This document shows, one piece after another, positions 1 through 64,000 of a stretch of 64,000 nucleotides of DNA. The stretch's first letter is position 1; each line of letters opens with the position of its first letter. Position numbers and translations under genes: made by a program. The notes under the pieces are model-generated. The model searched no databases. It had not been told where the DNA came from and worked only from the letters and a program-made list of their open reading frames with translations. Source of the DNA: an uncultured Erythrobacter sp. (lineage in GTDB: Bacteria; Pseudomonadota; Alphaproteobacteria; Sphingomonadales; Sphingomonadaceae); assembly GCA_947488085.1 (NCBI GenBank), contig CANKYI010000001.1:1247928-1311927 (forward strand). The letters run 5' to 3'.

Positions 1-1008
1 GGCTTTACCGAATTGCGCTCCAGTGGCGGCGAAATCGCTGGCGAATGGTCGCTGCGTTATGACGCCATTGCGCCACAATACACACAACAAGGCGAACTGC
101 GCATGGTTCACGGTGCTGCGACACTGACCGAACCTTCGGGCCGCGCATCTTTCACAATGGGTCACGGTCAAGGCTCTATGGCGCTGTCAGGCAACCGCTT
201 TGGCGTTATGAGTGATCACGATCCGTTTACCGGTGGTGTAAACCCCGTTTTGGGCTTCGCCTCAGGCGAAACATTCCTGCAAGCGGGCTACATGATCGCG
301 CCGGGCACCAAGGTCAGCGTTGGCTATTCCGAAAACCGCGATGAGTGGGACGAGATCGCCAATGTCGACCCTCAAGAATTGCTTGTCCGTCAAGCACTTG
401 GTGATCGCCCTGCACACGCTTTCACACTTGATATCGATCAACAGGTTAGCGACGATTTCTCGATCAACGCGCAATATACCCGCTTGAACGAAGTCAACGC
501 TCTGCTCGGCACACAGACCGCAACCTCAGCCTTGCTTGGTGGTGGTTCGCAAACCGAGGCCATGACTGTTTCAGCGACGCTTGATGCAGGCAGCGGCTTC
601 ACATTTGATGTGTCGGCTACCGGTGCACGCACTCACACTTCGCAAGCGCAGCTGTTTACCAGCGGTTCTGCGATCTGGAGCACATCAGCACAATTCACCG
701 CGACCAAAAACCGCATCTTTGGTGAGAACGACACTTTGCGCGTTTCCATCGCTCAGCCGCTGCAGGTTGAACGTGGGTCATTGCAACTTACCAACGAACA
801 GGTCGTCAATCGCCAGACTGGCGAACGCGCTCCGGTGACGCAAACCTTCAGCATTGAGACCGAACGCCGGATCACAGCAGAAGCAGTTTATGCGATGCCA
901 TTAACCAGATCTTCTGAGTTCGGAGTGTTTAGTCGTTACGTCAGCGCAGGCGACACATTCAACGAAGCGGGCGTTGTCATGGGCGGCAACTTCAGCATCC
1001 GGTTCTGA
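1..1008 (+). CDS. Outer-membrane beta-barrel protein, C-terminal part (5'-truncated by the window; possibly the C-terminus of an S8-peptidase/autotransporter-like protein)
   Basis: Frame is open from position 1 (GFTELRSSGG...). Alternating amphipathic beta-strands and a terminal Phe (GGNFSIRF) typical of Bam substrates. No catalytic domain is visible in the window. Confidence 0.65.
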   Translation, partial: GFTELRSSGGEIAGEWSLRYDAIAPQYTQQGELRMVHGAATLTEPSGRASFTMGHGQGSMALSGNRFGVMSDHDPFTGGVNPVLGFASGETFLQAGYMIAPGTKVSVGYSENRDEWDEIANVDPQELLVRQALGDRPAHAFTLDIDQQVSDDFSINAQYTRLNEVNALLGTQTATSALLGGGSQTEAMTVSATLDAGSGFTFDVSATGARTHTSQAQLFTSGSAIWSTSAQFTATKNRIFGENDTLRVSIAQPLQVERGSLQLTNEQVVNRQTGERAPVTQTFSIETERRITAEAVYAMPLTRSSEFGVFSRYVSAGDTFNEAGVVMGGNFSIRF

Positions 1009-1009
1009 A

Positions 1010-1040
1010 CTTTGGTAAACGTCAATTGACGAAGCCAAAG
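1010..1040. promoter_or_regulatory. Nested inverted repeat CTTTGG-N4-CGTCAATTGACG-N3-CCAAAG
   Basis: Perfect 12-bp palindrome at 1020-1031 flanked by a 6-bp inverted repeat, in the 70-bp gap between two co-oriented genes. Confidence 0.45.
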
Positions 1041-1078
1041 AAAGGACGCGGCGGTTAGGGAACGAAAGGGGAGGCAGC

Positions 1079-3658
1079 ATGATGAACACAACGCATCGGC
1101 ATCTTTTGATACTAGCCGCTCCTGTGCTTGTCGCAATTGCTGGCCCCGCATCTGCAAACCCTGTTTCGCAAAGCTCCGGCTACGAAGAGGCCATCGGCCA
1201 AGCAAAATCTTCAATGATGGCGGACTCAGCCGCAGCGCTTGAACATGCTCGCGATGCGTATGGTCATGTCGCAGGCGACAGCGATGAAGCCAAACAATCA
1301 CGACTGACCGCTCAATGGCTAGAAGCCGAAGCGCTCATGCGGCTCAACCGAGCCGATGAAGCAGGTGGCATTATCGAGGCCGCCTTGGCTGAGATCGAAA
1401 GCGAATTCTCAGGGTCAAAGCTGCATGCCGATCTTATGCGATCACAGGCCAGCTTGTATGTCAGCCAAAGCGAATTTGGCGGCGCCTTGTCTGCATTCCT
1501 TCAAGCGCATGAGCTTTACGAAGCTTTGGGCGAAGATCGCAGCCGCGCCATTGTATTGCAAAACATCGGTTCGCTTTATTCCGATGCGCGCGATTACGAA
1601 CGCGTGCTCAACTATTATCGCCAGGCAAACGAAGCCTATCCCGAGGATGCCTCGCTTGCGCTGTCAGCTCACAACAACAAAGGCAACGCGCTTAAGGAAC
1701 TGGGCCGGTTTACCGAAGCTGAGGCCGAATTTCGAAATGCTCTTGTCTTCGCGGAGCAGATGGAAAGTCCGCTGCTCGAAGCGCGCATCCTGACCAATAT
1801 CGCATCGACACAATATCTCGCTGGTGAACTGGCGTCAGCAGATGCGACGGTGCGCAAAGGTCTTGCTATTACTGATGCCAGCGCGTCGGATTGGCAACCA
1901 TTCCTCTTTGGTGTGAGAGCACAGGTTGCTCTGGCGCAGGGCCGCGTCGGCCTGGCTGAAAACTATCTGCGCCGGACATTCGCCAATGAAGATCTAAGCG
2001 CAACCTCGCCTTTCTTCCGCGATTTTCACGACACCGCTTATCAGATCTATTCGCAAGCCGGCGACTATAAGCTTGCTAACCGTCATTTGACCGCGTTCCA
2101 TCGGATCGAGACACAGGCGCAAAACCTGTCGTCGGCTGCAAACAATGCCCTGCTTTCTGCGCGCTTCGATGCAGAGAATCGCGACCTACAAATCGCCAAA
2201 TTGTCGGTTGAAAAAGAGGCAAACGAAACGCGTTTGGATGCGGCTAACAATCAGGTTATCTTGCTTAGTCTGACGGTTGCACTCGCCATCCTCGCCTTTT
2301 TCGGAGCGATGTTGACCCTGCGCACAGTCAATCGCTCTCGCAAAGGAATTGCCGATGCGAACGCAAAGCTAACCCATGTGATCAAGCATGACGCGCTAAC
2401 CCAGCTTTTCGCACGCGACCATTTCCGCACGCTTCTCGAAGAGGCAAGCGCCCAAGGTTTAAAATCTGGCCAATCGGCAATTCTCGGCTTTGTCGATCTT
2501 GATCGTTTTAAACAGGTCAACGACATGTATGGTCATGCGGCGGGCGACAAATTGTTGGTGCAATTTGCTGAGCGCTTCAAGAAAGCCGCCGGTGAAGACG
2601 CCGTTATTGGCCGATTAGGTGGTGACGAATTCGCAATCTTGATGCCTCCATCCATGACCATGGACGACGCAGTGGAATTGTCGCTTTGCTTGATTGATGC
2701 GGTCGGTGAACCCTATGCGATCGACGATGACGAAATCCTGATTGGTGCGTCAATTGGCCTTACCGAAATTACCGAGGCGGCCTCTGTCAGTGTGCACATG
2801 ACCAATGCTGACTTAGCGCTATACGCAGCCAAGGATAGCGGGCGGGGAACCTGCGTCGTTTACAAACCCGAAATGCGTAAGCAGCTTGAGGACCGTTCTG
2901 ATCTGGAAAGAGACCTCGAAGAGGCGTTACAACGCGGCGAGCTGTCGATCTCTTATCAGCCTATTGTCAAAGGGGCAGATCGCGACGTGATGGCCTATGA
3001 GGCGTTGATGCGCTGGACACACCCAGAGCGCGGCATTGTCCCACCAAGCGTCTTTATCCCACTCGCCGAAGAGACAAGGCTGATAGAGCCGCTGGGCGCG
3101 TGGATGTTGCAAAGCGCGTGTAGTGAAGCGGTGCGCTGGCCCGATAGCATTAAGCTATGTGTGAATATCTCGACGTTGCAAATGTCCGATCCAGCGTTTC
3201 TCGCCACGGTCACCAAAGCACTTGCTACGAGCGGGTTTGCGGCAAATCGCTTGATCCTCGAGTTGACCGAGAGCCTCGTTCTGGAAATGAATCCAGAACT
3301 GGAACGGATGGTAGAAAGCCTCAAACAGTTGGGCGTTACCTTTGCCCTAGATGATTTTGGCTGCGGCTATTCGTCGCTCAATTATATCGAGACAATGGAT
3401 TTCTCGATGATCAAGATCGAACGCAAATTCGTTCAATCCGCAGCTGCCGGTTCACCGCGCAGCAAAGCGGTCGTGACGGCAATCGTTGCGCTTGCGCAGT
3501 CACTCAATATTGACGTGACGGCAGAGGGTATCGAAGAACAAGAGCAGGCCGACGCGATGGATGCGCTGGGTTGTTCATGCTTGCAAGGGTACCTCTTTGG
3601 CCGTCCAAGCGAGTCAGTCGAACTTGGGTCAGACGAAGCGGAACGCGCGGTCGCTTAG
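1079..3658 (+). CDS. Periplasmic TPR - TM - GGDEF - EAL protein (diguanylate cyclase/phosphodiesterase)
   Basis: Signal peptide ending PASA, TPR-like helices (LQNIGSLY, AHNNKGNALKELG, LTNIAS), one TM, DLDRFKQVNDMYGH and GGDEF, then EAL, DDFGCGYSSL and EGIE. SD GGGGAGG. Confidence 0.93.
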   Translation: MMNTTHRHLLILAAPVLVAIAGPASANPVSQSSGYEEAIGQAKSSMMADSAAALEHARDAYGHVAGDSDEAKQSRLTAQWLEAEALMRLNRADEAGGIIEAALAEIESEFSGSKLHADLMRSQASLYVSQSEFGGALSAFLQAHELYEALGEDRSRAIVLQNIGSLYSDARDYERVLNYYRQANEAYPEDASLALSAHNNKGNALKELGRFTEAEAEFRNALVFAEQMESPLLEARILTNIASTQYLAGELASADATVRKGLAITDASASDWQPFLFGVRAQVALAQGRVGLAENYLRRTFANEDLSATSPFFRDFHDTAYQIYSQAGDYKLANRHLTAFHRIETQAQNLSSAANNALLSARFDAENRDLQIAKLSVEKEANETRLDAANNQVILLSLTVALAILAFFGAMLTLRTVNRSRKGIADANAKLTHVIKHDALTQLFARDHFRTLLEEASAQGLKSGQSAILGFVDLDRFKQVNDMYGHAAGDKLLVQFAERFKKAAGEDAVIGRLGGDEFAILMPPSMTMDDAVELSLCLIDAVGEPYAIDDDEILIGASIGLTEITEAASVSVHMTNADLALYAAKDSGRGTCVVYKPEMRKQLEDRSDLERDLEEALQRGELSISYQPIVKGADRDVMAYEALMRWTHPERGIVPPSVFIPLAEETRLIEPLGAWMLQSACSEAVRWPDSIKLCVNISTLQMSDPAFLATVTKALATSGFAANRLILELTESLVLEMNPELERMVESLKQLGVTFALDDFGCGYSSLNYIETMDFSMIKIERKFVQSAAAGSPRSKAVVTAIVALAQSLNIDVTAEGIEEQEQADAMDALGCSCLQGYLFGRPSESVELGSDEAERAVA

Positions 3659-3670
3659 GCGCGCGACAAC

Positions 3671-4420
3671 TCACACACCGAATAGCAACCGCAGACCGAC
3701 CACGCTGACTAATGCGGCGGTCAGCCATCTGATCCATTTGAGCGGCAGGAAACGAACCGCCATCAGGCTTCCGATCTGTCCGCCGACTGCGACTGCGATG
3801 AGCAGCGGCAACGCTTCGACCATTGCGCCGCCAAACATCGCCGGGCCGTGCTTCAACAACTGTCCGGCAAGGCCAAAGGCCGAGTTGATCAGGATGAAAA
3901 AACTCGCTGTGGCCGCAATCGCACGCGCATCGTGCCAGCGCGTCAGGTGAAGCAACGGCGCAAGGAATATCCCCCCGCCTATGCCAACCAATCCAGCGAG
4001 AAAGCCGATCGGCGCTGCGACGAATGGCAGCGCTTTGGCTGATTTGGCAGGTTTTGCCTGAGCTGCCTCAGCAACCGAGATCAGCATCGTGATGCCGGTC
4101 AAAACCAAGCTCGCACCCAGCAACAGCATGAAGGCCTGACGATCAATCATGATCAGTCCGCCCACAAAAGCCGCTGGCGCAGCGAGTGCAGTCAGGATCA
4201 GAGCACTTCGCCAGGGAGTCACACCAGCGCGGGCGAACCGCACCGTCGCTCCGGCTACAACAACGATATTACAGGCCAGCGCAACCATCGGCAGGACCCG
4301 GTAATCGAGGCCCGAAATCGCCAGCAGGGCCGCGTAAGTCGATCCTCCGCCAAAGCCGACACTCGCATAAAGCAGCGCGGCAGCGAAGAACCCCAATGCC
4401 AGCGCTGCGATCAGCGGCAT
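3671..4420 (-). CDS. Sulfite exporter TauE/SafE family membrane protein
   Basis: Duplicated G-x-GGG motifs (SVGFGGG, LVGIGGG) and about 8 TM segments. Confidence 0.88.
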   Translation of the reverse strand: MPLIAALALGFFAAALLYASVGFGGGSTYAALLAISGLDYRVLPMVALACNIVVVAGATVRFARAGVTPWRSALILTALAAPAAFVGGLIMIDRQAFMLLLGASLVLTGITMLISVAEAAQAKPAKSAKALPFVAAPIGFLAGLVGIGGGIFLAPLLHLTRWHDARAIAATASFFILINSAFGLAGQLLKHGPAMFGGAMVEALPLLIAVAVGGQIGSLMAVRFLPLKWIRWLTAALVSVVGLRLLFGV

Positions 4421-4454
4421 TGCACGCCGGCCTCGTGTTGCAGATCAGCCGACG

Positions 4455-7217
4455 TCACGCCGTTTGGCGCGCGCCTGCTGCCCCGTGGCAATGCTTGTAT
4501 TTGCTGCCTGAACCGCATGGGCACGGCGCATTGCGACTGACTTCGAGGTTAGCATAGGGGTTATCGGTGTTCGCCCCGCCCGGCCCCGACGCAGCGCGCG
4601 GACTTCCGGCAAGCGAACCGAACAATTCGGGTCGTTCCGCTGATCCATCGCCATCGGCAGAATTGTCGAGCCCGGTCAACGGATCGATATGGCCGGTCAG
4701 GAAATCGGGCAAATCGGGCAACGCCTCTGTTTCCGGCTGAGCGATGCGAAGTTCGGATTTGAAGAGCAGCTTGGTCACTTCCTCACGCAAAGTGTCCAGC
4801 ATCGATTCAAACAAACCAAACGCCTCTTGCTTATATTCGTTGATAGGCTGTTTCTGCGCGATCCCACGCATCCAGATTACCTGACGCAGCGCATCAAGAG
4901 TGGCCAAATGCTCTTTCCAATGGAAATCGAGCTGACGAAGCAGAATGTCTTTTTCCACCAGACGCCAGATTCCAGGATCATTCTTAGCCATCTTGGCTTC
5001 CATCATCTCGTCGGTCTGAGCACGGATGCGCTCTTCGAAGATTTCCTGATCAACCTCATCTTCTTCCAACCAGTCATCGATGGGCGGCGCTATGCCAAAG
5101 ACGGTGTCGAGTTTTTCCTTGAGTCCGGCAATATCCCATTGTTCGGGATAGGAACCGGGAGGGCAATTTGTGGCGATGATCGAATTGATCGTATCGTGGC
5201 GCATGTCGACGGTTACATCATCGACCGCTTCGCTATCCATAATCTCTGCGCGCTGTTCGTAGATCACCTTGCGCTGGTCATTCATTACATCGTCGTATTG
5301 CACGACCTGTTTACGCGTATCGTAATTGCGCGATTCCACTTTTTTCTGAGCTGTTTCAATGGCTTTTGACAGCCACTTGGACCCGATCGCCTCGCCATCT
5401 TCAAGGTTTGAGTTCATCATCTTAGAGAACAAAGTGTCGGGACCAAAGATGCGCAAAAGGTCATCTTCAAGGCACAGATAGAACCGCGAAAGACCCGGAT
5501 CACCCTGACGGCCAGAGCGCCCGCGCAGCTGGTTATCGATCCGGCGCGATTCGTGGCGTTCAGTGCCCAAAACGAACAGGCCGCCCGCTTCCAGAACTTT
5601 CGCCTTCTCCGCTGCGGTCTCTTCTTTGATCTTGGCAATGGCAGCCTCTTTCGCAGGGCCTTCCTCCATCGCGCCACATTCATCTTCGATGCGGAATTCA
5701 AGGTTGCCGCCCAGTTGAATATCGGTCCCGCGACCCGCCATATTGGTGGCAATAGTCACCGCGCCAATGCGCCCGGCCTGCGCCACAATATGCGCTTCAC
5801 GTTCGTGTTGACGCGCGTTGAGGACTTCGTGCTTCACGCCCTCTTTATCGAGGAACTGGCTTAGCAACTCGGACTTTTCGATGGAGACCGTGCCGACCAG
5901 AATGGGCTGACCGATTTCGTTCTTTTCACGGATGGCTTTTGCGATGGCTTGGAATTTGTCCATCGTGTTTTTGTAAAATTCGTCTTCCTCATCGACCCGA
6001 CTGACGGGCAGGTTGGTTGGGATTTCAACGACATTGACCTTATAAATGTCCCAGAATTCCGACGCTTCCGTCGCCGCCGTCCCGGTCATGCCGGACAGTT
6101 TGGGATACATGCGGAAGTAGTTCTGGAACGTGATTGAGGCCATCGTCTGGTTCTCAGGCTCAATCTTTACGCCTTCCTTGGCTTCCACCGCCTGGTGCAG
6201 ACCATTGGACCAGCGTCGCCCGTCCATCATCCGCCCGGTAAACTCATCGATGATCACGATCTTGTCATCTTTGACAATGTAGTGATCGTCGCGTTTGAAC
6301 ATGTGCACCGCTTTGAGTGCCTGATCGAGATGATGAACAACCTGCGTGTTTTCAACGTCGTAGAGGTTCTCTGTCTCTAGCAATCCCTTCTCGATCAGGA
6401 TCGCTTCGACCTTGTCCAATCCATCTTCGTTGAGCTGGATGTTCTTGGTCTTCTCATCCTTATCATACCAGTCTTCAGGGATCTCTTTGGCGACCTCGTC
6501 AAGCTTGGCATACAGGTCCGATTTATCCTCGGTCGGGCCGGAAATAATCAACGGCGTGCGGGCTTCGTCAATCAGGATCGAGTCGACCTCATCAACGATG
6601 GAAAAGTTAAAAGGGCGTTGCACCATGGCGCCGCGATCGTGCTTCATATTATCGCGCAGATAATCGAAACCGAATTCGTTATTGGTGCCGTATGTGATGT
6701 CGGAATTGTACGCGTCGCGCTTATCCAATTCTTCCATATTGGGGACGATCACACCGACACTCAGGCCCAGCCAATTGTAAAGCTGTCCCATCCACTCCGC
6801 ATCGCGGCGAGCGAGGTAGTCATTGACGGTCACGACGTGCACGCCCTTGCCCTCAATCCCGTTGAGATAAACCGCGAGCGTCGCCATCAGCGTCTTACCC
6901 TCGCCCGTGCGCATCTCTGCGATCTCACCACGATGTAGGACGATGCCACCAATCAGCTGGACATCGAAATGGCGCATCCCAAACACGCGCGTCGACGCCT
7001 CGCGAACAGTGGCGAACGCCTCGGGCATGATGTCATCGAGAGTGGAGCCGCTATCGAGCTGTTCACGAAACTTGTCAGTTTGCGCTTTCAAAGCGTCATC
7101 AGACAGCCCTTGCATCATCGGCTCTAGCGCGTTGATTTTATCAACCTGTTTGCCGAGCGTTTTGATGTAACGGTCATTGGATGAACCGAAGACGGATTTG
7201 ACGAGTTTATCGAACAT
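4455..7217 (-). CDS. secA: Preprotein translocase ATPase SecA
   Basis: [27 protein letters not shown] and [11 protein letters not shown] motifs; C-terminal SEC-C motif ([13 protein letters not shown]). Confidence 0.99.
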
Positions 7218-7224
7218 GGAAGAA

Positions 7225-7352
7225 GCGGCCTTTGGATGGTCTTGTCGATGCGGGCCCGCATTTCGTGCGGGCTCGTATGAAATCTGAAAATGTGATGATG
7301 TTCGCGCGGCGGACCGCCTGCGCGTAACAGGGGAGAAGGAGTTTTAGGCCGC
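7225..7352 (-). promoter_or_regulatory. Predicted SD-sequestering mRNA structure between the leader ORF and secA
   Basis: On the mRNA, GCGGCCU (7352-7346, 1 nt after the leader stop) is the exact complement of AGGCCGC (7231-7225), which overlaps the putative SD AAAGG (7233-7229). Internal hairpins at about 7254-7272 and 7303-7324. Confidence 0.6.
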
Positions 7353-7353
7353 G

Positions 7354-7629
7354 CTACTCGTGCGCGCGCTCAACACCCATCACCAGTGGTGCACGGAGCG
7401 ATCTCGGCGCAGAAACAGCGTTCCGCTGACTGCGCGTATCGTTGCTGCGAGCTTTTGATTTAGCAAGCCTTTTGGCCCGGTATTCACGCGTTTCTGCACC
7501 ACAATCATTGCTGGCCGATTGGCTGGCATCGACGCTAGATGCAGGCGTCGAAAATGACGCATTTGCAGGAGCGCTAAGAGCAGCGAGGCCTGAAAGCAGG
7601 GCCAGAAGGGCAAACAGTTTGCGCGTCAT
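7354..7629 (-). CDS. Small exported protein upstream of secA; candidate secretion-monitor leader peptide
   Basis: 91 aa, clear Sec signal peptide (MTRKLFALLALLSGLAALSAPANA), basic polar body, ends RAPLVMGVERAHE*. Co-oriented, 136 nt upstream of secA. Confidence 0.7.
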   Translation of the reverse strand: MTRKLFALLALLSGLAALSAPANASFSTPASSVDASQSASNDCGAETREYRAKRLAKSKARSNDTRSQRNAVSAPRSLRAPLVMGVERAHE

Positions 7630-7711
7630 CCTGTCTCAAATAGTGGCAAAGCGCCGCCGCGTCCACCGTGGAGCCACGGATAAGTACGCAAAGTTAGCGC
7701 GTGTTCCCCGC

Positions 7712-8425
7712 CTATTCCTCCAAATCGCTAACAACGACAATAATTGACAGGTTCACGCGCTTGCTCACCGGGTTGCCGTTCGCGTCGCGAAATGGTGCCT
7801 GAGCAGGGCGATTTATGCCGGGGCATGGCTCTTCCTCCATAGTCCGACGCATCCCTTGACTGATCTCACCTGACACTTCGATAACTTCGCAATCGGTTGC
7901 CTTGCCCATTGCAGTGAGTGTGTACTCGACATTGATCGTGGCAGTGCCGGGGAACTCCGGCTCGCGCTTGGTCCAGACCTGATGATCCCGGTGTTCACCC
8001 GCCATCCGACTGCCGTCCCGATCAATCGCTGGCCGGAATTGTGCGCGCGCGAGCGCGATTTCGCAGGTCTTCGCGTCGAGCAACTCGGAGCCAGAGGTTT
8101 CCAAAACCGTACAATCGGTCACGTCGCCTTCGGCATCGACAGCAAGGCTGTAATAGACCGAGCCCTCTTCATCTGCGACCCATGCTTCGGGTGGATAGTC
8201 ATCTGGCCTTGCCTGAAGAGTGCTGAAGTCGATCAGTTCTGGATTTGGAGAATAGACCAATTCCTGCGCAGGCCGTTGAATTTGAACAACCGCGGGAGGC
8301 GCTGCTGCTGCTGCTTCCGCTGCCTCGGTGGCGGCCTCCACCGCATCTTGTACAACGTCCTGTGCGATGAGCGGCGCTGCCATGCACATGCTGACAAGCC
8401 CGAATGTTTGGAGAGTTTTGTTCAT
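7712..8425 (-). CDS. TonB C-terminal-like domain protein with two tandem domains
   Basis: Signal peptide, YPPEAW...EGSV, V-DAEG-V-DC...SG-ELLD-KTC and F-PA-D-DG motifs, followed by a second similar repeat. Start moved to ATG 8425 (SD GGGGAG). Confidence 0.75.
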   Translation of the reverse strand: MNKTLQTFGLVSMCMAAPLIAQDVVQDAVEAATEAAEAAAAAPPAVVQIQRPAQELVYSPNPELIDFSTLQARPDDYPPEAWVADEEGSVYYSLAVDAEGDVTDCTVLETSGSELLDAKTCEIALARAQFRPAIDRDGSRMAGEHRDHQVWTKREPEFPGTATINVEYTLTAMGKATDCEVIEVSGEISQGMRRTMEEEPCPGINRPAQAPFRDANGNPVSKRVNLSIIVVVSDLEE

Positions 8426-8512
8426 GCTCTCCCCCTTAACCCCAAACACCTTAATGCAAAACAACCCAGCTCCAATTGCAGCGCATCGCGAACCCTATTA
8501 CGGCGCATGATC

Positions 8513-9739
8513 ATGGAACTGACGCAATCTCCCCTTGCCCGCCCTTTTCCCGAAATGACCGACATTGCCGGGGTGACGCTGCGAGTGTCGCGAGCGCGGT
8601 ACAAAGATTGGGACCGAGCTGATCTAACCTTTATCGAGGTCGACGAAGGCACTGCGGTAGCAGGCGTCTTCACCCAAAGCGCCTGTGCATCATCCGAGGT
8701 TGAACTTGGCCGCGAGCAGGTTGCGAGCGGCAGTGCACGCGCGCTGATCGTGAATGCGGGCAATTCAAACGCTTTTACCGGATATCGCGGTCTTGAGGCG
8801 GTCCAGGCCATTCAGGCGCAAGTGAGCGAGTCACTAGGCTGTAAACCCAAGGATGTGCTGGTCTCATCAACCGGCGTGATCGGTGTGCCATTACCCCAGG
8901 ATAAGGCGCGCGAGGGAGTGGAGGCCGCTTTGACAGCCACGCCATGCAGTTGGGAAGACGCCGCTTCGGCGATCACCACCACCGATACATTTGCAAAAGG
9001 TGCGCGAACCTCCGCGATGATTGCTGATGCTCGGGTGGAGTTGGTCGGGATCATCAAAGGCTCTGGCATGATCGCGCCGGATATGGCGACGATGCTTGGC
9101 TATATCTTCACCGATGCGAACATCGAACCTGCGTTCCTGCAAGAGCTGCTGAACCGGGCAAACTTGCAGAGTTTTAGCTGCATCACCGTTGATGGTGACA
9201 CTTCGACCAGCGACACGGTCTTAGCCTTCGCCACAGGCAAAGCGGATCATACGCTGATCACTGGATGGGATAGCCCCGGCGCCGATGCTTTTGCAGCCGC
9301 GCTTTGCGACATGTGCAACCGGCTTGCCCAGTTGGTCGTACGCGATGGCGAGGGAGCAACGAAATTCATCACCATACGCGTTTCGGGTGCAGTCAGTGAT
9401 GAAAGCGCGCGGCGTATCGGCCTCAGCGTTGCAAACTCACCGCTCGTCAAAACCGCGATTGCAGGCGAAGACGCCAATTGGGGGCGCGTCGTGATGGCCG
9501 TTGGTAAAGCAGGTGAGCCGGCAAACCGCGACAAGCTCTCCATCGCATTCGGCGGCGTTTGGGCTGCACGTGATGGCCTGCCGGTTGATGACTACGACGA
9601 GGCTCCCGTCGCCAAGCATCTGCAAGGTCAGGAGATAGACCTCGCGGTAGAATTGGGTATGGGCGAAGGCATCGCGCGGGTTTGGACATGCGACCTCACC
9701 CACGGCTATATCTCGATCAACGCGGATTATCGCTCATGA
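8513..9739 (+). CDS. argJ: Bifunctional glutamate N-acetyltransferase/amino-acid acetyltransferase ArgJ
   Basis: AGVFT, NAGNSNAFTG, STGVIG, KGSGMIAPDMATML, DTSTSDT and WTCDLTHGYISINADYRS motifs. Start refined from the 585-aa track ORF. Confidence 0.97.
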   Translation: MELTQSPLARPFPEMTDIAGVTLRVSRARYKDWDRADLTFIEVDEGTAVAGVFTQSACASSEVELGREQVASGSARALIVNAGNSNAFTGYRGLEAVQAIQAQVSESLGCKPKDVLVSSTGVIGVPLPQDKAREGVEAALTATPCSWEDAASAITTTDTFAKGARTSAMIADARVELVGIIKGSGMIAPDMATMLGYIFTDANIEPAFLQELLNRANLQSFSCITVDGDTSTSDTVLAFATGKADHTLITGWDSPGADAFAAALCDMCNRLAQLVVRDGEGATKFITIRVSGAVSDESARRIGLSVANSPLVKTAIAGEDANWGRVVMAVGKAGEPANRDKLSIAFGGVWAARDGLPVDDYDEAPVAKHLQGQEIDLAVELGMGEGIARVWTCDLTHGYISINADYRS

Positions 9740-10545
9740 GCAATGATAGTCTCAGCGCGCTTGATGCCGAAATCCGCGACCTGATGCGCTTTGCGGCAGA
9801 ACGCTCCATGCTGCCGCGTTTTCGCGCGCTTGCGGACAATGAGATCGAGATGAAAGGCGAAGATGATCCCGTCACTATCGTCGATCGCGAGGTGGAAACG
9901 TTTCTAACTGAGGCTCTGACCAAACTGGCCCCAGGTGTTGCAGTGGTAGGAGAGGAAGCGGTTGCCGAAGACAAAAGCGTGCTCGACCATCTCGGCGGAC
10001 AATGCTGGATTATTGACCCACTGGATGGCACTGCAAATTTCACTGAAGGCAAAGAGCCCTTCGGTATCATCATCGCGCTGGCTGATGCGGGAAAAGCGGT
10101 CGCTGGCTGGATCTACGACCCGAACAGCGACCGGTTCTGCCATACGAAACTTGGCGAAGGCGCTTTCGTAAATGGCGAGAGGATTGCTGCACGCACAACC
10201 GCGCAAGAACAGCCCGTTGCCGCGATCAGCCGCATTTTCCTAACCGAGGAACAGACCGCGATGGTCGATGCTAAACTCGCCCCGCATTACGCATTGGTAG
10301 ACATTCCGCGCTGTGCAGCCGAGCAATATCCGCGGCTCGCCTTGGGCCAAAACGATGTGTCGAGCTTCAAACGCACACTCGCATGGGATCACGCGGCGGG
10401 CATATTATGGCTTAACGAGGCTGGCGGCAAAGCTGCGCGCCTTGATGGGAGTGAATACCGTGTCGATGAACACGACAAACCGGGTCTAGTTGGCGCATCC
10501 AGCCCAGCCATTTGGGATGAATTTGTGGCGCGGGTGCTCGCCTGA
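9736..10545 (+). CDS. Inositol monophosphatase family protein
   Basis: VGEE, WIIDPLDGTANF and WDHAAG motifs; ATGA overlap with argJ. Confidence 0.92.
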   Translation: MSNDSLSALDAEIRDLMRFAAERSMLPRFRALADNEIEMKGEDDPVTIVDREVETFLTEALTKLAPGVAVVGEEAVAEDKSVLDHLGGQCWIIDPLDGTANFTEGKEPFGIIIALADAGKAVAGWIYDPNSDRFCHTKLGEGAFVNGERIAARTTAQEQPVAAISRIFLTEEQTAMVDAKLAPHYALVDIPRCAAEQYPRLALGQNDVSSFKRTLAWDHAAGILWLNEAGGKAARLDGSEYRVDEHDKPGLVGASSPAIWDEFVARVLA

Positions 10546-10572
10546 TTTTTAAGGCCGACCCGCGCCCAAGTT

Positions 10573-10893
10573 TCAGATTTCGCCTTCGAGCCACTCTTTG
10601 AGTTGGCCTTTAGGAGCTGCGCCAACTTTGCGCGCAACCGGCTCACCATTCTTGAACAGGACCATCAGCGGGATCGACTGCACACCCATATCGGCGGGTA
10701 CACCAGTGTTTTCCATGATGTCCATTTTTGCGATAGTGACGCTGTCGCCCAGCTCTTCGCTGATTTCTTCAAGCGCTGGAGCAATCATTTTACAGGGACC
10801 GCACCAATCCGCCCAGAAATCGACCAACACAGGCTTGTCGCTTTCCAGCACATCGGTTTTAAAGCTGTCATCGGTTACATTTACGGTGGCCAT
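10573..10893 (-). CDS. trxA: Thioredoxin
   Basis: WADWCGPC active site; 106 aa from ATG 10893. Confidence 0.97.
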   Translation of the reverse strand: MATVNVTDDSFKTDVLESDKPVLVDFWADWCGPCKMIAPALEEISEELGDSVTIAKMDIMENTGVPADMGVQSIPLMVLFKNGEPVARKVGAAPKGQLKEWLEGEI

Positions 10894-10943
10894 ATCGGCT
10901 TCTCCTAATTTGTGTTGAGTTTGATCTAGGGCGCGGGTGAACA

Positions 10944-13900
10944 TCACTCAAGTGGCAGCGGTGCATAGCTTTCCTGCGTCTCCCCCAAACGATCCTTGTG
11001 CGCAACCAGCAGATCCGCCGGAATTTCGAAGAGCCGTGGTGCGTGAGTGTAAAGCACTGCCGCCCTGACCGTGCGGCCGGGATAGATGGCCTCGAGCGCA
11101 GCTGTGTAAGCCGCCATTTGACGCAGGGTCGCGCGCGGTATTGCTTCTGCCAATGTGGGTGGGCGGCGCGTCGTCTTGAAATCAACCACCGTTACAGCCT
11201 GATCCGTTACCAGCAATCGATCGGCAGTACCTGCGACCACCACTCCGCCGATGGTTGCGGCGAGCGGTACTTCGGCCAGCGCATCTTCGGTGAATATGTC
11301 CGCAAATTCTAATGTATCGAGAACGGTTAGTGCACTCTCCAGCATCTGTGCACGTGCACTTTCATCGAAATCACTAGCATGCCGCTCCAGCCACGCATTC
11401 GCGGCAGCGCTGCGTTGATCGCGCGGCAATTCGGGCAAGCGTTCAAGCAAGCGATGGATCACAATCCCGCGCCGCGCGGCCTTGTCGATAGCTTCGCTGG
11501 CATCCGCCGCACCCTCCATGGGCGGCGCAGCGCCCTGCTCCTCCCCTGCGCTGCTGGGTGCGAGTGGCTTGGGCGGACGTGGTTCAGGACCAACCGGTGT
11601 GGTCAACCACCCAGGCAATTCTTCAGCGGAGTTTAGATCCGTCTCTCGCGCGTCTTCATCTGGGGTGATTGGATCGGCGCGCAGTCCCCATTCGCGCCGC
11701 GCTCCCCAAATCGGATCTTCTAGTGGAGGGCTGTCAAAAATTGGCTCCAATCGCGCGTACCAGCTATCCTCAGGCACGCCTTTCTTGGCAAACTTTGGCC
11801 CAAGCGAACCGCCAATAAACAACGCTTCCTCTGCCCGTGTCATCGCCACATAAAGCAACCGCCAATGCTCTTGCATCGCTGCGATACTCGCAGTTTCATC
11901 GGCCTTACCAACCGGCCCCACCTTCTCGTCCTTTGCAAGGGAGGGCAGCGGAACCTCGCGCGCATTCACTCCCTCCGCCGCCACAGGATCATCATCAAGT
12001 GCGAGCGCACCGCCGGTGCCGGCGTCACCCGTCGCATCGGCAAGAATAACGATGGGCGCTTGCAACCCTTTTGAGCCATGGACAGTCATAACCCGCACCT
12101 GACCCGTTGCTTCATCCGCATCGCGTTTCAATTCGCCCTGCCCTGCATCGAACCACTCGATAAAACCGGCAAGGCTGGGCGTATGCGCGCTTTGGTAGGC
12201 AAAGGCTGCGTTCACCAGTTCATCAATCGGATCATTCGCCTCGCGCCCCAATCTCGCGACCAAGCCCGCGCGCGCTTGCCACGGACCATTGAGCATCCAT
12301 GCAAGCAGAGCTTGTGGCGTCTCAAAGTCAGCCCTGGCTAAAAGGTCCCGCAATTTGCCGATCGTCTCTGCAACAAATGGCGCATCCGAGCCGCGCAAAT
12401 GCTGCCAAAGCCGCAGTTTCGACGGGCGCGGCACCTGGTCAAGCAACGCCTCTTGGCTCCACCCGATCAAGGGGGATGCGAGCAGGTTCGCAAGGCTAAG
12501 ATCGTCGAGCGGCTGCGCGGCGAACCGCAACGCCGCCATCAAATCCTTTACCGCCAATGGCGCGCCCAGACGCAATCGGTCGACGCCTGCAACTGCAACA
12601 CCCTTGGCATGCAATTTCGCAACAATCTGGGAGGCAAGGTCCTTCCGCTTTCGCACCAACACCATGATGTCGCCCGGTCCCGCATGACGCCGCTCGCCTT
12701 TCTCAAGGACGTAGGGATCATCGCCCGAAACCCAGCGCCGCACTTGCTCCGCGATTTTGTCAGCGAGCAACGTGTCATGGGCTGGCAGCCAATCGCGCTC
12801 CTCATCCTCTTCCTCCATATCAGAGACGCTCGTCACCGGGTTCCACATCGCCACAAGTCCCGCGCGATCATCACCTTCATGCGGAGCGGGCGCTTTGGTG
12901 AGGCCAAACGCTTGATGCCCGATCCCCTCAATCGCGTGATTGACAAAATCGAGGACCGGCAGAGCAGTGCGATAAGAGCGCCCCAGATCAAGATCATTCC
13001 AGGTTGGCAATCGGCGATTATCGCGCAGCTCATGGGCATGGGCACGCGCAGCGTTGATCCGCGCCTCAACCTTATGCTTGGCGCGTTCGAAGTTTTCCGG
13101 GCTGGTGCCTTGAAACCCGAAAATCGCCTGCTTGTAGTCGCCTACGGTGAAGATCGTGCGGATTGCGTCCCCGCGTGCACCCTCCCCGCTAAAGAAGTCA
13201 TCGATCAGCGCGAAAACGATGTCCCACTGCGCTTCGTTGGTGTCTTGCGCCTCATCAATGAGAATATGATCGAAATTGCGATCCAGCTTGTACCGTATCC
13301 ACGAAGCGGCGTCATTGTTACTCAGCAACCGCGCGGCCTTCCGAATTAGATCGTCGAAGTCGAGCAACCGTTCGCGGGCTTTCGCTGCTTCCCAGCGCAA
13401 AGCAAATTTGCGGCCCATTTCCAGTGCCGGCGTGAGGAAGTCTGCGAGAGCGAGCAGCGCTTGGCGCTCAGTAACCATGGCAATCGCCTCGGCAATATCG
13501 CTCTGCCAATCCGGAAGACGCGGCTCTTCTTTCGAAGGCTTTGCCATGACGCGAGGCTCACCATCTTTTTTCAGAACGGTCGCAAAAAACCTGTGAAACT
13601 CCGCCGAACGCTGACCCGTATCAAGGGCTAACCAACGCGTGATAAACTCCGCAGTTGCTGTGCCATTCTTGGTAGCCCACCCCTGCATGAGAGGAAGCAT
13701 AGAGCGCAGCTGATCGTCGGGAAAAACGTCCGGGTGCAGCCCCGCAACCGCCCAATCGGCGTTCGCATCGGCAGGCATGTCGAGCAACCGCAACACTCGC
13801 CCACGCATTGGCGGCGTCCATGCGCTTTTCCCCTCCCACAATTCCGCCGCGCCCGCGCATCGCATCAACCAATTACGCAGTGCATCGGGCTCTTTGACGC

Positions 13901-14456
13901 GCACAAAGTGGCTGACAGCATCAAGCAAAGCGGTATCGCCGTCGTCCTCCGCATCGTTCAACATGCCGGTGAGAACGTCGCGGGCCAGTAACTCGCGCTC
14001 ACGATCCTCCATCGGGCGCGCACCCGGCGTTAGATCCGCTTCCTCGGGGAAATTGGCTAGCAGCCATTGCGAAAAAGCGTGGATCGTATTGATCCGCAAG
14101 CCCCCACCGGGACAATCGATGACACTAGCGAACAGAGTGCGCGCACGGTCCTGTATTTCGGGACCAAAATCCGATCCTAAATGCGACAGTTCTCGCGCCA
14201 GCTTACCAGGCTCCAACCGCACCCACCGCGCCAGCACTGCATTGATGCGGTTCGCCATTTCGGCCGCACCTGCTTTGGTAAAGGTCAGGCACAATACTTG
14301 TGACGGGTCCACGCCGGGGGTCAGCAATAGGCGCAGAACTCGCGCGGACAGAACCTGTGTCTTACCCGTACCGGCAGACGCTGACAGCCACACATTGTCG
14401 CGCGGATTGGCAGCGTCTAATTGGTTGTCTTGAAGAGGGAATACAGCGCCGCTCAT
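10944..14456 (-). CDS. addA: Double-strand break repair helicase/nuclease AddA
   Basis: ASAGTGKT, LTFTKAGAAEM, IDEAQD, TVHGSKGLQ, YVAMTRA and C-terminal nuclease (DRL, VDFKT) motifs. Confidence 0.97.
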   Translation of the reverse strand: MSGAVFPLQDNQLDAANPRDNVWLSASAGTGKTQVLSARVLRLLLTPGVDPSQVLCLTFTKAGAAEMANRINAVLARWVRLEPGKLARELSHLGSDFGPEIQDRARTLFASVIDCPGGGLRINTIHAFSQWLLANFPEEADLTPGARPMEDRERELLARDVLTGMLNDAEDDGDTALLDAVSHFVRVKEPDALRNWLMRCAGAAELWEGKSAWTPPMRGRVLRLLDMPADANADWAVAGLHPDVFPDDQLRSMLPLMQGWATKNGTATAEFITRWLALDTGQRSAEFHRFFATVLKKDGEPRVMAKPSKEEPRLPDWQSDIAEAIAMVTERQALLALADFLTPALEMGRKFALRWEAAKARERLLDFDDLIRKAARLLSNNDAASWIRYKLDRNFDHILIDEAQDTNEAQWDIVFALIDDFFSGEGARGDAIRTIFTVGDYKQAIFGFQGTSPENFERAKHKVEARINAARAHAHELRDNRRLPTWNDLDLGRSYRTALPVLDFVNHAIEGIGHQAFGLTKAPAPHEGDDRAGLVAMWNPVTSVSDMEEEDEERDWLPAHDTLLADKIAEQVRRWVSGDDPYVLEKGERRHAGPGDIMVLVRKRKDLASQIVAKLHAKGVAVAGVDRLRLGAPLAVKDLMAALRFAAQPLDDLSLANLLASPLIGWSQEALLDQVPRPSKLRLWQHLRGSDAPFVAETIGKLRDLLARADFETPQALLAWMLNGPWQARAGLVARLGREANDPIDELVNAAFAYQSAHTPSLAGFIEWFDAGQGELKRDADEATGQVRVMTVHGSKGLQAPIVILADATGDAGTGGALALDDDPVAAEGVNAREVPLPSLAKDEKVGPVGKADETASIAAMQEHWRLLYVAMTRAEEALFIGGSLGPKFAKKGVPEDSWYARLEPIFDSPPLEDPIWGARREWGLRADPITPDEDARETDLNSAEELPGWLTTPVGPEPRPPKPLAPSSAGEEQGAAPPMEGAADASEAIDKAARRGIVIHRLLERLPELPRDQRSAAANAWLERHASDFDESARAQMLESALTVLDTLEFADIFTEDALAEVPLAATIGGVVVAGTADRLLVTDQAVTVVDFKTTRRPPTLAEAIPRATLRQMAAYTAALEAIYPGRTVRAAVLYTHAPRLFEIPADLLVAHKDRLGETQESYAPLPLE

Positions 14457-17400
14457 TCGCCTGACTTCCCGTCAAGTGCGCTGAGATTGATCACCCATTC
14501 TTCCAGCCGCATCAGTTGGTCATAATCGGAGTATCCCGGATAATCCGGGTTTTCCTTGGCCGTGAACGGAGCATCCCCAAGCAGATATTTTCTGATCGCT
14601 GTGGCGAGGTATCTTTCGTGCGCCGGGAGGAATTCTTCAGGCGTCAGACCCTTGGTTTTCCTGCCAGTTTTCAACGGTTCGTCCGTGTATCCGAAATCGC
14701 GATCCTTCTTGCTTCGAGCAAGCGACCAATATTCATAGGCGCTTGTATCACCGGAGATGATCTGGTCATCGGCCACAAATCCGCCATCGCGTGCAATCAG
14801 GCCGAGCAAGCCCATCTGTAATGCATATCCCGCTTCGACTTGCGCTGCGCTGGGTGGGCCGCCCGTTTTGTAGTCTACGATAGCAAGACTGCCGTCAGCC
14901 ATCCGGTCGATCCGGTCCGCGCGGCCTCTGACTTTCACGCCATCGACCGTCATCGATCCTTTGGCTTCGGTTGCGATGACTGCGCGGCCATCATCAGCAG
15001 CGTTATCGACCCATTCCTCAAACCGTTCAAGCGCCGCTAGAATGCGTGGTTGCCACAATCCTTTGAAAAGCGGGTGCACCTGAGCCTCGGCAAACTTCTC
15101 GCGGGCAAACGGAACTATCGCCAGTGTGGGATTAGCCACCCGCGCTTTGTGCCAAGCATCCAGAATATCGTGCACCAAGGTCCCGCGCAAAGCAGGGTCG
15201 CTAAACGGGTCGGCAGCAAGCGGATCGAGCGATCGTAGGTGCAATATCTCGCCAGCGTAGAATTGATACGGATCACCTAAAAGTCGGTCGAGCGCCGTAA
15301 CTTTGATATCAACCAGACGCTGATCAGCATCGGGTCGAGGCATTGGGCGCGGATATTCGGGTGCAGGATCTGGCTCGCGACCCAATGCGGGTAGCATCTT
15401 CACCATGCGCTCTTCGCAATGTTCATCCGCCAAATCGCCCAGCAAGGCTTCCACCCGCAAAAGGAAACGCGAAGGCAATGTCGGTCCGTCAGCATCCCTT
15501 TGCGCCCGGCTCAGGACGACCTCCGGTGCGCCCATCGCTCCGGCCAAATCATGTGCAGCCAGCCCGATTCTAAACTCCGCCCCCGGTACGCCTAATGCAC
15601 GCAGCACGCCGGGTGCCAGCAACGCGTCCGCTCCCGGAGCTTGCGGCCAAGTGCCCTCATTCAAACCGCCGCAGATGACTAGATCCGCCCGGCTCCCACG
15701 CGATTCAAGTAAACCGTAGATCGCAATCCGAGGATGCCCGCTATAGGGAGGACGAACCGCAATTTCATCCATCGCATCACGCAAGGCCGGTCCCAAATCG
15801 GAAGGATCAATGCATGTACGCAGGGCGCGCGCATGAAGCCGCAAGTCCTCAATCATCGACGCCAAAGCCCGGCCATCCTCACGCGACCAAACCGTTTCAC
15901 CAGCCAGTGCTTCAGCTGCATGTGCCAACGCATCAAGGGCATCCGCCAGTGCCATGTTGGGCGCAGTATCAAGAAGCGGCGCGATGACCGTCTCTACCTC
16001 GTCCCACCACTCACCAACACCCGCTTTAGCCGCGATTGCGCGCAAGGGTTGAAGACCGGGCGCAGGGCTGGGTCCGCGCAATTCACGGTCAAATGTCCGC
16101 AAGGATTTCAGCCATTTGCGGCGTACCTCGCCATCTTCGGATCGCACCAGCGGATGCGCAAGTGTGCCAATCAATTCCGCCGGCGCAGCGCCATTGGACA
16201 CTATCCCAGCCAACAAACCCAGCAACCTGCCAGCAGGAGTGAGAGACAAAGCCCTTCCCGCGGAATCGTCCGCATCAATGTTCCAGCGCGCCAAGTGCTG
16301 CGCCACGCGGCGGGCAAGACTGCGGTCCGCAGTTATGACGGCGACACGCTTACCCGGTTGTTCCAATGCCTCGCGCGCGAGCATCGCAATGGCCTGCGCC
16401 TCTTCCTCTGACGTCGCATTCGTCATCAGACGCACACCGGACAAGCGACGTTTATCTTGGCCCAAGGTGATCCACGAGCGACTGGCCTTGGGCGGCAAGA
16501 ACAATGAGCTGATCGCTTGACTGCGCGCCGGGTCAGAGGCGGTGGCACCTTTACGATGCCAGGCCCGTACCTCGGCGCGGGCAATACCCATGCGTCCAAG
16601 CAGCAATTTAAGGTGATATTGCGGGTGCGTAAGCGCGTCTTTCGTTCCGAAAACCTCACCACCCGGCTCTGGCGTCGCGCCAGCCCGGCCCAATTCATCC
16701 CACGCCTCATCAGACAGCGACAAGTCGAGATCAGGCAGCACCACCGCGCCTTGTGGCAATCCGGCAATCACTCGCAGCATCCGCGCCAACGCGGGCGAAG
16801 CGCTGGTCACGCCAGCCGCGACAATCGGGGTTGCGGGCGGATGCTCGCGCCACTTCAACGCGGCGCGAGCAAACAGGAGATTTCGCCGAGTTGCCGCATC
16901 AACCTCTCCGCGCTCATCCAATCGCGCGCTCCAGCGCTCCTCAACCCGCGCAAACAGGCGCAAGGATCGCTTCCAATGCTCCGACAAATCGCCGAGCATA
17001 TCAAGCACGGGTTCGCTCAATAAGTCCTCCGGCGATTTCTCCTCAACCAGCATCCGGTCCATCGTTTGCGTCGTCTCTCGGGCCAGCCGCAACAACGCAG
17101 CTCCCGGCAGAGCCGGATCACCTTGCTCAGTGCGTTCGAGCGCGATCAGCTGCGCCAGTTCCAACCAACGCCGTGTTGGCTCAACCGCTGGAGGAATATC
17201 GCTCGCACCGAGGGGATCAAGCAACGCGCCCAGCGCTTCGTCCAAGTCCAGATCGCCAACCGTCACCATGCGCGGCATTAGGATACCCGCCGCACCGACC
17301 TCGCCAGTGTGGCGTATAAAAGCTTCGGAAATGGTGCGCGCCGCGCGGCTGCTGGGAACCAACAATGTCAGGCGAGCCAGTCCCAAATCACCTGATGAAT

Positions 17401-17488
17401 ACCGTGGCACCAATCCAGCAACCAACGCATCTGCAAAACCGCGATGTGCGGCTATTGAATAGACGTGCGGAGCGCTCTTTTCACCCAC
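14453..17488 (-). CDS. addB: Double-strand break repair protein AddB
   Basis: Adjacent to addA with a 4-nt overlap; PD-(D/E)xK nuclease GRADRID/VDYKTG. Start set to GTG 17488. Confidence 0.95.
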   Translation of the reverse strand: MGEKSAPHVYSIAAHRGFADALVAGLVPRYSSGDLGLARLTLLVPSSRAARTISEAFIRHTGEVGAAGILMPRMVTVGDLDLDEALGALLDPLGASDIPPAVEPTRRWLELAQLIALERTEQGDPALPGAALLRLARETTQTMDRMLVEEKSPEDLLSEPVLDMLGDLSEHWKRSLRLFARVEERWSARLDERGEVDAATRRNLLFARAALKWREHPPATPIVAAGVTSASPALARMLRVIAGLPQGAVVLPDLDLSLSDEAWDELGRAGATPEPGGEVFGTKDALTHPQYHLKLLLGRMGIARAEVRAWHRKGATASDPARSQAISSLFLPPKASRSWITLGQDKRRLSGVRLMTNATSEEEAQAIAMLAREALEQPGKRVAVITADRSLARRVAQHLARWNIDADDSAGRALSLTPAGRLLGLLAGIVSNGAAPAELIGTLAHPLVRSEDGEVRRKWLKSLRTFDRELRGPSPAPGLQPLRAIAAKAGVGEWWDEVETVIAPLLDTAPNMALADALDALAHAAEALAGETVWSREDGRALASMIEDLRLHARALRTCIDPSDLGPALRDAMDEIAVRPPYSGHPRIAIYGLLESRGSRADLVICGGLNEGTWPQAPGADALLAPGVLRALGVPGAEFRIGLAAHDLAGAMGAPEVVLSRAQRDADGPTLPSRFLLRVEALLGDLADEHCEERMVKMLPALGREPDPAPEYPRPMPRPDADQRLVDIKVTALDRLLGDPYQFYAGEILHLRSLDPLAADPFSDPALRGTLVHDILDAWHKARVANPTLAIVPFAREKFAEAQVHPLFKGLWQPRILAALERFEEWVDNAADDGRAVIATEAKGSMTVDGVKVRGRADRIDRMADGSLAIVDYKTGGPPSAAQVEAGYALQMGLLGLIARDGGFVADDQIISGDTSAYEYWSLARSKKDRDFGYTDEPLKTGRKTKGLTPEEFLPAHERYLATAIRKYLLGDAPFTAKENPDYPGYSDYDQLMRLEEWVINLSALDGKSGE

Positions 17489-18206
17489 GCCTAAGCGCGT
17501 CTTCAGTAGGAGCGATCGCTTGCGGTGTGCCAACCTCAAACCATTGACCAGTAAAGGAGACGCCGAAAAGCCGCCCTTCCTCTATCGCCCGGTTCCAAAG
17601 TATGTTGGTCGAAAATTTGCCCTCTGGCGCATCGCGCAACAAGCGCTGCGAAACCAATTGAATGCCGGTGTAAATGAACGGCGCAATCCGGCCCGGAAGT
17701 CGGCGCGATAGCTTACCATGCGCGTCCATATGAAAGTCGCCCTGCCCCGAGAAATTGACAGCGCGCGCATGGCCAACGACCAGCAACAGTGCATCCATCT
17801 CTTCCGGGTTCCAACGGGCCGATAGATCACTGAACGCGTTTTGCGGTCCGTCGAGCCAGATATTGTCAGCGTTGAGACAAAAGAATGGATCGGGCAGATG
17901 CTCGCGCGCTTTGATCATGCCACCGCCTGTTTCTAGCAGTGCATCACGCTCATCCGATACGATAACCTTTGGCGTGGTACGATTGCCAACATGCGCTTCC
18001 AAAGCATCAGCAAGGTAATGCACATTGACGACAGCGCGCGCGACACCAGCATCGCCAAGTCGATCAAGTGCATGGTCAATCAAAGGTTTACTGGCAACCC
18101 GTACCATCGGTTTTGGCATGGTAGCGGTGAGAGGGCGCATGCGTTTGCCTATTCCGGCAGCCATGACCATGGCTGTGTCGCTGACTAAGTCCGCACGGTC
18201 ACTCAT
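17481..18206 (-). CDS. Nucleotidyltransferase family protein (MurU-like MurNAc-1P uridylyltransferase)
   Basis: AAGIGKRMRPLT--PKPM and LETGGG motifs; follows an AmgK-like kinase. Confidence 0.88.
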   Translation of the reverse strand: MSDRADLVSDTAMVMAAGIGKRMRPLTATMPKPMVRVASKPLIDHALDRLGDAGVARAVVNVHYLADALEAHVGNRTTPKVIVSDERDALLETGGGMIKAREHLPDPFFCLNADNIWLDGPQNAFSDLSARWNPEEMDALLLVVGHARAVNFSGQGDFHMDAHGKLSRRLPGRIAPFIYTGIQLVSQRLLRDAPEGKFSTNILWNRAIEEGRLFGVSFTGQWFEVGTPQAIAPTEDALRRG

Positions 18207-19201
18207 GTGATAGCTCCGCCGCCTGATTGCCGCAGCTCATCTGGAATGTTGGCAGCAAACCAATTCGCCACCGGCTCCAGCGCAGGATGTTGCAAGTCAC
18301 GCTCCATCGCAGCCCAAACGCGTGGGATCATGTCGAGATAACGTGGTTTCCCATCGCGCTTATAAAGTCGGGTGAAAATACCGACGATCTTGGCGTTGCG
18401 CTGAGCACCAAGCAGAGCATAATCTGCAAGAAAATCGACGTCTGGCTGTGCGCGTTCAGTGTAACGCTCCAACATCGCGGTTTCCAATTCGAGCGCCACA
18501 TCGCGCCGCGCATCCTGAAGGAGAGAAACGAGATCGTAGGCCGGATGCCCGACCAATGCGTCCTGAAAGTCAATCAAACCTTGCGGTGCATGCGTCGCCG
18601 GATCGCCCAGCAGCATGATGTTTTCAGCATGGTAGTCCCGGAGCACCGTCACTGGACGGGATTGACGCGCGATCAATGTGCCCAACGCTTCACGCCAAGC
18701 TGCTTCATAACCGGGTCCGTCGACTGTTAACCCGAGCGCAGGGCAATACCACTCGGTCAACAGAGCCGCCTCACGCAAATAGGTCGGAATGTCATAGGGG
18801 GCGAACGGACCGGCCTGGCGCTGATGCAGCTCAACCAGCGCATCAATAGCCCCTTCATATGCCTGCGTCTCAGCATCAGGGTGGACATCCAGCCAATCGC
18901 GCATCCGATCATCGCCAAAATCTTCGAGCAACACCCAACCGCCATCAGAACGATTGGCGTATATTTCAGGTGCCCGCATCCCCTGTTCACGCAGCCACTG
19001 ACCGACGCGCAGAAATTCACTCGGGTCTTCCTCTGGCGGTGGAGCATGCATCAGCATAGCGGTTTGCGGTAGGGCTCCACTTGGACGGCGCAGACGGAAG
19101 TAGCGACGAAAAGAGGCGTCGCCGGGGATCGGTTCAATCCCTGCATCGCCCCAACCGGCGCTGGCCACAAATTCGGTCAAACCATCAGGCAATTCATTCA
19201 T
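18203..19201 (-). CDS. Aminoglycoside phosphotransferase family kinase (AmgK-like anomeric MurNAc/GlcNAc kinase)
   Basis: GDASFRRYFR, RDYHAENIM and IDFQDA motifs; tsaE-amgK-murU context; ATGA overlap with tsaE. Confidence 0.88.
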   Translation of the reverse strand: MNELPDGLTEFVASAGWGDAGIEPIPGDASFRRYFRLRRPSGALPQTAMLMHAPPPEEDPSEFLRVGQWLREQGMRAPEIYANRSDGGWVLLEDFGDDRMRDWLDVHPDAETQAYEGAIDALVELHQRQAGPFAPYDIPTYLREAALLTEWYCPALGLTVDGPGYEAAWREALGTLIARQSRPVTVLRDYHAENIMLLGDPATHAPQGLIDFQDALVGHPAYDLVSLLQDARRDVALELETAMLERYTERAQPDVDFLADYALLGAQRNAKIVGIFTRLYKRDGKPRYLDMIPRVWAAMERDLQHPALEPVANWFAANIPDELRQSGGGAIT

Positions 19202-19653
19202 GGCAATCGCCTTTGCCAATCCGCGCTCGGTTGCACAATCGCTATCCGCCCTTGATCCTCAGTTTCCAGAGTAATTCCAAGGCACGCCGCCTCATGCGCA
19301 AAGCCTCCCGCACGATCAGGCCACTCCGCGATCAGCGCAGCGCCTTCGCGGTAATCATCGAGGCCCAGCTCTTGCAACTCCGATGCATCATTCAGGCGAT
19401 AAAAATCCGCATGGACAATCGGCAAACGTAAAGCTGGTGCATCATAGGTTTCGACAATGGTGAAGGTCGGCGATGGGACCTCGCCTTCGAACCCAAGTGA
19501 CGCGATGATTGCGCGAGCCAAAGTTGTCTTTCCAGCGCCCAATCCCCCTTCGAGAGCAATAACATCACCGGGACGCAACCGAGCCGCAATCGCCGCACCA
19601 AAGTCAGCCATAGCTGCTAAGCTGGGAAGACGACGCGGTTCAAGTTTGTTCAC
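19198..19653 (-). CDS. tsaE: tRNA threonylcarbamoyladenosine biosynthesis ATPase TsaE
   Basis: GGLGAGKT, SPTFTIV, HADFYRL and EW motifs. Confidence 0.96.
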   Translation of the reverse strand: MNKLEPRRLPSLAAMADFGAAIAARLRPGDVIALEGGLGAGKTTLARAIIASLGFEGEVPSPTFTIVETYDAPALRLPIVHADFYRLNDASELQELGLDDYREGAALIAEWPDRAGGFAHEAACLGITLETEDQGRIAIVQPSADWQRRLP

Positions 19654-21995
19654 GGCAGAGTGATCGCCGCAACCGTGCCGCGGCCCTTTTCACTAGCCAA
19701 TTCCAGCGTGCCTCCATGCGCCTCAACCAACTCCCGCGCGAGACGGATGCCCAGCCCAGTGGCCTCTTGTCCCTCTGAACGTTCATCCGTTGTACCTTGC
19801 GCCCGCGCCAATTCCTCGGCTGTCATACCCAGACCATTATCACTGATAATCACCATGGCGCGCCATTCGTCTTCATCGTCGGGCTTGGGAATTTCGATCA
19901 AGATCTGACCCGCTTTGGGCGTGTGCTCAATGGCGTTGTCTAGCAAATTTCCCAGAGCACGGCTCAATTGTCGCGGATCGGCATCAACCACGCGCCCGCG
20001 GCGGCCTTTCAAATCCAATCCCAGCCCGGCCCCAATAATTGCCTGCTCGCGCTCTCGCACCAGCCCAGTGAGGAGCACCAGAAGATCGATCTCCTGCTTC
20101 TCAATAGGAAGTAAGCCAGCCTCGCTTTGCGAAAGGTCGAGCACGTTCTCAACCTGCTCAGTCAGCCGAGCTACGGAGGTCAGAATCGCATCGACATATT
20201 CAGTCGCCTGCTCGCTGACATCGCCTGCCGCACCGCTCTTCAATAGCTCAGCAAAACCGCCAATTGTAGTGAGCGGCGTGCGGAATTCGTAGGACATGTT
20301 AGCAAGGAAACGCGCCTTCACCGCATCTGCTTCTTCCAAAGCCACCGCTCGTTCACGCAGCGCTTTTTCAGCCTTTTGTGAGTCCGTGATGTCGAGGACG
20401 GTCAAAAGACCGTTACCGTCCGGCAGCGGCACCCCGGCGAAGCGCAATGTCCGGCCATCAGTAAGCGTCACTTGACCGTCTTTCTCGCGCCGGTCGAGCG
20501 TGGCTGCACGGACCACCGCTCCAATTTGCTCTGCCTGCGCTGGCCGCGCGAGGTTTTCGCCAATTGCAGTGAGCAAACCTTCCGCGCTTGGATGAGTGTC
20601 GAGAAATTCCGGCGGCAGCCCCCAAGTACCGGCAAAGCTACGGTTCCAAAGTTGAACTGACCCATCTGGTGAAAAGATCGCAAGCGCTTCAATCAGACTA
20701 TCGAGCGTGGCAGTCCGGGTACGCAGCAGCGTGTCACGGGTAGCAGATAGAGCGAGTTGTTCAGTCCGATCCTCTGCGATCATCACCAACCCGCCATCCG
20801 GCATCGGTTGCGCAACAATGCGCAGATGTGTGCCGCCCGATAGAGGCCAGTTTTCCTCCTGTGTCTGCGCACCGTCGAACCATGCGCGCTTCTCTCGCCG
20901 CCATTCTGGAAAATCGCGCACTTCGGGTGTGCTGCCCTGTTCGCGCGCGTCTGACAGGAAACGCTCAAATGGGATCGCGCCTTCGACGACGCCAGGCGAT
21001 AGGCCGAACTGGCGGCGGAATGGGCGATTGGCGAAGGCTAGCTGTTCCTGCGCATTGAACTGCGCAACGCCAACAGACAATTGGTCGAGCATCGCACGTT
21101 GAGCATCACGAAATGCTCTGAATTCGCGCGCAACCTGCTGTTGTTCCTCAATATCGAAGGCATAGCCTGCCACGCCATCATCGCTCAGCGGAAGGTCGGT
21201 AACCCGCACGCTGCGACGCTCACCATCAATCGTCACCGCATCAATGCGCTGCATTTCTGCCTGACTGGAGAGGCTTTCGCGTGCTATATCGGCAGGGCTT
21301 TTCCCGCCCTCGGGTTCGAGCAGTTCGATCTGCCCTTCAACAACAGCGGCAAGGCTTTCCGCCCCCACCGCATCGACATAGGCTTTGTTCACGAGCCGCA
21401 ACCGCATCTCCGCATCGCGAAACCACATTGGCATGGGAGCCGCTTCGATCAGGCCCATAAGCGCAGAAAAGTCGGATTCCGCGCGCTCCGCTGTAGAGCG
21501 CAGCTGGACCAGTTCATCCTCGCTCGCGGTAAAGTCGAACACCCACACAATCGCAGCGCCTCCGGGCGAGACCTGTGGATCGGCGAGCGAGCCTTGCATC
21601 GCAAGACTGCGGCGTGATCCGGGCGGTGTCAGCACCATTTGAAACGGAGCAGCGCTTTTCTGAGTCAGGCGAACTTTTTCGGCCAGTTCCTCAACCTGTG
21701 CCGCTGACAATCCTTCATCGTCATTGCCTGCCAGTTCGGACAAATATTGAGGCATCGTCGAATGGCCCAACCACCGCGCGAGCCGTTCGGGCGCTTCGAT
21801 CCGGCCGTCGACCCTTACAAGCAGCGGGATAGCAGGCGCCGCATCCAGCATCGTCTGCATGCGCTTCAGAGAGGTTTTGATCGCCGTGCTGCGCCGCGTC
21901 TTCGCACCAGCGCGCAGCACCATCACCGCAGCCGCTATTGTCCACGCTGCCAAAAGCAGCGCGATTCCAATCAAAGCGAGCGGGGAAAATTCCAT
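19650..21995 (-). CDS. divL: PAS-domain histidine-kinase-like protein with Tyr at the phospho-His position (DivL-like)
   Basis: N-terminal TM, multiple PAS folds, DHp motif reads NMSYEFRTPLT (Tyr instead of His), HATPase N/G boxes. Confidence 0.8.
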   Translation of the reverse strand: MEFSPLALIGIALLLAAWTIAAAVMVLRAGAKTRRSTAIKTSLKRMQTMLDAAPAIPLLVRVDGRIEAPERLARWLGHSTMPQYLSELAGNDDEGLSAAQVEELAEKVRLTQKSAAPFQMVLTPPGSRRSLAMQGSLADPQVSPGGAAIVWVFDFTASEDELVQLRSTAERAESDFSALMGLIEAAPMPMWFRDAEMRLRLVNKAYVDAVGAESLAAVVEGQIELLEPEGGKSPADIARESLSSQAEMQRIDAVTIDGERRSVRVTDLPLSDDGVAGYAFDIEEQQQVAREFRAFRDAQRAMLDQLSVGVAQFNAQEQLAFANRPFRRQFGLSPGVVEGAIPFERFLSDAREQGSTPEVRDFPEWRREKRAWFDGAQTQEENWPLSGGTHLRIVAQPMPDGGLVMIAEDRTEQLALSATRDTLLRTRTATLDSLIEALAIFSPDGSVQLWNRSFAGTWGLPPEFLDTHPSAEGLLTAIGENLARPAQAEQIGAVVRAATLDRREKDGQVTLTDGRTLRFAGVPLPDGNGLLTVLDITDSQKAEKALRERAVALEEADAVKARFLANMSYEFRTPLTTIGGFAELLKSGAAGDVSEQATEYVDAILTSVARLTEQVENVLDLSQSEAGLLPIEKQEIDLLVLLTGLVREREQAIIGAGLGLDLKGRRGRVVDADPRQLSRALGNLLDNAIEHTPKAGQILIEIPKPDDEDEWRAMVIISDNGLGMTAEELARAQGTTDERSEGQEATGLGIRLARELVEAHGGTLELASEKGRGTVAAITLP

Positions 21996-22044
21996 TCAGA
22001 TGAGCTATGCCGGGAAGGCGATGCTTGCAACTGCCCGACCATAG

Positions 22045-22082
22045 AAAAGCCCCCGCAAATGTCTCCATTTGCGAGGGCTTTC
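22045..22082 (-). terminator. Rho-independent terminator after ahcY
   Basis: Long stem AAAGCCCTCGCAAATG/CATTTGCGGGGGCTTT followed by a U tract on the minus strand. Confidence 0.75.
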
Positions 22083-22115
22083 GTTGTTTTGTGACAGGCC
22101 GACGGCCTGACGCGA

Positions 22116-23534
22116 TTAATAGCGGTAGTGATCAGGCTTAAACGGACCCTCAGCAGGCACACCGATATAGTCCGCTTGGACCTGGCTCAGCTTCGACAAT
22201 TGCACGCCCAATTTCTCGAGATGCAATGCAGCAACTTTCTCATCAAGATGCTTCGGCAGGACGTAAACGTCGTTCTCATATTCATCCGATTTGGTGAACA
22301 ATTCGATCTGCGCAAGCGTCTGGTTGGTAAAGCTTGCGCTCATGACAAAGCTTGGGTGGCCGGTGGCACAGCCCAGATTGACCAAGCGACCTTTGGCAAG
22401 GATCAACAGCGACTTTCCATCAGGCATGGTGACCATGTCGGTGCCTTCCTTGATTTCCTTCCACTCGTAATTGTCGAGGGCAGAAATCTGAATTTCGCTG
22501 TCAAAGTGGCCAATGTTGCATACGATGGCCATGTTCTTCATCGCCTTCATATGCTCGCCGGTGATGACGTCTTCGTTGCCGGTTGCCGTCACAAAGATAT
22601 CGGCGCGCTTTGCGCCTTCTTCCATCGTTACAACCTCATAGCCGTCCATCGCCGCCTGCAATGCGCAGATCGGGTCAATTTCGGTGACCATAACGCGGGC
22701 ACCGCCATCACGCAGAGACGCGGCAGAACCCTTGCCCACATCGCCATAGCCGGCAACACAAGCAACCTTGCCAGCCAGCATAACGTCAGTGGCGCGGCGG
22801 ATTGCGTCAACCAGCGATTCCTTACAGCCGTAGAGATTGTCGAACTTCGACTTGGTCACGCTGTCGTTCACATTGATCGCTGGGAAAGGCAGCTTGCCCT
22901 GCTTGGCGATTTGATAAAGGCGCATAACGCCGGTTGTGGTCTCTTCGGATACGCCCTTGATGTTCTTCACGCTCTTGGTGAGGTAGCCGGGCTTTGCGGC
23001 GACATAGGCTTTGAGAGCGCGCTGAAATTCAATTTCTTCGGCATTGGCTGGCGCAGGCATTTCTTCGCCCGCTTCGATCCGCGCACCCCATAGAGCGAAC
23101 ATGGTCGCATCACCGCCATCATCGAGAATGATGTTGGTGGTCAGATCGGGATCGCTATCTGTCGACCAATCGAAGATGCGACCGACATAGTCCCAATAAT
23201 CAGCCAGCGTTTCGCCCTTGATCGCGAACACCGGAATGCCTTGATCTGCAATTGCAGCCGCCGCGTGATCTTGTGTCGAGAAAATGTTGCAGGTCGCCCA
23301 GCGCACTTCGGCACCCAGTGCTACCAGCGTTTCAATCAGCACAGCGGTCTGGATCGTCATGTGCAGCGAGCCGGTGATGCGCGCGCCCTTCAGAGGCTGA
23401 GCGGCACCATATTCTTCGCGCAAAGCCATCAGGCCTGGCATTTCGATCTCTGCGATCGCAATTTCGTCGCGGCCATATTGAGCCAGCGAGATGTCTTTGA
23501 TGATGTGTTCCTGAGTTGGCGCAGTTGTGGCCAT
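22116..23534 (-). CDS. ahcY: Adenosylhomocysteinase
   Basis: [35 protein letters not shown] and GYGDVGKG motifs; ends HYRY. Confidence 0.99.
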
Positions 23535-23599
23535 GAGAAAGTCTCCTAGGTGAAATCTGTCTTGCATAGCGCCCTAGCGGCGCACCAGCTCACAATCAA

Positions 23600-23619
23600 A
23601 TATAAAGTTATCTTTATAT
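23600..23619. promoter_or_regulatory. Palindromic operator ATATAAAG-N4-CTTTATAT upstream of ahcY (SahR-type site)
   Basis: Perfect 8-4-8 palindrome 65 bp upstream of ahcY. It resembles my recollection of the SahR (ArsR-family) motif of alphaproteobacterial methionine-cycle genes. Confidence 0.65.
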
Positions 23620-23695
23620 CTGTAATTGTTGCTCCCTGACCAATGCCGACTATATCGGAATGCACAGACTTCCCTAAGCATAAGGATATTACGCA

Positions 23696-24175
23696 ATGAC
23701 GATTTCGGTTGGCGACAAACTGCCTGACGTGACGCTGGTAAAAGCAACTGCCGAAGGGCCAGAGCAGGTTCAGGCATCAGAGTATTTCGCTGGCAAAAAG
23801 GTCGCGTTGTTCTCTGTACCCGGTGCGTTCACGCCGACGTGCTCGGCCAAGCACCTTCCCGGCTTTGTGGAAAAGGCAGAGGAGCTGAAAGCCAAGGGCG
23901 TTGACGAGATTGTCGGCACGGCGGTCAATGATGCTTTTGTTATGGGGGCATGGAACTCAGCGGCGGGCAGCGACGACATTACGATGCTCGCAGACGGCAA
24001 TGGCGATTTTGCCGATGGCGTTGGTCTGACCATGGACGGATCAGGCTTTGGCATGGGCAAGCGCGGGCAGCGTTTCTCAATGGTTGTGAATGACGGCGTC
24101 GTCGAACAGCTAAATGTCGAAGCACCCGGCGATTTCAAAGTATCCAGCGCAGAGCATATGCTCGATCAGCTTTGA
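23696..24175 (+). CDS. Peroxiredoxin (Prx5/type II)
   Basis: PGAFTPTCS--HLPG and VNDAFVMGAW motifs. Confidence 0.95.
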   Translation: MTISVGDKLPDVTLVKATAEGPEQVQASEYFAGKKVALFSVPGAFTPTCSAKHLPGFVEKAEELKAKGVDEIVGTAVNDAFVMGAWNSAAGSDDITMLADGNGDFADGVGLTMDGSGFGMGKRGQRFSMVVNDGVVEQLNVEAPGDFKVSSAEHMLDQL

Positions 24176-24194
24176 TCCGCTGACAAAACGACAC

Positions 24195-24230
24195 AAAAAA
24201 GGGCGCTCTATCAGGGCGCCCTTTTTCTTT
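24195..24230. terminator. Bidirectional Rho-independent terminator
   Basis: A6-GGGCGCTCT-ATC-AGGGCGCCC-T5 between convergent genes. Confidence 0.85.
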
Positions 24231-24255
24231 GGTTCTCTCACTGAGTGAAATCCGT

Positions 24256-24696
24256 CTATTCAGCTGATACCGGTATCGCATAGGTCACAGTCGATTGCGC
24301 AGCGATGTTAGCGGGCTCACCCTGCCAAATCCGAACATCCACTGTCGCCAGTCTCCGACCCAACTTAATCAAATGCGCATCGGCAAAAAACGGCTCGGCA
24401 GCCAAACCGCGCAGAAAGCTCATATTGAGGTTGCTGGTCACCGCCATGGGAACAATGCCGATATGGGCAAGGATCACCGCATAGGCCACGCGGTCAGCGA
24501 GTGCCATTTGCGTTGGCCCTGACACGATTCCACCGGGACGCAGCATAGTGGGGTCGGGAGTTTGCTTCATCTGGAGGAAGCCAGGCGCGATACGCGAAAA
24601 TTCTGTGGCGGAATGATTTTGCCCAGGAAAGGCCTCGACGAAAAACTCGGCCAATTGCTTCGCCGAAAGAACAGGCTTGTAAGGTGAAGGCGTCAT
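24256..24696 (-). CDS. PaaI family thioesterase (hotdog fold)
   Basis: RPGGIVSGPTQMALAD, AVTSNLNMSFL and KLGRRLA motifs. Confidence 0.88.
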   Translation of the reverse strand: MTPSPYKPVLSAKQLAEFFVEAFPGQNHSATEFSRIAPGFLQMKQTPDPTMLRPGGIVSGPTQMALADRVAYAVILAHIGIVPMAVTSNLNMSFLRGLAAEPFFADAHLIKLGRRLATVDVRIWQGEPANIAAQSTVTYAIPVSAE

Positions 24697-24741
24697 CACA
24701 TCGACAGTGCTACGAAACGACGCCCACCTCAAGCACGCCTT

Positions 24742-25365
24742 TTAAAAGCCCATGAGGCTCATCACTTCCTTACGACTGCGGTGGTCTTCGAGGAAACAGC
24801 CCATCATCCGGCTGGTCAGCATCTCAACCTCGTGCACCTTTACTCCGCGCCCTGTCATACAGCCATGTTCTGCCTCAATCACCACAGCGACACCGCGCGG
24901 TTCAAGATTATCCCAGATGCATTCGGCGACCTCCGCGGTCAGTCGCTCCTGAACTTGCAGACGGTTGGCAAAGCCATGCAGCACCCGTGCGAGCTTTGAG
25001 ATACCAACGATCTTCTTGTCGGGAAGATATGCGATATGCGCTTTACCGGTGATTGGGGCCATGTGGTGTTCGCAATGCGAATGGAACGGAATGCCTTTCA
25101 GCAGCACGATCTCGTCATAGCCACCGACCTCTTCGAATATGCGGCTGAGGTGGATCGCAGGGTCGCTTTGGTTGCCCTGACAATATTCCAACCATGCCCG
25201 GCCCACACGTTTTGGCGTGTCGAGAAGACCTTCTCGGGTTGGGTCATCGCCCGCCCAGCGTAGTAGAGTGCGGATCGCTTCTTGCACTTCCTCGGGTACG
25301 TCAGGCTTGTTCAATGGGTTCTCCGCGTCGAATTCATCTTGGGTCTGAACATTCATGTAGTTCAT
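24742..25365 (-). CDS. folE: GTP cyclohydrolase I
   Basis: REGLLDTPKRV, SHCEHH, GISKLAR, RLQVQERLT and HGCM motifs. Confidence 0.98.
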   Translation of the reverse strand: MNYMNVQTQDEFDAENPLNKPDVPEEVQEAIRTLLRWAGDDPTREGLLDTPKRVGRAWLEYCQGNQSDPAIHLSRIFEEVGGYDEIVLLKGIPFHSHCEHHMAPITGKAHIAYLPDKKIVGISKLARVLHGFANRLQVQERLTAEVAECIWDNLEPRGVAVVIEAEHGCMTGRGVKVHEVEMLTSRMMGCFLEDHRSRKEVMSLMGF

Positions 25366-25621
25366 GGCATACCTTTCTGCGGCCCGTCACGGACCTATTT
25401 CTGGCAAGCTGATGGACCCGGTGAGTGGCCCGCCCTCTTTTAACATGATCCCAAAGAGAAAAAGCGTGACGCTTCAAAGAGTTCCGTGCGAAATTTGCAA
25501 CATGCGCAAAGCGATGCGTTAAAGGCAACTGCCCGTTTTCTTCTACGCCTTTATATAACGGCAACTTGGGTGATTTCACCTTATGGAGCGAGAGACTAGC
25601 TGATTTCCGGAGTTCAGAACC

Positions 25622-25657
25622 AAAAAAGGGACCGCCCCGGTGGGCAGTCCCTTTTTT
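25622..25657 (-). terminator. Terminator downstream of tRNA-Arg
   Basis: A6-GGGAC-CGCCC-CGGT-GGGCA-GTCCC-T6; the single mismatch becomes a G-U pair on the minus strand. Confidence 0.85.
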
Positions 25658-25733
25658 GGCGCGCCAGGAAGGATTCGAACCTCCGGCCGCCTGATTCGTA
25701 GTCAGGTACTCTATCCAGCTGAGCTACTGGCGC
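25657..25733 (-). tRNA. tRNA-Arg (ACG)
   Basis: GCGCCAG acceptor stem pairs with CTGGCGC; D arm GCTCAGCTGGATAGAGT; anticodon loop CT-ACG-AA; GGTTCGAATCC T arm; encoded CCA; 77 nt. Confidence 0.98.
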
Positions 25734-25802
25734 GCGTGAGAAGGGCCACTTACGGGGGCTTGAACCGCTTGGCAATCCCTTTAGCCCCCTTTCGGCTTCC
25801 TT

Positions 25803-26246
25803 TTATAAGGGTTTTGCAAAAAGCTGTGCCGCAAGTTCAGAATCGAGCGGCGGTTTTTCCAATTCTTCGATCTCTTTGCCCGTGAACCAACCGATTCGTC
25901 CGCCTTCCAGCGCCTGCGGGTCACCCCGCCAATGCCTCACATTGTAAAGCAGGATTACAATCGGTGATCCGCCATCCTCGCTGATTTCTTCAGCGAAACT
26001 GGCTGGCTTACAATCGTCCACCCGGACGGTGACACCCAACTCCTCGTGCAGTTCCCGTATCAAAGCTTTCACTGGAATTTCAGCATCTTCGACCTTGCCA
26101 CCGGGGAATTCCCATAGGCCCCCGTGATGTTTTTCAAAAGGTCTCCGCTGCATAAGCCAACTGTCTTCTGAAGCGCTCAGTGCCCCTGCAACAACCCAGA
26201 TCGGACCAGCTCCTATGTCGGATTTTTTTCCATCCATGACCGTCAT
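25803..26246 (-). CDS. NUDIX hydrolase, MutT-like
   Basis: WEFPGGKVE-----ALIRELHEELG Nudix box. Confidence 0.9.
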   Translation of the reverse strand: MTVMDGKKSDIGAGPIWVVAGALSASEDSWLMQRRPFEKHHGGLWEFPGGKVEDAEIPVKALIRELHEELGVTVRVDDCKPASFAEEISEDGGSPIVILLYNVRHWRGDPQALEGGRIGWFTGKEIEELEKPPLDSELAAQLFAKPL

Positions 26247-26247
26247 C

Positions 26248-26263
26248 TCAACCTTTTCTTAAC
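26248..26263. promoter_or_regulatory. CtrA-like box upstream of the Flp pilins
   Basis: TCAA-N7-TTAAC, one mismatch to TTAA-N7-TTAA, 50 bp before the first pilin. Pilin genes are known CtrA targets in Caulobacter. Confidence 0.45.
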
Positions 26264-26313
26264 GCGAAACCGCGATTTCAAGTCTCATCAGGAACGTAGG
26301 GACGGGTGATCTC

Positions 26314-26499
26314 ATGAAATTGACGACATTCCTTAAGCACATTGGAAACGACAATTCAGGTGCCACCGCCGTTGAATACGGACTGATCGTGAGTCTGATC
26401 GTTATTGCAATGATTGGTGCTCTCCAAGGCGTAGCCGAGGCGACCACCGATACATGGAGTGATGTTGAGACCGCGTCTGTGGAGGCGATGGGCGGTTAA
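26314..26499 (+). CDS. Flp family type IVb pilin
   Basis: G/ATAVEYGLI prepilin motif followed by a hydrophobic helix. Confidence 0.93.
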   Translation: MKLTTFLKHIGNDNSGATAVEYGLIVSLIVIAMIGALQGVAEATTDTWSDVETASVEAMGG

Positions 26500-26616
26500 C
26501 ACTTTTGAAAGGCTGCGAATTAGCAACTTCTCAAGACCTGCCGATTAAATCCATCATTGTTCATTCGTTGATTTGGGTGAGCACGGGTACCGAAAGACCA
26601 AACCAGGAGACTTAAA

Positions 26617-26778
26617 ATGACTTTTTTCAACAAACTGGCTCGTGACGAGCAAGGCGCGACTGCAATTGAGTACGGCCTTATTGCTGCTTTGATCGCTGTT
26701 GCAGCTATCACTGCAATGGGTTCGCTGGGTAACACCCTGAGCGACACGTTCTCTGAAGTTCAGACCGAAATGGAATAA
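26617..26778 (+). CDS. Flp family type IVb pilin (second copy; absent from the ORF track)
   Basis: Translated by hand: MTFFNKLARDEQGATAIEYGLIAALIAVAAITAMGSLGNTLSDTFSEVQTEME*; SD AGGAGA. Confidence 0.95.
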   Translation: MTFFNKLARDEQGATAIEYGLIAALIAVAAITAMGSLGNTLSDTFSEVQTEME

Positions 26779-26800
26779 GTCGAAAGACTTTTTCAAAGAG

Positions 26801-26833
26801 AAAGCGGCGGGGATTTCCCCGCCGCTTTTTTTT
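26801..26833 (+). terminator. Rho-independent terminator after the pilins
   Basis: AAAGCGGCGGGG-ATTT-CCCCGCCGC-T8. Confidence 0.9.
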
Positions 26834-26871
26834 GTGCCTTTTTCGAGGTGAATTGAAAAGCGCCTAAACAA

Positions 26872-28353
26872 TCACCGACCGCGAACGACCAATTTCACCT
26901 TCTGGCCCGCGACCAATCCATCGTTCGTGCCCAATGCGTTGAGCACACGGAACCGCTGAACCTGCCCAGTGTCATAGGCCATCCGCCGCGCAAGCCCTGC
27001 CACGGTATCGCCACGCTGCACCGTCACAACTTGCAAACGGCGCGGAATTACCTGCGCGGCCTCGGACGCACTGATTCGACGCATCGATTGGAACATCGCC
27101 GAAAAGGTGTTGGCGTTGCCCGCTGGCGTGATCGCGGCGAAATGATAGGCGCGATCATTGGCAAATTCGTAGGCGAAGATCGTCACGTCCACCTGATTTT
27201 GACCATTATTCACGCGCGCCTGACCATAGGCCGCGCGAATCCCGTTAACGGTTGTGCGCTGAATCGATTGCGGCGCGAGATTGTTATTCTCCCCGCCAAG
27301 CACCCTGAATTGCTGGCGAATATAGCTATCCAGATCGCCATTATAGGGAGCCAGAGTCAATTGCGCCTGCCCGCCTTGGCCGTTTACGCTCACCGCGCTG
27401 GTCGAATTGACCATGTAAAACCCTTGCGGCGCCGTGAAAGACAGTCGCAATTCAGGATGAATGAACCGGCTTCCTTCAATCACGCCCTGCGCAGGATCAT
27501 CACCATATAGCAGCCCGTCGATCCTATTCAGGAAGGTATCGCGATTCGTGACACTCCCGGGCAGCCCTTGTGATGCGGAAAGCGCGCGCTGAACACGACT
27601 GGCCGGGTCGGGATGAGTCGATGCCCATGCCGGAACAGTCGCGTTACCCCGCCCTTGAAGCTGCGCATCCAAGCTGTTTTGCGCGGCCAAACTGGCGAGG
27701 ACGGTGCCCATAGCCTTTGGATCATAGCCCGCTTTGGTGAGATACTGGATACCCAGATCGTCTGCTTCAATCTCCTGAGAGCGCGAAAAGCTGAGTGTAA
27801 GCAGCTGTGATCCCTGCATAAATCCGCGCGACACGGTATTACCGATCGAGCTATCACCGAGCAGGACCGAACTGCCAATTGCTCCCAAGACGCCCAAGAT
27901 TGAGTTACGCTGTGCGCGTTGTTGCCGCCGTTGTGAGTGACGTGCAGCAACGTGGCCGACTTCGTGGCCCAGCACACCGGCCAATTCCGCTTCATTATTC
28001 ATCAACGTCACAAGCTGGCGCGTTGTGTAAATATAGCCACCGGGCACCGCAAAAGCGTTGTTCACCGGCGAATTGAGCAGACTGACCGTGAAGCTTTCGC
28101 GCGCATTGCCAAGGCCGGATTGCACCGCAATGTTCTTGCCTACTTGCTCGACATATTGCGCCTGAGCGCCGGTCATTGCACCGCCAAATTGGTTTAACAA
28201 TTGCGGGTGGAACTCGGCCCCTTGTTGCGCCTCAGTTGTGGTAATCGGTGCTGATGCGGACGGAATAGACCCGCCACCGCCCATGCATCCAGTCAGTGCA
28301 AGAGCAAGCGGTGCTGCCCCCGCCATCCAAATTTTGCGTGCAGTGATAGCCAT
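26872..28353 (-). CDS. M48 family zinc metalloprotease lipoprotein with C-terminal LysM-like domain
   Basis: Lipobox LTGC, VNNAFAVPGG, HEVGH, FSRSQEIEAD, THP and VTVQRGDTV motifs. Confidence 0.9.
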   Translation of the reverse strand: MAITARKIWMAGAAPLALALTGCMGGGGSIPSASAPITTTEAQQGAEFHPQLLNQFGGAMTGAQAQYVEQVGKNIAVQSGLGNARESFTVSLLNSPVNNAFAVPGGYIYTTRQLVTLMNNEAELAGVLGHEVGHVAARHSQRRQQRAQRNSILGVLGAIGSSVLLGDSSIGNTVSRGFMQGSQLLTLSFSRSQEIEADDLGIQYLTKAGYDPKAMGTVLASLAAQNSLDAQLQGRGNATVPAWASTHPDPASRVQRALSASQGLPGSVTNRDTFLNRIDGLLYGDDPAQGVIEGSRFIHPELRLSFTAPQGFYMVNSTSAVSVNGQGGQAQLTLAPYNGDLDSYIRQQFRVLGGENNNLAPQSIQRTTVNGIRAAYGQARVNNGQNQVDVTIFAYEFANDRAYHFAAITPAGNANTFSAMFQSMRRISASEAAQVIPRRLQVVTVQRGDTVAGLARRMAYDTGQVQRFRVLNALGTNDGLVAGQKVKLVVRGR

Positions 28354-28466
28354 CGAATTTCTCCCGCCTTTATGCGTGACCGCGCGTTCAGTCGCGCTTG
28401 GCCAATTTCCCCGTTTGATGAGGAGAGTATCGGGAAAAGCGGTGGTCAGGGCAAGCCCTGCGCGCG

Positions 28467-29411
28467 TCATCCGCCGAGCTGCAGGAACCGTTCCTCGCGC
28501 ATTCGGAGCAGTGCATCACTGTCCATTTCGCTCAAAGTATCAATCTCTTCACCTAAGACCTTCGCAAGAGTTCTAGCCATTGACTGACTATCGCGATGGG
28601 CTCCGCCGACAGGTTCTTTTACAATCCTGTCTATCACATTCAGCCGTTTGAGATGCTGAGCGGTGATCTTCATCGCTTGTGCCGCTTCGGACGCTTTGTC
28701 CGCTGTGCGCCATAGGATTGATGCACACCCTTCGGGCGAAATCACCGAATAAACCGAGTGTTCGAGCATTAAGACACGTTCAGCACTGGCCAGCGCGACG
28801 GCCCCACCAGAACCGCCCTCACCCACGACGACAGCAACCATCGGAACTGGCAGTGCCAGACAAGCTTCGGTCGAACGAGCAATAGCCTCGGCTTGGCCGC
28901 GCTCCTCTGCCTCGATCCCCGGAAATGCGCCGGATGTGTCCACCAAAGTCACGACCGGCAACCCAAACCGTCCAGCGAGTTCCATCAAGCGGATTGCTTT
29001 GCGATAGCCCTCAGGCTTTCCCATCCCGAAATTGTGCGCAATGCGGCTCTGTGTATCGTTGCCCTTTTCATGGCCGATCAACATCACGCGACGGCCATCA
29101 AGCTTTGCAAAGCCGCCCATGATTGCAATGTCATCGCCGTAATAGCGATCCCCGCCAAGCGGCATGAAATCGGTAAAGGCCTCCGCCACATAGTCGCGAA
29201 AATGCGGGCGCTGTGGGTGACGCGCGACTTGCGTTTTTTGCCACGGGGTTAGCGAGGCATACGTGCTCGCAAGCAAGTCGGCACTTTTCGCCTCTAGCCG
29301 CTCAATCTCAGCAGCAACATCGACTTCGTGATTGGTGTCGAGACCGCGCAACTCGCCGATGCGTTCTTCGAGGCTGGCGACGGGCTTCTCGAATTCGAGA
29401 TAGGAAATCAT
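28467..29411 (-). CDS. accA: Acetyl-CoA carboxylase carboxyltransferase subunit alpha
   Basis: [27 protein letters not shown] and EGGSGGA motifs. Confidence 0.98.
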
Positions 29412-29421
29412 GGGGTCTGCG

Positions 29422-30309
29422 CTAGTCCGATGCGCGGCGTGTGGCAAGCGGGTGACGCGAATTGACCAGTTGGACAAGCCGAGCAGCGTCGACATGGGTG
29501 TATATCTGAGTGGTCGCAATATCGGCATGGCCCAAGAGGGTTTGCAAGACGCGCAGATCCGCTCCACCCTCCAATAGATGCGTCGCAAAGGCATGGCGAA
29601 GGACATGCGGGCTGATCCCCGTTGGGTCGAGATCGGTACGCGCTGCCAGTTCTTTCAACATCTGGAAAAGCCGCACACGCGACAGGTGCTTGCCTCCACG
29701 GGATGGGAATAGGTGGCGCGATTGCGGCGCTTGCGGCCGGATTGCGATCCAATCGGCCAAAGCGGTTCGCGCGCGGTCGCTGACCGGAACCATGCGCGCC
29801 TGACCGCCTTTGCCTATCACCGTGATCAGCGGCGCATCGCGCGGCACTGCGGATAATGGTAGGCTGACCAGCTCAGTCGCGCGCAATCCTGACCCATACA
29901 GCATTTCAAGTAACGCCAATTGCCGCACAGATGCAGGCTTGCCGCTTGATGCCTCTAGTTCTGCCCGGTTCAACAGCCTTTCGACCGCATCGTGTGACAG
30001 GACTTTCGGGAGCGGACGGCGGCTTTGCGGATTGGGTAGAGCGTTAGATGGATCATCTTCACGCCAGCCTTCATCCACGGCAAACCCAAAAAATTGCCGC
30101 AGCGCCGATGCTTTGCGCGCTACTGTTGATGGAGCGAGCGCACCCCATTCACCGGCCAATTTCGCAACTTTCGCGCGCGGAGCTTTTGCCAGGTCGCCGA
30201 GCGCCTCTTCTGCTCCGGCAAGATCGCGGCGGTAGGCGGCAAGCGTATTGACCGCAGCCCCGCGTTCAGCGGCCAGCATGTCCAGAAACGCTTGAGTGGC
30301 CGCCGACAT
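29422..30309 (-). CDS. xerD: Site-specific tyrosine recombinase XerD
   Basis: [33 protein letters not shown] and [14 protein letters not shown] motifs; accA-linked context. Confidence 0.88.
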
Positions 30310-30320
30310 TCAGCGCCCCC

Positions 30321-32219
30321 TTATCCGCGCGCAACCGCCTCTGCGGCGATCATCCGGGCCTCAGCCTCCAAGCCAACAGCGCGAAGAGCAGAGATAACAT
30401 AATAGAGGTGCAGCGGCGTCATTTGCGACCAGTCCTCACCCTGCATGCCGAGCCCCGCGAGTAACACCACCATCGCTGGATTCTCCACCTCGGCCGCGCG
30501 ATCAATCATACGGGTCCATCGGGTTTGACGAGCAAGATCAACGTCATATTCGGCACCCGTACTAATTGGAACGCGCCCCAACCCAGCGAGTCCAGCGACG
30601 AGAAACGCGGATTTGCGGCTCTCTTCGCTCTCATCATCGCCGTAGAATGTCGCCAAAGCGTCGAGATCAGCGACACCGCCTGTCGGATTGGAGAGTGCCA
30701 ACAGCGCCCAGCCCATTGATCCCGGCTCCACCACATTGGCCCAACTTGCCGCGTCGCGGTCTAACCCGGCGGTGAGCATCGATGCGATCAGATCGCCTGC
30801 TGCGTCAGCCTGTTCCACAGATGCTGGAATGCGCGCGGCGGCATAGGCGGTGAGAACTTGGCCGGGGAAACTCATGGTCTCCCCACCCCACAGAGCCTGC
30901 ATTGCTTCGATCCGTATCGTGGGATCAGCACCGACATAGGCTTCTCTCAACCGACCTGCTCGCGAAGCCACGTCACCGCCAATCGATGAGTCAGCGTAAA
31001 CCTGACTGTAAATCTCAACCAAGGCCGCAGAGGATAAGACACCGCGATCCGCCGCGACCCCTGCATAAAGGGCGCGTTTGCCCAATGGCACCATCGGCAC
31101 AGATGCAGCGGAGAGGGGGTAATAATTGCCGCGCGGCCCCTCAAGCGCGGCATTAACCAGCGCATCGGGAATATCCTCACCCACAGCGTTTGCGATCGCG
31201 AAACGCCATGGGGTCAGCTCCTCTACGCCGTCCCAAGAAACGGTGGTTCCGCCGCGCCCACGCCCCGCCGCACCGGCGTAACGTTGAGCCAACAGGATAT
31301 CGATTTCCGGCGCAATTTCCTCACTTTGCGCAGCGTTAAGCTGCGATCCCGCCAGCGCACCCTCGCCCGCATAGGCATTGCAAATCGCCTGCATCATCAC
31401 CCATTGCGCATCCTCTCGTTCTGATCCTTGGAAACGCACAGCAGGGCACGCTCCAGCAAGATCAGAGGAAGCAATATATGCGGTCAGCGCTTGGCTGGTC
31501 ATTGCCCGGTCCCAATTGCCGGTGTCGACATCCTGAGCAAGCCCGCGAGCAACCGCAAATTCGCCCATGGAATTCAGCACACCAGCGCGTAGCGCGGCAA
31601 ACTCAACGGGGTTCATCCCCTCTGGTGTAGCCAGACGGCTGGCCAAAGCACGGCGCAGCACAATGTGTCCCCAACGCGAAACCAGTGGGCCTTTTGTGCC
31701 ACCCAAGATGGCTCGAACCAGAGCTTCCGGTTGCTTGGAGAGCGACGCGGTTGGCAGTCCACCTTCTGATGGGGATAATATACCCACTTGAGCCAAGGAA
31801 CGGCGAGCCGCAGGTGGCATGTCAAATCGAGGCTTTAGCCCCAACAGGTCGTCCAGCTGATCAGTGGAGAGGTTCTCGAGCTCCTCCACACTCGGCAGGC
31901 GCGAAAACTCCTCACTGGACACACGCGGTGCAGCGGGCAAAGATGGCTGCGAGCCTGATGGAATAGGCTGAACAGTAGCCCCGCCCCCACGCGGCGCAGG
32001 ACCAGATGGGGTCGCAGGAGCCACGGTGGGCGGCGGTGCAGGTGCCGGTGTCGGGCTTGGCGCGGGCGCAGGATCATCAAATCCGGGTGGCAAAAGCGAT
32101 TCGGGTGCCTCTTGCGCATTCGCAAATGTCGTGACGATTCCGCCGCTGACGGCTCCCGCCAACGCCAAAGCGCCAACTCCTGCCATCCACCCCGTTTTTC
32201 GAGCAAAATCACGCATCAT
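30321..32219 (-). CDS. Exported hypothetical protein with Pro-rich N-terminus
   Basis: Long ORF with signal peptide, a PAPAP low-complexity tract and an all-helical body. Confidence 0.8.
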   Translation of the reverse strand: MMRDFARKTGWMAGVGALALAGAVSGGIVTTFANAQEAPESLLPPGFDDPAPAPSPTPAPAPPPTVAPATPSGPAPRGGGATVQPIPSGSQPSLPAAPRVSSEEFSRLPSVEELENLSTDQLDDLLGLKPRFDMPPAARRSLAQVGILSPSEGGLPTASLSKQPEALVRAILGGTKGPLVSRWGHIVLRRALASRLATPEGMNPVEFAALRAGVLNSMGEFAVARGLAQDVDTGNWDRAMTSQALTAYIASSDLAGACPAVRFQGSEREDAQWVMMQAICNAYAGEGALAGSQLNAAQSEEIAPEIDILLAQRYAGAAGRGRGGTTVSWDGVEELTPWRFAIANAVGEDIPDALVNAALEGPRGNYYPLSAASVPMVPLGKRALYAGVAADRGVLSSAALVEIYSQVYADSSIGGDVASRAGRLREAYVGADPTIRIEAMQALWGGETMSFPGQVLTAYAAARIPASVEQADAAGDLIASMLTAGLDRDAASWANVVEPGSMGWALLALSNPTGGVADLDALATFYGDDESEESRKSAFLVAGLAGLGRVPISTGAEYDVDLARQTRWTRMIDRAAEVENPAMVVLLAGLGMQGEDWSQMTPLHLYYVISALRAVGLEAEARMIAAEAVARG

Positions 32220-32416
32220 TCACTGTCCCCGTCGACAACCGGCATCGCCACAGATTGCACTATCGGGCGGATCGGTTTCTCACCGGCATCAAACCAAGCC
32301 AAACCAAGCAGCACGACGACCGCTCCCGCCACGTAAAACGGCCAGCGCATCAGCCCCGGCTTTTCGGAAGGGGTCAATTTGATCTGTGAATGGGTCGCAG
32401 AGCGTTGGTGAGACAT
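32216..32416 (-). CDS. Small single-TM hypothetical protein
   Basis: 66 aa with one TM; ATGA overlap with the downstream gene. Confidence 0.6.
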   Translation of the reverse strand: MSHQRSATHSQIKLTPSEKPGLMRWPFYVAGAVVVLLGLAWFDAGEKPIRPIVQSVAMPVVDGDSE

Positions 32417-32454
32417 ATTGCGCGCGCTTTAACCCATCTATAGGCCGTGGGGCA

Positions 32455-33021
32455 ATGACTGCTGATGCGACTTTAACCCAAAGCGATATAGCAACGATTG
32501 CCGCTGCCATCGACCGCCCAATCGTGCTGGTCGGTTTGATGGGTGTGGGAAAATCCACCGTTGGCCGCCGATTGGCAGGGATGCTGGACCGCGACTTTGT
32601 CGATGCCGACGATGCCATTGTCGAGGCCGCACAACGCTCCATCGCAGAAATCTTCGAAGAATTTGGCGAACCCTATTTTCGCGATGGAGAGCGACGCGTG
32701 ATTGCGCGCCTGATTGAGGAACGCGCAGGGGTCATTGCGACCGGTGGAGGGGCTTTCATCGATCCCGAAACACGCGCTCTGATCTTGAACAGCGCCATTG
32801 CAGTTTGGATCGATTGCGACATTGACACTTTGGTGGAGCGCACATCGCGCCGCGACACGCGTCCACTGCTCAGAAATGGCGATCCCAAGGCAATCCTCAC
32901 TGGCTTAGCCAATGATCGTGAGCAATTTTACAAACAAGCGCAAATCCGCGTTGAAAGCGAAGACGGTCCCCATGCCGATACTGCGCGCAGAATTATCGAG
33001 GCGATCGATCAATGGCTGTAG
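32455..33021 (+). CDS. aroK: Shikimate kinase
   Basis: GLMGVGKST, FRDGE, ATGGG and RPLL motifs. Confidence 0.96.
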   Translation: MTADATLTQSDIATIAAAIDRPIVLVGLMGVGKSTVGRRLAGMLDRDFVDADDAIVEAAQRSIAEIFEEFGEPYFRDGERRVIARLIEERAGVIATGGGAFIDPETRALILNSAIAVWIDCDIDTLVERTSRRDTRPLLRNGDPKAILTGLANDREQFYKQAQIRVESEDGPHADTARRIIEAIDQWL

Positions 33022-34130
33022 TCCCCGTCGCGCTGGCCGGGCGCAGCTATGATGTGACCATTGAAGCGGGCGCTTTAGCAAAGCTTGCTGAGCTCGCCGC
33101 CCCATACCTTGACCGATATAACGGCCGCAAAGTGCCGTTTGTTACCGATGCGAACACGCACCGCCTCTATCAGAACCAGATCGAGACCGCTTTAGCGAAG
33201 GGAGGCCATCACGCTGAATGGTTCGTCGTTGATCCGGGCGAAGGGGCAAAAAGCTGGGGTGTTTTAGAGCAGCTCACCGATTGGCTGCTTACGCTCGGCA
33301 TTACCCGATCTGACCATGTTTTTGCCCTTGGTGGAGGGGTGGTTGGTGATCTTACTGGACTTGCCTGTGCGGTCGCGAAGCGCGGTTGCGGATTTGTTCA
33401 GATTCCAACGACGCTGCTTGCCCAAGTTGATAGTTCGGTTGGTGGTAAGACTGCGATCAACACACGGGCGGGCAAAAATCTGATCGGTGCCTTTCATCAA
33501 CCCTCCGCAGTGATCATCGATCCGCTGGTTTTGGGCACATTGCCTGACCGGGAAATGCGCGCTGGCTATGCCGAAGTGGTCAAATACGGCTTGTTAGGAG
33601 ACGCTGAGTTCTTTGACTGGCTCGATGTGAATGGAACGCAAGTGCTTGCCCGCACGCCCGAACCGCTCGCTCATGCCATCGCCACCAGCATCCGCGCCAA
33701 GGCAAAGATCGTTGCCGAGGATGAGCGCGAGACCAACGATGTGCGCGCTCTGCTTAATCTGGGGCACACATTCGGACATGCTTTAGAGGCGGAGACAGGG
33801 TTTTCCGACCAACTGCTACACGGCGAAGCGGTGGCGCTCGGCATGGTGCTAGCCGCGCGATATTCGGCGCAGCGCGGGGATCTGGCTGCTAGTGATGCAG
33901 AGCGGTCCGCGCGCACTATTGCGGCGGCGGGACTGCCATCGGAGATCGCCGAGCTTGGCCTGACCTGTGACGGGGCGAAACTCGCCGATCATATGCGCCA
34001 TGACAAGAAGATGGAGGGCTCCACCCTACCCTTCTTACTGCTGAAAAACATCGGAGAGGCTTACATGGCGCGCGACGTTGAATTGAGCGATATTGCGGCA
34101 TTCCTCGACACAGAACTGGCCAGAGCATGA
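33012..34130 (+). CDS. aroB: 3-dehydroquinate synthase
   Basis: GGGVVGDL, PTTLLAQVDSSVGGKT and LNLGHTFGHA motifs. Confidence 0.98.
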   Translation: MAVVPVALAGRSYDVTIEAGALAKLAELAAPYLDRYNGRKVPFVTDANTHRLYQNQIETALAKGGHHAEWFVVDPGEGAKSWGVLEQLTDWLLTLGITRSDHVFALGGGVVGDLTGLACAVAKRGCGFVQIPTTLLAQVDSSVGGKTAINTRAGKNLIGAFHQPSAVIIDPLVLGTLPDREMRAGYAEVVKYGLLGDAEFFDWLDVNGTQVLARTPEPLAHAIATSIRAKAKIVAEDERETNDVRALLNLGHTFGHALEAETGFSDQLLHGEAVALGMVLAARYSAQRGDLAASDAERSARTIAAAGLPSEIAELGLTCDGAKLADHMRHDKKMEGSTLPFLLLKNIGEAYMARDVELSDIAAFLDTELARA

Positions 34131-34897
34131 GCCGGTTTGTCGATCTCTCGATCCCGATCACCAATGATGTGATCTCTGATCCCGAGGTGATGCGTCCCAA
34201 AGTCACCTACATGACGCATGAGGATACTTGGGAGCAGATCGCCATGTTCTTTCCCGGGCTTGAAAAAGATGACCTTCCCGATGGCGAAGGCTGGGCGGTC
34301 GAGATGCTGGAGCTGTCCACCCACAATGGCACCCATATGGACGCACCGTGGCACTATCACTCAACCACCGATGCGGGCGCTGCGCCAGCGCCCAGCATTG
34401 ATGAAGCGCCGCTCGACCGATTTCTTCGCCCCGGTGTAAAGCTCGACTTTTCCGCTCTACCCGCTGGTCATGTCGTCAGCGCGGCTGAGCTGGAGCAGGC
34501 GTTCGCTGCCATTCAATACAAGCTTGAACCGCTCGATATCGTGTTGATCCAGTCGGGCGCCGTATATGGCACCGATGATTTCATCGATCAGGGCGTCGGC
34601 CTCGGTGCGGAGGCAACCTTGTGGTTGACGGATCGCGGCGTCGAAGTGGTCGGAACCGATGCGTGGAGCTGGGATGCACCATTCAGCCACACGGCGCGCC
34701 GTTGGGCCGAAAATCGTGATCCCGCCATCATTTGGGAGGGCCACAAAGCCGGACGCATCCGACCTTATTACCAAATTGAAAAGCTCACCAATCTTGAAGC
34801 GCTACCCGCGCACGGTTTCATGTTCAGCTGTTTTCCGGTGAAGATCGAACGAGCCAGCGCCGGATGGATCCGCGCGGTGGCAATCGTAGAGGATTAA
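34127..34897 (+). CDS. Cyclase family metal-dependent hydrolase (kynurenine formamidase-like)
   Basis: HNGTHMDAPWH, GTDAWSWD and IEKLTNL motifs; ATGA overlap with aroB. Confidence 0.9.
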   Translation: MSRFVDLSIPITNDVISDPEVMRPKVTYMTHEDTWEQIAMFFPGLEKDDLPDGEGWAVEMLELSTHNGTHMDAPWHYHSTTDAGAAPAPSIDEAPLDRFLRPGVKLDFSALPAGHVVSAAELEQAFAAIQYKLEPLDIVLIQSGAVYGTDDFIDQGVGLGAEATLWLTDRGVEVVGTDAWSWDAPFSHTARRWAENRDPAIIWEGHKAGRIRPYYQIEKLTNLEALPAHGFMFSCFPVKIERASAGWIRAVAIVED

Positions 34898-35181
34898 ATA
34901 ACCGGTTTTGAGCCTGTGGGGCGTGGCAGCTGAGTGACTTTCTCACCCAAATCGTCGCCTTCAACCTGATCTTCGGCCATCATCGTGTCATGATCGGCAA
35001 ACAGGCGCTCAATTTCCGCGCGCCGTTCCAGCATCATTTGCGCAATGCCAGGCGCAAGGCTTTCACCATCGCCAATCTGCCCAAGCAATGCGGCCAAGTC
35101 ACTAGCCGTCGCATCGCGAGCGCTCTTAAAAAATTGGCCCTTCCGATCGAAGTAACCGGTTCCTTTTTTAGCCACGTTCAT
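34894..35181 (-). CDS. Hypothetical protein
   Basis: 95-aa ORF with SD GGGGAA and protein-like composition, filling the gap between genes. Confidence 0.65.
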   Translation of the reverse strand: MNVAKKGTGYFDRKGQFFKSARDATASDLAALLGQIGDGESLAPGIAQMMLERRAEIERLFADHDTMMAEDQVEGDDLGEKVTQLPRPTGSKPVI

Positions 35182-35408
35182 TCCCCCTTTGGCACATCAC
35201 CTCAGGTGCGACCCTGTGGCGCATTACCGAATCATGCACTGTCATAATCTCGCAATTGGCCCATGCGCGCTAGTCCATTTGTGGACAACAGCTCAGCTCG
35301 TGGCTCAATTTTTCGTTTTGTTACAAGCAATAGTCTCAAGTGCAATGCGCACAGCACAATGTGTGCAAAGCGGGGACAGAATGTGAGCGATCCGTGAATG
35401 GTGCTGGA

Positions 35409-37445
35409 TTACTCCAGCTCAAGGATCACCGCATCCACTGCCAAGCTCTCTCCCTCGGCAGCGTTGATGTTGCCGATTGTGCCCTCTTTCTCAGCGCGAA
35501 GAATATTCTCCATCTTCATCGCCTCTACTGTTGCCAATGGCTGGCCGGGTTGAACCACATCGCCGGTCGCAACGTGCAGTTTCATGAGCATTCCTGGCAT
35601 CGGGCAAATCAGCATTTTGGACAGATCAGGCGGGATCTTTTCGATCATATGCACATCAAGAGCGGCGACCGCAGCAGGCAGCACGATTGCATCGTGTGAA
35701 GCACCGCGTGTTGTGATCCGCCAACGCACGCCGACGCGGTCAATCTGGACCGTCATTTCGTCTTCGCCAGTCACATTGGCAAAGGTCTCACCAACCTCCC
35801 AATCCCATGTCCCGTCGATCCGGTGGCCATCAACGGTTGCGCCGCCAACTTCCAAAAGCACATCAAAGCGTCGCTCACCGATCTTCACCATCCAGCCCGA
35901 AGGCGGATTTTCCACGCCGTTCAACTGACCCGTGATCTGGCGCGCGCGCACCGATTGCGTGAATTCTGCACCTGCAAACAATGCAGCGAGTTGACGCAGC
36001 CAAGCATCGTCGGCTGGTGCGCCGGTAAAGCCGTCAGGATATTCCTCTGCAATAAAGCCCGTGGTCAGTTCGCCGGAACGGAACCGTTCGTGTTGCATAA
36101 TCGCGCTAAGAAAATCGACATTGTGGCCGAGCCCTTTGATACGGAACCGGTCCAAGGCATCAATTTGCAAATCCGCAGCCTGTTCGCGAGTCGGAGCCCA
36201 AGTGATCAGCTTAGCGATCATCGGGTCGTAGAACATCGACACCTCGCCGCCTTCGAAAACGCCATCGTCGACGCGGATGCTGCCTTCGCCATGCGCAACG
36301 CCACGCCGCGCTTTGCCTGCGACTTCGCCGTCATCGGTCCAACCAGGGATCGACGGCGAATATTCGACCAAACGCCCGGTCGAAGGGAGGAACCCGCGAT
36401 AGGGGTCCTCGGCATAGACGCGGTTTTCGATCGACCACCCATCGATGCCAATATCATCCTGCGTCATCGACAATTCTTCGCCCGCTGCGACGCGGATCAT
36501 CTGTTCAACAAGATCAATACCAGTGATCGCCTCTGTTACCGGATGTTCGACCTGCAGACGCGTGTTCATTTCGAGGAAGTAGAAGCTTTCCCCGGTTGGG
36601 TCCGCACCGCTCACAATCAACTCAACCGTGCCGGCCGAATGGTAATCCACTGCACGCGACAGAGCCACGCTTTGCTCACCCATCGCCTTGCGCATTTTGG
36701 CCGTCACAAAAGGCGAAGGTGCTTCTTCGACGACCTTTTGATGGCGGCGTTGGATTGAGCATTCGCGCTCATTCAAATAGAGGATATTGCCGTGCTTATC
36801 GCCCAGAATCTGAATCTCGATATGGCGCGGATTTTCGATGAACTTCTCAATGAAAACGCGGTCATCGCCAAAGGAATTGAGGCCTTCGCGCTTCGTCGCT
36901 TCAAAGCCTTCGCGCACATCTGCCTCTGACCAGGCAAGCCGCATACCTTTGCCCCCGCCACCGGCGCTGGCTTTCATCATCACCGGATAACCGATGTCGT
37001 CAGATATCTCGACCGCATGATCAGTATCGCGGATTTCGCCGACAAAGCCGGGGACGACATTGACGCCGGCCGCTTTGGCCAATTTCTTCGATTCAATCTT
37101 GTCGCCCATCGCCGCGATTGCGCCCGCAGGCGGGCCGATAAAGGCAATATTCTCCGCCGCCAATGCCTCAACAAAACTGGCGCGCTCAGACAGAAAACCA
37201 TAGCCGGGGTGCACCGCTTCAGCGCCCGTTTCCTTGCAGGCAGCGATAATCTTTTCCGGGATCAGATAGCTTTCGGCCGCGGGCGACGCTCCGATATGCA
37301 CCGCCTCATCCGCCATCCTCACAAACGGCGCATTACGATCCGCATCAGAATAGACCGCGACACAAGCGATCCCCATTTTCTGCGCCGTTTGAATGACACG
37401 GCAAGCGATCTCACCGCGATTGGCAATCAGGATTTTGGAAAACAA
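35409..37445 (-). CDS. pccA: Propionyl-CoA carboxylase alpha subunit (biotin carboxylase + BCCP)
   Basis: ANRGEIA, HPGYGFLSE, GGGGKGMR, FLEMNTRLQVEH and biotin site EAMKM; in an operon with pccB/mce/scpA. TTG start inferred. Confidence 0.9.
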   Translation of the reverse strand: MFSKILIANRGEIACRVIQTAQKMGIACVAVYSDADRNAPFVRMADEAVHIGASPAAESYLIPEKIIAACKETGAEAVHPGYGFLSERASFVEALAAENIAFIGPPAGAIAAMGDKIESKKLAKAAGVNVVPGFVGEIRDTDHAVEISDDIGYPVMMKASAGGGGKGMRLAWSEADVREGFEATKREGLNSFGDDRVFIEKFIENPRHIEIQILGDKHGNILYLNERECSIQRRHQKVVEEAPSPFVTAKMRKAMGEQSVALSRAVDYHSAGTVELIVSGADPTGESFYFLEMNTRLQVEHPVTEAITGIDLVEQMIRVAAGEELSMTQDDIGIDGWSIENRVYAEDPYRGFLPSTGRLVEYSPSIPGWTDDGEVAGKARRGVAHGEGSIRVDDGVFEGGEVSMFYDPMIAKLITWAPTREQAADLQIDALDRFRIKGLGHNVDFLSAIMQHERFRSGELTTGFIAEEYPDGFTGAPADDAWLRQLAALFAGAEFTQSVRARQITGQLNGVENPPSGWMVKIGERRFDVLLEVGGATVDGHRIDGTWDWEVGETFANVTGEDEMTVQIDRVGVRWRITTRGASHDAIVLPAAVAALDVHMIEKIPPDLSKMLICPMPGMLMKLHVATGDVVQPGQPLATVEAMKMENILRAEKEGTIGNINAAEGESLAVDAVILELE

Positions 37446-37540
37446 AGGGGCCCCCCAGAAAGGCAAAATAGTTTGTTGCAGCATATGCCGCCTTGCCCGC
37501 GTCGGGGCAAGCTATCGGAATTGCGCTTGATCAATGACGA

Positions 37541-38842
37541 TTAAAGCGCCGCGAGTGCTTGGTCGAGATCAGCCTTGATATCATCAATATGTTCGATCCC
37601 CACCGACACGCGGACAACATCGGGGCCGGCGCCCGCCGCGATCAGCCCTTCTTCGTCTAGCTGACTGTGCGTTGTCGATGCAGGATGGATGATAAGCGAG
37701 CGCGTATCACCGATATTAGCAAGGTGGCTGAACAGCTTGACTCCAGTGACCAAAGCTTTGCCCGCCTCAAATCCGCCTTTCAGACCAAAGGTGAACACCG
37801 CGCCTCCACGCCCGCCAAGATAAGTGTGTGCGTTTTCGTGATAGGGGCTGGAGCGCAAACCGGCGTAACTGACCCAATCCACTTTCTCATGCCCCTCCAA
37901 CCACTTGGCAAGCTCCAGCGCATTGGAACAATGGCGCTCCATCCGCAGATACAGCGTCTCCATGCCGGTTAGCGCCAGAAATGCGTTCATCGGCGCCATC
38001 GCTGGACCAAGATCGCGAAGGCCCAGGACGCGGCAAGCGATGATGAAAGCAATGGGACCAATCGGCTCCAGCGCATCAACAAGCACCGCGCCATGGTAAG
38101 AACCATTGGGCTGCGTTAGCGAGGGATATTTGTCGCCCTGCGCCTTCCAATCGAAATTGCCGCTGTCGACGATGATCCCACCAATCGCGTTGCCATGACC
38201 ATTCAGAAATTTGGTGGTTGAGTGCACCACAATATCTGCGCCGTGTTCGAACGGACGACACAAAGCCGGACTGGCCATTGTGTTGTCGACCATCAGCGGC
38301 ACACCGCCTGCATGCGCGATGTCTGCAATCAGTTTTATGTCTGTGACTACCCCCCCAGGATTAGCGAGGCTTTCAACGAACACGACACGTGTTTTGTCAT
38401 CCATCGCTGCGCGTACATTTGCTGGATCATCCGCATCGACAAAGCGCGTTTCCCAACCGAATTTCTTAAACGCCTCACCCAATTGGTTCAGCGATCCGCC
38501 GTACAATTTCTTCGCTGCAACGATGTTACAACCCGGCTCCATCAATGTGTGGAATGCGAGCAATTGCGCAGCATGGCCTGACGCCACACCAAGAGCACCG
38601 ACCCCGCCCTCCAGAGCGGCAACCTTCTTCTCCAGCGCATCATTGGTCGGGTTCATGATGCGCGAATAGATATTCCCGAATTCGGCAAGCGAGAACAGGT
38701 TCGCGGCATGCTCAGGGCTGTCGAAGACATATGAACTGGTCTGATAAATCGGCGTGATCCGCGCATTGGTGGTTGGATCGGGCACGCAACCGGCATGGAC
38801 GCTGAGTGTTTCAGGCCGAGTTTCAGGTGGCAGGTCAGTCAT
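37541..38842 (-). CDS. metY: O-acetylhomoserine aminocarboxypropyltransferase (MetY/OAH sulfhydrylase)
   Basis: PIYQTSSY, YSRIMNPT, HSTTKFLNGHG (PLP Lys), HLANIGD and HPASTTH motifs. Confidence 0.9.
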   Translation of the reverse strand: MTDLPPETRPETLSVHAGCVPDPTTNARITPIYQTSSYVFDSPEHAANLFSLAEFGNIYSRIMNPTNDALEKKVAALEGGVGALGVASGHAAQLLAFHTLMEPGCNIVAAKKLYGGSLNQLGEAFKKFGWETRFVDADDPANVRAAMDDKTRVVFVESLANPGGVVTDIKLIADIAHAGGVPLMVDNTMASPALCRPFEHGADIVVHSTTKFLNGHGNAIGGIIVDSGNFDWKAQGDKYPSLTQPNGSYHGAVLVDALEPIGPIAFIIACRVLGLRDLGPAMAPMNAFLALTGMETLYLRMERHCSNALELAKWLEGHEKVDWVSYAGLRSSPYHENAHTYLGGRGGAVFTFGLKGGFEAGKALVTGVKLFSHLANIGDTRSLIIHPASTTHSQLDEEGLIAAGAGPDVVRVSVGIEHIDDIKADLDQALAAL

Positions 38843-39252
38843 TATCGGGTCTCCGCAAGTTCGCGTAATTCTTGAGTTCGCAGTTTTGTCAGATGAGTTT
38901 TGCAAACCGACACAAGCAATGGCTCTAATGTGCCGCCACGCGCGAAATACCCCTCTGACCGGCAATGCGCGTCACGATATGTCAGCCACGCGCGTTGTGC
39001 CGCTAGCACAGTGTCAAAGTAGCCCGGTCGCTCGTCCCAATCGGGTAATCCTGTGGAGTTGGCAGCCTCATCACGCAGTTTCATCCGATCACGCACAATC
39101 GGCCACACCGCGTTCAATTCGGCATCCGCCTCGTAGAAGTCATTGGCAGCACAAATGTTCATCTCTTGCTGAATCCCTTGGTCCACCTTCTCCTGATCAC
39201 AGGTAGGCAATCCTTCGGGCTGCAGCATCAACACAAGCAAGCTGGCAATCAT
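38842..39252 (-). CDS. Lysozyme inhibitor LprI (DUF1311) family exported protein
   Basis: QQEMNICA, LAAQRAWLTYRDAHC and C---LT--RTQEL motifs. Confidence 0.85.
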   Translation of the reverse strand: MIASLLVLMLQPEGLPTCDQEKVDQGIQQEMNICAANDFYEADAELNAVWPIVRDRMKLRDEAANSTGLPDWDERPGYFDTVLAAQRAWLTYRDAHCRSEGYFARGGTLEPLLVSVCKTHLTKLRTQELRELAETR

Positions 39253-40043
39253 TAGGCGTTTCCTCGATCCACAAATTCAATCAAGCTTTGTGCATAGGCG
39301 GGCGCGCCGCGGCGGTCACCCTCTCCTTTGACTAGGTTACGGACCGCATCGGCCAAGCGCGCGAGATTGCCTTGAGTGAGTTGAGCTATTGGCTCGACAT
39401 AAACACCGATGGTGAAAAGGATCGTGCCTGTTTGCGGCAGTCGGCGCAGAGTTTGGCGTTCCGAACGCACGAACAGAGTGTCGCCCGCATTGCCCGGCGT
39501 TACATGAGCGAAGGCCTCTGTGGGAGCGCGCGCCTCAAGCCAACGCCGCTCCCCCATCGCCGCGATAAACCAATTGCACCGTCCATAAATCACGCCCGGT
39601 TTGAGAGTTTCCATAAACCGGTCAACACCGCTCGCAAGCTGCTCTTCATAGCCCGCAATCGGTTCATGAAGCGCGCGCAGGGGCAAGCCAATTTTGTCTG
39701 CTGGATGCCAGTCAGAAGGCCACGCAATCGCTGCCCCGACCAGACGATAAACATCTTCCTCCGGCGCGCGAGTAAGCAGGCACATGTCTTCATGCGCGTG
39801 CAGCGCGGCCTCAGGCAGAGCGCCGCCAACACCGATCATCCTCGCAAGCTCTTGACCGGGAGCCTGTGCTTCATCGGTCAGTTGCACACCCTCAGGCCAA
39901 TCAACAAAGCTTGCCTTGCGCGCCTTTAGGTCCGGGTCAGGTTGAAGCCATTCCTCTTCGCTAAGCCTGACCAACCCCATCTTGAGCTGCCCTCCCCCGC
40001 GCGCATTAGGGAGCAGTGCGTCGACGGAGAAACCTAGGCTCAT
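39252..40043 (-). CDS. DUF3445 / heme-dependent oxidative N-demethylase alpha-subunit family
   Basis: EDMCLL, PSDWHPADKIG--L--LH-P, RCNW and RSERQTLRRLP motifs. Confidence 0.8.
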   Translation of the reverse strand: MSLGFSVDALLPNARGGGQLKMGLVRLSEEEWLQPDPDLKARKASFVDWPEGVQLTDEAQAPGQELARMIGVGGALPEAALHAHEDMCLLTRAPEEDVYRLVGAAIAWPSDWHPADKIGLPLRALHEPIAGYEEQLASGVDRFMETLKPGVIYGRCNWFIAAMGERRWLEARAPTEAFAHVTPGNAGDTLFVRSERQTLRRLPQTGTILFTIGVYVEPIAQLTQGNLARLADAVRNLVKGEGDRRGAPAYAQSLIEFVDRGNA

Positions 40044-40044
40044 C

Positions 40045-41055
40045 TTACTCCGCAGGCTCGGCCAATTTGCTCGCCCGTGCAGGTTCTTCCTGTTGAAGCG
40101 CCGTCAGACCAAGCTTCGCAAACAAAGCTCCATCGCTGTCATCGCCTGCATTGGGGGCGGTGAGCAGTTTGTCGCCTGTGAAGATCGAATTTGCTCCCGC
40201 TAAGAAACAAAGCGCCTGCGTTGCATCAGACATAGACTCGCGGCCTGCGGACAAGCGCACGATGCTCATCGGCATCGTGATGCGAGCAACCGCAACCGTG
40301 CGAACGAACTCAATATCGTCAATCTTTGCCATCGGCGTATCGGCCAGAATATCGCCCAGCACCGTGCCCTTCACTGGCACCAGCGCGTTGACCGGAACAC
40401 TCTCGGGATGCGCGTCAAGCGTTGCGAGCGTATGTACGAACCCCACCCGGTCCTCGCGCGTTTCGCCCATGCCGACGATCCCGCCAGAGCAGACATTGAT
40501 GCCTGCTCCGCGCACATGATCCAGCGTGTCCAGGCGGCTTTGGAAGTCGCGCGTTGAAATCACCCGCTCATAATATTCAGGCGAGCTGTCGATATTGTGA
40601 TTGTAATAATCGAGGCCCGCTTCGGCGAGCATATCGGCCTGATGCGGCTCCAGCATGCCCAGCGTCATGCAGGTCTCGAGCCCCATATCGCGCACGCCTT
40701 TCACGATCTCGACAATCGCTGGCATGTCGCGGTCTTTGGGATTGCGCCAGGCTGCGCCCATGCAGAAACGCTGGCTGCCCTGATCTTTGGCCTGAGCCGC
40801 GCGTTGAAGCACGGCCTGTACATCCATAAGCTTGGTCGCCTCAACCCCGCTATCGGCCTTCACCGATTGCGAGCAATAGCCGCAATCCTCGGGGCAACCG
40901 CCCGTCTTGATGCTCAGCAAAGTGCACAGCTGAATTTGCTCAGGCGGATGGTTTTCGCGGTGGGTGGTGGCTGCTTGGAAAAGCAGTTCTGTGAAAGGGA
41001 GGTCGAAAAGGCCCGCGATCTCTTCGCGTGTCCAGTCATTGCGGGGGGTGGTCAT
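40045..41055 (-). CDS. bioB: Biotin synthase
   Basis: CPEDCGYC radical-SAM motif; YYNHN and VRLSAGR. Confidence 0.98.
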
Positions 41056-41496
41056 TCAGTTGGTACTTTCAATTCGAGCGGCAAATTCGCGCAATTCATG
41101 AGTTCTTGATGATGTGAGGCGTGCCATACAGGCGGACCAGATCTTTCCGCGATCAGAGTTGGACTCCAGCAGCGCAACCGACGACTCACAGTGATCATCT
41201 CTGTAGCCAAGCCACTTGCCGTGAACCCGGCTTAACAGGCTCGACATTGGACGGGTATCAGCACCTGGATACTCGGAATCGTCATAGTCACTTACTGCTT
41301 GATTGGCTTGTGACCACGCTCGCTCGATCTCAAAGTGAGCTTTGGGATATTCATGGTCACGGCATCCATTCATATCATTGAACGACCTAGGCCACTCGCA
41401 ATCCGGCTCCCGCGTCTCGCTGGCGATAGTTGTTTGAGTTTGTGGCAGTTCCTGAACCGGTTGAACCGAGATAAGTATGAGCGGGAAGAGGATCAC
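41056..41496 (-). CDS. LprI (DUF1311)-like exported protein, divergent
   Basis: [14 protein letters not shown] and C-ARLT--RT-EL motifs align with the 38842-39252 product. Confidence 0.7.
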
Positions 41497-43748
41497 TCCG
41501 CCGCCTCCTCAAGCCCTTCGCCCAATGGTGGCATATTGTGCCCAAGCAGTGTCAAGATATCCGCCGCACATTCCACCACGTTCGAACCCGGCCCATAAAT
41601 GCCCTGAACGCCTGCTTCGCGTAGAAAGTCATAATCTTGCGGTGGGATCACGCCGCCTGCGGTGACTTTAATATCGGGGCGGCCGGCTTCTTTGAGCAAG
41701 CGGATGAGTTCTGGGATCAGCGTCTTGTGACCTGCCGCGAGGGAGCTTGCGCCGATCACGTCCACGTCCTTGCGCAGGGCCATATCGCGCGTTTCTTCGG
41801 GCGTTTGAAACAACGGGCCTGAGATCACTTCGAAACCCATGTCGGCAAAGGCACTTGCGATCACATTGGCGCCGCGATCATGGCCATCTTGACCCATCTT
41901 CGCGACCATGATGCGCGGTTTGCGGCCCAATCGCCGCTCCACTGCATCCACACCGTCCGTCACTTGCGCCCAGCGTTGGTCGAACTCATAAGCGCTCGCA
42001 TAGACTCCGCTGACGGGCTTTGGCGTTGCATCGTGGCGGCCAAAGACACCTTCCATTGCGGCAGAGATTTCGCCCAAGGTCGCATCGTGCCGCGCCGCTT
42101 CCACCGCACGGGATAGCAGGTTCACATCCGCCTGTTTCTCAAGCTCGGCGATCTTTTTGGGAGGCAGCGGAATCCCGTTTTCATCGCGGCCCGTCGCGAT
42201 TGCCTCTGCGTGGGTGGCCGGGTTCGCCGCCGCCGCGTCCGACAGAGCCTTTAGCGCGGCCTGACACGCGGCCTCATCGCGCTTGCCGCGCACATCGGCA
42301 AGCCTTGCGATCTGCCCCTTACGCACAGCGGCGTTGTCGATGTCGAGCGTGTCGATGGGCTCTTCTTCGGACAATTGATATTTGTTGACGCCGACAATCA
42401 CCGTGTCGCCTTTATCAATGCCGGTCTGCTTTTCCGCCGCCGCCCGCTCAATCGCGGCCTTGGGAGCCCCGGTTGCGACATAGGCGGTCATCCCGCCTGC
42501 CTGATCAACCTCGGCAATTAACTTTTCGGCTTCCTCAACCAAAGTCGCTGTGAGCGCCTCAATATAGTGCGAGCCGCCCAGCGGATCGACCACATCGGTG
42601 ATCCCGCTTTCCTCTTGCAGCACCAATTGCGTATTGCGCGCGATACGGGCGGAGAAATCGGTGGGCAGCGCGATGGCTTCATCCAAAGCGTTGGTGTGAA
42701 GCGATTGCGTACCGCCCAATGTCGCCGCCAGCGCCTCAATCGTGGTGCGCATCACGTTGTTATACGGATCTTGCTCCTGCAAGCTCACACCCGAAGTCTG
42801 GCAATGAGTGCGCAGCATCTTGGAGCGTTCGGATTTCGCGCCCAGCGCATCCATCGTGCGATACCACAGCGTGCGCGCGGCGCGCAGCTTCGCGATCTCC
42901 ATAAAGAAGTTCATGCCGATGCCGAAAAAGAAGCTGAGCCGCCCGGCAAAGGCGTCAATATCCAGACCTGTCGCACACGCGCGAGTCACATATTCCTTGC
43001 CATCAGCAATGGTGAAAGCGAGCTCCTGCACCGCCGTCGCGCCCGCCTCATGCATGTGATAGCCACTGATCGAGATAGAGTTGAACTTGGGCATGTTCGA
43101 GGAAGTATAAGCGATAATATCCGACACAATCCGCATGCTCGGCTCTGGCGGATAGATGTAGGTGTTGCGGACCATGAACTCTTTAAGGATGTCGTTCTGG
43201 ATCGTGCCAGAGAGCTTCTCTGTCGGCACGCCCTGACGCTCGCTCGCGACGATATAAAACGCAAGGATCGGAATCACCGCGCCGTTCATCGTCATGGAAA
43301 CGGACATGGTGTCGAGCGGGATCTGGTCGAACAGGATCTCCATATCGGCCACGGTGTCGATAGCGACACCCGCTTTGCCGACATCGCCAGTGACGCGCGG
43401 GTGGTCGGAATCGTAGCCGCGGTGGGTGGCAAGGTCGAAAGCTACCGAAAGTCCTTTCTGACCCGCAGCCAGATTTCGGCGGTAGAATGCGTTGGATTCC
43501 TCGGCCGTTGAGAAGCCCGCATATTGGCGGATCGTCCAAGGGCGGCCTGCATACATGCTCGCCTTCACACCGCGCGTGAAGGGCGCAAAGCCGGGTAGGC
43601 CTGCGTCGAAATCCGCGTGATCGTCTGCCGTATAAAGCGGCTTGATCGCAAAGCCCTCGGGCATTTCGCGGGTCAGGTCGCGGCCCTTGCTCTCTTTATC
43701 AGCAAGCGCCTGCCAGTCTTGAGGGGTCGGTTTGTTGGTGTCGGTCAT
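41493..43748 (-). CDS. scpA: Methylmalonyl-CoA mutase
   Basis: [23 protein letters not shown] and the B12-binding MGQDGHDRG motif. Confidence 0.98.
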
Positions 43749-43803
43749 GGCGAGCCTCTAAGCACAATCACCAAGCAAGCGAAAGACACGCGCCCTAACA
43801 GAT

Positions 43804-44247
43804 TTAGTGTTCGCCGCTGTTCGGAGTTTCCATGATCTCGGTCAGCATGCCCTGCATGTCTTTGGGATGCAGGAAGAAGATGGGCGTGCCATGCGCGCCA
43901 GGGATGGTCGGGCCAAGAATGCGCTTACCCTTCCCCTCGAACCAGCGCCGCGCTTCCTCAATATCCTCAACTTCAAAGCAGACATGATGCTGCCCGCCCG
44001 CCGGGTTTTTGGCGAGGAATGCGGTGATGGCGGTTTCGCCCGGTCTCAGCTCTTCAATCAGCTCGATTTGCGTGCCGTTCATGCCGGAATGCGTTGGCGT
44101 GTCGACGAACACGACTTTGAGGCCGCGGTCTTCGAGAATGATCTCATCGGAGATCGACGTTGCACCCATGATATCGCGATAATGCGCAATGGAGTCGGCG
44201 ATGGAAGGCGTTGCGACGCCCACATGGTTTAAGCGACCTAGTTTCAT
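43804..44247 (-). CDS. mce: Methylmalonyl-CoA epimerase
   Basis: LNHVGVA, IELI, GGQHHVCFEV and FLHPK motifs. Confidence 0.95.
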   Translation of the reverse strand: MKLGRLNHVGVATPSIADSIAHYRDIMGATSISDEIILEDRGLKVVFVDTPTHSGMNGTQIELIEELRPGETAITAFLAKNPAGGQHHVCFEVEDIEEARRWFEGKGKRILGPTIPGAHGTPIFFLHPKDMQGMLTEIMETPNSGEH

Positions 44248-45005
44248 TTTTTGCTACACACCCCCAAGAACTCGACACCAAGATCGGTTGGAACGAATGC
44301 GCCAATCTTGGCCAGAGCACCACCGTAAATTCGTGGTGGATGTGTGAACTCACGAAACTTTAGCAGGTTTTGTCTTTCTAGAACCAAACAAGATATTGAA
44401 TGGCGCTTATCTTGAACCACCATCGTGTCACCTTCTACGGTTCCAAGTGTCAGTTCCAAACGCTCAAAGACAATTGGTAAGGTGCTAACAAATTTCTTGA
44501 TTGGATCCAGCAGCTCATTAGCGCGAGCTCGTGAAAGGCTCCCGGTGATATCCAATTTCCCCAAACCAAATCTGATATTTTTATCCAGATTGCCGAGGTT
44601 GCCGGGACCATTTTGATCCAACCCCTTGAGGATACTGTCCAGCAGCTTCGCCTCGTCCGGTCCTATTTGCGACAGAATGTCCGCAAACACCATATGCCGT
44701 GTCTGATATCCATCCGACGCCGCAATTAAGAGATTTGCCCACATCTCCGTGAGCTTTATGTCATCCTCTGATACGGAAGCTTTTTGGATAGCCGAAGTCA
44801 CGAAGCCTGCTGGCAGCTCCTTGAGATCAGTTCCGTAAGATTTCTCGCTAATTCTAACAAAAATCTTCCGAATGCGGTCACCAAGGAAGACCTTAATATG
44901 CTGCCCAAGAGCGTCGGCACTTGGCCCCAAGAGCTTTGTGGCCGTCCATCCGGCTGCGCCAGAGCCAGCCAGAATCGTTGTCGCGGTTACAATCTCGTTT
45001 GACAA
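44244..45005 (-). CDS. Abi-alpha (DUF4393)-like protein
   Basis: KASVSED---LTEMWANLL-AA, H-VFADILSQI-PDEAKLL and T-LG-EF--VC pattern; visibly AT-richer than neighbours. Confidence 0.65.
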   Translation of the reverse strand: MSNEIVTATTILAGSGAAGWTATKLLGPSADALGQHIKVFLGDRIRKIFVRISEKSYGTDLKELPAGFVTSAIQKASVSEDDIKLTEMWANLLIAASDGYQTRHMVFADILSQIGPDEAKLLDSILKGLDQNGPGNLGNLDKNIRFGLGKLDITGSLSRARANELLDPIKKFVSTLPIVFERLELTLGTVEGDTMVVQDKRHSISCLVLERQNLLKFREFTHPPRIYGGALAKIGAFVPTDLGVEFLGVCSKK

Positions 45006-45014
45006 GATCGTTCC

Positions 45015-46547
45015 TCACAACGGGATGTTGTCATGCTTCTTCCAAGGGTTCTCCAGCTGCTTGGTCCGCAGTTTCCTCAAACCCAGCGCAACCCGTCGCC
45101 GGGTGGAGTGTGGATAGATCACCTCATCGATATAGCCGCGCTGCGCCGCTACGAATGGGTTTGCAAAACGATCTTCATATTCGGCGGTTTTCTCTGCGAT
45201 CTTTTCCTCATCGCCGCGATCTTGGCGAAAGATGATTTCGACCGCGCCCTTTGCGCCCATCACCGCAATCTCTGCGGTCGGCCAGGCGTAGTTTAGGTCT
45301 CCGCGAAGGTGCTTGGACGCCATCACGTCGTAGGCGCCACCATAGGCTTTGCGGGTGATGATCGTAATTTTGGGCACGGTTGCCTCGGCATAGGCGAACA
45401 GCAATTTCGCACCGTGTTTGATGATCCCGCCCATTTCCTGCGCTGTGCCGGGCAAGAAGCCGGGAACATCGACAAAGGTCACAATCGGAATATCAAACGC
45501 ATCGCAGAACCGCACAAACCGCGCCGCTTTCTTGGACGAGGCAATATCGAGCACGCCAGCGAGCACCATAGGTTGGTTCGCGACAACGCCCACTGTGCGC
45601 CCTTCGACCCGGCCAAATCCGCAGATGATGTTGGCCGCATGCGCCGGTTGAATTTCGAAGAAATCGCCTTCGTCCAGCGTCTTCGCGATCACCTCATGCA
45701 TGTCATAGGGCTGGTTCGCATTGTCCGGGATGATCGTGTCGAGTGAAGGCTCAAGCCGGTCCCAGGGGTCATTGGTCGGGAGCACCGGAGGGTCCTCGCG
45801 GTTAGACAGCGGCAAGTAATCATAGAACCGGCGCGTGGCGAGCAGCGTTTCAATATCGTTTTCATAGGCGATATCAGCGACAGAGGTTTTGGTCGTATGC
45901 GTGATCGCCCCGCCCAGTTCCTCTTGCGTGACCTCTTCATTGGTCACTGTCTTCACGACTTCCGGCCCGGTGACGAACATGTAGGAACTGTCTTTCACCA
46001 TAAAGATGAAGTCGGTCATGGCAGGTGAGTAAACCGCTCCGCCCGCGCAAGGCCCCATGATGAGGCTAATCTGAGGGACAACACCGCTGGCCAGAACATT
46101 GCGTTGGAACACTTCGGCATAGCCGCCAAGGGACGCGACGCCCTCTTGAATACGCGCACCGCCGCTATCGTTGAGGCCGATCACGGGTGCGCCCAGCTTC
46201 ATTGCTGTGTCCATCACCTTGCAGATTTTCTCCGCATGGCGTTTTGAAAGCGACCCGCCGAACACGGTGAAATCCTGCGCGAAAACATAGACCAAGCGGC
46301 CATTGATTGTGCCAGAGCCGGTGACAACACCGTCTCCTGTGATCTTCTGCGTCTCCATTCCGAAATCGACACAATCGTGTTCCACATAGGTGTCGAGCTC
46401 TTCAAAACTGCCTTCGTCAAGCAACACATCAAGCCGCTCGCGCGCGGTCAGTTTGCCTTTGGCATGCTGAGCGTCGATGCGTTTTTGCCCTCCGCCCAAT
46501 TTGGCGGCTTCGCGGCGGCGTTCGAGTTCGGCGATATTGGCGGACAT
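45015..46547 (-). CDS. pccB: Propionyl-CoA carboxylase beta subunit (carboxyltransferase)
   Basis: [27 protein letters not shown] and DVPGFLPG motifs; ends KKHDNIPL. Confidence 0.95.
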
Positions 46548-46613
46548 TCGTTGAGGGCCCCTGTTTGATATTGCGAGAGTTCGTTGCCGCACCCTCGCCG
46601 CAGGGTCAATCGT

Positions 46614-47336
46614 TCAAAAGGGCAGAGTTATCCGCTTGGCGAGTGATGGCGAGATCGATTCCATTACTCGCAAGGCCTTCGTCATTCCGATATTGGCCTC
46701 GTCACGCCCCTTCTCAATCGCCTCGAGGATTTGTCGCGCGCATTCCTCGGACGGCATCTTCTTCATCGGATTGCCATCGTTCATCTGTGTGTCGACAACG
46801 GGCGGCAATGCTTCGATCACTTTGATGCGCGTATCTTTGAGCTGCTCACGAAGGGCGAGCGTGTAAAAACGCAGCCCAGACTTAGTCGCGCAATAGACTG
46901 GCTGGCGCGCGGCAGGTGCGACGGCGAGGCCAGATGTAACGTTGACAATAGCCGCCGCAGCGCAAGCCTGTAATCTTATCAAAAGCCCTTCGATCAACCG
47001 GATAGGCGCATTGAGATTGGTGTAGATGCAGTCATCCGCAGCATCCGGATCAGGCGGGCTTTTGCGGAAATCATGGTCGACCAATTGCCCCGCATTGTTG
47101 ATGAGCACTTCGAGCTTTCGCTCACCCCACTCGGCAATCAATGCGTCCACACCGACAGCGTTGGAAAGGCTCGCCTCGATAACTTCAAACCCCTCAGCGC
47201 GCATAGCTGCGATGCGTTCAGGATTGCGGCCAGTGACCACAACCTGAGCACCTTTAGCCTTAAGCTGGAGCGCCATTTCGCGTCCAATGCCTGCGGTGCC
47301 TCCGGTTAGAAGGACGGTTTTGCCTTTGAGCTCCAT
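46614..47336 (-). CDS. Short-chain dehydrogenase/reductase (DltE-like)
   Basis: TGGTAGIG, NNAG and YCATK motifs. Confidence 0.92.
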   Translation of the reverse strand: MELKGKTVLLTGGTAGIGREMALQLKAKGAQVVVTGRNPERIAAMRAEGFEVIEASLSNAVGVDALIAEWGERKLEVLINNAGQLVDHDFRKSPPDPDAADDCIYTNLNAPIRLIEGLLIRLQACAAAAIVNVTSGLAVAPAARQPVYCATKSGLRFYTLALREQLKDTRIKVIEALPPVVDTQMNDGNPMKKMPSEECARQILEAIEKGRDEANIGMTKALRVMESISPSLAKRITLPF

Positions 47337-47360
47337 TGCACCGCTCCGGTTCTGTGTGGC

Positions 47361-48716
47361 CTATTTCAGCAGGACCAATTCCTCCGCCATTGTCGGGTGA
47401 ATTGCAACGGTGTCGTCGAAATCCGCCTTGGTCAGCCCCGCCTTCACCGCAACAGCCGCCGCCTGCATAATCTCGGGCGCTTCGGGTGCGATCATGTGGA
47501 TACCGACGATTTTGTCATTCGCCGCATCGACAATCATCTTATACAGTCCGCGCTCATTGCGGCCCGCAACGACGTTCTTCATCGGGCGGAAGTCGGATTG
47601 GAAGACCTTGATTGAGCCAAGCGAATTGCGTGCCTCCCCCTCGGTTAGGCCGACAGAAGCAATCGGTGGGTGGCTGAAAACAGCGCTTGGGATGCAGGAA
47701 TGGTCGACCGCATAGGGCTCAACCCCGCCAAAAGTGCTATCTGCAAAAGCCTGACCCTCGCGAATAGCGACAGGCGTCAGCTGCACGCGGTCGGTCACAT
47801 CGCCCACGGCATAGATGTGATCGACATTGGTTTTGGAGAAGGCATCGACCTTGATCTCACCCTTCTTGCCCAATTCCACACCAACCTTGTCCAGGCCAAG
47901 TCCTTCGGTGTTAGGTGAACGCCCCGTGGCGATCATCACTTGGTCAAAGACGCGCGGTTCGTGGCCGGTCATTTTGACGAGCAGAGTGCCGTCTTCCTGT
48001 TTCTCAACCCATTCAAACTCAACGTTGAAGCAGAACTCGATCCCCTTGCTGAGCGAAATTTGCAGCAGACGATCACGCAAAGAGGGATCATAGGACCGCA
48101 GGATCACGTCCGAGCGATTGGCAATCGTCACCTGACTGCCGAACTCGTTGAAGATACCCGCAAATTCATTCGCGATATAGCCACCGCCTGCGATCAAAAT
48201 ACGTTTTGGCACTTCGTCCAAATGAAACGCTTCATTTGAGGTGATCGCATGCTCATTGCCCTTGAACTCGGGCATGTGAGGCTTTGCACCGGTCGCGACC
48301 AGGATGTACTTCGCGGTGATGACCTTGCCGCTTGCCAGAGTGATCTCGTGAGGGCCGGTGATCTCGGCGCGTTCCCGAAAAACGGTGACGTCGTGGTTGT
48401 CTAGCGTTTCGCCATAAAGTCCTTCGAGCCGGTCGATATCCTTTTGCACGTGGTCACGTAGGCGCACCCAATCGAAACTTTTGCCTTCAATATTCCAGCC
48501 AAACTGCTTTGCATCCTCAAGGTCTTCGGCAAAGTGCGCGCCGTAGACAAGCATCTTTTTAGGCACACAGCCGCGGATGACGCATGTGCCGCCGACGCGG
48601 TATTCCTCTGCCGCAGCGACCCGTGCGCCATGCGCCGCAGCGACCCTGCTCGCGCGCACGCCGCCTGACCCTATCCCGATGGTGAAAAGGTCGAAATCAT
48701 AGTCTGTTTGGGGCAT
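47361..48716 (-). CDS. gor: Glutathione-disulfide reductase
   Basis: GGTCVIRGCVPKK, GGGYIA and HPTMAEE motifs. Confidence 0.97.
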   Translation of the reverse strand: MPQTDYDFDLFTIGIGSGGVRASRVAAAHGARVAAAEEYRVGGTCVIRGCVPKKMLVYGAHFAEDLEDAKQFGWNIEGKSFDWVRLRDHVQKDIDRLEGLYGETLDNHDVTVFRERAEITGPHEITLASGKVITAKYILVATGAKPHMPEFKGNEHAITSNEAFHLDEVPKRILIAGGGYIANEFAGIFNEFGSQVTIANRSDVILRSYDPSLRDRLLQISLSKGIEFCFNVEFEWVEKQEDGTLLVKMTGHEPRVFDQVMIATGRSPNTEGLGLDKVGVELGKKGEIKVDAFSKTNVDHIYAVGDVTDRVQLTPVAIREGQAFADSTFGGVEPYAVDHSCIPSAVFSHPPIASVGLTEGEARNSLGSIKVFQSDFRPMKNVVAGRNERGLYKMIVDAANDKIVGIHMIAPEAPEIMQAAAVAVKAGLTKADFDDTVAIHPTMAEELVLLK

Positions 48717-48813
48717 TTGGGTTCCTCCGCTTTGGTGTGCCTATGCGCGTATTCGCGCATAACGGCAACGGAGTTACTGGCAATAAACCAGAGCTGCTTG
48801 GGCAGTGAAAAGC

Positions 48814-49842
48814 TTAGCTTTCGAGGAAACGCCCGTAATCGCGCAGCAGCTCAAACGCCTTCATGTTTTCCAGCGTAATCAGGCTTTGATCGGTGATACC
48901 CGTCAGGCGATAGATCAGGCGCAAAATGGCCTTTTGCTGGGTCTCGCTGATATCAACGAGACTGATGAGCATGTCGGGATTGTCGTGCTCCAACTCATCA
49001 AACAGCATGGCGACATTCATCGGATCAAAGCCAAAACCGAGGAAAGCGAGCCGTTTGCCACGCGACATTTCGGCACGCAGATAGGATTGAAACTGGCGCG
49101 ATCCGGCGCGCTGGCTGGCAGTGAATATGCGCTTGGATAACGCGACGATGTTTTCCGGGTCTTCCTGACCCCAAGTCGCCCCGTTTTCTTCATCACCCTG
49201 CCATGGGAGCCGTCCGGCCACACCATAAGGGTGCACGATCCGCAATCTTCCCGCGACCAACTCGCATGCCTCATCATAGGTCATGCCGAATGCACGCATC
49301 ACGACCCACGGCAGGTAGTGCTCAATCGCACGGTCATAGTTGAAACACACGATGGAGAGCTTTTCGAAGCACTCCTCCGCCTTGGCACGCGGCACGCCTT
49401 TTACGATGATCTGGCCCAGCTGATACAGCCAGTTTTCCGTTCCCCGTAGCGGCAATTCATCCGCCGAACGCGGTTCGACGGCCAATGTCGATTTCGATTC
49501 CGCCTGAAGCGTGTAGTAGACGATCGCCAACTTGCCTGCGGTCACGACCCTTTGATCATGTCCATATTGTTCAAGCACGGCATCTATCGAGGAACTGACC
49601 AAAGTCGCCTCACGGATTGCATTTCCACCTGCGACCAGATCATCATAGGTCATGCCAAGTGAGGGTGCGATCTGTTCGAACAAATGCGCCAGATTGATGA
49701 GATCGCGCGACTTCACCTCTGAATTGAGGCGCTCAAACTCAAAACCCGACGCGATCTTGTTCAGCAGATCTGCGCCATCGGGCATCTCAATCTCGCGATT
49801 GGCACCCGCGCCAATAATCAGCGTGGTGTCAGTTCTGATCAT
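48814..49842 (-). CDS. SIR2-like (SIR2_2) domain protein
   Basis: LIIGAGAN---MP-G, CFNYD--IE, HPYG and FLGFGF motifs match the sirtuin-like Rossmann pattern. Confidence 0.6.
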   Translation of the reverse strand: MIRTDTTLIIGAGANREIEMPDGADLLNKIASGFEFERLNSEVKSRDLINLAHLFEQIAPSLGMTYDDLVAGGNAIREATLVSSSIDAVLEQYGHDQRVVTAGKLAIVYYTLQAESKSTLAVEPRSADELPLRGTENWLYQLGQIIVKGVPRAKAEECFEKLSIVCFNYDRAIEHYLPWVVMRAFGMTYDEACELVAGRLRIVHPYGVAGRLPWQGDEENGATWGQEDPENIVALSKRIFTASQRAGSRQFQSYLRAEMSRGKRLAFLGFGFDPMNVAMLFDELEHDNPDMLISLVDISETQQKAILRLIYRLTGITDQSLITLENMKAFELLRDYGRFLES

Positions 49843-49936
49843 GATGCACAGGCCCCATTCGGAAGAGTGTTCGAAATTACCGGGACAGTTAGGCCTCGTA
49901 TGCTTAATTTTCGATTAGGAAAGCCTAGACAAGGCC

Positions 49937-50449
49937 TTACACCCCGAATTCTTCGTCGGCGTCGGGCAAATAGGGAGGCTGCAACAATACAACCACCATT
50001 GAGGCCAGCCCCTGAACAGATGCCAGGCTAGCAAAAGCCAGCGCGTGCCATTGCTTTGCTGTTTCGGGCACCCACAATTGAACGCCGTCATAGGCTCCGT
50101 TGGCCAACATCCAAAATATAAGCAGGCAACAGACGATCCCGCTGGCCACGGCCATGGATTTCCAAGCGAGCAGCCTCTCGCGTTCGTCGGTCCCACCGCC
50201 AAAGTGAATGCCACGTTGAAAGGCGAGGCGCACAAAAAGCCCTCCCATCATACCGAAGAAAGCGACAAGAGAGCCTCTGTCAGATCCATAGACGGCCATC
50301 ACCAAACCCATCAGAGCAAGCGACAGCATCAGTGTCGTGAAGCCAAATACCAGCCACCGCGATAGCCGGTCGGCTCCATCAGGTGTTTCGGTCAGCTTTT
50401 TGGTTGCTCGGTCAATCCACGCAACACCGCGACTGGTCTGATACGCCAT
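49937..50449 (-). CDS. Hypothetical 4-TM membrane protein
   Basis: Four hydrophobic segments with a central DERE loop; starts 2 nt after the XRE gene. Confidence 0.75.
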   Translation of the reverse strand: MAYQTSRGVAWIDRATKKLTETPDGADRLSRWLVFGFTTLMLSLALMGLVMAVYGSDRGSLVAFFGMMGGLFVRLAFQRGIHFGGGTDERERLLAWKSMAVASGIVCCLLIFWMLANGAYDGVQLWVPETAKQWHALAFASLASVQGLASMVVVLLQPPYLPDADEEFGV

Positions 50450-50451
50450 TC

Positions 50452-50694
50452 CTACGACCTCATGTTCAATTGTTGGGAAAGCGAGGGGAAAGCCTCGAAA
50501 GAGAAAATCTGCTCAACCGCAACGCCGAAATGCTCGGCAATCGCGAGCGCCAGTTCGAGGCTCGGCTTGTAATCGCCGCGCTCGAGAAAGCCGATCGTTT
50601 GAGGATTCACTCCAACAACTTCAGCAAGTTCGCGCCGACTCAAGCCAGCGTCCGCGCGAAATATAGCGATTCTGTTATGTACAACTCTCGACAT
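50452..50694 (-). CDS. XRE-family helix-turn-helix transcriptional regulator
   Basis: LSRRELAEVVGVNPQTIGFLERGDYKPSLELAL. Confidence 0.95.
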   Translation of the reverse strand: MSRVVHNRIAIFRADAGLSRRELAEVVGVNPQTIGFLERGDYKPSLELALAIAEHFGVAVEQIFSFEAFPSLSQQLNMRS

Positions 50695-50697
50695 GTG

Positions 50698-50729
50698 CTC
50701 TTGACAAGAGATTCATTGTGTTAACGCAA
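50698..50729. promoter_or_regulatory. Two palindromes, putative XRE autoregulatory operators
   Basis: CTCTTG-A-CAAGAG (50698-50710) and TTGTGTTAACGCAA (50716-50729), immediately upstream of the XRE start codon. Confidence 0.55.
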
Positions 50730-50761
50730 CAATTTATATTCTTATCACATCGAAACGTAAC

Positions 50762-52207
50762 CTATTGAGGGCGACTACCGCCCCCGCCGCCGGAGCCGCC
50801 ACCGCGACCCCTGCCACCGCCGCTGCGTCGCTGACCACCGCCGCCACCAGGACGTCCACCAGGCCTGCCGCCACCACCGCCGGGACGACCCTTGCGTGAG
50901 GAATGCTTGTTACTCGGTTTGCCTGCACCGTCACCGCGCGGTTTGCCGCCGCCTGAGGGTTTTGGCCGGACTTTCTTGCTGGACACACGCGTTTGGCCCC
51001 TTGGTGGAGGCTTGGTTGGGCCCACGCCTTCGACCACTGCGCGAAAATTGTCCGGCAGCGCGAGACGGTCCATGTCAGCGCCCGTGACTTTGCGAATATC
51101 TTTCAGATACGCGCGCTCATCTTCGGCGCAAAAGGCGATAGCGACCCCATCCTTGCCCGCCCGCGCAGTGCGTCCGATGCGGTGGACATATTGCTCGGGC
51201 ACATTGGGAAGCTCATAGTTGATCACATGGCTAACGCCCGGAATGTCGATCCCACGCGCGGCCACATCGGTCGCGATCAGGATCCGGGTCGTACCCCGGC
51301 GAAATTCATCCAGTGCGCGCTGCCGCTGTGGCTGTGATTTGTTGCCATGGATCGCGTTGCTTTCAATCCCGCGCTGACGCAGCTTTTTGACCACCCGGTC
51401 CGCGCCATGTTTGGTGCGCGTAAAGATCAAAATGCGCTCCAGATCGCCTGGAACATTGTGATTACCGGATAGGATCATCTCAAGCAGAGCCTGCTTCTCA
51501 TCCTGTTGCACCATGAACAAATATTGCTCGATCCGCTCCGCCGTCGTGCTCTCAGGCGTGACCGAGACTTGCACAGGGTTCTTGCAATATCCGCTCACCA
51601 ATTCCTTGATCGCTTTGGGCATGGTGGCGCTGAAGAACAGCGTCTGCCGCTCCGGTGGGACAAGCTTGTTGATCGTGCGCAGAGCATGGATAAATCCAAG
51701 GTCGAGCATCTGATCCGCTTCGTCGAGCACCAGCACTTCGACGCCCGAAAGGTTGAATGCTTTTTGATCGATCAGGTCGAGCAACCGGCCCGGCGTCGCG
51801 ATCAAAATATCGGTGCCGCGATGCAGTTTGTTGCGGTCTTTATTGACGGAGGTTCCGCCAACAATGGCCTGCACTTTTAGACCGGCAAGCGCACCATAAT
51901 CCTTAGCACTCGCAGCGATTTGCATCGCCAATTCGCGGGTCGGAGCCAGCACGAGCATGCGGCAGGATTTAAAAGGAATGCGGTTGTCCGATGCGCGCAG
52001 CCGGTCGATGCTGGGCAGCATAAAGGCGGCCGTCTTACCGGTGCCAGTTTGCGCAATGCCCAAAAGGTCGCGGCCATCCAAAACTGGCGGGATAGCCTGT
52101 TCCTGAATCGGGGTTGGTTTGGAATAGCCCTTGAGGTCAAGTGCTTGGAGAACGGGCTGTGAAAGCCCCAAATCTTCGAAATGAAGATCGTCGGAATTTT
52201 GTGTCAT
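50762..52207 (-). CDS. DEAD-box RNA helicase (RhlE-like) with Gly/Arg-rich tail
   Basis: PTPIQ, AQTGTGKT, PTRELA, DEAD, SAT and HRIGRTAR motifs; GGGGGRPGG repeats. Confidence 0.96.
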   Translation of the reverse strand: MTQNSDDLHFEDLGLSQPVLQALDLKGYSKPTPIQEQAIPPVLDGRDLLGIAQTGTGKTAAFMLPSIDRLRASDNRIPFKSCRMLVLAPTRELAMQIAASAKDYGALAGLKVQAIVGGTSVNKDRNKLHRGTDILIATPGRLLDLIDQKAFNLSGVEVLVLDEADQMLDLGFIHALRTINKLVPPERQTLFFSATMPKAIKELVSGYCKNPVQVSVTPESTTAERIEQYLFMVQQDEKQALLEMILSGNHNVPGDLERILIFTRTKHGADRVVKKLRQRGIESNAIHGNKSQPQRQRALDEFRRGTTRILIATDVAARGIDIPGVSHVINYELPNVPEQYVHRIGRTARAGKDGVAIAFCAEDERAYLKDIRKVTGADMDRLALPDNFRAVVEGVGPTKPPPRGQTRVSSKKVRPKPSGGGKPRGDGAGKPSNKHSSRKGRPGGGGGRPGGRPGGGGGQRRSGGGRGRGGGSGGGGGSRPQ

Positions 52208-52408
52208 GCAAACTCGCATAATGTGCGAAGCGCACGCGCAAAAATAGGCGTGCGAACCGCGGGGTTAAAAAACCACCCGCGTGAAATGGGAAGCTGTAGG
52301 GGTTATATTCGAGAAGCTGTCGGGCGGGTAATCAGAGCCGCCGCTTCACGCTGACATCAATGCATCTCGTATACGGCGCCGAATGGGCGCTCTCGCACGG
52401 AATGTCAA

Positions 52409-52831
52409 TCAACGATGCAATTCTCGAATATTGCCATCCTCATTCAGATACATGCTGAAATCGATCTCAAATTCATATGTTCCGACTGTGGGGTTGCCTT
52501 GCGCATCAAGCGCGGGCTCGAAACTCATGTGCCGGACAAATGGCCGGCACATCGCGATCTCCGTCGCCCTAAGCCGAAATTCGCGCGTCAGCTCGCACTT
52601 GGTCACGTTACCATCACTTCCAACGGTAAGGACGTAGCCCAGCTGTTGAGACAAAATCCGTTGCCGTGCCGCCGCGACGCCCAATGAATGTCCACCTTCA
52701 AACGCAACCGGTACGGGCGATTTGGAAAGTCCAGCAGGAGCGGTTTGATCTGCCTGAGCAAGAACCGAAGTCGGCATGATGGCCAGAGTGCACGCTGCCG
52801 TCGAAGCAGCCAAAATCTTAGTGACTTTCAC
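52409..52831 (-). CDS. Exported TonB_C-like domain protein
   Basis: Signal peptide ending VLA; L-V--DG-V--C...C...FEPALD-QG-P motif. Confidence 0.65.
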   Translation of the reverse strand: MKVTKILAASTAACTLAIMPTSVLAQADQTAPAGLSKSPVPVAFEGGHSLGVAAARQRILSQQLGYVLTVGSDGNVTKCELTREFRLRATEIAMCRPFVRHMSFEPALDAQGNPTVGTYEFEIDFSMYLNEDGNIRELHR

Positions 52832-52851
52832 AAACGCTCTCCTTGTCTAAC

Positions 52852-53307
52852 TCAAAGCCGCTCTTGCATTTCCCGGTATGATATACGCGAGCTGTAAATG
52901 CCCTCGACGGCTTTACCGCTTTCATCATGGGCAGGCTCAAACGTGTGATACTCCATCAAGACATCGCAAAGGCGATCTGAAACGCGGCGCAGCCGAAATG
53001 TCTCAGTCAGCTCGCATGCCGTCGCATTGCCTTCGGCATCAACGGTCAAATTGTAAGCGATATGAGAGCGCCAGATGCGCATACGGCGCGAGGTCTTCAT
53101 AAGCTCAAAGTCGCCATCCCACGACACCAATTGCACTGGAGCCGCTTCAACCATTTCTGGTGTGGACGTTTGAGGTGCAGCTGCAGGCATGTCGATCACA
53201 CGTGATGCAATCCGTGCCTGATCGCCCTTAAGCTCGTCCACGGTCAATCCCGCCGGAGTGAGCACAAAGGCAGCCGCAGGTGCGGAAAGGATGGCAAACA
53301 GGTGCAT
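52852..53307 (-). CDS. Exported TonB_C-like domain protein (paralog of the neighbour)
   Basis: LTVDAEGNATACELT--FRLR...LC...FEPAHDESG; start refined to ATG 53307. Confidence 0.65.
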   Translation of the reverse strand: MHLFAILSAPAAAFVLTPAGLTVDELKGDQARIASRVIDMPAAAPQTSTPEMVEAAPVQLVSWDGDFELMKTSRRMRIWRSHIAYNLTVDAEGNATACELTETFRLRRVSDRLCDVLMEYHTFEPAHDESGKAVEGIYSSRISYREMQERL

Positions 53308-53625
53308 GAAAAAGGACCCTTGGATTGAAACAATCGAATTGCGACAGAGCAGCGAAAATACGCACATTTGGCCAAAGTGCAAATGTGACTCGGATGCTGC
53401 GCTGCAGCGCAATTTACATAGCGCACACCGCAATATTGAGTAACACTTGGCTACTTGCACGAATTTAAGCGTCGTGAATCGGGAAAGTCATATTAAGCCG
53501 CACCAATAAAATAACGTGCGGATCTTTCATTTCCCACGGATTGCGCGCGCTTAAGCAAAAGAAGGCTCAACGCGTCGGCGCATTCATCTTTGAATGCCTT
53601 AACCTGAACATAAGTTGAAGCAGCG

Positions 53626-55167
53626 TCAGCTTTGCAATCCCGCTGCTGCCATCAACGCCTTCGTGCTTGGATCAAAATTGCCCTCACCGCTATCGATGGA
53701 TTTTGCCATCGCCTTACCCAATTCTACGCCGAATTGGTCGAAGGGGTTGATACCCATAAGGACAGCCCCCGCAAAAGTGCGGTGTTCGTGGAAAGCGATC
53801 AGCGCGCCCAGTGTCGCCGCATCGCAATCATCCAGCAGGAACATCGCCGATGGCCGGTCGCCGGGATAGTTGCACGCCAGATCATCAGACGCCTTGCCCG
53901 CCATCAACGTCGCCCCTTGCGCGAGGCAGTTCATGAGCAGGCTTTTGTGATGCGCCGGAGCAAGCTCATCCCCTGGTGCGATGCTGGCGATAAAGTCGAC
54001 CGGCACCAGGTGTGTGCCCTGATGCAAAAGCTGGAACACGGCGTGCTGCGCATCGGTCCCCACCCCGCCCCATGTGATCGCGGCTGTCGGCTGATTCACG
54101 GGCTTACCATCGGCAGTCGCGCTCTTGCCGTTAGACTCCATTTCCAGCTGTTGGAGATAATCCGGCAACAGCGCCAGCCGCTCATCATAGGCGAAAACCG
54201 CGCGGGTCTGGCATCCCCGCACACGGGCGTAATAGAGGTCGCCAAAGGCGGCGAGCAAAGGCGCATTGGCGCGGCCATCTGTCTCGCGAAAATGCGTATC
54301 GATCGCCAGCGCCCCTGTCAGGAATGCGCGGAAATCCTCCATCCCTACTGCCAATGCGAGTGGGAAGCCGATGCTCGACCACAGCGAATATCGTCCGCCC
54401 ACGCTTTCGGGAAAGGGCAGAATGCGCGTTTCATCGACGCCCCACTCTACGGCTCCCTCTGGGTTCGCCGTCAACGCGATAACCCGGCCACCGGGATCAT
54501 CGACACCGTTCTCGCTAAGCCATTTGAGCGCACTCGACGCATTGGTCATTGTCTCTGTCGTCGTGAAAGTCTTGGAGGCAATTGCGATCAAAGTCGTTGC
54601 CGGATCGCAGGCGGCGAAGGCTTGCTCTAAAGCGAGGCCATCGATGTTCGACACAACATGCACATTGACCAGTTCGAGGTCACGGGTCAGCGCGTCGACC
54701 GCGAGCTGCGGTCCAAGAGCTGATCCACCGATACCTATATGGATCAGGTGCTTAACCGGGCCCAATGCGCCTTCGTGGATAGCTTCGACCAACATTCCCA
54801 TCCGGGCAAGCAATGCCTCGCCCTCTTCGACATCGGCCTCTGTCCCACTGCCGCGCATTGCACCATGGGTGGCCGCGCGTCCCTCGGTCGGGTTGACAAT
54901 CCCGCCGTCAAACAAAGCAGCACGGCTATCGGCAAAGCCAGTCGCTTCGCACAATTCCTCAAACTCATCGAGCACCGGGTCATCCAGATGCGTCTTCGAC
55001 CAATCGAGCAGCATTCCCAGCGGGCCAAACTCGCCCAGATCAAACTCCAGTCTCTGACTGAGTTTCGCGACCCTTTCGTCATCGCCCGCGAACAATTCGG
55101 CAAGGCTTGGTTGCGGCAGGCCTTTAAGGCGCTCCCATATGGCAGTGATCGTTGCAGTCTTGGTCAT
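53626..55167 (-). CDS. pgi: Glucose-6-phosphate isomerase
   Basis: GIGGSALGP, SKTFTT-ET, GGRYSLWS, LQQLEMESNGK and FDQFGVELGK motifs. Confidence 0.98.
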   Translation of the reverse strand: MTKTATITAIWERLKGLPQPSLAELFAGDDERVAKLSQRLEFDLGEFGPLGMLLDWSKTHLDDPVLDEFEELCEATGFADSRAALFDGGIVNPTEGRAATHGAMRGSGTEADVEEGEALLARMGMLVEAIHEGALGPVKHLIHIGIGGSALGPQLAVDALTRDLELVNVHVVSNIDGLALEQAFAACDPATTLIAIASKTFTTTETMTNASSALKWLSENGVDDPGGRVIALTANPEGAVEWGVDETRILPFPESVGGRYSLWSSIGFPLALAVGMEDFRAFLTGALAIDTHFRETDGRANAPLLAAFGDLYYARVRGCQTRAVFAYDERLALLPDYLQQLEMESNGKSATADGKPVNQPTAAITWGGVGTDAQHAVFQLLHQGTHLVPVDFIASIAPGDELAPAHHKSLLMNCLAQGATLMAGKASDDLACNYPGDRPSAMFLLDDCDAATLGALIAFHEHRTFAGAVLMGINPFDQFGVELGKAMAKSIDSGEGNFDPSTKALMAAAGLQS

Positions 55168-55216
55168 TGGGCAAACCCCTTTGCGCTCAGCTATTGCGCG
55201 AGTAAGGGGAGCGGTG

Positions 55217-56086
55217 ATGGATGTTAAGACCCAATCTGAAAGCGCCGTGGCCACGTCCCCGGATATCGCAGGCTCTGCTGCAACTGCTCCCAAAGCCTCG
55301 GTAGAGGAAAAGGAAAGCGTTGGCAGTTTCCTCTGGTTCCTCGCCAAATTGTTGATCGCCGTGCTGATTTTCCGCAGCTTTGTGTTCTCACCCTTTTCCA
55401 TACCCTCGGAAAGCATGCTTCCGCGATTGATGAATGGCGACTATTTGCTGGCGGCAAAGTGGCCCTATGGCGCATCACAATACTCGCTGCCTTTCAACGC
55501 GCCGCTGATACCGGGCCGCATTTTGGCGAATGAACCTGAACACGGCGATGTCGTCATTTTCAAACACCCAATCGACAAAACCGACTATATCAAGCGGGTA
55601 ATTGGCCTCCCCGGCGACACCGTGGCTCTGGTCGATGGACAGATCATGCTCAATGGGGAATTGGTGGAGCGCGTACCGATCGACGACTTTATCGTTCCGA
55701 TGTCAGTTAACACATCATGCGCATGGGGCGGCGAAGAAACGGAGAATACGACGGGTGAACCGGTGTGCCGTTACACCCGCTTTCGCGAAACCCTGCCAAA
55801 TGGCGTGACTTACGATGTGCTCGATTTCGGCAATGTACCTGCGGACAGCTTTCCACCCAAGGTCATTGCCGAAGGGGAAATGTTCGTCCTCGGCGATAAT
55901 CGCGACAATTCGCGCGACAGTCGCTTTGAAGCGCGCAGCGGAGATGCGGTTGGGATCGTGTCGCAAGACCTGTTGGTGGGAGAGGCTGCAATCATCATGT
56001 GGTCGACCGATGGCAGCGCGGAATGGATCAACCCGATCAGTTGGTTCACCGCAGCACGATGGAACCGGATCGGCGGCACATTGTGA
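55217..56086 (+). CDS. lepB: Signal peptidase I
   Basis: PSESM (Ser), YIKRVIGLPGD (Lys) and GDNRDNSRDSR motifs. Confidence 0.97.
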   Translation: MDVKTQSESAVATSPDIAGSAATAPKASVEEKESVGSFLWFLAKLLIAVLIFRSFVFSPFSIPSESMLPRLMNGDYLLAAKWPYGASQYSLPFNAPLIPGRILANEPEHGDVVIFKHPIDKTDYIKRVIGLPGDTVALVDGQIMLNGELVERVPIDDFIVPMSVNTSCAWGGEETENTTGEPVCRYTRFRETLPNGVTYDVLDFGNVPADSFPPKVIAEGEMFVLGDNRDNSRDSRFEARSGDAVGIVSQDLLVGEAAIIMWSTDGSAEWINPISWFTAARWNRIGGTL

Positions 56087-56784
56087 GCACGCTTAGCCCG
56101 GAAACCCGTCAATGGCTTAACGACACCGGATTTACGGTGAAGAATGAGGCCGTATGGCTTGAGGCGCTGATCCATGGAAGCTTCAACTCCACCCATCTCA
56201 ACGCGAATGGCGCGGATGAGCCAAAGGATTACCAGCGCCTCGAGTTTCTGGGCGACCGGGTGTTGGGCTTATCCGTCGCAAGCTGGTTGTATGGTGCAAG
56301 CAACAGCCATGAGGGCCAACTCTCGCAGCGGCTCAACGCATTGGTAAGCGGCGCAACCTGCGCGCGGATCGCCCGCCAAATCGGTTTGTCGGATCATATC
56401 TTGCTGGGCAAGCAGGCACGCGAAGATGGCGGCGCAGATAGCGATAATATCCTTGGCGATGTGATGGAAGCGGTGATCGGTGCGCACTTCATCGACAATG
56501 GCTATGACAGCGCGCGCGATTGCATTTACCGGCTTTGGGAGAGCGAGCTTGGTGGTGACGCAGGCAAGGCGAAACATCCCAAAAGCGCGCTGCAAGAATG
56601 GGCCGCCGGTAATCGCCGCGCCATGCCACAATATTCAGTAAAGGGCAGATCCGGCCCCGACCACGCGTCACGCTTCACCGTCGAAGTTAGCATCAACAAT
56701 GTCGGTTCGGCTGAGGCCACCGCATCAAGTAAGAGCGAGGCTGAAAAGCTCGCCGCACAAGCGTTTTTGGAGGAATTTGGGTGA
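56083..56784 (+). CDS. rnc: Ribonuclease III
   Basis: RLEFLGDRVL and D--EA-IGA motifs plus a dsRBD; GTGA overlap with lepB. Confidence 0.97.
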   Translation: MSTLSPETRQWLNDTGFTVKNEAVWLEALIHGSFNSTHLNANGADEPKDYQRLEFLGDRVLGLSVASWLYGASNSHEGQLSQRLNALVSGATCARIARQIGLSDHILLGKQAREDGGADSDNILGDVMEAVIGAHFIDNGYDSARDCIYRLWESELGGDAGKAKHPKSALQEWAAGNRRAMPQYSVKGRSGPDHASRFTVEVSINNVGSAEATASSKSEAEKLAAQAFLEEFG

Positions 56785-57689
56785 GTGAAAGTGAAGCGCC
56801 TACGAAGTGCGGCGTAGTAGCCGTGATTGGCGCGCCGAATGCAGGCAAATCAACCTTGGTAAACCAGTTGGTGGGGCAAAAAGTCGCCATCACCAGTGCG
56901 AAAGCACAAACGACCCGAGCCAAAATGTTGGGCATCGCCCTCAATGGTCCGGTGCAAATGATCCTCGTCGACACACCCGGCATCTTTGCTCCGCGCAGAC
57001 GGCTCGATCGGGCCATGGTCAGCGCGGCGTGGGAAGGTGCAGAGGCGGCGGATGCGATCCTCTTGATCGTCGACCCGATTAAGCAACGCCGGCACGAATT
57101 GGAGCCGCTCTTGGAGGCGCTTGAGAAGCGACCCGAGCGCAAGATACTCGTCCTCAACAAGGTTGACCGAGCCAAGAAAGAGCCACTGCTCGCCTTGGCT
57201 CAGGAATTGGGCGAACGGATGGCGTTTGAAGAGATTTACTTCATCTCCGCACTGACCGGCGACGGCGTGGCAGAGATGAAAGACGCGCTCTCTGGTCTGA
57301 TGCCAGAGGGCGTGTGGATGTATCCCGAGGATCAAGTTTCCGACGCCTCAGAGCGGTTGCTCGCCGCAGAGATCACCCGAGAACAACTCTATGCGCAGCT
57401 CCACGAAGAGCTCCCCTACGACACTGCAGTGCGCCCTGAGCAATACAAAACGCGGCCCGACGGCAGTTTGGAAATCCACCAGCAAATCGTCGTCACGCGC
57501 GACAGTCAAAAGCCCATTGTGCTGGGCAAAGGTGGTCAAAAAATCAAAGCCATAGGCGCAGCAGCCCGCGCAGAGTTGTCAGAGATATTGGGCGTAAAAG
57601 TGCACCTATTCCTGCACGTCAAACACTCCGAAGGGTGGAGCGACGACAAAGAAGTATTCGAGGAAATGGGGCTGGATTGGGTGAAGTAA
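56781..57689 (+). CDS. era: GTPase Era
   Basis: GAPNAGKST, QTTR, DTPG, NKVD and KH domain (HEELPY, VLGKGG). Confidence 0.98.
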   Translation: MSESEAPTKCGVVAVIGAPNAGKSTLVNQLVGQKVAITSAKAQTTRAKMLGIALNGPVQMILVDTPGIFAPRRRLDRAMVSAAWEGAEAADAILLIVDPIKQRRHELEPLLEALEKRPERKILVLNKVDRAKKEPLLALAQELGERMAFEEIYFISALTGDGVAEMKDALSGLMPEGVWMYPEDQVSDASERLLAAEITREQLYAQLHEELPYDTAVRPEQYKTRPDGSLEIHQQIVVTRDSQKPIVLGKGGQKIKAIGAAARAELSEILGVKVHLFLHVKHSEGWSDDKEVFEEMGLDWVK

Positions 57690-57889
57690 TAATTCTAGAA
57701 TGATTGACATAGATTAATTTGAATAATTGGGGTTAGTGTTAAAAGATTCATTAAAGCCAAATTCCATTTCAACCTACCTATAGAACTTACCATCTTAACA
57801 AATGAAGTGATGACACATTTTCGTCACCATTTGATTAGAGATTGAACGCCTTGGGCGGATTTTGACTAATGTTAAAGATGGAGAAAGTC

Positions 57890-58105
57890 ATGAAGAAGGT
57901 TTCTTTGATCCTTTTGGCAGCTGCCGGAGCTATCGGGGTGAATGTTGCCCCGGCATCCGCATCAACTTGCTTGGGTGAATACCTTAACGATCTAAATACT
58001 TGCGGCGGCGACACGGCCTGCGCCGTATCGGCATACGGCAGCTATATCCTCTGTCTCGAAGAGAATGGCCAAGGACCCTGCGCGAACGGCGGCTGCGAAA
58101 GCTAG
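57890..58105 (+). CDS. Small secreted cysteine-rich peptide (71 aa, 6 Cys)
   Basis: SD GGAGA, signal peptide ending PASA, mature STCLGEYLNDLNTCGGDTACAVSAYGSYILCLEENGQGPCANGGCES. Confidence 0.7.
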   Translation: MKKVSLILLAAAGAIGVNVAPASASTCLGEYLNDLNTCGGDTACAVSAYGSYILCLEENGQGPCANGGCES

Positions 58106-58243
58106 CCCTGCGTGATTTGGAGCTTGTGCGGTCGCGAACGCACGAGCTCCATTCAAACTGGACAGTTCGGCAGGCGCTAACAACCAACTCAGTAATCCCA
58201 ACGATGCGACGTGAATGCCCGGCCGGTGCATAGTGAAGAGAGC

Positions 58244-58426
58244 TTACCGCTTCTTCGCGATCTTGATCTTTTGCTGTTTCGCAAAGCTCTTGGTCGAATC
58301 CTCACTCCGCCCCAGCGCCTTGGCGATCTGTTTCAGACCCTGACCTTTGGACGCGAGCAAGCGCAAGCGGCTTGCTTCTTCAGCGTTCCACGGTTGTTTG
58401 TGACGTTCAAAATGTTCTTTGCCCAT
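58244..58426 (-). CDS. Small basic Myb/SANT-like HTH protein
   Basis: W--EE---L--L---G-----IA--LGRS pattern; 60 aa, Lys-rich. Confidence 0.65.
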   Translation of the reverse strand: MGKEHFERHKQPWNAEEASRLRLLASKGQGLKQIAKALGRSEDSTKSFAKQQKIKIAKKR

Positions 58427-58468
58427 GACGTATGGACCTAGCCTAGGCGTTCTGCCTTGGCGAGAGCA

Positions 58469-58963
58469 CTATTTTTTGGCGATGCGTTCCAACTTCGCGC
58501 GCAATGCTGCCTCATCGAATGGTTTGACGATGTAGTCATCCGCGCCTGCGCGAATGCCTTTGTTCACATCCGCTGCGGTGCCCTTGGAGGTGCAAAACAC
58601 CACCGTTGGCGGCTTGGGCGTGGGAATTGCGCGCAATTGCGTCACAAATTCCAGACCGTCCATCTCCGGCATGTTCCAATCGGTCAGAATTAAACGCGGC
58701 ATGGCGCGTTTGCACCGAGCGAGCGCCTCTTGGCCGTCTTGCGCCTCAATCGGAACATAGCCGAGGCTGCGCACGATTTTAGAGGACACTTTGCGGATCA
58801 CGCGGCTATCATCAACGATCAGGCACACATTGGCGGCTGCCTGACGGGCTTCATTGATCTTTTCACCGTCGCGCATCGCCTTTGCAGCGCGCACGATGGC
58901 GTCAGTATCGTTCGGATCGGGTTGAGCGCCAAGCGCGTTGCCAACATCATCTGGTGCATTCAC
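58469..58963 (-). CDS. CheY-like response regulator receiver (possibly the C-terminal half of a frameshifted gene)
   Basis: IVDDS, TDWNMPEMDG (phospho-Asp), CTS and KPF motifs. Confidence 0.88.
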   Translation of the reverse strand: MNAPDDVGNALGAQPDPNDTDAIVRAAKAMRDGEKINEARQAAANVCLIVDDSRVIRKVSSKIVRSLGYVPIEAQDGQEALARCKRAMPRLILTDWNMPEMDGLEFVTQLRAIPTPKPPTVVFCTSKGTAADVNKGIRAGADDYIVKPFDEAALRAKLERIAKK

Positions 58964-59085
58964 CTCTTTGCCCTCTGGGACATAAGGTTCGCGCTCACCC
59001 CGGCTCTGTTCATCGGCCAGCTTTTCAGCCAGCGGGTTGCCTTCGAGAGGGGCGGCTTTGCGATGTGGGCCGACATTGCGTTTGA

Positions 59086-59442
59086 TTAGATTTTGAATGG
59101 TTCGGACTCCCCTGCGAGCGAGGCAAAGGCGCCTTCATATTGCAGCCCTTCATCGTGTTCTTGGCCGCGGTCAGTGAAACCGTCGGATAGGTCGCTTGAA
59201 TGTGGAACGGGCGCGTCAGCGGGGACATTCGCGGATTCATCCGGGGTCATGCAGACATGCAAATATGGCATCCAGATGTCGCCATATTCTGCTTTTTGAT
59301 ACCACACATCCAGCACATCATAGCTGGCCCAGATGCCATCAGGTTCGCGCAGTCGCAAACCTTCGCCAATGCGTGGAACTGCGGCAAAGCGAACCCGCTC
59401 TTGCGTTTGGTGAGTCTCGTTCTGGACTTCTATTTCGATCAC
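59086..59442 (-). CDS. Hypothetical protein (possible N-terminal half of the response regulator)
   Basis: Beta-rich N-terminal ~65 aa then an acidic linker; SD AGGGA. Confidence 0.65.
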   Translation of the reverse strand: MIEIEVQNETHQTQERVRFAAVPRIGEGLRLREPDGIWASYDVLDVWYQKAEYGDIWMPYLHVCMTPDESANVPADAPVPHSSDLSDGFTDRGQEHDEGLQYEGAFASLAGESEPFKI

Positions 59443-59532
59443 GGCTCTTTATCCCTGGCTCACAATCGGGATAAGCGACAATCATAAACGAATTGCGAAC
59501 GCGCAGGCGGATCGGGAAATGAGAGCCACGAA

Positions 59533-62103
59533 CTAACTCTTAGCAGGCGCTTTTTTGGCCGGAGCTTTTTTCTTAGCTGCCGTCTTTTTTGGAGCAGCCT
59601 TTTTCTTCGGTGCGGCCTTTTTGCGCTTTTTCTTCGCCGGTCCTTTCGCCGCACGCGCGTCGATCAATTCGATTGCTTGCACCGCTTCAATATCCTCCGG
59701 CTTCACGTCCTTGGGAATGGTCGCATTCGTGGTGCCGTCGGTGACATAGGGCCCATAGCGACCCGGCATTACCTTGATCTCGCCGCCGCTGGTTGGGTGT
59801 TCGCCCAGCGTCTTGATCGGTTCCGCCTTGCCGCGTCCGCCGCCTTTACGATTAGCAGCTTCGGCGAGCAGGGTGACAGCGGCATTCATGCCAGTTTCAA
59901 ACACATCACGCGTACTGGTCAGCTTCGCATATTTGCCATCGTGGCGCAGATACGGGCCATATCGGCCAATTGCCGCCTCAATCTCGTTGCCGGTTTCCGG
60001 GTGCGCACCGATGATGCGGGGCAAGTCGAGCAGTTTAACCGCCCATTCAAGGTCGAAATCGTCGAGATCCTTGGGGATGCTCGCCCGTTTCTTCTTCTCC
60101 TCATGCTCCATTTCCACATAAGGGCCGAAGCGGCCCGATTTGCGGTGAATTTCTGCGCCGGTTTCCGGGTGGGTGCCCATCAACCCATCTTCACTGCCAT
60201 CACCGCCATCTGCGCCCGGTTGAGCAAAGCGACGGGTGTATTTGCATTCGGGATAATTCTGGCACGCGATGAACGCGCCAAAGCGACCCCCGCGCAGCGA
60301 GATGCGCCCGCCCTCGCGCCCTTCGGTCTCACAAAGCGGGCAATGGCGTGCATCCTTGCCATCTTCGCGCTCTGGGAAGAGATAGTCGGAAAGATATTCG
60401 TCGAGCACCTCGGTGACTTCGGACGGCAATTTCTCCATCACCTCTTCGGTTTTGGGTTTGAAATCCTTCCAGAATTTCGCAAGCAATGCTTTGTAATCCT
60501 CGCGCCCATCAGACACGGTATCAAGTTCATCCTCCATCCCTGCGGTGAAGTCATAAGCGACATAGGTGGGGAAGAAGCGCTCAAGAAATGCTGTGAGAAG
60601 TCGGCCTGATTCCTCTGCAAAAAAACGATTTTTCTCCATTCGAACATAGTCACGGTCGCGCAATGTCTGAATGGTTGAGGCATAAGTCGATGGCCGACCA
60701 ATGCCGAGCTCTTCGAGCCGTTTGACGAGCGAAGCCTCAGAGAAACGAGGCGGTGGCTGAGTGAAATGTTGCGTGGCCTCGACATCCTTTTTCGCAGGCG
60801 CATCGCCGGTCTTCATGGCGGGCAGCAAGCCGTCTTCATCCTCGTCAGATTTGTCGTCAAATCCTTCCTGATAAACCGCAAGAAATCCCGGGAATTTGAT
60901 GACCTGACCCGTCGCGCGCAGTTCATGCTGACCCGTCGCATCGCGCATTGTCACCGTGGTCCGCTCCAATTGCGCAGCGGCCATCTGGCTGGCCATGGCG
61001 CGTTTGAAGATCAGCGAATAGAGCTTTGCCTCATCGCCAGAGCCTGCCCGATCCTGTTTGAAGTTGGTGGGGCGGATCGCCTCGTGCGCTTCCTGAGCGT
61101 TCTTGGCTTTCGTGCTATAAAAGCGCGGTTTTTCCGGGCGGTATTCAGTCGCAAAGCGGTCTTCAATCGCATCGCGTGCGGCCATGATCGCGCTCATATC
61201 CATCTGTACGCCGTCGGTCCGCATATAGGTGATCGCGCCCGCCTCATAGAGCGACTGCGCACACCGCATCGTATGACTGGCCGAGAAACCGAGCTTACGC
61301 GCGGCCTCTTGTTGCATGGTGGAGGTTGTGAAAGGCGGCGATGGGTTACGCTTGAGCGGCTTTGTCTCAACGCCCTCGACCGTAAAGCGGCCCCCTTCGA
61401 CGGCGGCCTTTACCTCCATCGCTTGTGCTTCTTTACCGAGTGACAGCTTCTCCAGCTTCTCTCCGTTGAACCGAACCAATCGCGCGTCGAACGCGGTGCC
61501 ATCATGCTCCATCTTGGCAAGCACAGACCAATATTCGTCGGGGTTGAACGCTTCGATCTCACGCTCCCGATCCACGATCAGGCGCAAAGCCACTGACTGC
61601 ACCCGACCCGCAGACTTCGCCCCCGGCAGCTTGCGCCACAAGACTGGCGAGAGTGTAAATCCGAAAAGGTAATCCAGCGCGCGGCGTCCCAAATAGGCAT
61701 CGATCAATGGCTGATCGAGTTCACGCGGAGCCGCCATCGCCTCTGTCACGGCCTTTTTGGTGATCGAGTTGAACGTCACTCGATCCACCTTGGTCGGCAG
61801 GCGTTTGCGCTTTTTCAAAAGCTCCTGAACGTGCCAACTGATCGCTTCACCTTCACGGTCAGGGTCGGTTGCGAGCACAAGGCGGCTCGCATCCTTGGCG
61901 GCGTCCGCAATCTCTTTAAACCGGCTTTGCTTGTCGCGATACAGCTCCCAATCCATCGCGAAATCTTCATCCGGACGCACACTGCCGTCCTTAGGCGGCA
62001 GATCGCGGACGTGACCGTATGAGGCGAGAACCTTGAAGTCGGCGCCCAGATATTTCTCGATAGTCTTCGCCTTGGCGGGCGATTCAACGATGACAAGTTG
62101 CAT
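59533..62103 (-). CDS. topA: DNA topoisomerase I
   Basis: VIVESPAK, TDPDREGEAI, SAGRVQS, ITYMRTD (catalytic Tyr), C-terminal repeats and Lys-rich tail. Confidence 0.99.
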   Translation of the reverse strand: MQLVIVESPAKAKTIEKYLGADFKVLASYGHVRDLPPKDGSVRPDEDFAMDWELYRDKQSRFKEIADAAKDASRLVLATDPDREGEAISWHVQELLKKRKRLPTKVDRVTFNSITKKAVTEAMAAPRELDQPLIDAYLGRRALDYLFGFTLSPVLWRKLPGAKSAGRVQSVALRLIVDREREIEAFNPDEYWSVLAKMEHDGTAFDARLVRFNGEKLEKLSLGKEAQAMEVKAAVEGGRFTVEGVETKPLKRNPSPPFTTSTMQQEAARKLGFSASHTMRCAQSLYEAGAITYMRTDGVQMDMSAIMAARDAIEDRFATEYRPEKPRFYSTKAKNAQEAHEAIRPTNFKQDRAGSGDEAKLYSLIFKRAMASQMAAAQLERTTVTMRDATGQHELRATGQVIKFPGFLAVYQEGFDDKSDEDEDGLLPAMKTGDAPAKKDVEATQHFTQPPPRFSEASLVKRLEELGIGRPSTYASTIQTLRDRDYVRMEKNRFFAEESGRLLTAFLERFFPTYVAYDFTAGMEDELDTVSDGREDYKALLAKFWKDFKPKTEEVMEKLPSEVTEVLDEYLSDYLFPEREDGKDARHCPLCETEGREGGRISLRGGRFGAFIACQNYPECKYTRRFAQPGADGGDGSEDGLMGTHPETGAEIHRKSGRFGPYVEMEHEEKKKRASIPKDLDDFDLEWAVKLLDLPRIIGAHPETGNEIEAAIGRYGPYLRHDGKYAKLTSTRDVFETGMNAAVTLLAEAANRKGGGRGKAEPIKTLGEHPTSGGEIKVMPGRYGPYVTDGTTNATIPKDVKPEDIEAVQAIELIDARAAKGPAKKKRKKAAPKKKAAPKKTAAKKKAPAKKAPAKS

Positions 62104-62235
62104 GGTAGAGGTTTGATTTCCTTACACGTGTACGTACGCGCGAGAGTGGGGCGGGATTGATTAGGGCGTCAAGTAAGTTTGCGTGTCATGCCACGCAAGA
62201 GCGCAGTTTTGCGAGGGATGCGATTGTGAATGCGG

Positions 62236-62655
62236 TTATTCGAAGACTTCCGTCAGTTCCGCAGTGTTGTCTCTCACAAGCGAATAAACGGCGATACCAA
62301 TTGCTCCCACTGACGCCCCGCCCAAAGCGAGAAGCAAATTCGCGATGGCTGATGGGATCAGATCGATCATTCCCATAGCGTCAAAGTTGAAGAACAAGAT
62401 CGCAAAACCGGCCAAATACATCGCGACCGGAACAGCAATTGCGATCAAAATGGCCACAAAATGATCCCCCGTTAACCGCCATGATTTTTCAAAAGCAGCA
62501 GAGACCCCGTCTCCATCCACAAGGCCAAAGCCGTAAATTGGTGCCCATCGCACGAACACCACGATGCCCGGAATGATCAAGACCACCAATCCCAAGGCAA
62601 TGCCAACCCCGCTCAATAAAGAGAGGCCGAAAAAAGTTCCGAAACCGCCTTTCAC
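62236..62655 (-). CDS. Membrane protein, C-terminal fragment or second half
   Basis: LIIPGIVVFVRW and SAAFEKSWRLT-D-F motifs typical of multi-TM YciC-like membrane proteins; starts at a GTG overlapping the upstream stop. Confidence 0.65.
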   Translation of the reverse strand: MKGGFGTFFGLSLLSGVGIALGLVVLIIPGIVVFVRWAPIYGFGLVDGDGVSAAFEKSWRLTGDHFVAILIAIAVPVAMYLAGFAILFFNFDAMGMIDLIPSAIANLLLALGGASVGAIGIAVYSLVRDNTAELTEVFE

Positions 62656-62897
62656 CCCTCAGACACCAAACCGCCATCCTGAAGCATGCTGACTAAAAAC
62701 CAATATGTCAGACCGAGGGAAACGATGTTGAACATCAGATTGGGCCCGGTAACGTCTTCAAGTGTATCAATATACATGCCGCCAATAGTGAGCACCGTGG
62801 CGTAGACTACCGCGCTGGGCAATGCCGCTTTGGCGAGACGTCTGGCCTCTAAGAATATCGTGTCTGCACCCAAGCTTTGGGATAGGCCGCCATTCAT
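62652..62897 (-). CDS. Membrane protein, N-terminal fragment or first half
   Basis: 81 aa with 2 TM segments; ends GAG GGG TGA, in the -1 relation to the next ORF. Confidence 0.55.
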   Translation of the reverse strand: MNGGLSQSLGADTIFLEARRLAKAALPSAVVYATVLTIGGMYIDTLEDVTGPNLMFNIVSLGLTYWFLVSMLQDGGLVSEG

Positions 62898-62901
62898 CAC
62901 T

Positions 62902-64000
62902 TCACCCTGACAACCCGACATGCCCGCCCGCGTGCCGTTCCAATTCCCCGCCAAGCTCCAGCTCAAGCAGAACCATATGAACGGCTGCGGCGCTTGCCCC
63001 GGATTGGCGGATCAGTTCATCGACCGCAATTGGCGCGGTGGTCATGAGCCTTTTAACCGCGTCGCCTTCATCGCCCGTTGCTTTGCCCTCACCCCATTGG
63101 AGTTTGCTCAACTCCTCGTAATCGAACGCCGTCCGCTCCTCTGCCACGCGGAATTGGGATCGCGGTGCACCTATGAAACTTTCGAGCAGTTCGACGACTT
63201 CGCTCGGATCGCTGACAAGGACAGCCCCGTCTCGGATCAGCTGGTTGCAGCCATGTGATCGCGTATCGAGCGGCGAGCCGGGAATTGCCATGACTTCGCG
63301 CCCGGCCTCCCCAGCAAGTCGCGCGGTGATCAACGATCCGGATTTGGGTGCAGCTTCAACCACTAAAGTGCCGCTTGCCAGCCCTGCAATAATGCGGTTG
63401 CGGCTGGGGAAATGGCGGCCTCGCGGCTCCGTGCCCGGCGGTTGTTCGGCAACGAGCAGGCCTTCTTTGGCGATGCGTTCTTGCAGATCGGTGTGCTGCG
63501 GTGGGTAGGCGATATCGATGCCGCTTGCGATCACGCCAATGGTTTTTGGTAGAGAGCCTTGATGTGCAGCCCCATCAATCCCGCGCGCCAGTCCTGAGAC
63601 GACGGTGAAGCCTGCCCTTGCCAATTCCTCAGCAAAATCGCGCGCCAGTTTGCATGCGGCGGCGGACGCATTGCGCGCACCAACCATCGCCACACACGGC
63701 GTGTTCACCAGCTCCAATCGCCCGCGACAGGTGACGATAGGCGGGGCGCTTTCGATGGCGCTCAACAAAGGGGGATAATCAGGCTGATCGTGGAACAGAT
63801 ACCGCGCGCCGGCAGCAATAACGCCCTCAATCTCACGCTCAATTCGATCCGTTAGAGCGGGACGGTAGGGTGTCTTTCCGCGCGATCCCAAGTCAGGCAG
63901 CGCCTCTATCGCCGCCTGCGCATTGCCGAATCGGGCGATCAATTGAGCATAGCTGACCGGCCCAATATTGGGTGAGCGCAGCAAGCGAATGCGTGCAAAG
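62902..64000 (-). CDS. dprA: DNA-processing protein DprA (5' end outside the window)
   Basis: VGARNAS, VSGLARGIDGAAH, FPSRNRIIAG, EAAPKSGSLITA and GCNQLIRDGA motifs; frame open to the window edge. Confidence 0.96.
   Translation of the reverse strand, partial: FARIRLLRSPNIGPVSYAQLIARFGNAQAAIEALPDLGSRGKTPYRPALTDRIEREIEGVIAAGARYLFHDQPDYPPLLSAIESAPPIVTCRGRLELVNTPCVAMVGARNASAAACKLARDFAEELARAGFTVVSGLARGIDGAAHQGSLPKTIGVIASGIDIAYPPQHTDLQERIAKEGLLVAEQPPGTEPRGRHFPSRNRIIAGLASGTLVVEAAPKSGSLITARLAGEAGREVMAIPGSPLDTRSHGCNQLIRDGAVLVSDPSEVVELLESFIGAPRSQFRVAEERTAFDYEELSKLQWGEGKATGDEGDAVKRLMTTAPIAVDELIRQSGASAAAVHMVLLELELGGELERHAGGHVGLSG

Follow-up and report, generated by a model that had tools for sequence, protein, structure and literature searches.

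SecA locus and promoter

Protein export in bacteria depends on the motor SecA, which is essential. In the window, that is, the whole 64,000-nucleotide stretch of DNA analysed, its gene lies on the minus strand and is preceded by a small open reading frame (uORF), whose product ends in ...SAPRSLRAPLVMGVERAHE directly before a TAG codon, as checked in the window. The main elements of the locus are:

7354–7629, minus strand: leader ORF (uORF), 91 aa plus TAG, a candidate secretion-monitor peptide with 78 non-identical syntenic orthologs
4455–7217, minus strand: secA, 920 aa, ATG at 7217
7661–7666, minus strand: predicted −35 element GTGGAC of the uORF–secA promoter (window score 18.2 bits on the family matrix)
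7638–7643, minus strand: predicted −10 element CTATTT, whose end lies 8 nt upstream of the uORF ATG

The uORF runs from 7629 to 7354 and is separated from the secA ATG by 136 nt (7353–7218), in agreement with the preliminary description of this DNA, which had placed a 91-aa ORF with a signal peptide 136 nt upstream of secA on the same strand. The ortholog set comprises 78 non-identical uORF–secA loci from Sphingomonadaceae, some tests being made on 63 orthologs plus 15 congeners. The downstream gene shares 66–87% identity with the window secA over the first 400 residues in other Sphingomonadales loci, and 67–86% within the genus, where the comparison covers the first ~90 residues. Across orthologs the uORF always adjoins secA, at a distance of 80–148 nt, and 28 of the 30 best protein matches in the family immediately precede secA in the same orientation.

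Of 63 orthologous loci, 48 match the promoter GTGGAC-N17-CTATCT at 9 or more of its 12 positions. Among these 48, the −35 and −10 elements are 17 nt apart in 45, and the end of the −10 element lies 7–10 nt before the uORF start codon in 43. No Shine–Dalgarno (SD) sequence is found in front of the uORF ATG in the window. Since the promoter ends so close to the ATG, the uORF is probably leaderless or nearly so, with a start site that we infer from the promoter position. The preliminary description had named an independent secA promoter in the uORF–secA gap as an objection to its own proposal; a scan with the family matrix finds no second promoter of the uORF-driving type there. An AU-rich, CATATAA-like element after the central hairpin was considered as a second promoter and rejected, having no −35 partner and matrix scores equal to those of the control.

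A conserved leader peptide with a predicted signal sequence

The peptide and its terminus contain three conserved elements:

7558–7629, minus strand: Sec-type signal peptide, residues 1–24, MTRK / LFALLALLSGLAAL / SAPANA, cleavage predicted after ANA
7357–7404, minus strand: PRSLRAPLVMGVERAHE tail, the last 16 residues, conserved in a 78-sequence logo and a candidate arrest motif
7354–7356, minus strand: UAG stop codon, adjoining the conserved Glu codon

The comparison of ORFs preceding secA across relatives, which the preliminary description had suggested, yielded the 78 loci, with both the signal peptide and the C-terminal tail conserved. All members are built of a signal peptide, a hypervariable middle and a conserved tail, with mean pairwise identities of 0.44, 0.14 and, for the last 16 aa, 0.40, respectively. 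The length is nearly fixed, with modes at 89–91 aa, most members at 87–92 aa and 75 of 78 at 84–95 aa. The signal peptide is the most conserved N-terminal block: G14 is invariant, L15, A17, P21 and A24 vary little or not at all according to the alignment used, and an n-h-c layout with an A-x-A site, read from the alignment rather than from a dedicated predictor, is conserved across the family. The AlphaFold2 model of the uORF product is confident only at a helix spanning residues 3–18 (pLDDT ~80–87; pTM 0.25), and no fold is predicted beyond this signal helix. Many members carry several Cys and basic residues. In the tail, the entropy at codon positions 1, 2 and 3 is 1.23, 0.89 and 1.37, respectively, and it is flat at 1.8 after the stop codon; this periodicity indicates that selection acts on the protein. 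These comparisons support the uORF as a real, conserved leader directly upstream of secA, predicted to be exported.

The databases hold ~196 homologs, unnamed or labelled “hypothetical protein”, none of them with a Pfam domain. One carries a stray UniRef label, “Ribosomal protein S27”. Searches of Pfam, NCBIfam and Rfam with the uORF locus matched no family, and when a profile was run against 400 other genomes of Alphaproteobacteria, the matches outside Sphingomonadaceae were all partial and signal-peptide-like. We looked for a description of the family in the literature, Pfam and NCBIfam and found none, in line with the earlier remark that no monitor of this type is described in Sphingomonadales.

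The C-terminal tail and the stop codon

The logo of the 78 tails reads [IV][YL]IP[TP]V.[FLM]G.DRA.E-stop, so that the conservation of the last residues anticipated in the preliminary description extends over about 16 positions ending in (D/E)RA.E-stop. Counting back from the stop codon, the most frequent residues are P at −12 (52 of 78), V at −10 (53), G at −7 (60), D or E at −5 (75), R at −4 (75), A at −3 (68) and E at −1 (74). The “RAPP-like RAPL” that had been pointed out in this species is not a conserved element: congeners have RMPV, RLPV or RPPI at this place and other genera have IPTV. The tail residues are kept while their synonymous codons vary. Two codons are over-used, CGC for Arg (95%, background 49%) and GAA for Glu (86%, background 53%), and part of the conservation at the end of the tail is therefore at the RNA level.

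The stop codon is TAG in 68 loci, TAA in 10 and TGA in none, whereas in long ORFs of the genome the usage is TGA 0.46, TAA 0.32 and TAG 0.22. Judged from these frequencies, the type of stop codon of the uORF is under selection. Ribosome stalling at or near termination would fit both the Glu–stop junction and the restriction of the stop codon to TAG and TAA.

The uORF product could instead be an ordinary small periplasmic peptide, for instance a ligand whose C-terminus is bound by a periplasmic partner, merely cotranscribed with secA and made without stalling. The cleavable signal peptide, the conserved C-terminus and the Cys and basic residues of many members are what such a peptide would have, and the lack of a conserved SD-sequestering helix (see below) also favours it. 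Against this stand a mature part that is hypervariable and has no predicted fold, yet is fixed in length, and a gene that always adjoins secA in the collected loci; the complete absence of TGA would be left unexplained. We consider this explanation unlikely.

RNA features of the uORF end and the spacer

On the RNA side, four features were defined:

7348–7369, minus strand: hairpin H1, formed between the Arg-Ala codons and the bases immediately 3′ of the stop codon, Glu-UAG being in the loop (local fold, −11.4 kcal/mol)
7218–7353, minus strand: uORF–secA spacer of 136 nt, rich in C (51) and poor in G (29) when read on the mRNA strand
7304–7323, minus strand: GC-rich spacer hairpin A (GCGCAGGCGGUCCGCCGCGC), −11.5 kcal/mol
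7254–7272, minus strand: GC-rich spacer hairpin B (GCCCGCACGAAAUGCGGGC), not followed by a U-tract

The fold energy of H1 averages −8.9 in the family vs −5.9 for the null. The wobble base of the Ala codon covaries with the first base after the stop codon (Fisher p = 0.004), and the fixed-register covariation is 0.152 vs 0.123 and is reached by 13 of 500 shuffles. H1 is weak or absent in several genera that retain the peptide motif, and we regard it as modestly supported. A reading of the UUCGAAU loop as a T-loop mimic was dropped because this sequence depends on the variable codon being Phe.

C exceeds G in all 78 orthologous spacers, with a mean skew of +0.21 vs a genome background of ~0 (sd 0.14), and the genome contains a rho gene. 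By this composition test, the spacer is rut-like in 78 of 78 loci. Nearly all orthologous spacers hold one or two GC-rich hairpins (mean ΔG −12.6), and the two hairpins proposed previously for the window do fold, at 7323–7304 and 7272–7254. The central hairpin was rejected as an intrinsic terminator: its tail averages 2.2 U in 8 nt and a consensus scan finds no terminator. Nor did the terminator scan find anything at hairpin B. A weak U-rich tail follows the central hairpin in one subgroup only. The spacers are too divergent for a usable consensus to emerge when RNAalifold was applied to MAFFT alignments (45 and 26 sequences) spanning the end of the uORF, the spacer and the start of secA.

These features bear on the possibility that the leader regulates secA without any peptide-specific arrest, uORF translation or termination controlling Rho access, the spacer hairpins or mRNA stability, so that the conserved end would reflect RNA elements (H1, the GAAUAG loop) more than the peptide. 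The enrichment and partial covariation of H1, the over-use of CGC and GAA, and a spacer that is C-rich in every locus and holds a conserved GC hairpin all speak in its favour. However, residues −12, −10 and −7 lie outside H1 and are conserved although their codons vary, several genera with the peptide motif have a weak H1 or none, and the conserved signal peptide is given no role. A leader of this kind seems to us quite unlikely.

A species-specific helix near the secA start

Two further segments of the spacer are involved in a long-range pairing:

7346–7352, minus strand: GCGGCCU, 5′ arm of the long-range helix, species-specific, overlapping the 3′ arm of H1
7225–7233, minus strand: AAAGGCCGC, comprising the SD-like AAAGG and the 3′ arm AGGCCGC, the helix being species-specific

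Most orthologs have a purine-rich element (CAAAGG, GAAAG or AGGA) ~10–17 nt before the secA ATG. The preliminary description had noted, correctly, that GCGGCCU (7352–7346), 1 nt past the UAG, is complementary to AGGCCGC (7231–7225), which overlaps AAAGG (7233–7229). In the window, the resulting 7-bp helix is found in both the minimum free energy (MFE) and the centroid structures, and its duplex energy is −15.7 kcal/mol vs a shuffle mean of −5.8 (p ~0.005–0.01 for this segment pair); the fold of the whole region is only modestly better than that of shuffles (z = −1.8). Blocking a ribosome footprint at the stop codon raises the predicted accessibility of the SD in the window from 0.43 to 0.68.

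The role of this helix as a switch, also part of the earlier proposal, does not carry over to the relatives. The pairing is significant at p < 0.05 in ~5–6% of orthologs (6% of the 63) and in 1 of 15 congeners, which is the chance rate, so that the helix is confined to this species; chance alone would give ~4 helices of this significance in the 78 orthologous spacers, and roughly that number is seen. The nearest sampled relative of the same genus (L002) is without the pairing, and three unrelated orthologs (L029, L055 and L061) show analogous pairings. No conserved partner of the post-stop segment beyond chance was found anywhere downstream (5% at p < 0.05, median p 0.43), the footprint block gives no general gain in the orthologs (mean predicted SD accessibility 0.50 to 0.51), and a search for a conserved SD-sequestering structure across orthologs found none. 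Despite the perfect pairing and accessibility gain in the window and the analogous cases, the chance-level frequency in orthologs and congeners, the lack of pairing in L002 and the flat mean accessibility make it very improbable that a ribosome at the stop codon melting a post-stop/SD helix is the general mechanism.

Proposed mechanism

Our preferred reading, which we hold to be on balance probable from the sequence comparisons, is that the uORF is a Sec-monitoring leader in which ribosome stalling at the stop codon raises secA expression. The uORF would be the first cistron of a uORF–secA transcript starting at or a few bases from its ATG, and the function of the peptide would lie in its synthesis and not in a folded product. 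The signal peptide would leave the ribosome first, the variable middle of ~45 residues would serve only as a spacer of fixed length, and the last ~16–23 residues (..IP.V..G.DRA.E) would occupy the exit tunnel once the ribosome meets the UAG. There, the tail would slow or block RF1-dependent release, or the last peptide-bond step, until the stall is relieved by the pull of the engaged Sec machinery on the chain; the dwell time of the ribosome at the stop codon would thus report export capacity, and a long-lived ribosome would lift secA expression.

Two routes to this last step may be envisaged. In this species, the stalled ribosome would cover GCGGCCU, otherwise paired with the secA SD region. 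Family-wide, and more probably, it would shield the C-rich spacer from Rho, as in tnaC, or remodel the structure of the spacer. The richness in C and scarcity of G in every spacer make a Rho-dependent route like that of TnaC plausible; the shielding would be partial, because only ~15 nt of the spacer lie under a stalled ribosome. In its most specific and still doubtful form, the proposal is that the ..G.DRA.E tail blocks RF1 release at UAG or UAA until Sec pulling, and that the parked ribosome guards the rut-like spacer from Rho rather than unmasking an SD. The stop codon would then never be UGA because the tail specifically blocks RF1-mediated release.

To our knowledge, SecM-type leaders of a few lineages are the only case in which the mechanism adjusting SecA to demand is known, and the uORF tail is unlike any arrest motif known to work. 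The uORF family looks like an undescribed secretion sensor, which we put forward as a candidate. If confirmed, it would provide a new arrest sequence ending in Glu-stop, the identity of the release factor (RF1 only) would appear to be part of the sensor, and the output would possibly be based on Rho in place of SD unmasking. It would also account for a widespread “hypothetical protein” of marine and soil Sphingomonadaceae.

Comparison with known systems

SecM is encoded in secM–secA of Enterobacterales and their relatives. Both SecM and the uORF product are encoded by exported leader ORFs immediately before secA on one transcript. In both, a signal peptide is followed by a spacer that is not conserved and by a conserved C-terminal tunnel segment with Arg-Ala, and the same logic is proposed for both: slow export, a longer stall and more SecA. 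The uORF has neither SecM homology (no Pfam or NCBIfam match) nor the FxxxxWIxxxxGIRAGP motif, its tail being ..IP.V..G.DRA.E-stop. SecM has ~170 aa, and its elongation arrest at RAG/P comes four codons ahead of the stop codon, whereas the conserved Glu of the uORF abuts the stop. The SD-sequestering stem that defines SecM is not conserved in the uORF family, being predicted in this species only, and the uORF differs further in its selected stop codon type and in appearing leaderless.

The ApdP/RAPP-type leaders, also from Alphaproteobacteria, resemble the uORF in having a targeting signal and a C-terminal arrest segment with Arg-Ala, and differ in lying upstream of secDF2, not secA. The uORF family has no RAPP, RAPG or RGPP motif, and no R/Q/H-A/G-P-P, RAPG or RAGP motif (ApdA, ApdP, ApcA and RQH family type) is conserved in it; a search of this genome for an ApdP-like uORF before yajC–secDF found none.

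Substrates that monitor Sec or YidC have been screened for by four sequence criteria (Sakiyama 2021; Fujiwara 2024, PMC10987492), and the uORF has the corresponding features: it is a small unannotated ORF immediately before secA and in its orientation (the screens ask for secA, secDF or yidC), it has an N-terminal secretion signal, its C-terminal sequence is conserved (identity 0.40, middle part 0.14), and the stretch after the signal peptide comprises ~66 residues, more than 30 being asked for. Many arrest peptides were catalogued in a domain-wide screen of 30,000 genomes, and the sphingomonad family is not among them in the text searched. For stop-codon-dependent Sec monitors, stalling with the stop codon in the A site was demonstrated by toeprinting (PMC10987492). 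Those families are likewise signal-bearing uORFs of sec genes, one of which (uA_NSP-stop) also precedes secA; their hosts are Bacteroidota or Firmicutes and their last residue is Pro or Lys, in contrast to the Sphingomonadaceae family with its DRA.E ending. A conserved motif with Pro immediately before the stop codon is absent here, the last residue being Glu in 74 of 78. In the main text and supplementary files searched of PMC10987492, the uORF family does not appear and a TAG/TAA-only stop is not reported for the families described. As far as the sequences tell, what is shared with the known stop-abutting monitors is the position of the motif at the stop, not the motif itself.

The Rho-based output proposed for the family resembles that of another kind of leader. 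TnaC, the leader of the E. coli tna operon, blocks the release factor and thereby stalls at its own stop codon; the ribosome halted there hides a neighbouring rut site, which keeps Rho from terminating transcription ahead of the downstream gene. A counterpart of this site would be the rut-like spacer found in all 78 uORF loci. TnaC differs in that it senses free tryptophan, uses UGA and RF2, has 24 aa and is not exported. If the proposal holds, the uORF would join the sensing of SecM to the output of TnaC, as the first secA monitor in Alphaproteobacteria.

Organization of the uORF-secA locus

The secA gene (920 aa, start at 7217) is preceded on the minus strand by a 91-codon leader ORF (uORF) running from an ATG at 7629 to a TAG at 7356-7354, 136 nt from secA; the uORF product starts with MTRKLFALLALLSGLAALSAPANASFST and ends with SLRAPLVMGVERAHE. 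The preliminary description had proposed it as a candidate secretion monitor, and the 91-aa ORF, the 136-nt gap, secA, the GCGGCCU/AGGCCGC complement and the two hairpins on which that proposal was built were all recovered. Besides the two genes, the locus contains:

7666-7661, minus strand: -35 element GTGGAC, matching the family promoter motif
7643-7638, minus strand: -10 element CTATTT, 8 nt upstream of the uORF ATG
7352-7346, minus strand: GCGGCCU, its first base one nt past the uORF stop
7323-7304 and 7272-7254, minus strand: two GC-rich hairpins between GCGGCCU and AGGCCGC
7231-7225, minus strand: AGGCCGC, exact complement of GCGGCCU, overlapping AAAGG

Pfam assigns a TonB C-terminal domain (PF03544, E = 9e-15) to the 250-aa product of the gene upstream of the uORF (7712-8464, minus strand); a TonB_C-like gene lies at the equivalent position in several other genera, and in others a divergently transcribed gene takes its place. 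Immediately past the end of secA, in the same orientation, is a gene for a TauE/SafE-family membrane protein (3671-4420, minus strand; PF01925, E = 1e-28). A long ORF divergent from the TonB-like gene (7982-9739, plus strand) contains GSGMIAPDMATMLGY and may encode ArgJ, ornithine acetyltransferase. The single-copy yajC-secD-secF operon of this genome, outside the window (G000 C1:1464000-1469500), is not preceded by an ApdP-like uORF or by any other uORF with a signal; an apparent tRNA gene, suggested by a shadow ORF translation, lies upstream.

Distribution of the leader family

When 151 genomes of the window's own family, Sphingomonadaceae, were searched in six frames, the matches were weak and full-length, and 28 of the best 30 sit immediately 5' of secA in the same orientation. 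Profile A1, built from these matches, hit another 87 genomes of the family strongly, and in other families of the order it gave only partial, signal-like matches. Most secA upstream regions of the genomes missed by the profile hold, on inspection, a diverged uORF, such as the Sphingomonas-like form ending RRRE-TAG. All 15 additional species of the window's genus, which goes by Erythrobacter in database names, carry the uORF; the broader profile A4 gave zero full-length matches outside Sphingomonadaceae in 400 genomes of the class. No recognisable uORF precedes secA in five Sphingomonadaceae genera (secA loci L060, L063, L073, L076 and L077) or in three other families of the order (L078-L080), which indicates that the leader has been lost, or was never gained, in some lineages.

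At locus L070 the equivalent site holds a 90-aa signal-bearing ORF with another tail (..VYRHDIILG-TAG). The diverged leaders of Sphingomonas-like genera (L062, L071, L074 and L075) have RRRE- or VRRE-stop ends, a hydrophobic N-terminal segment without a clear basic n-region and, frequently, a GTG or TTG start; their targeting mode may differ from that of the rest.

Conservation of the peptide and its stop codon

The data set comprised 78 non-identical uORF-secA loci, whose kinship means that counts overstate independence. Of these uORFs, 75 encode 84-95 aa (modes 89-91). Both the signal peptide and the last residues, whose conservation was to be checked in Sphingomonadales orthologs, proved conserved in these Sphingomonadaceae loci: at the N-terminus lies a classic Sec signal, M-(L)RR-LLACLALLTGLAA-GAPA.A (mean pairwise identity 0.44), and the last 16 residues follow [IV][YL]IP[TP]V.[FLM]G.DRA.E (0.40), flanking a middle of ~45 residues that is practically unalignable (0.14). 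Tail counts out of 78 are P(-12) 52, V(-10) 53, G(-7) 60, D/E(-5) 75, R(-4) 75, A(-3) 68 and E(-1) 74. The supposed RAPP-like motif, RAPL in the window, dissolves on alignment, since its position reads RMPV, RLPV or RPPI in congeners and IPTV elsewhere. Entropy at codon positions 1, 2 and 3 is periodic in the tail (1.23, 0.89, 1.37) and in the signal (1.21, 0.96, 1.57) and flat at 1.8 downstream of the stop; the periodicity shows that the protein is under selection.

The 78 stop codons are 68 TAG, 10 TAA and no TGA, against 46% TGA, 32% TAA and 22% TAG in the long ORFs of the window's genome. TAA arose in several lineages, so that TGA was one transition away, yet it was never found. RF1 reads TAG and TAA, and TGA is read only by RF2. 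This distribution indicates that the stop codon is under selection and, together with the fixed Glu-stop junction, is what would be expected, short of proof, if termination were the regulated step. The best explanation, in our view slightly more likely than not, is a stall, at the UAG or adjacent to it, that responds to export and would raise secA expression. The arrest may instead be an elongation stall one codon earlier, which would put R-A at positions -2 and -1 relative to the residue in the P site, the arrangement of SecM and RAPP, but would leave the Glu-stop junction unexplained.

AlphaFold2, run with 71 homologs, predicted only the signal helix (pTM 0.25). A peptide acting as a nascent chain would be expected to have just such a fixed length and no predicted fold; a periplasmic peptide that has a function of its own is an unlikely alternative to the stall. 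Of the 196 database homologs at E<=0.001, all are unnamed or 'hypothetical protein' except for a single stray UniRef label, and no Pfam domain occurs in any of them; searches of NCBIfam and Rfam returned no family.

Promoter and transcription unit

A generic sigma-70 promoter scan found nothing, missing a family motif that emerged on alignment upstream of the uORFs: GTGGAC-N17-CTATCT, present in 48 of 63 loci with no fewer than 9 of its 12 positions matched, with a 17-nt spacer in 45 of the 48 and 7-10 nt from the end of the -10 element to the start codon in 43. The motif, with its -10 part as CTATYT, keeps this distance in most genera. Given this proximity, and with no SD ahead of the ATG in the window, the uORF is probably a leaderless first cistron, its promoter and start both being predicted. 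A matrix of the family sites was run over the spacer and the 120 nt of uORF that precede it, where best scores averaged 0.6 (-1.7 in the window), compared with 1.4 in a secA-internal control and a true-site median of 17.6. An independent secA promoter in the gap, named beforehand as an argument against leader control, did not appear: nothing comparable to the uORF promoter was present by this limited test, and secA would thus lack a promoter of its own there.

RNA features of the leader and spacer

A hairpin around the uORF stop (H1) pairs the Arg-Ala codons with the bases directly past the stop and exposes (N)GAAUAG in its loop. Its mean dG is -8.9, versus -5.9 with unrelated post-stop sequences (p<0.05 in 18% of loci), and the wobble position of the Ala codon covaries with the base that follows the stop (GCC-G, GCG-C; Fisher p = 0.004). 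With the register fixed, 56% of cells are paired, and the covariation score of 0.152 versus 0.123 was equalled in 13 of 500 shuffles. Several genera lack H1, and its case as a conserved element is modest. Tail codons are biased, Arg CGC reaching 95% (background 49%) and Glu GAA 86% (53%), and therefore some constraint is present at the RNA level. This excess would suit a leader working through its RNA with no peptide-specific arrest, which is nonetheless quite improbable given the periodic codon-position entropy.

The mid-spacer holds one or two GC-rich hairpins (mean dG -12.6) ending ~42 nt before the secA ATG; with 2.2 U in the following 8 nt, a tail not U-rich as a rule, they are not canonical terminators. 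In one genus-level group (L041, L043, L045, L051 and L054) 5-6 U occur in the 8 nt past the central spacer hairpin, which there, unlike in the window, could serve weakly as an intrinsic terminator or attenuator. On the mRNA strand C exceeds G in the spacer of 78/78 loci (36.6% C against 23.7% G; the skew averages +0.21); 100-nt regions before starts or after stops in the window's genome have a mean skew of ~0 (sd 0.14). By composition alone the spacer resembles Rho-loading (rut-like) sites, and a rho gene is present.

The pairing of GCGGCCU with AGGCCGC, which the preliminary description cast as the switch, is indeed predicted in the window: the 7-bp long-range helix is part of the ViennaRNA MFE structure and of the centroid, with a duplex energy of -15.7 kcal/mol where shuffles average about -5.8 (p ~0.005-0.01), and the whole region folds only modestly better than shuffles (z = -1.8). 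With a footprint constraint at the stop, the SD accessibility predicted there goes up from 0.43 to 0.68. As a general switch the helix is very improbable: complementarity of the 16 post-stop nt to the secA initiation region is significant (p<0.05) in 6% of 63 orthologs, the chance rate, and in 1/15 same-genus species, and is absent from the close relative L002; the footprint leaves mean accessibility across loci at 0.51 from 0.50 (9 up, 9 down); and no conserved partner of the post-stop segment was found anywhere downstream. It is therefore not the family mechanism, and is either a recent addition in the window's species or a coincidence.

Proposed mechanism and relation to known systems

The uORF shows all four sequence features by which Sec/YidC monitoring substrates were discovered (PMC10987492), being an unannotated uORF of secA with a targeting signal, a conserved C-terminus and a spacer of >30 residues. 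Stalling on the uORF, export of its product and regulation by it are all inferred. A stall at or beside the UAG could act on secA by unmasking its SD in the window's species only; across the family, it may shield the C-rich, rut-like spacer, though only partially, because a ribosome covers only ~15 nt.

The literature search found no paper joining arrest peptides with Sphingomonadales. The order occurs only in the genome list within the main text and searchable supplementary material of the 2024 domain-wide screen (PMC10987492) and is not mentioned in a 2021 screen; LudP and CliM, the subjects of later papers, are different families. The unusual points of the present family are its Glu-stop tail, RF1-only stop, probably leaderless start and C-rich spacer. 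Among known systems, the family-wide spacer composition fits shielding like that of TnaC, with Rho a candidate participant here.
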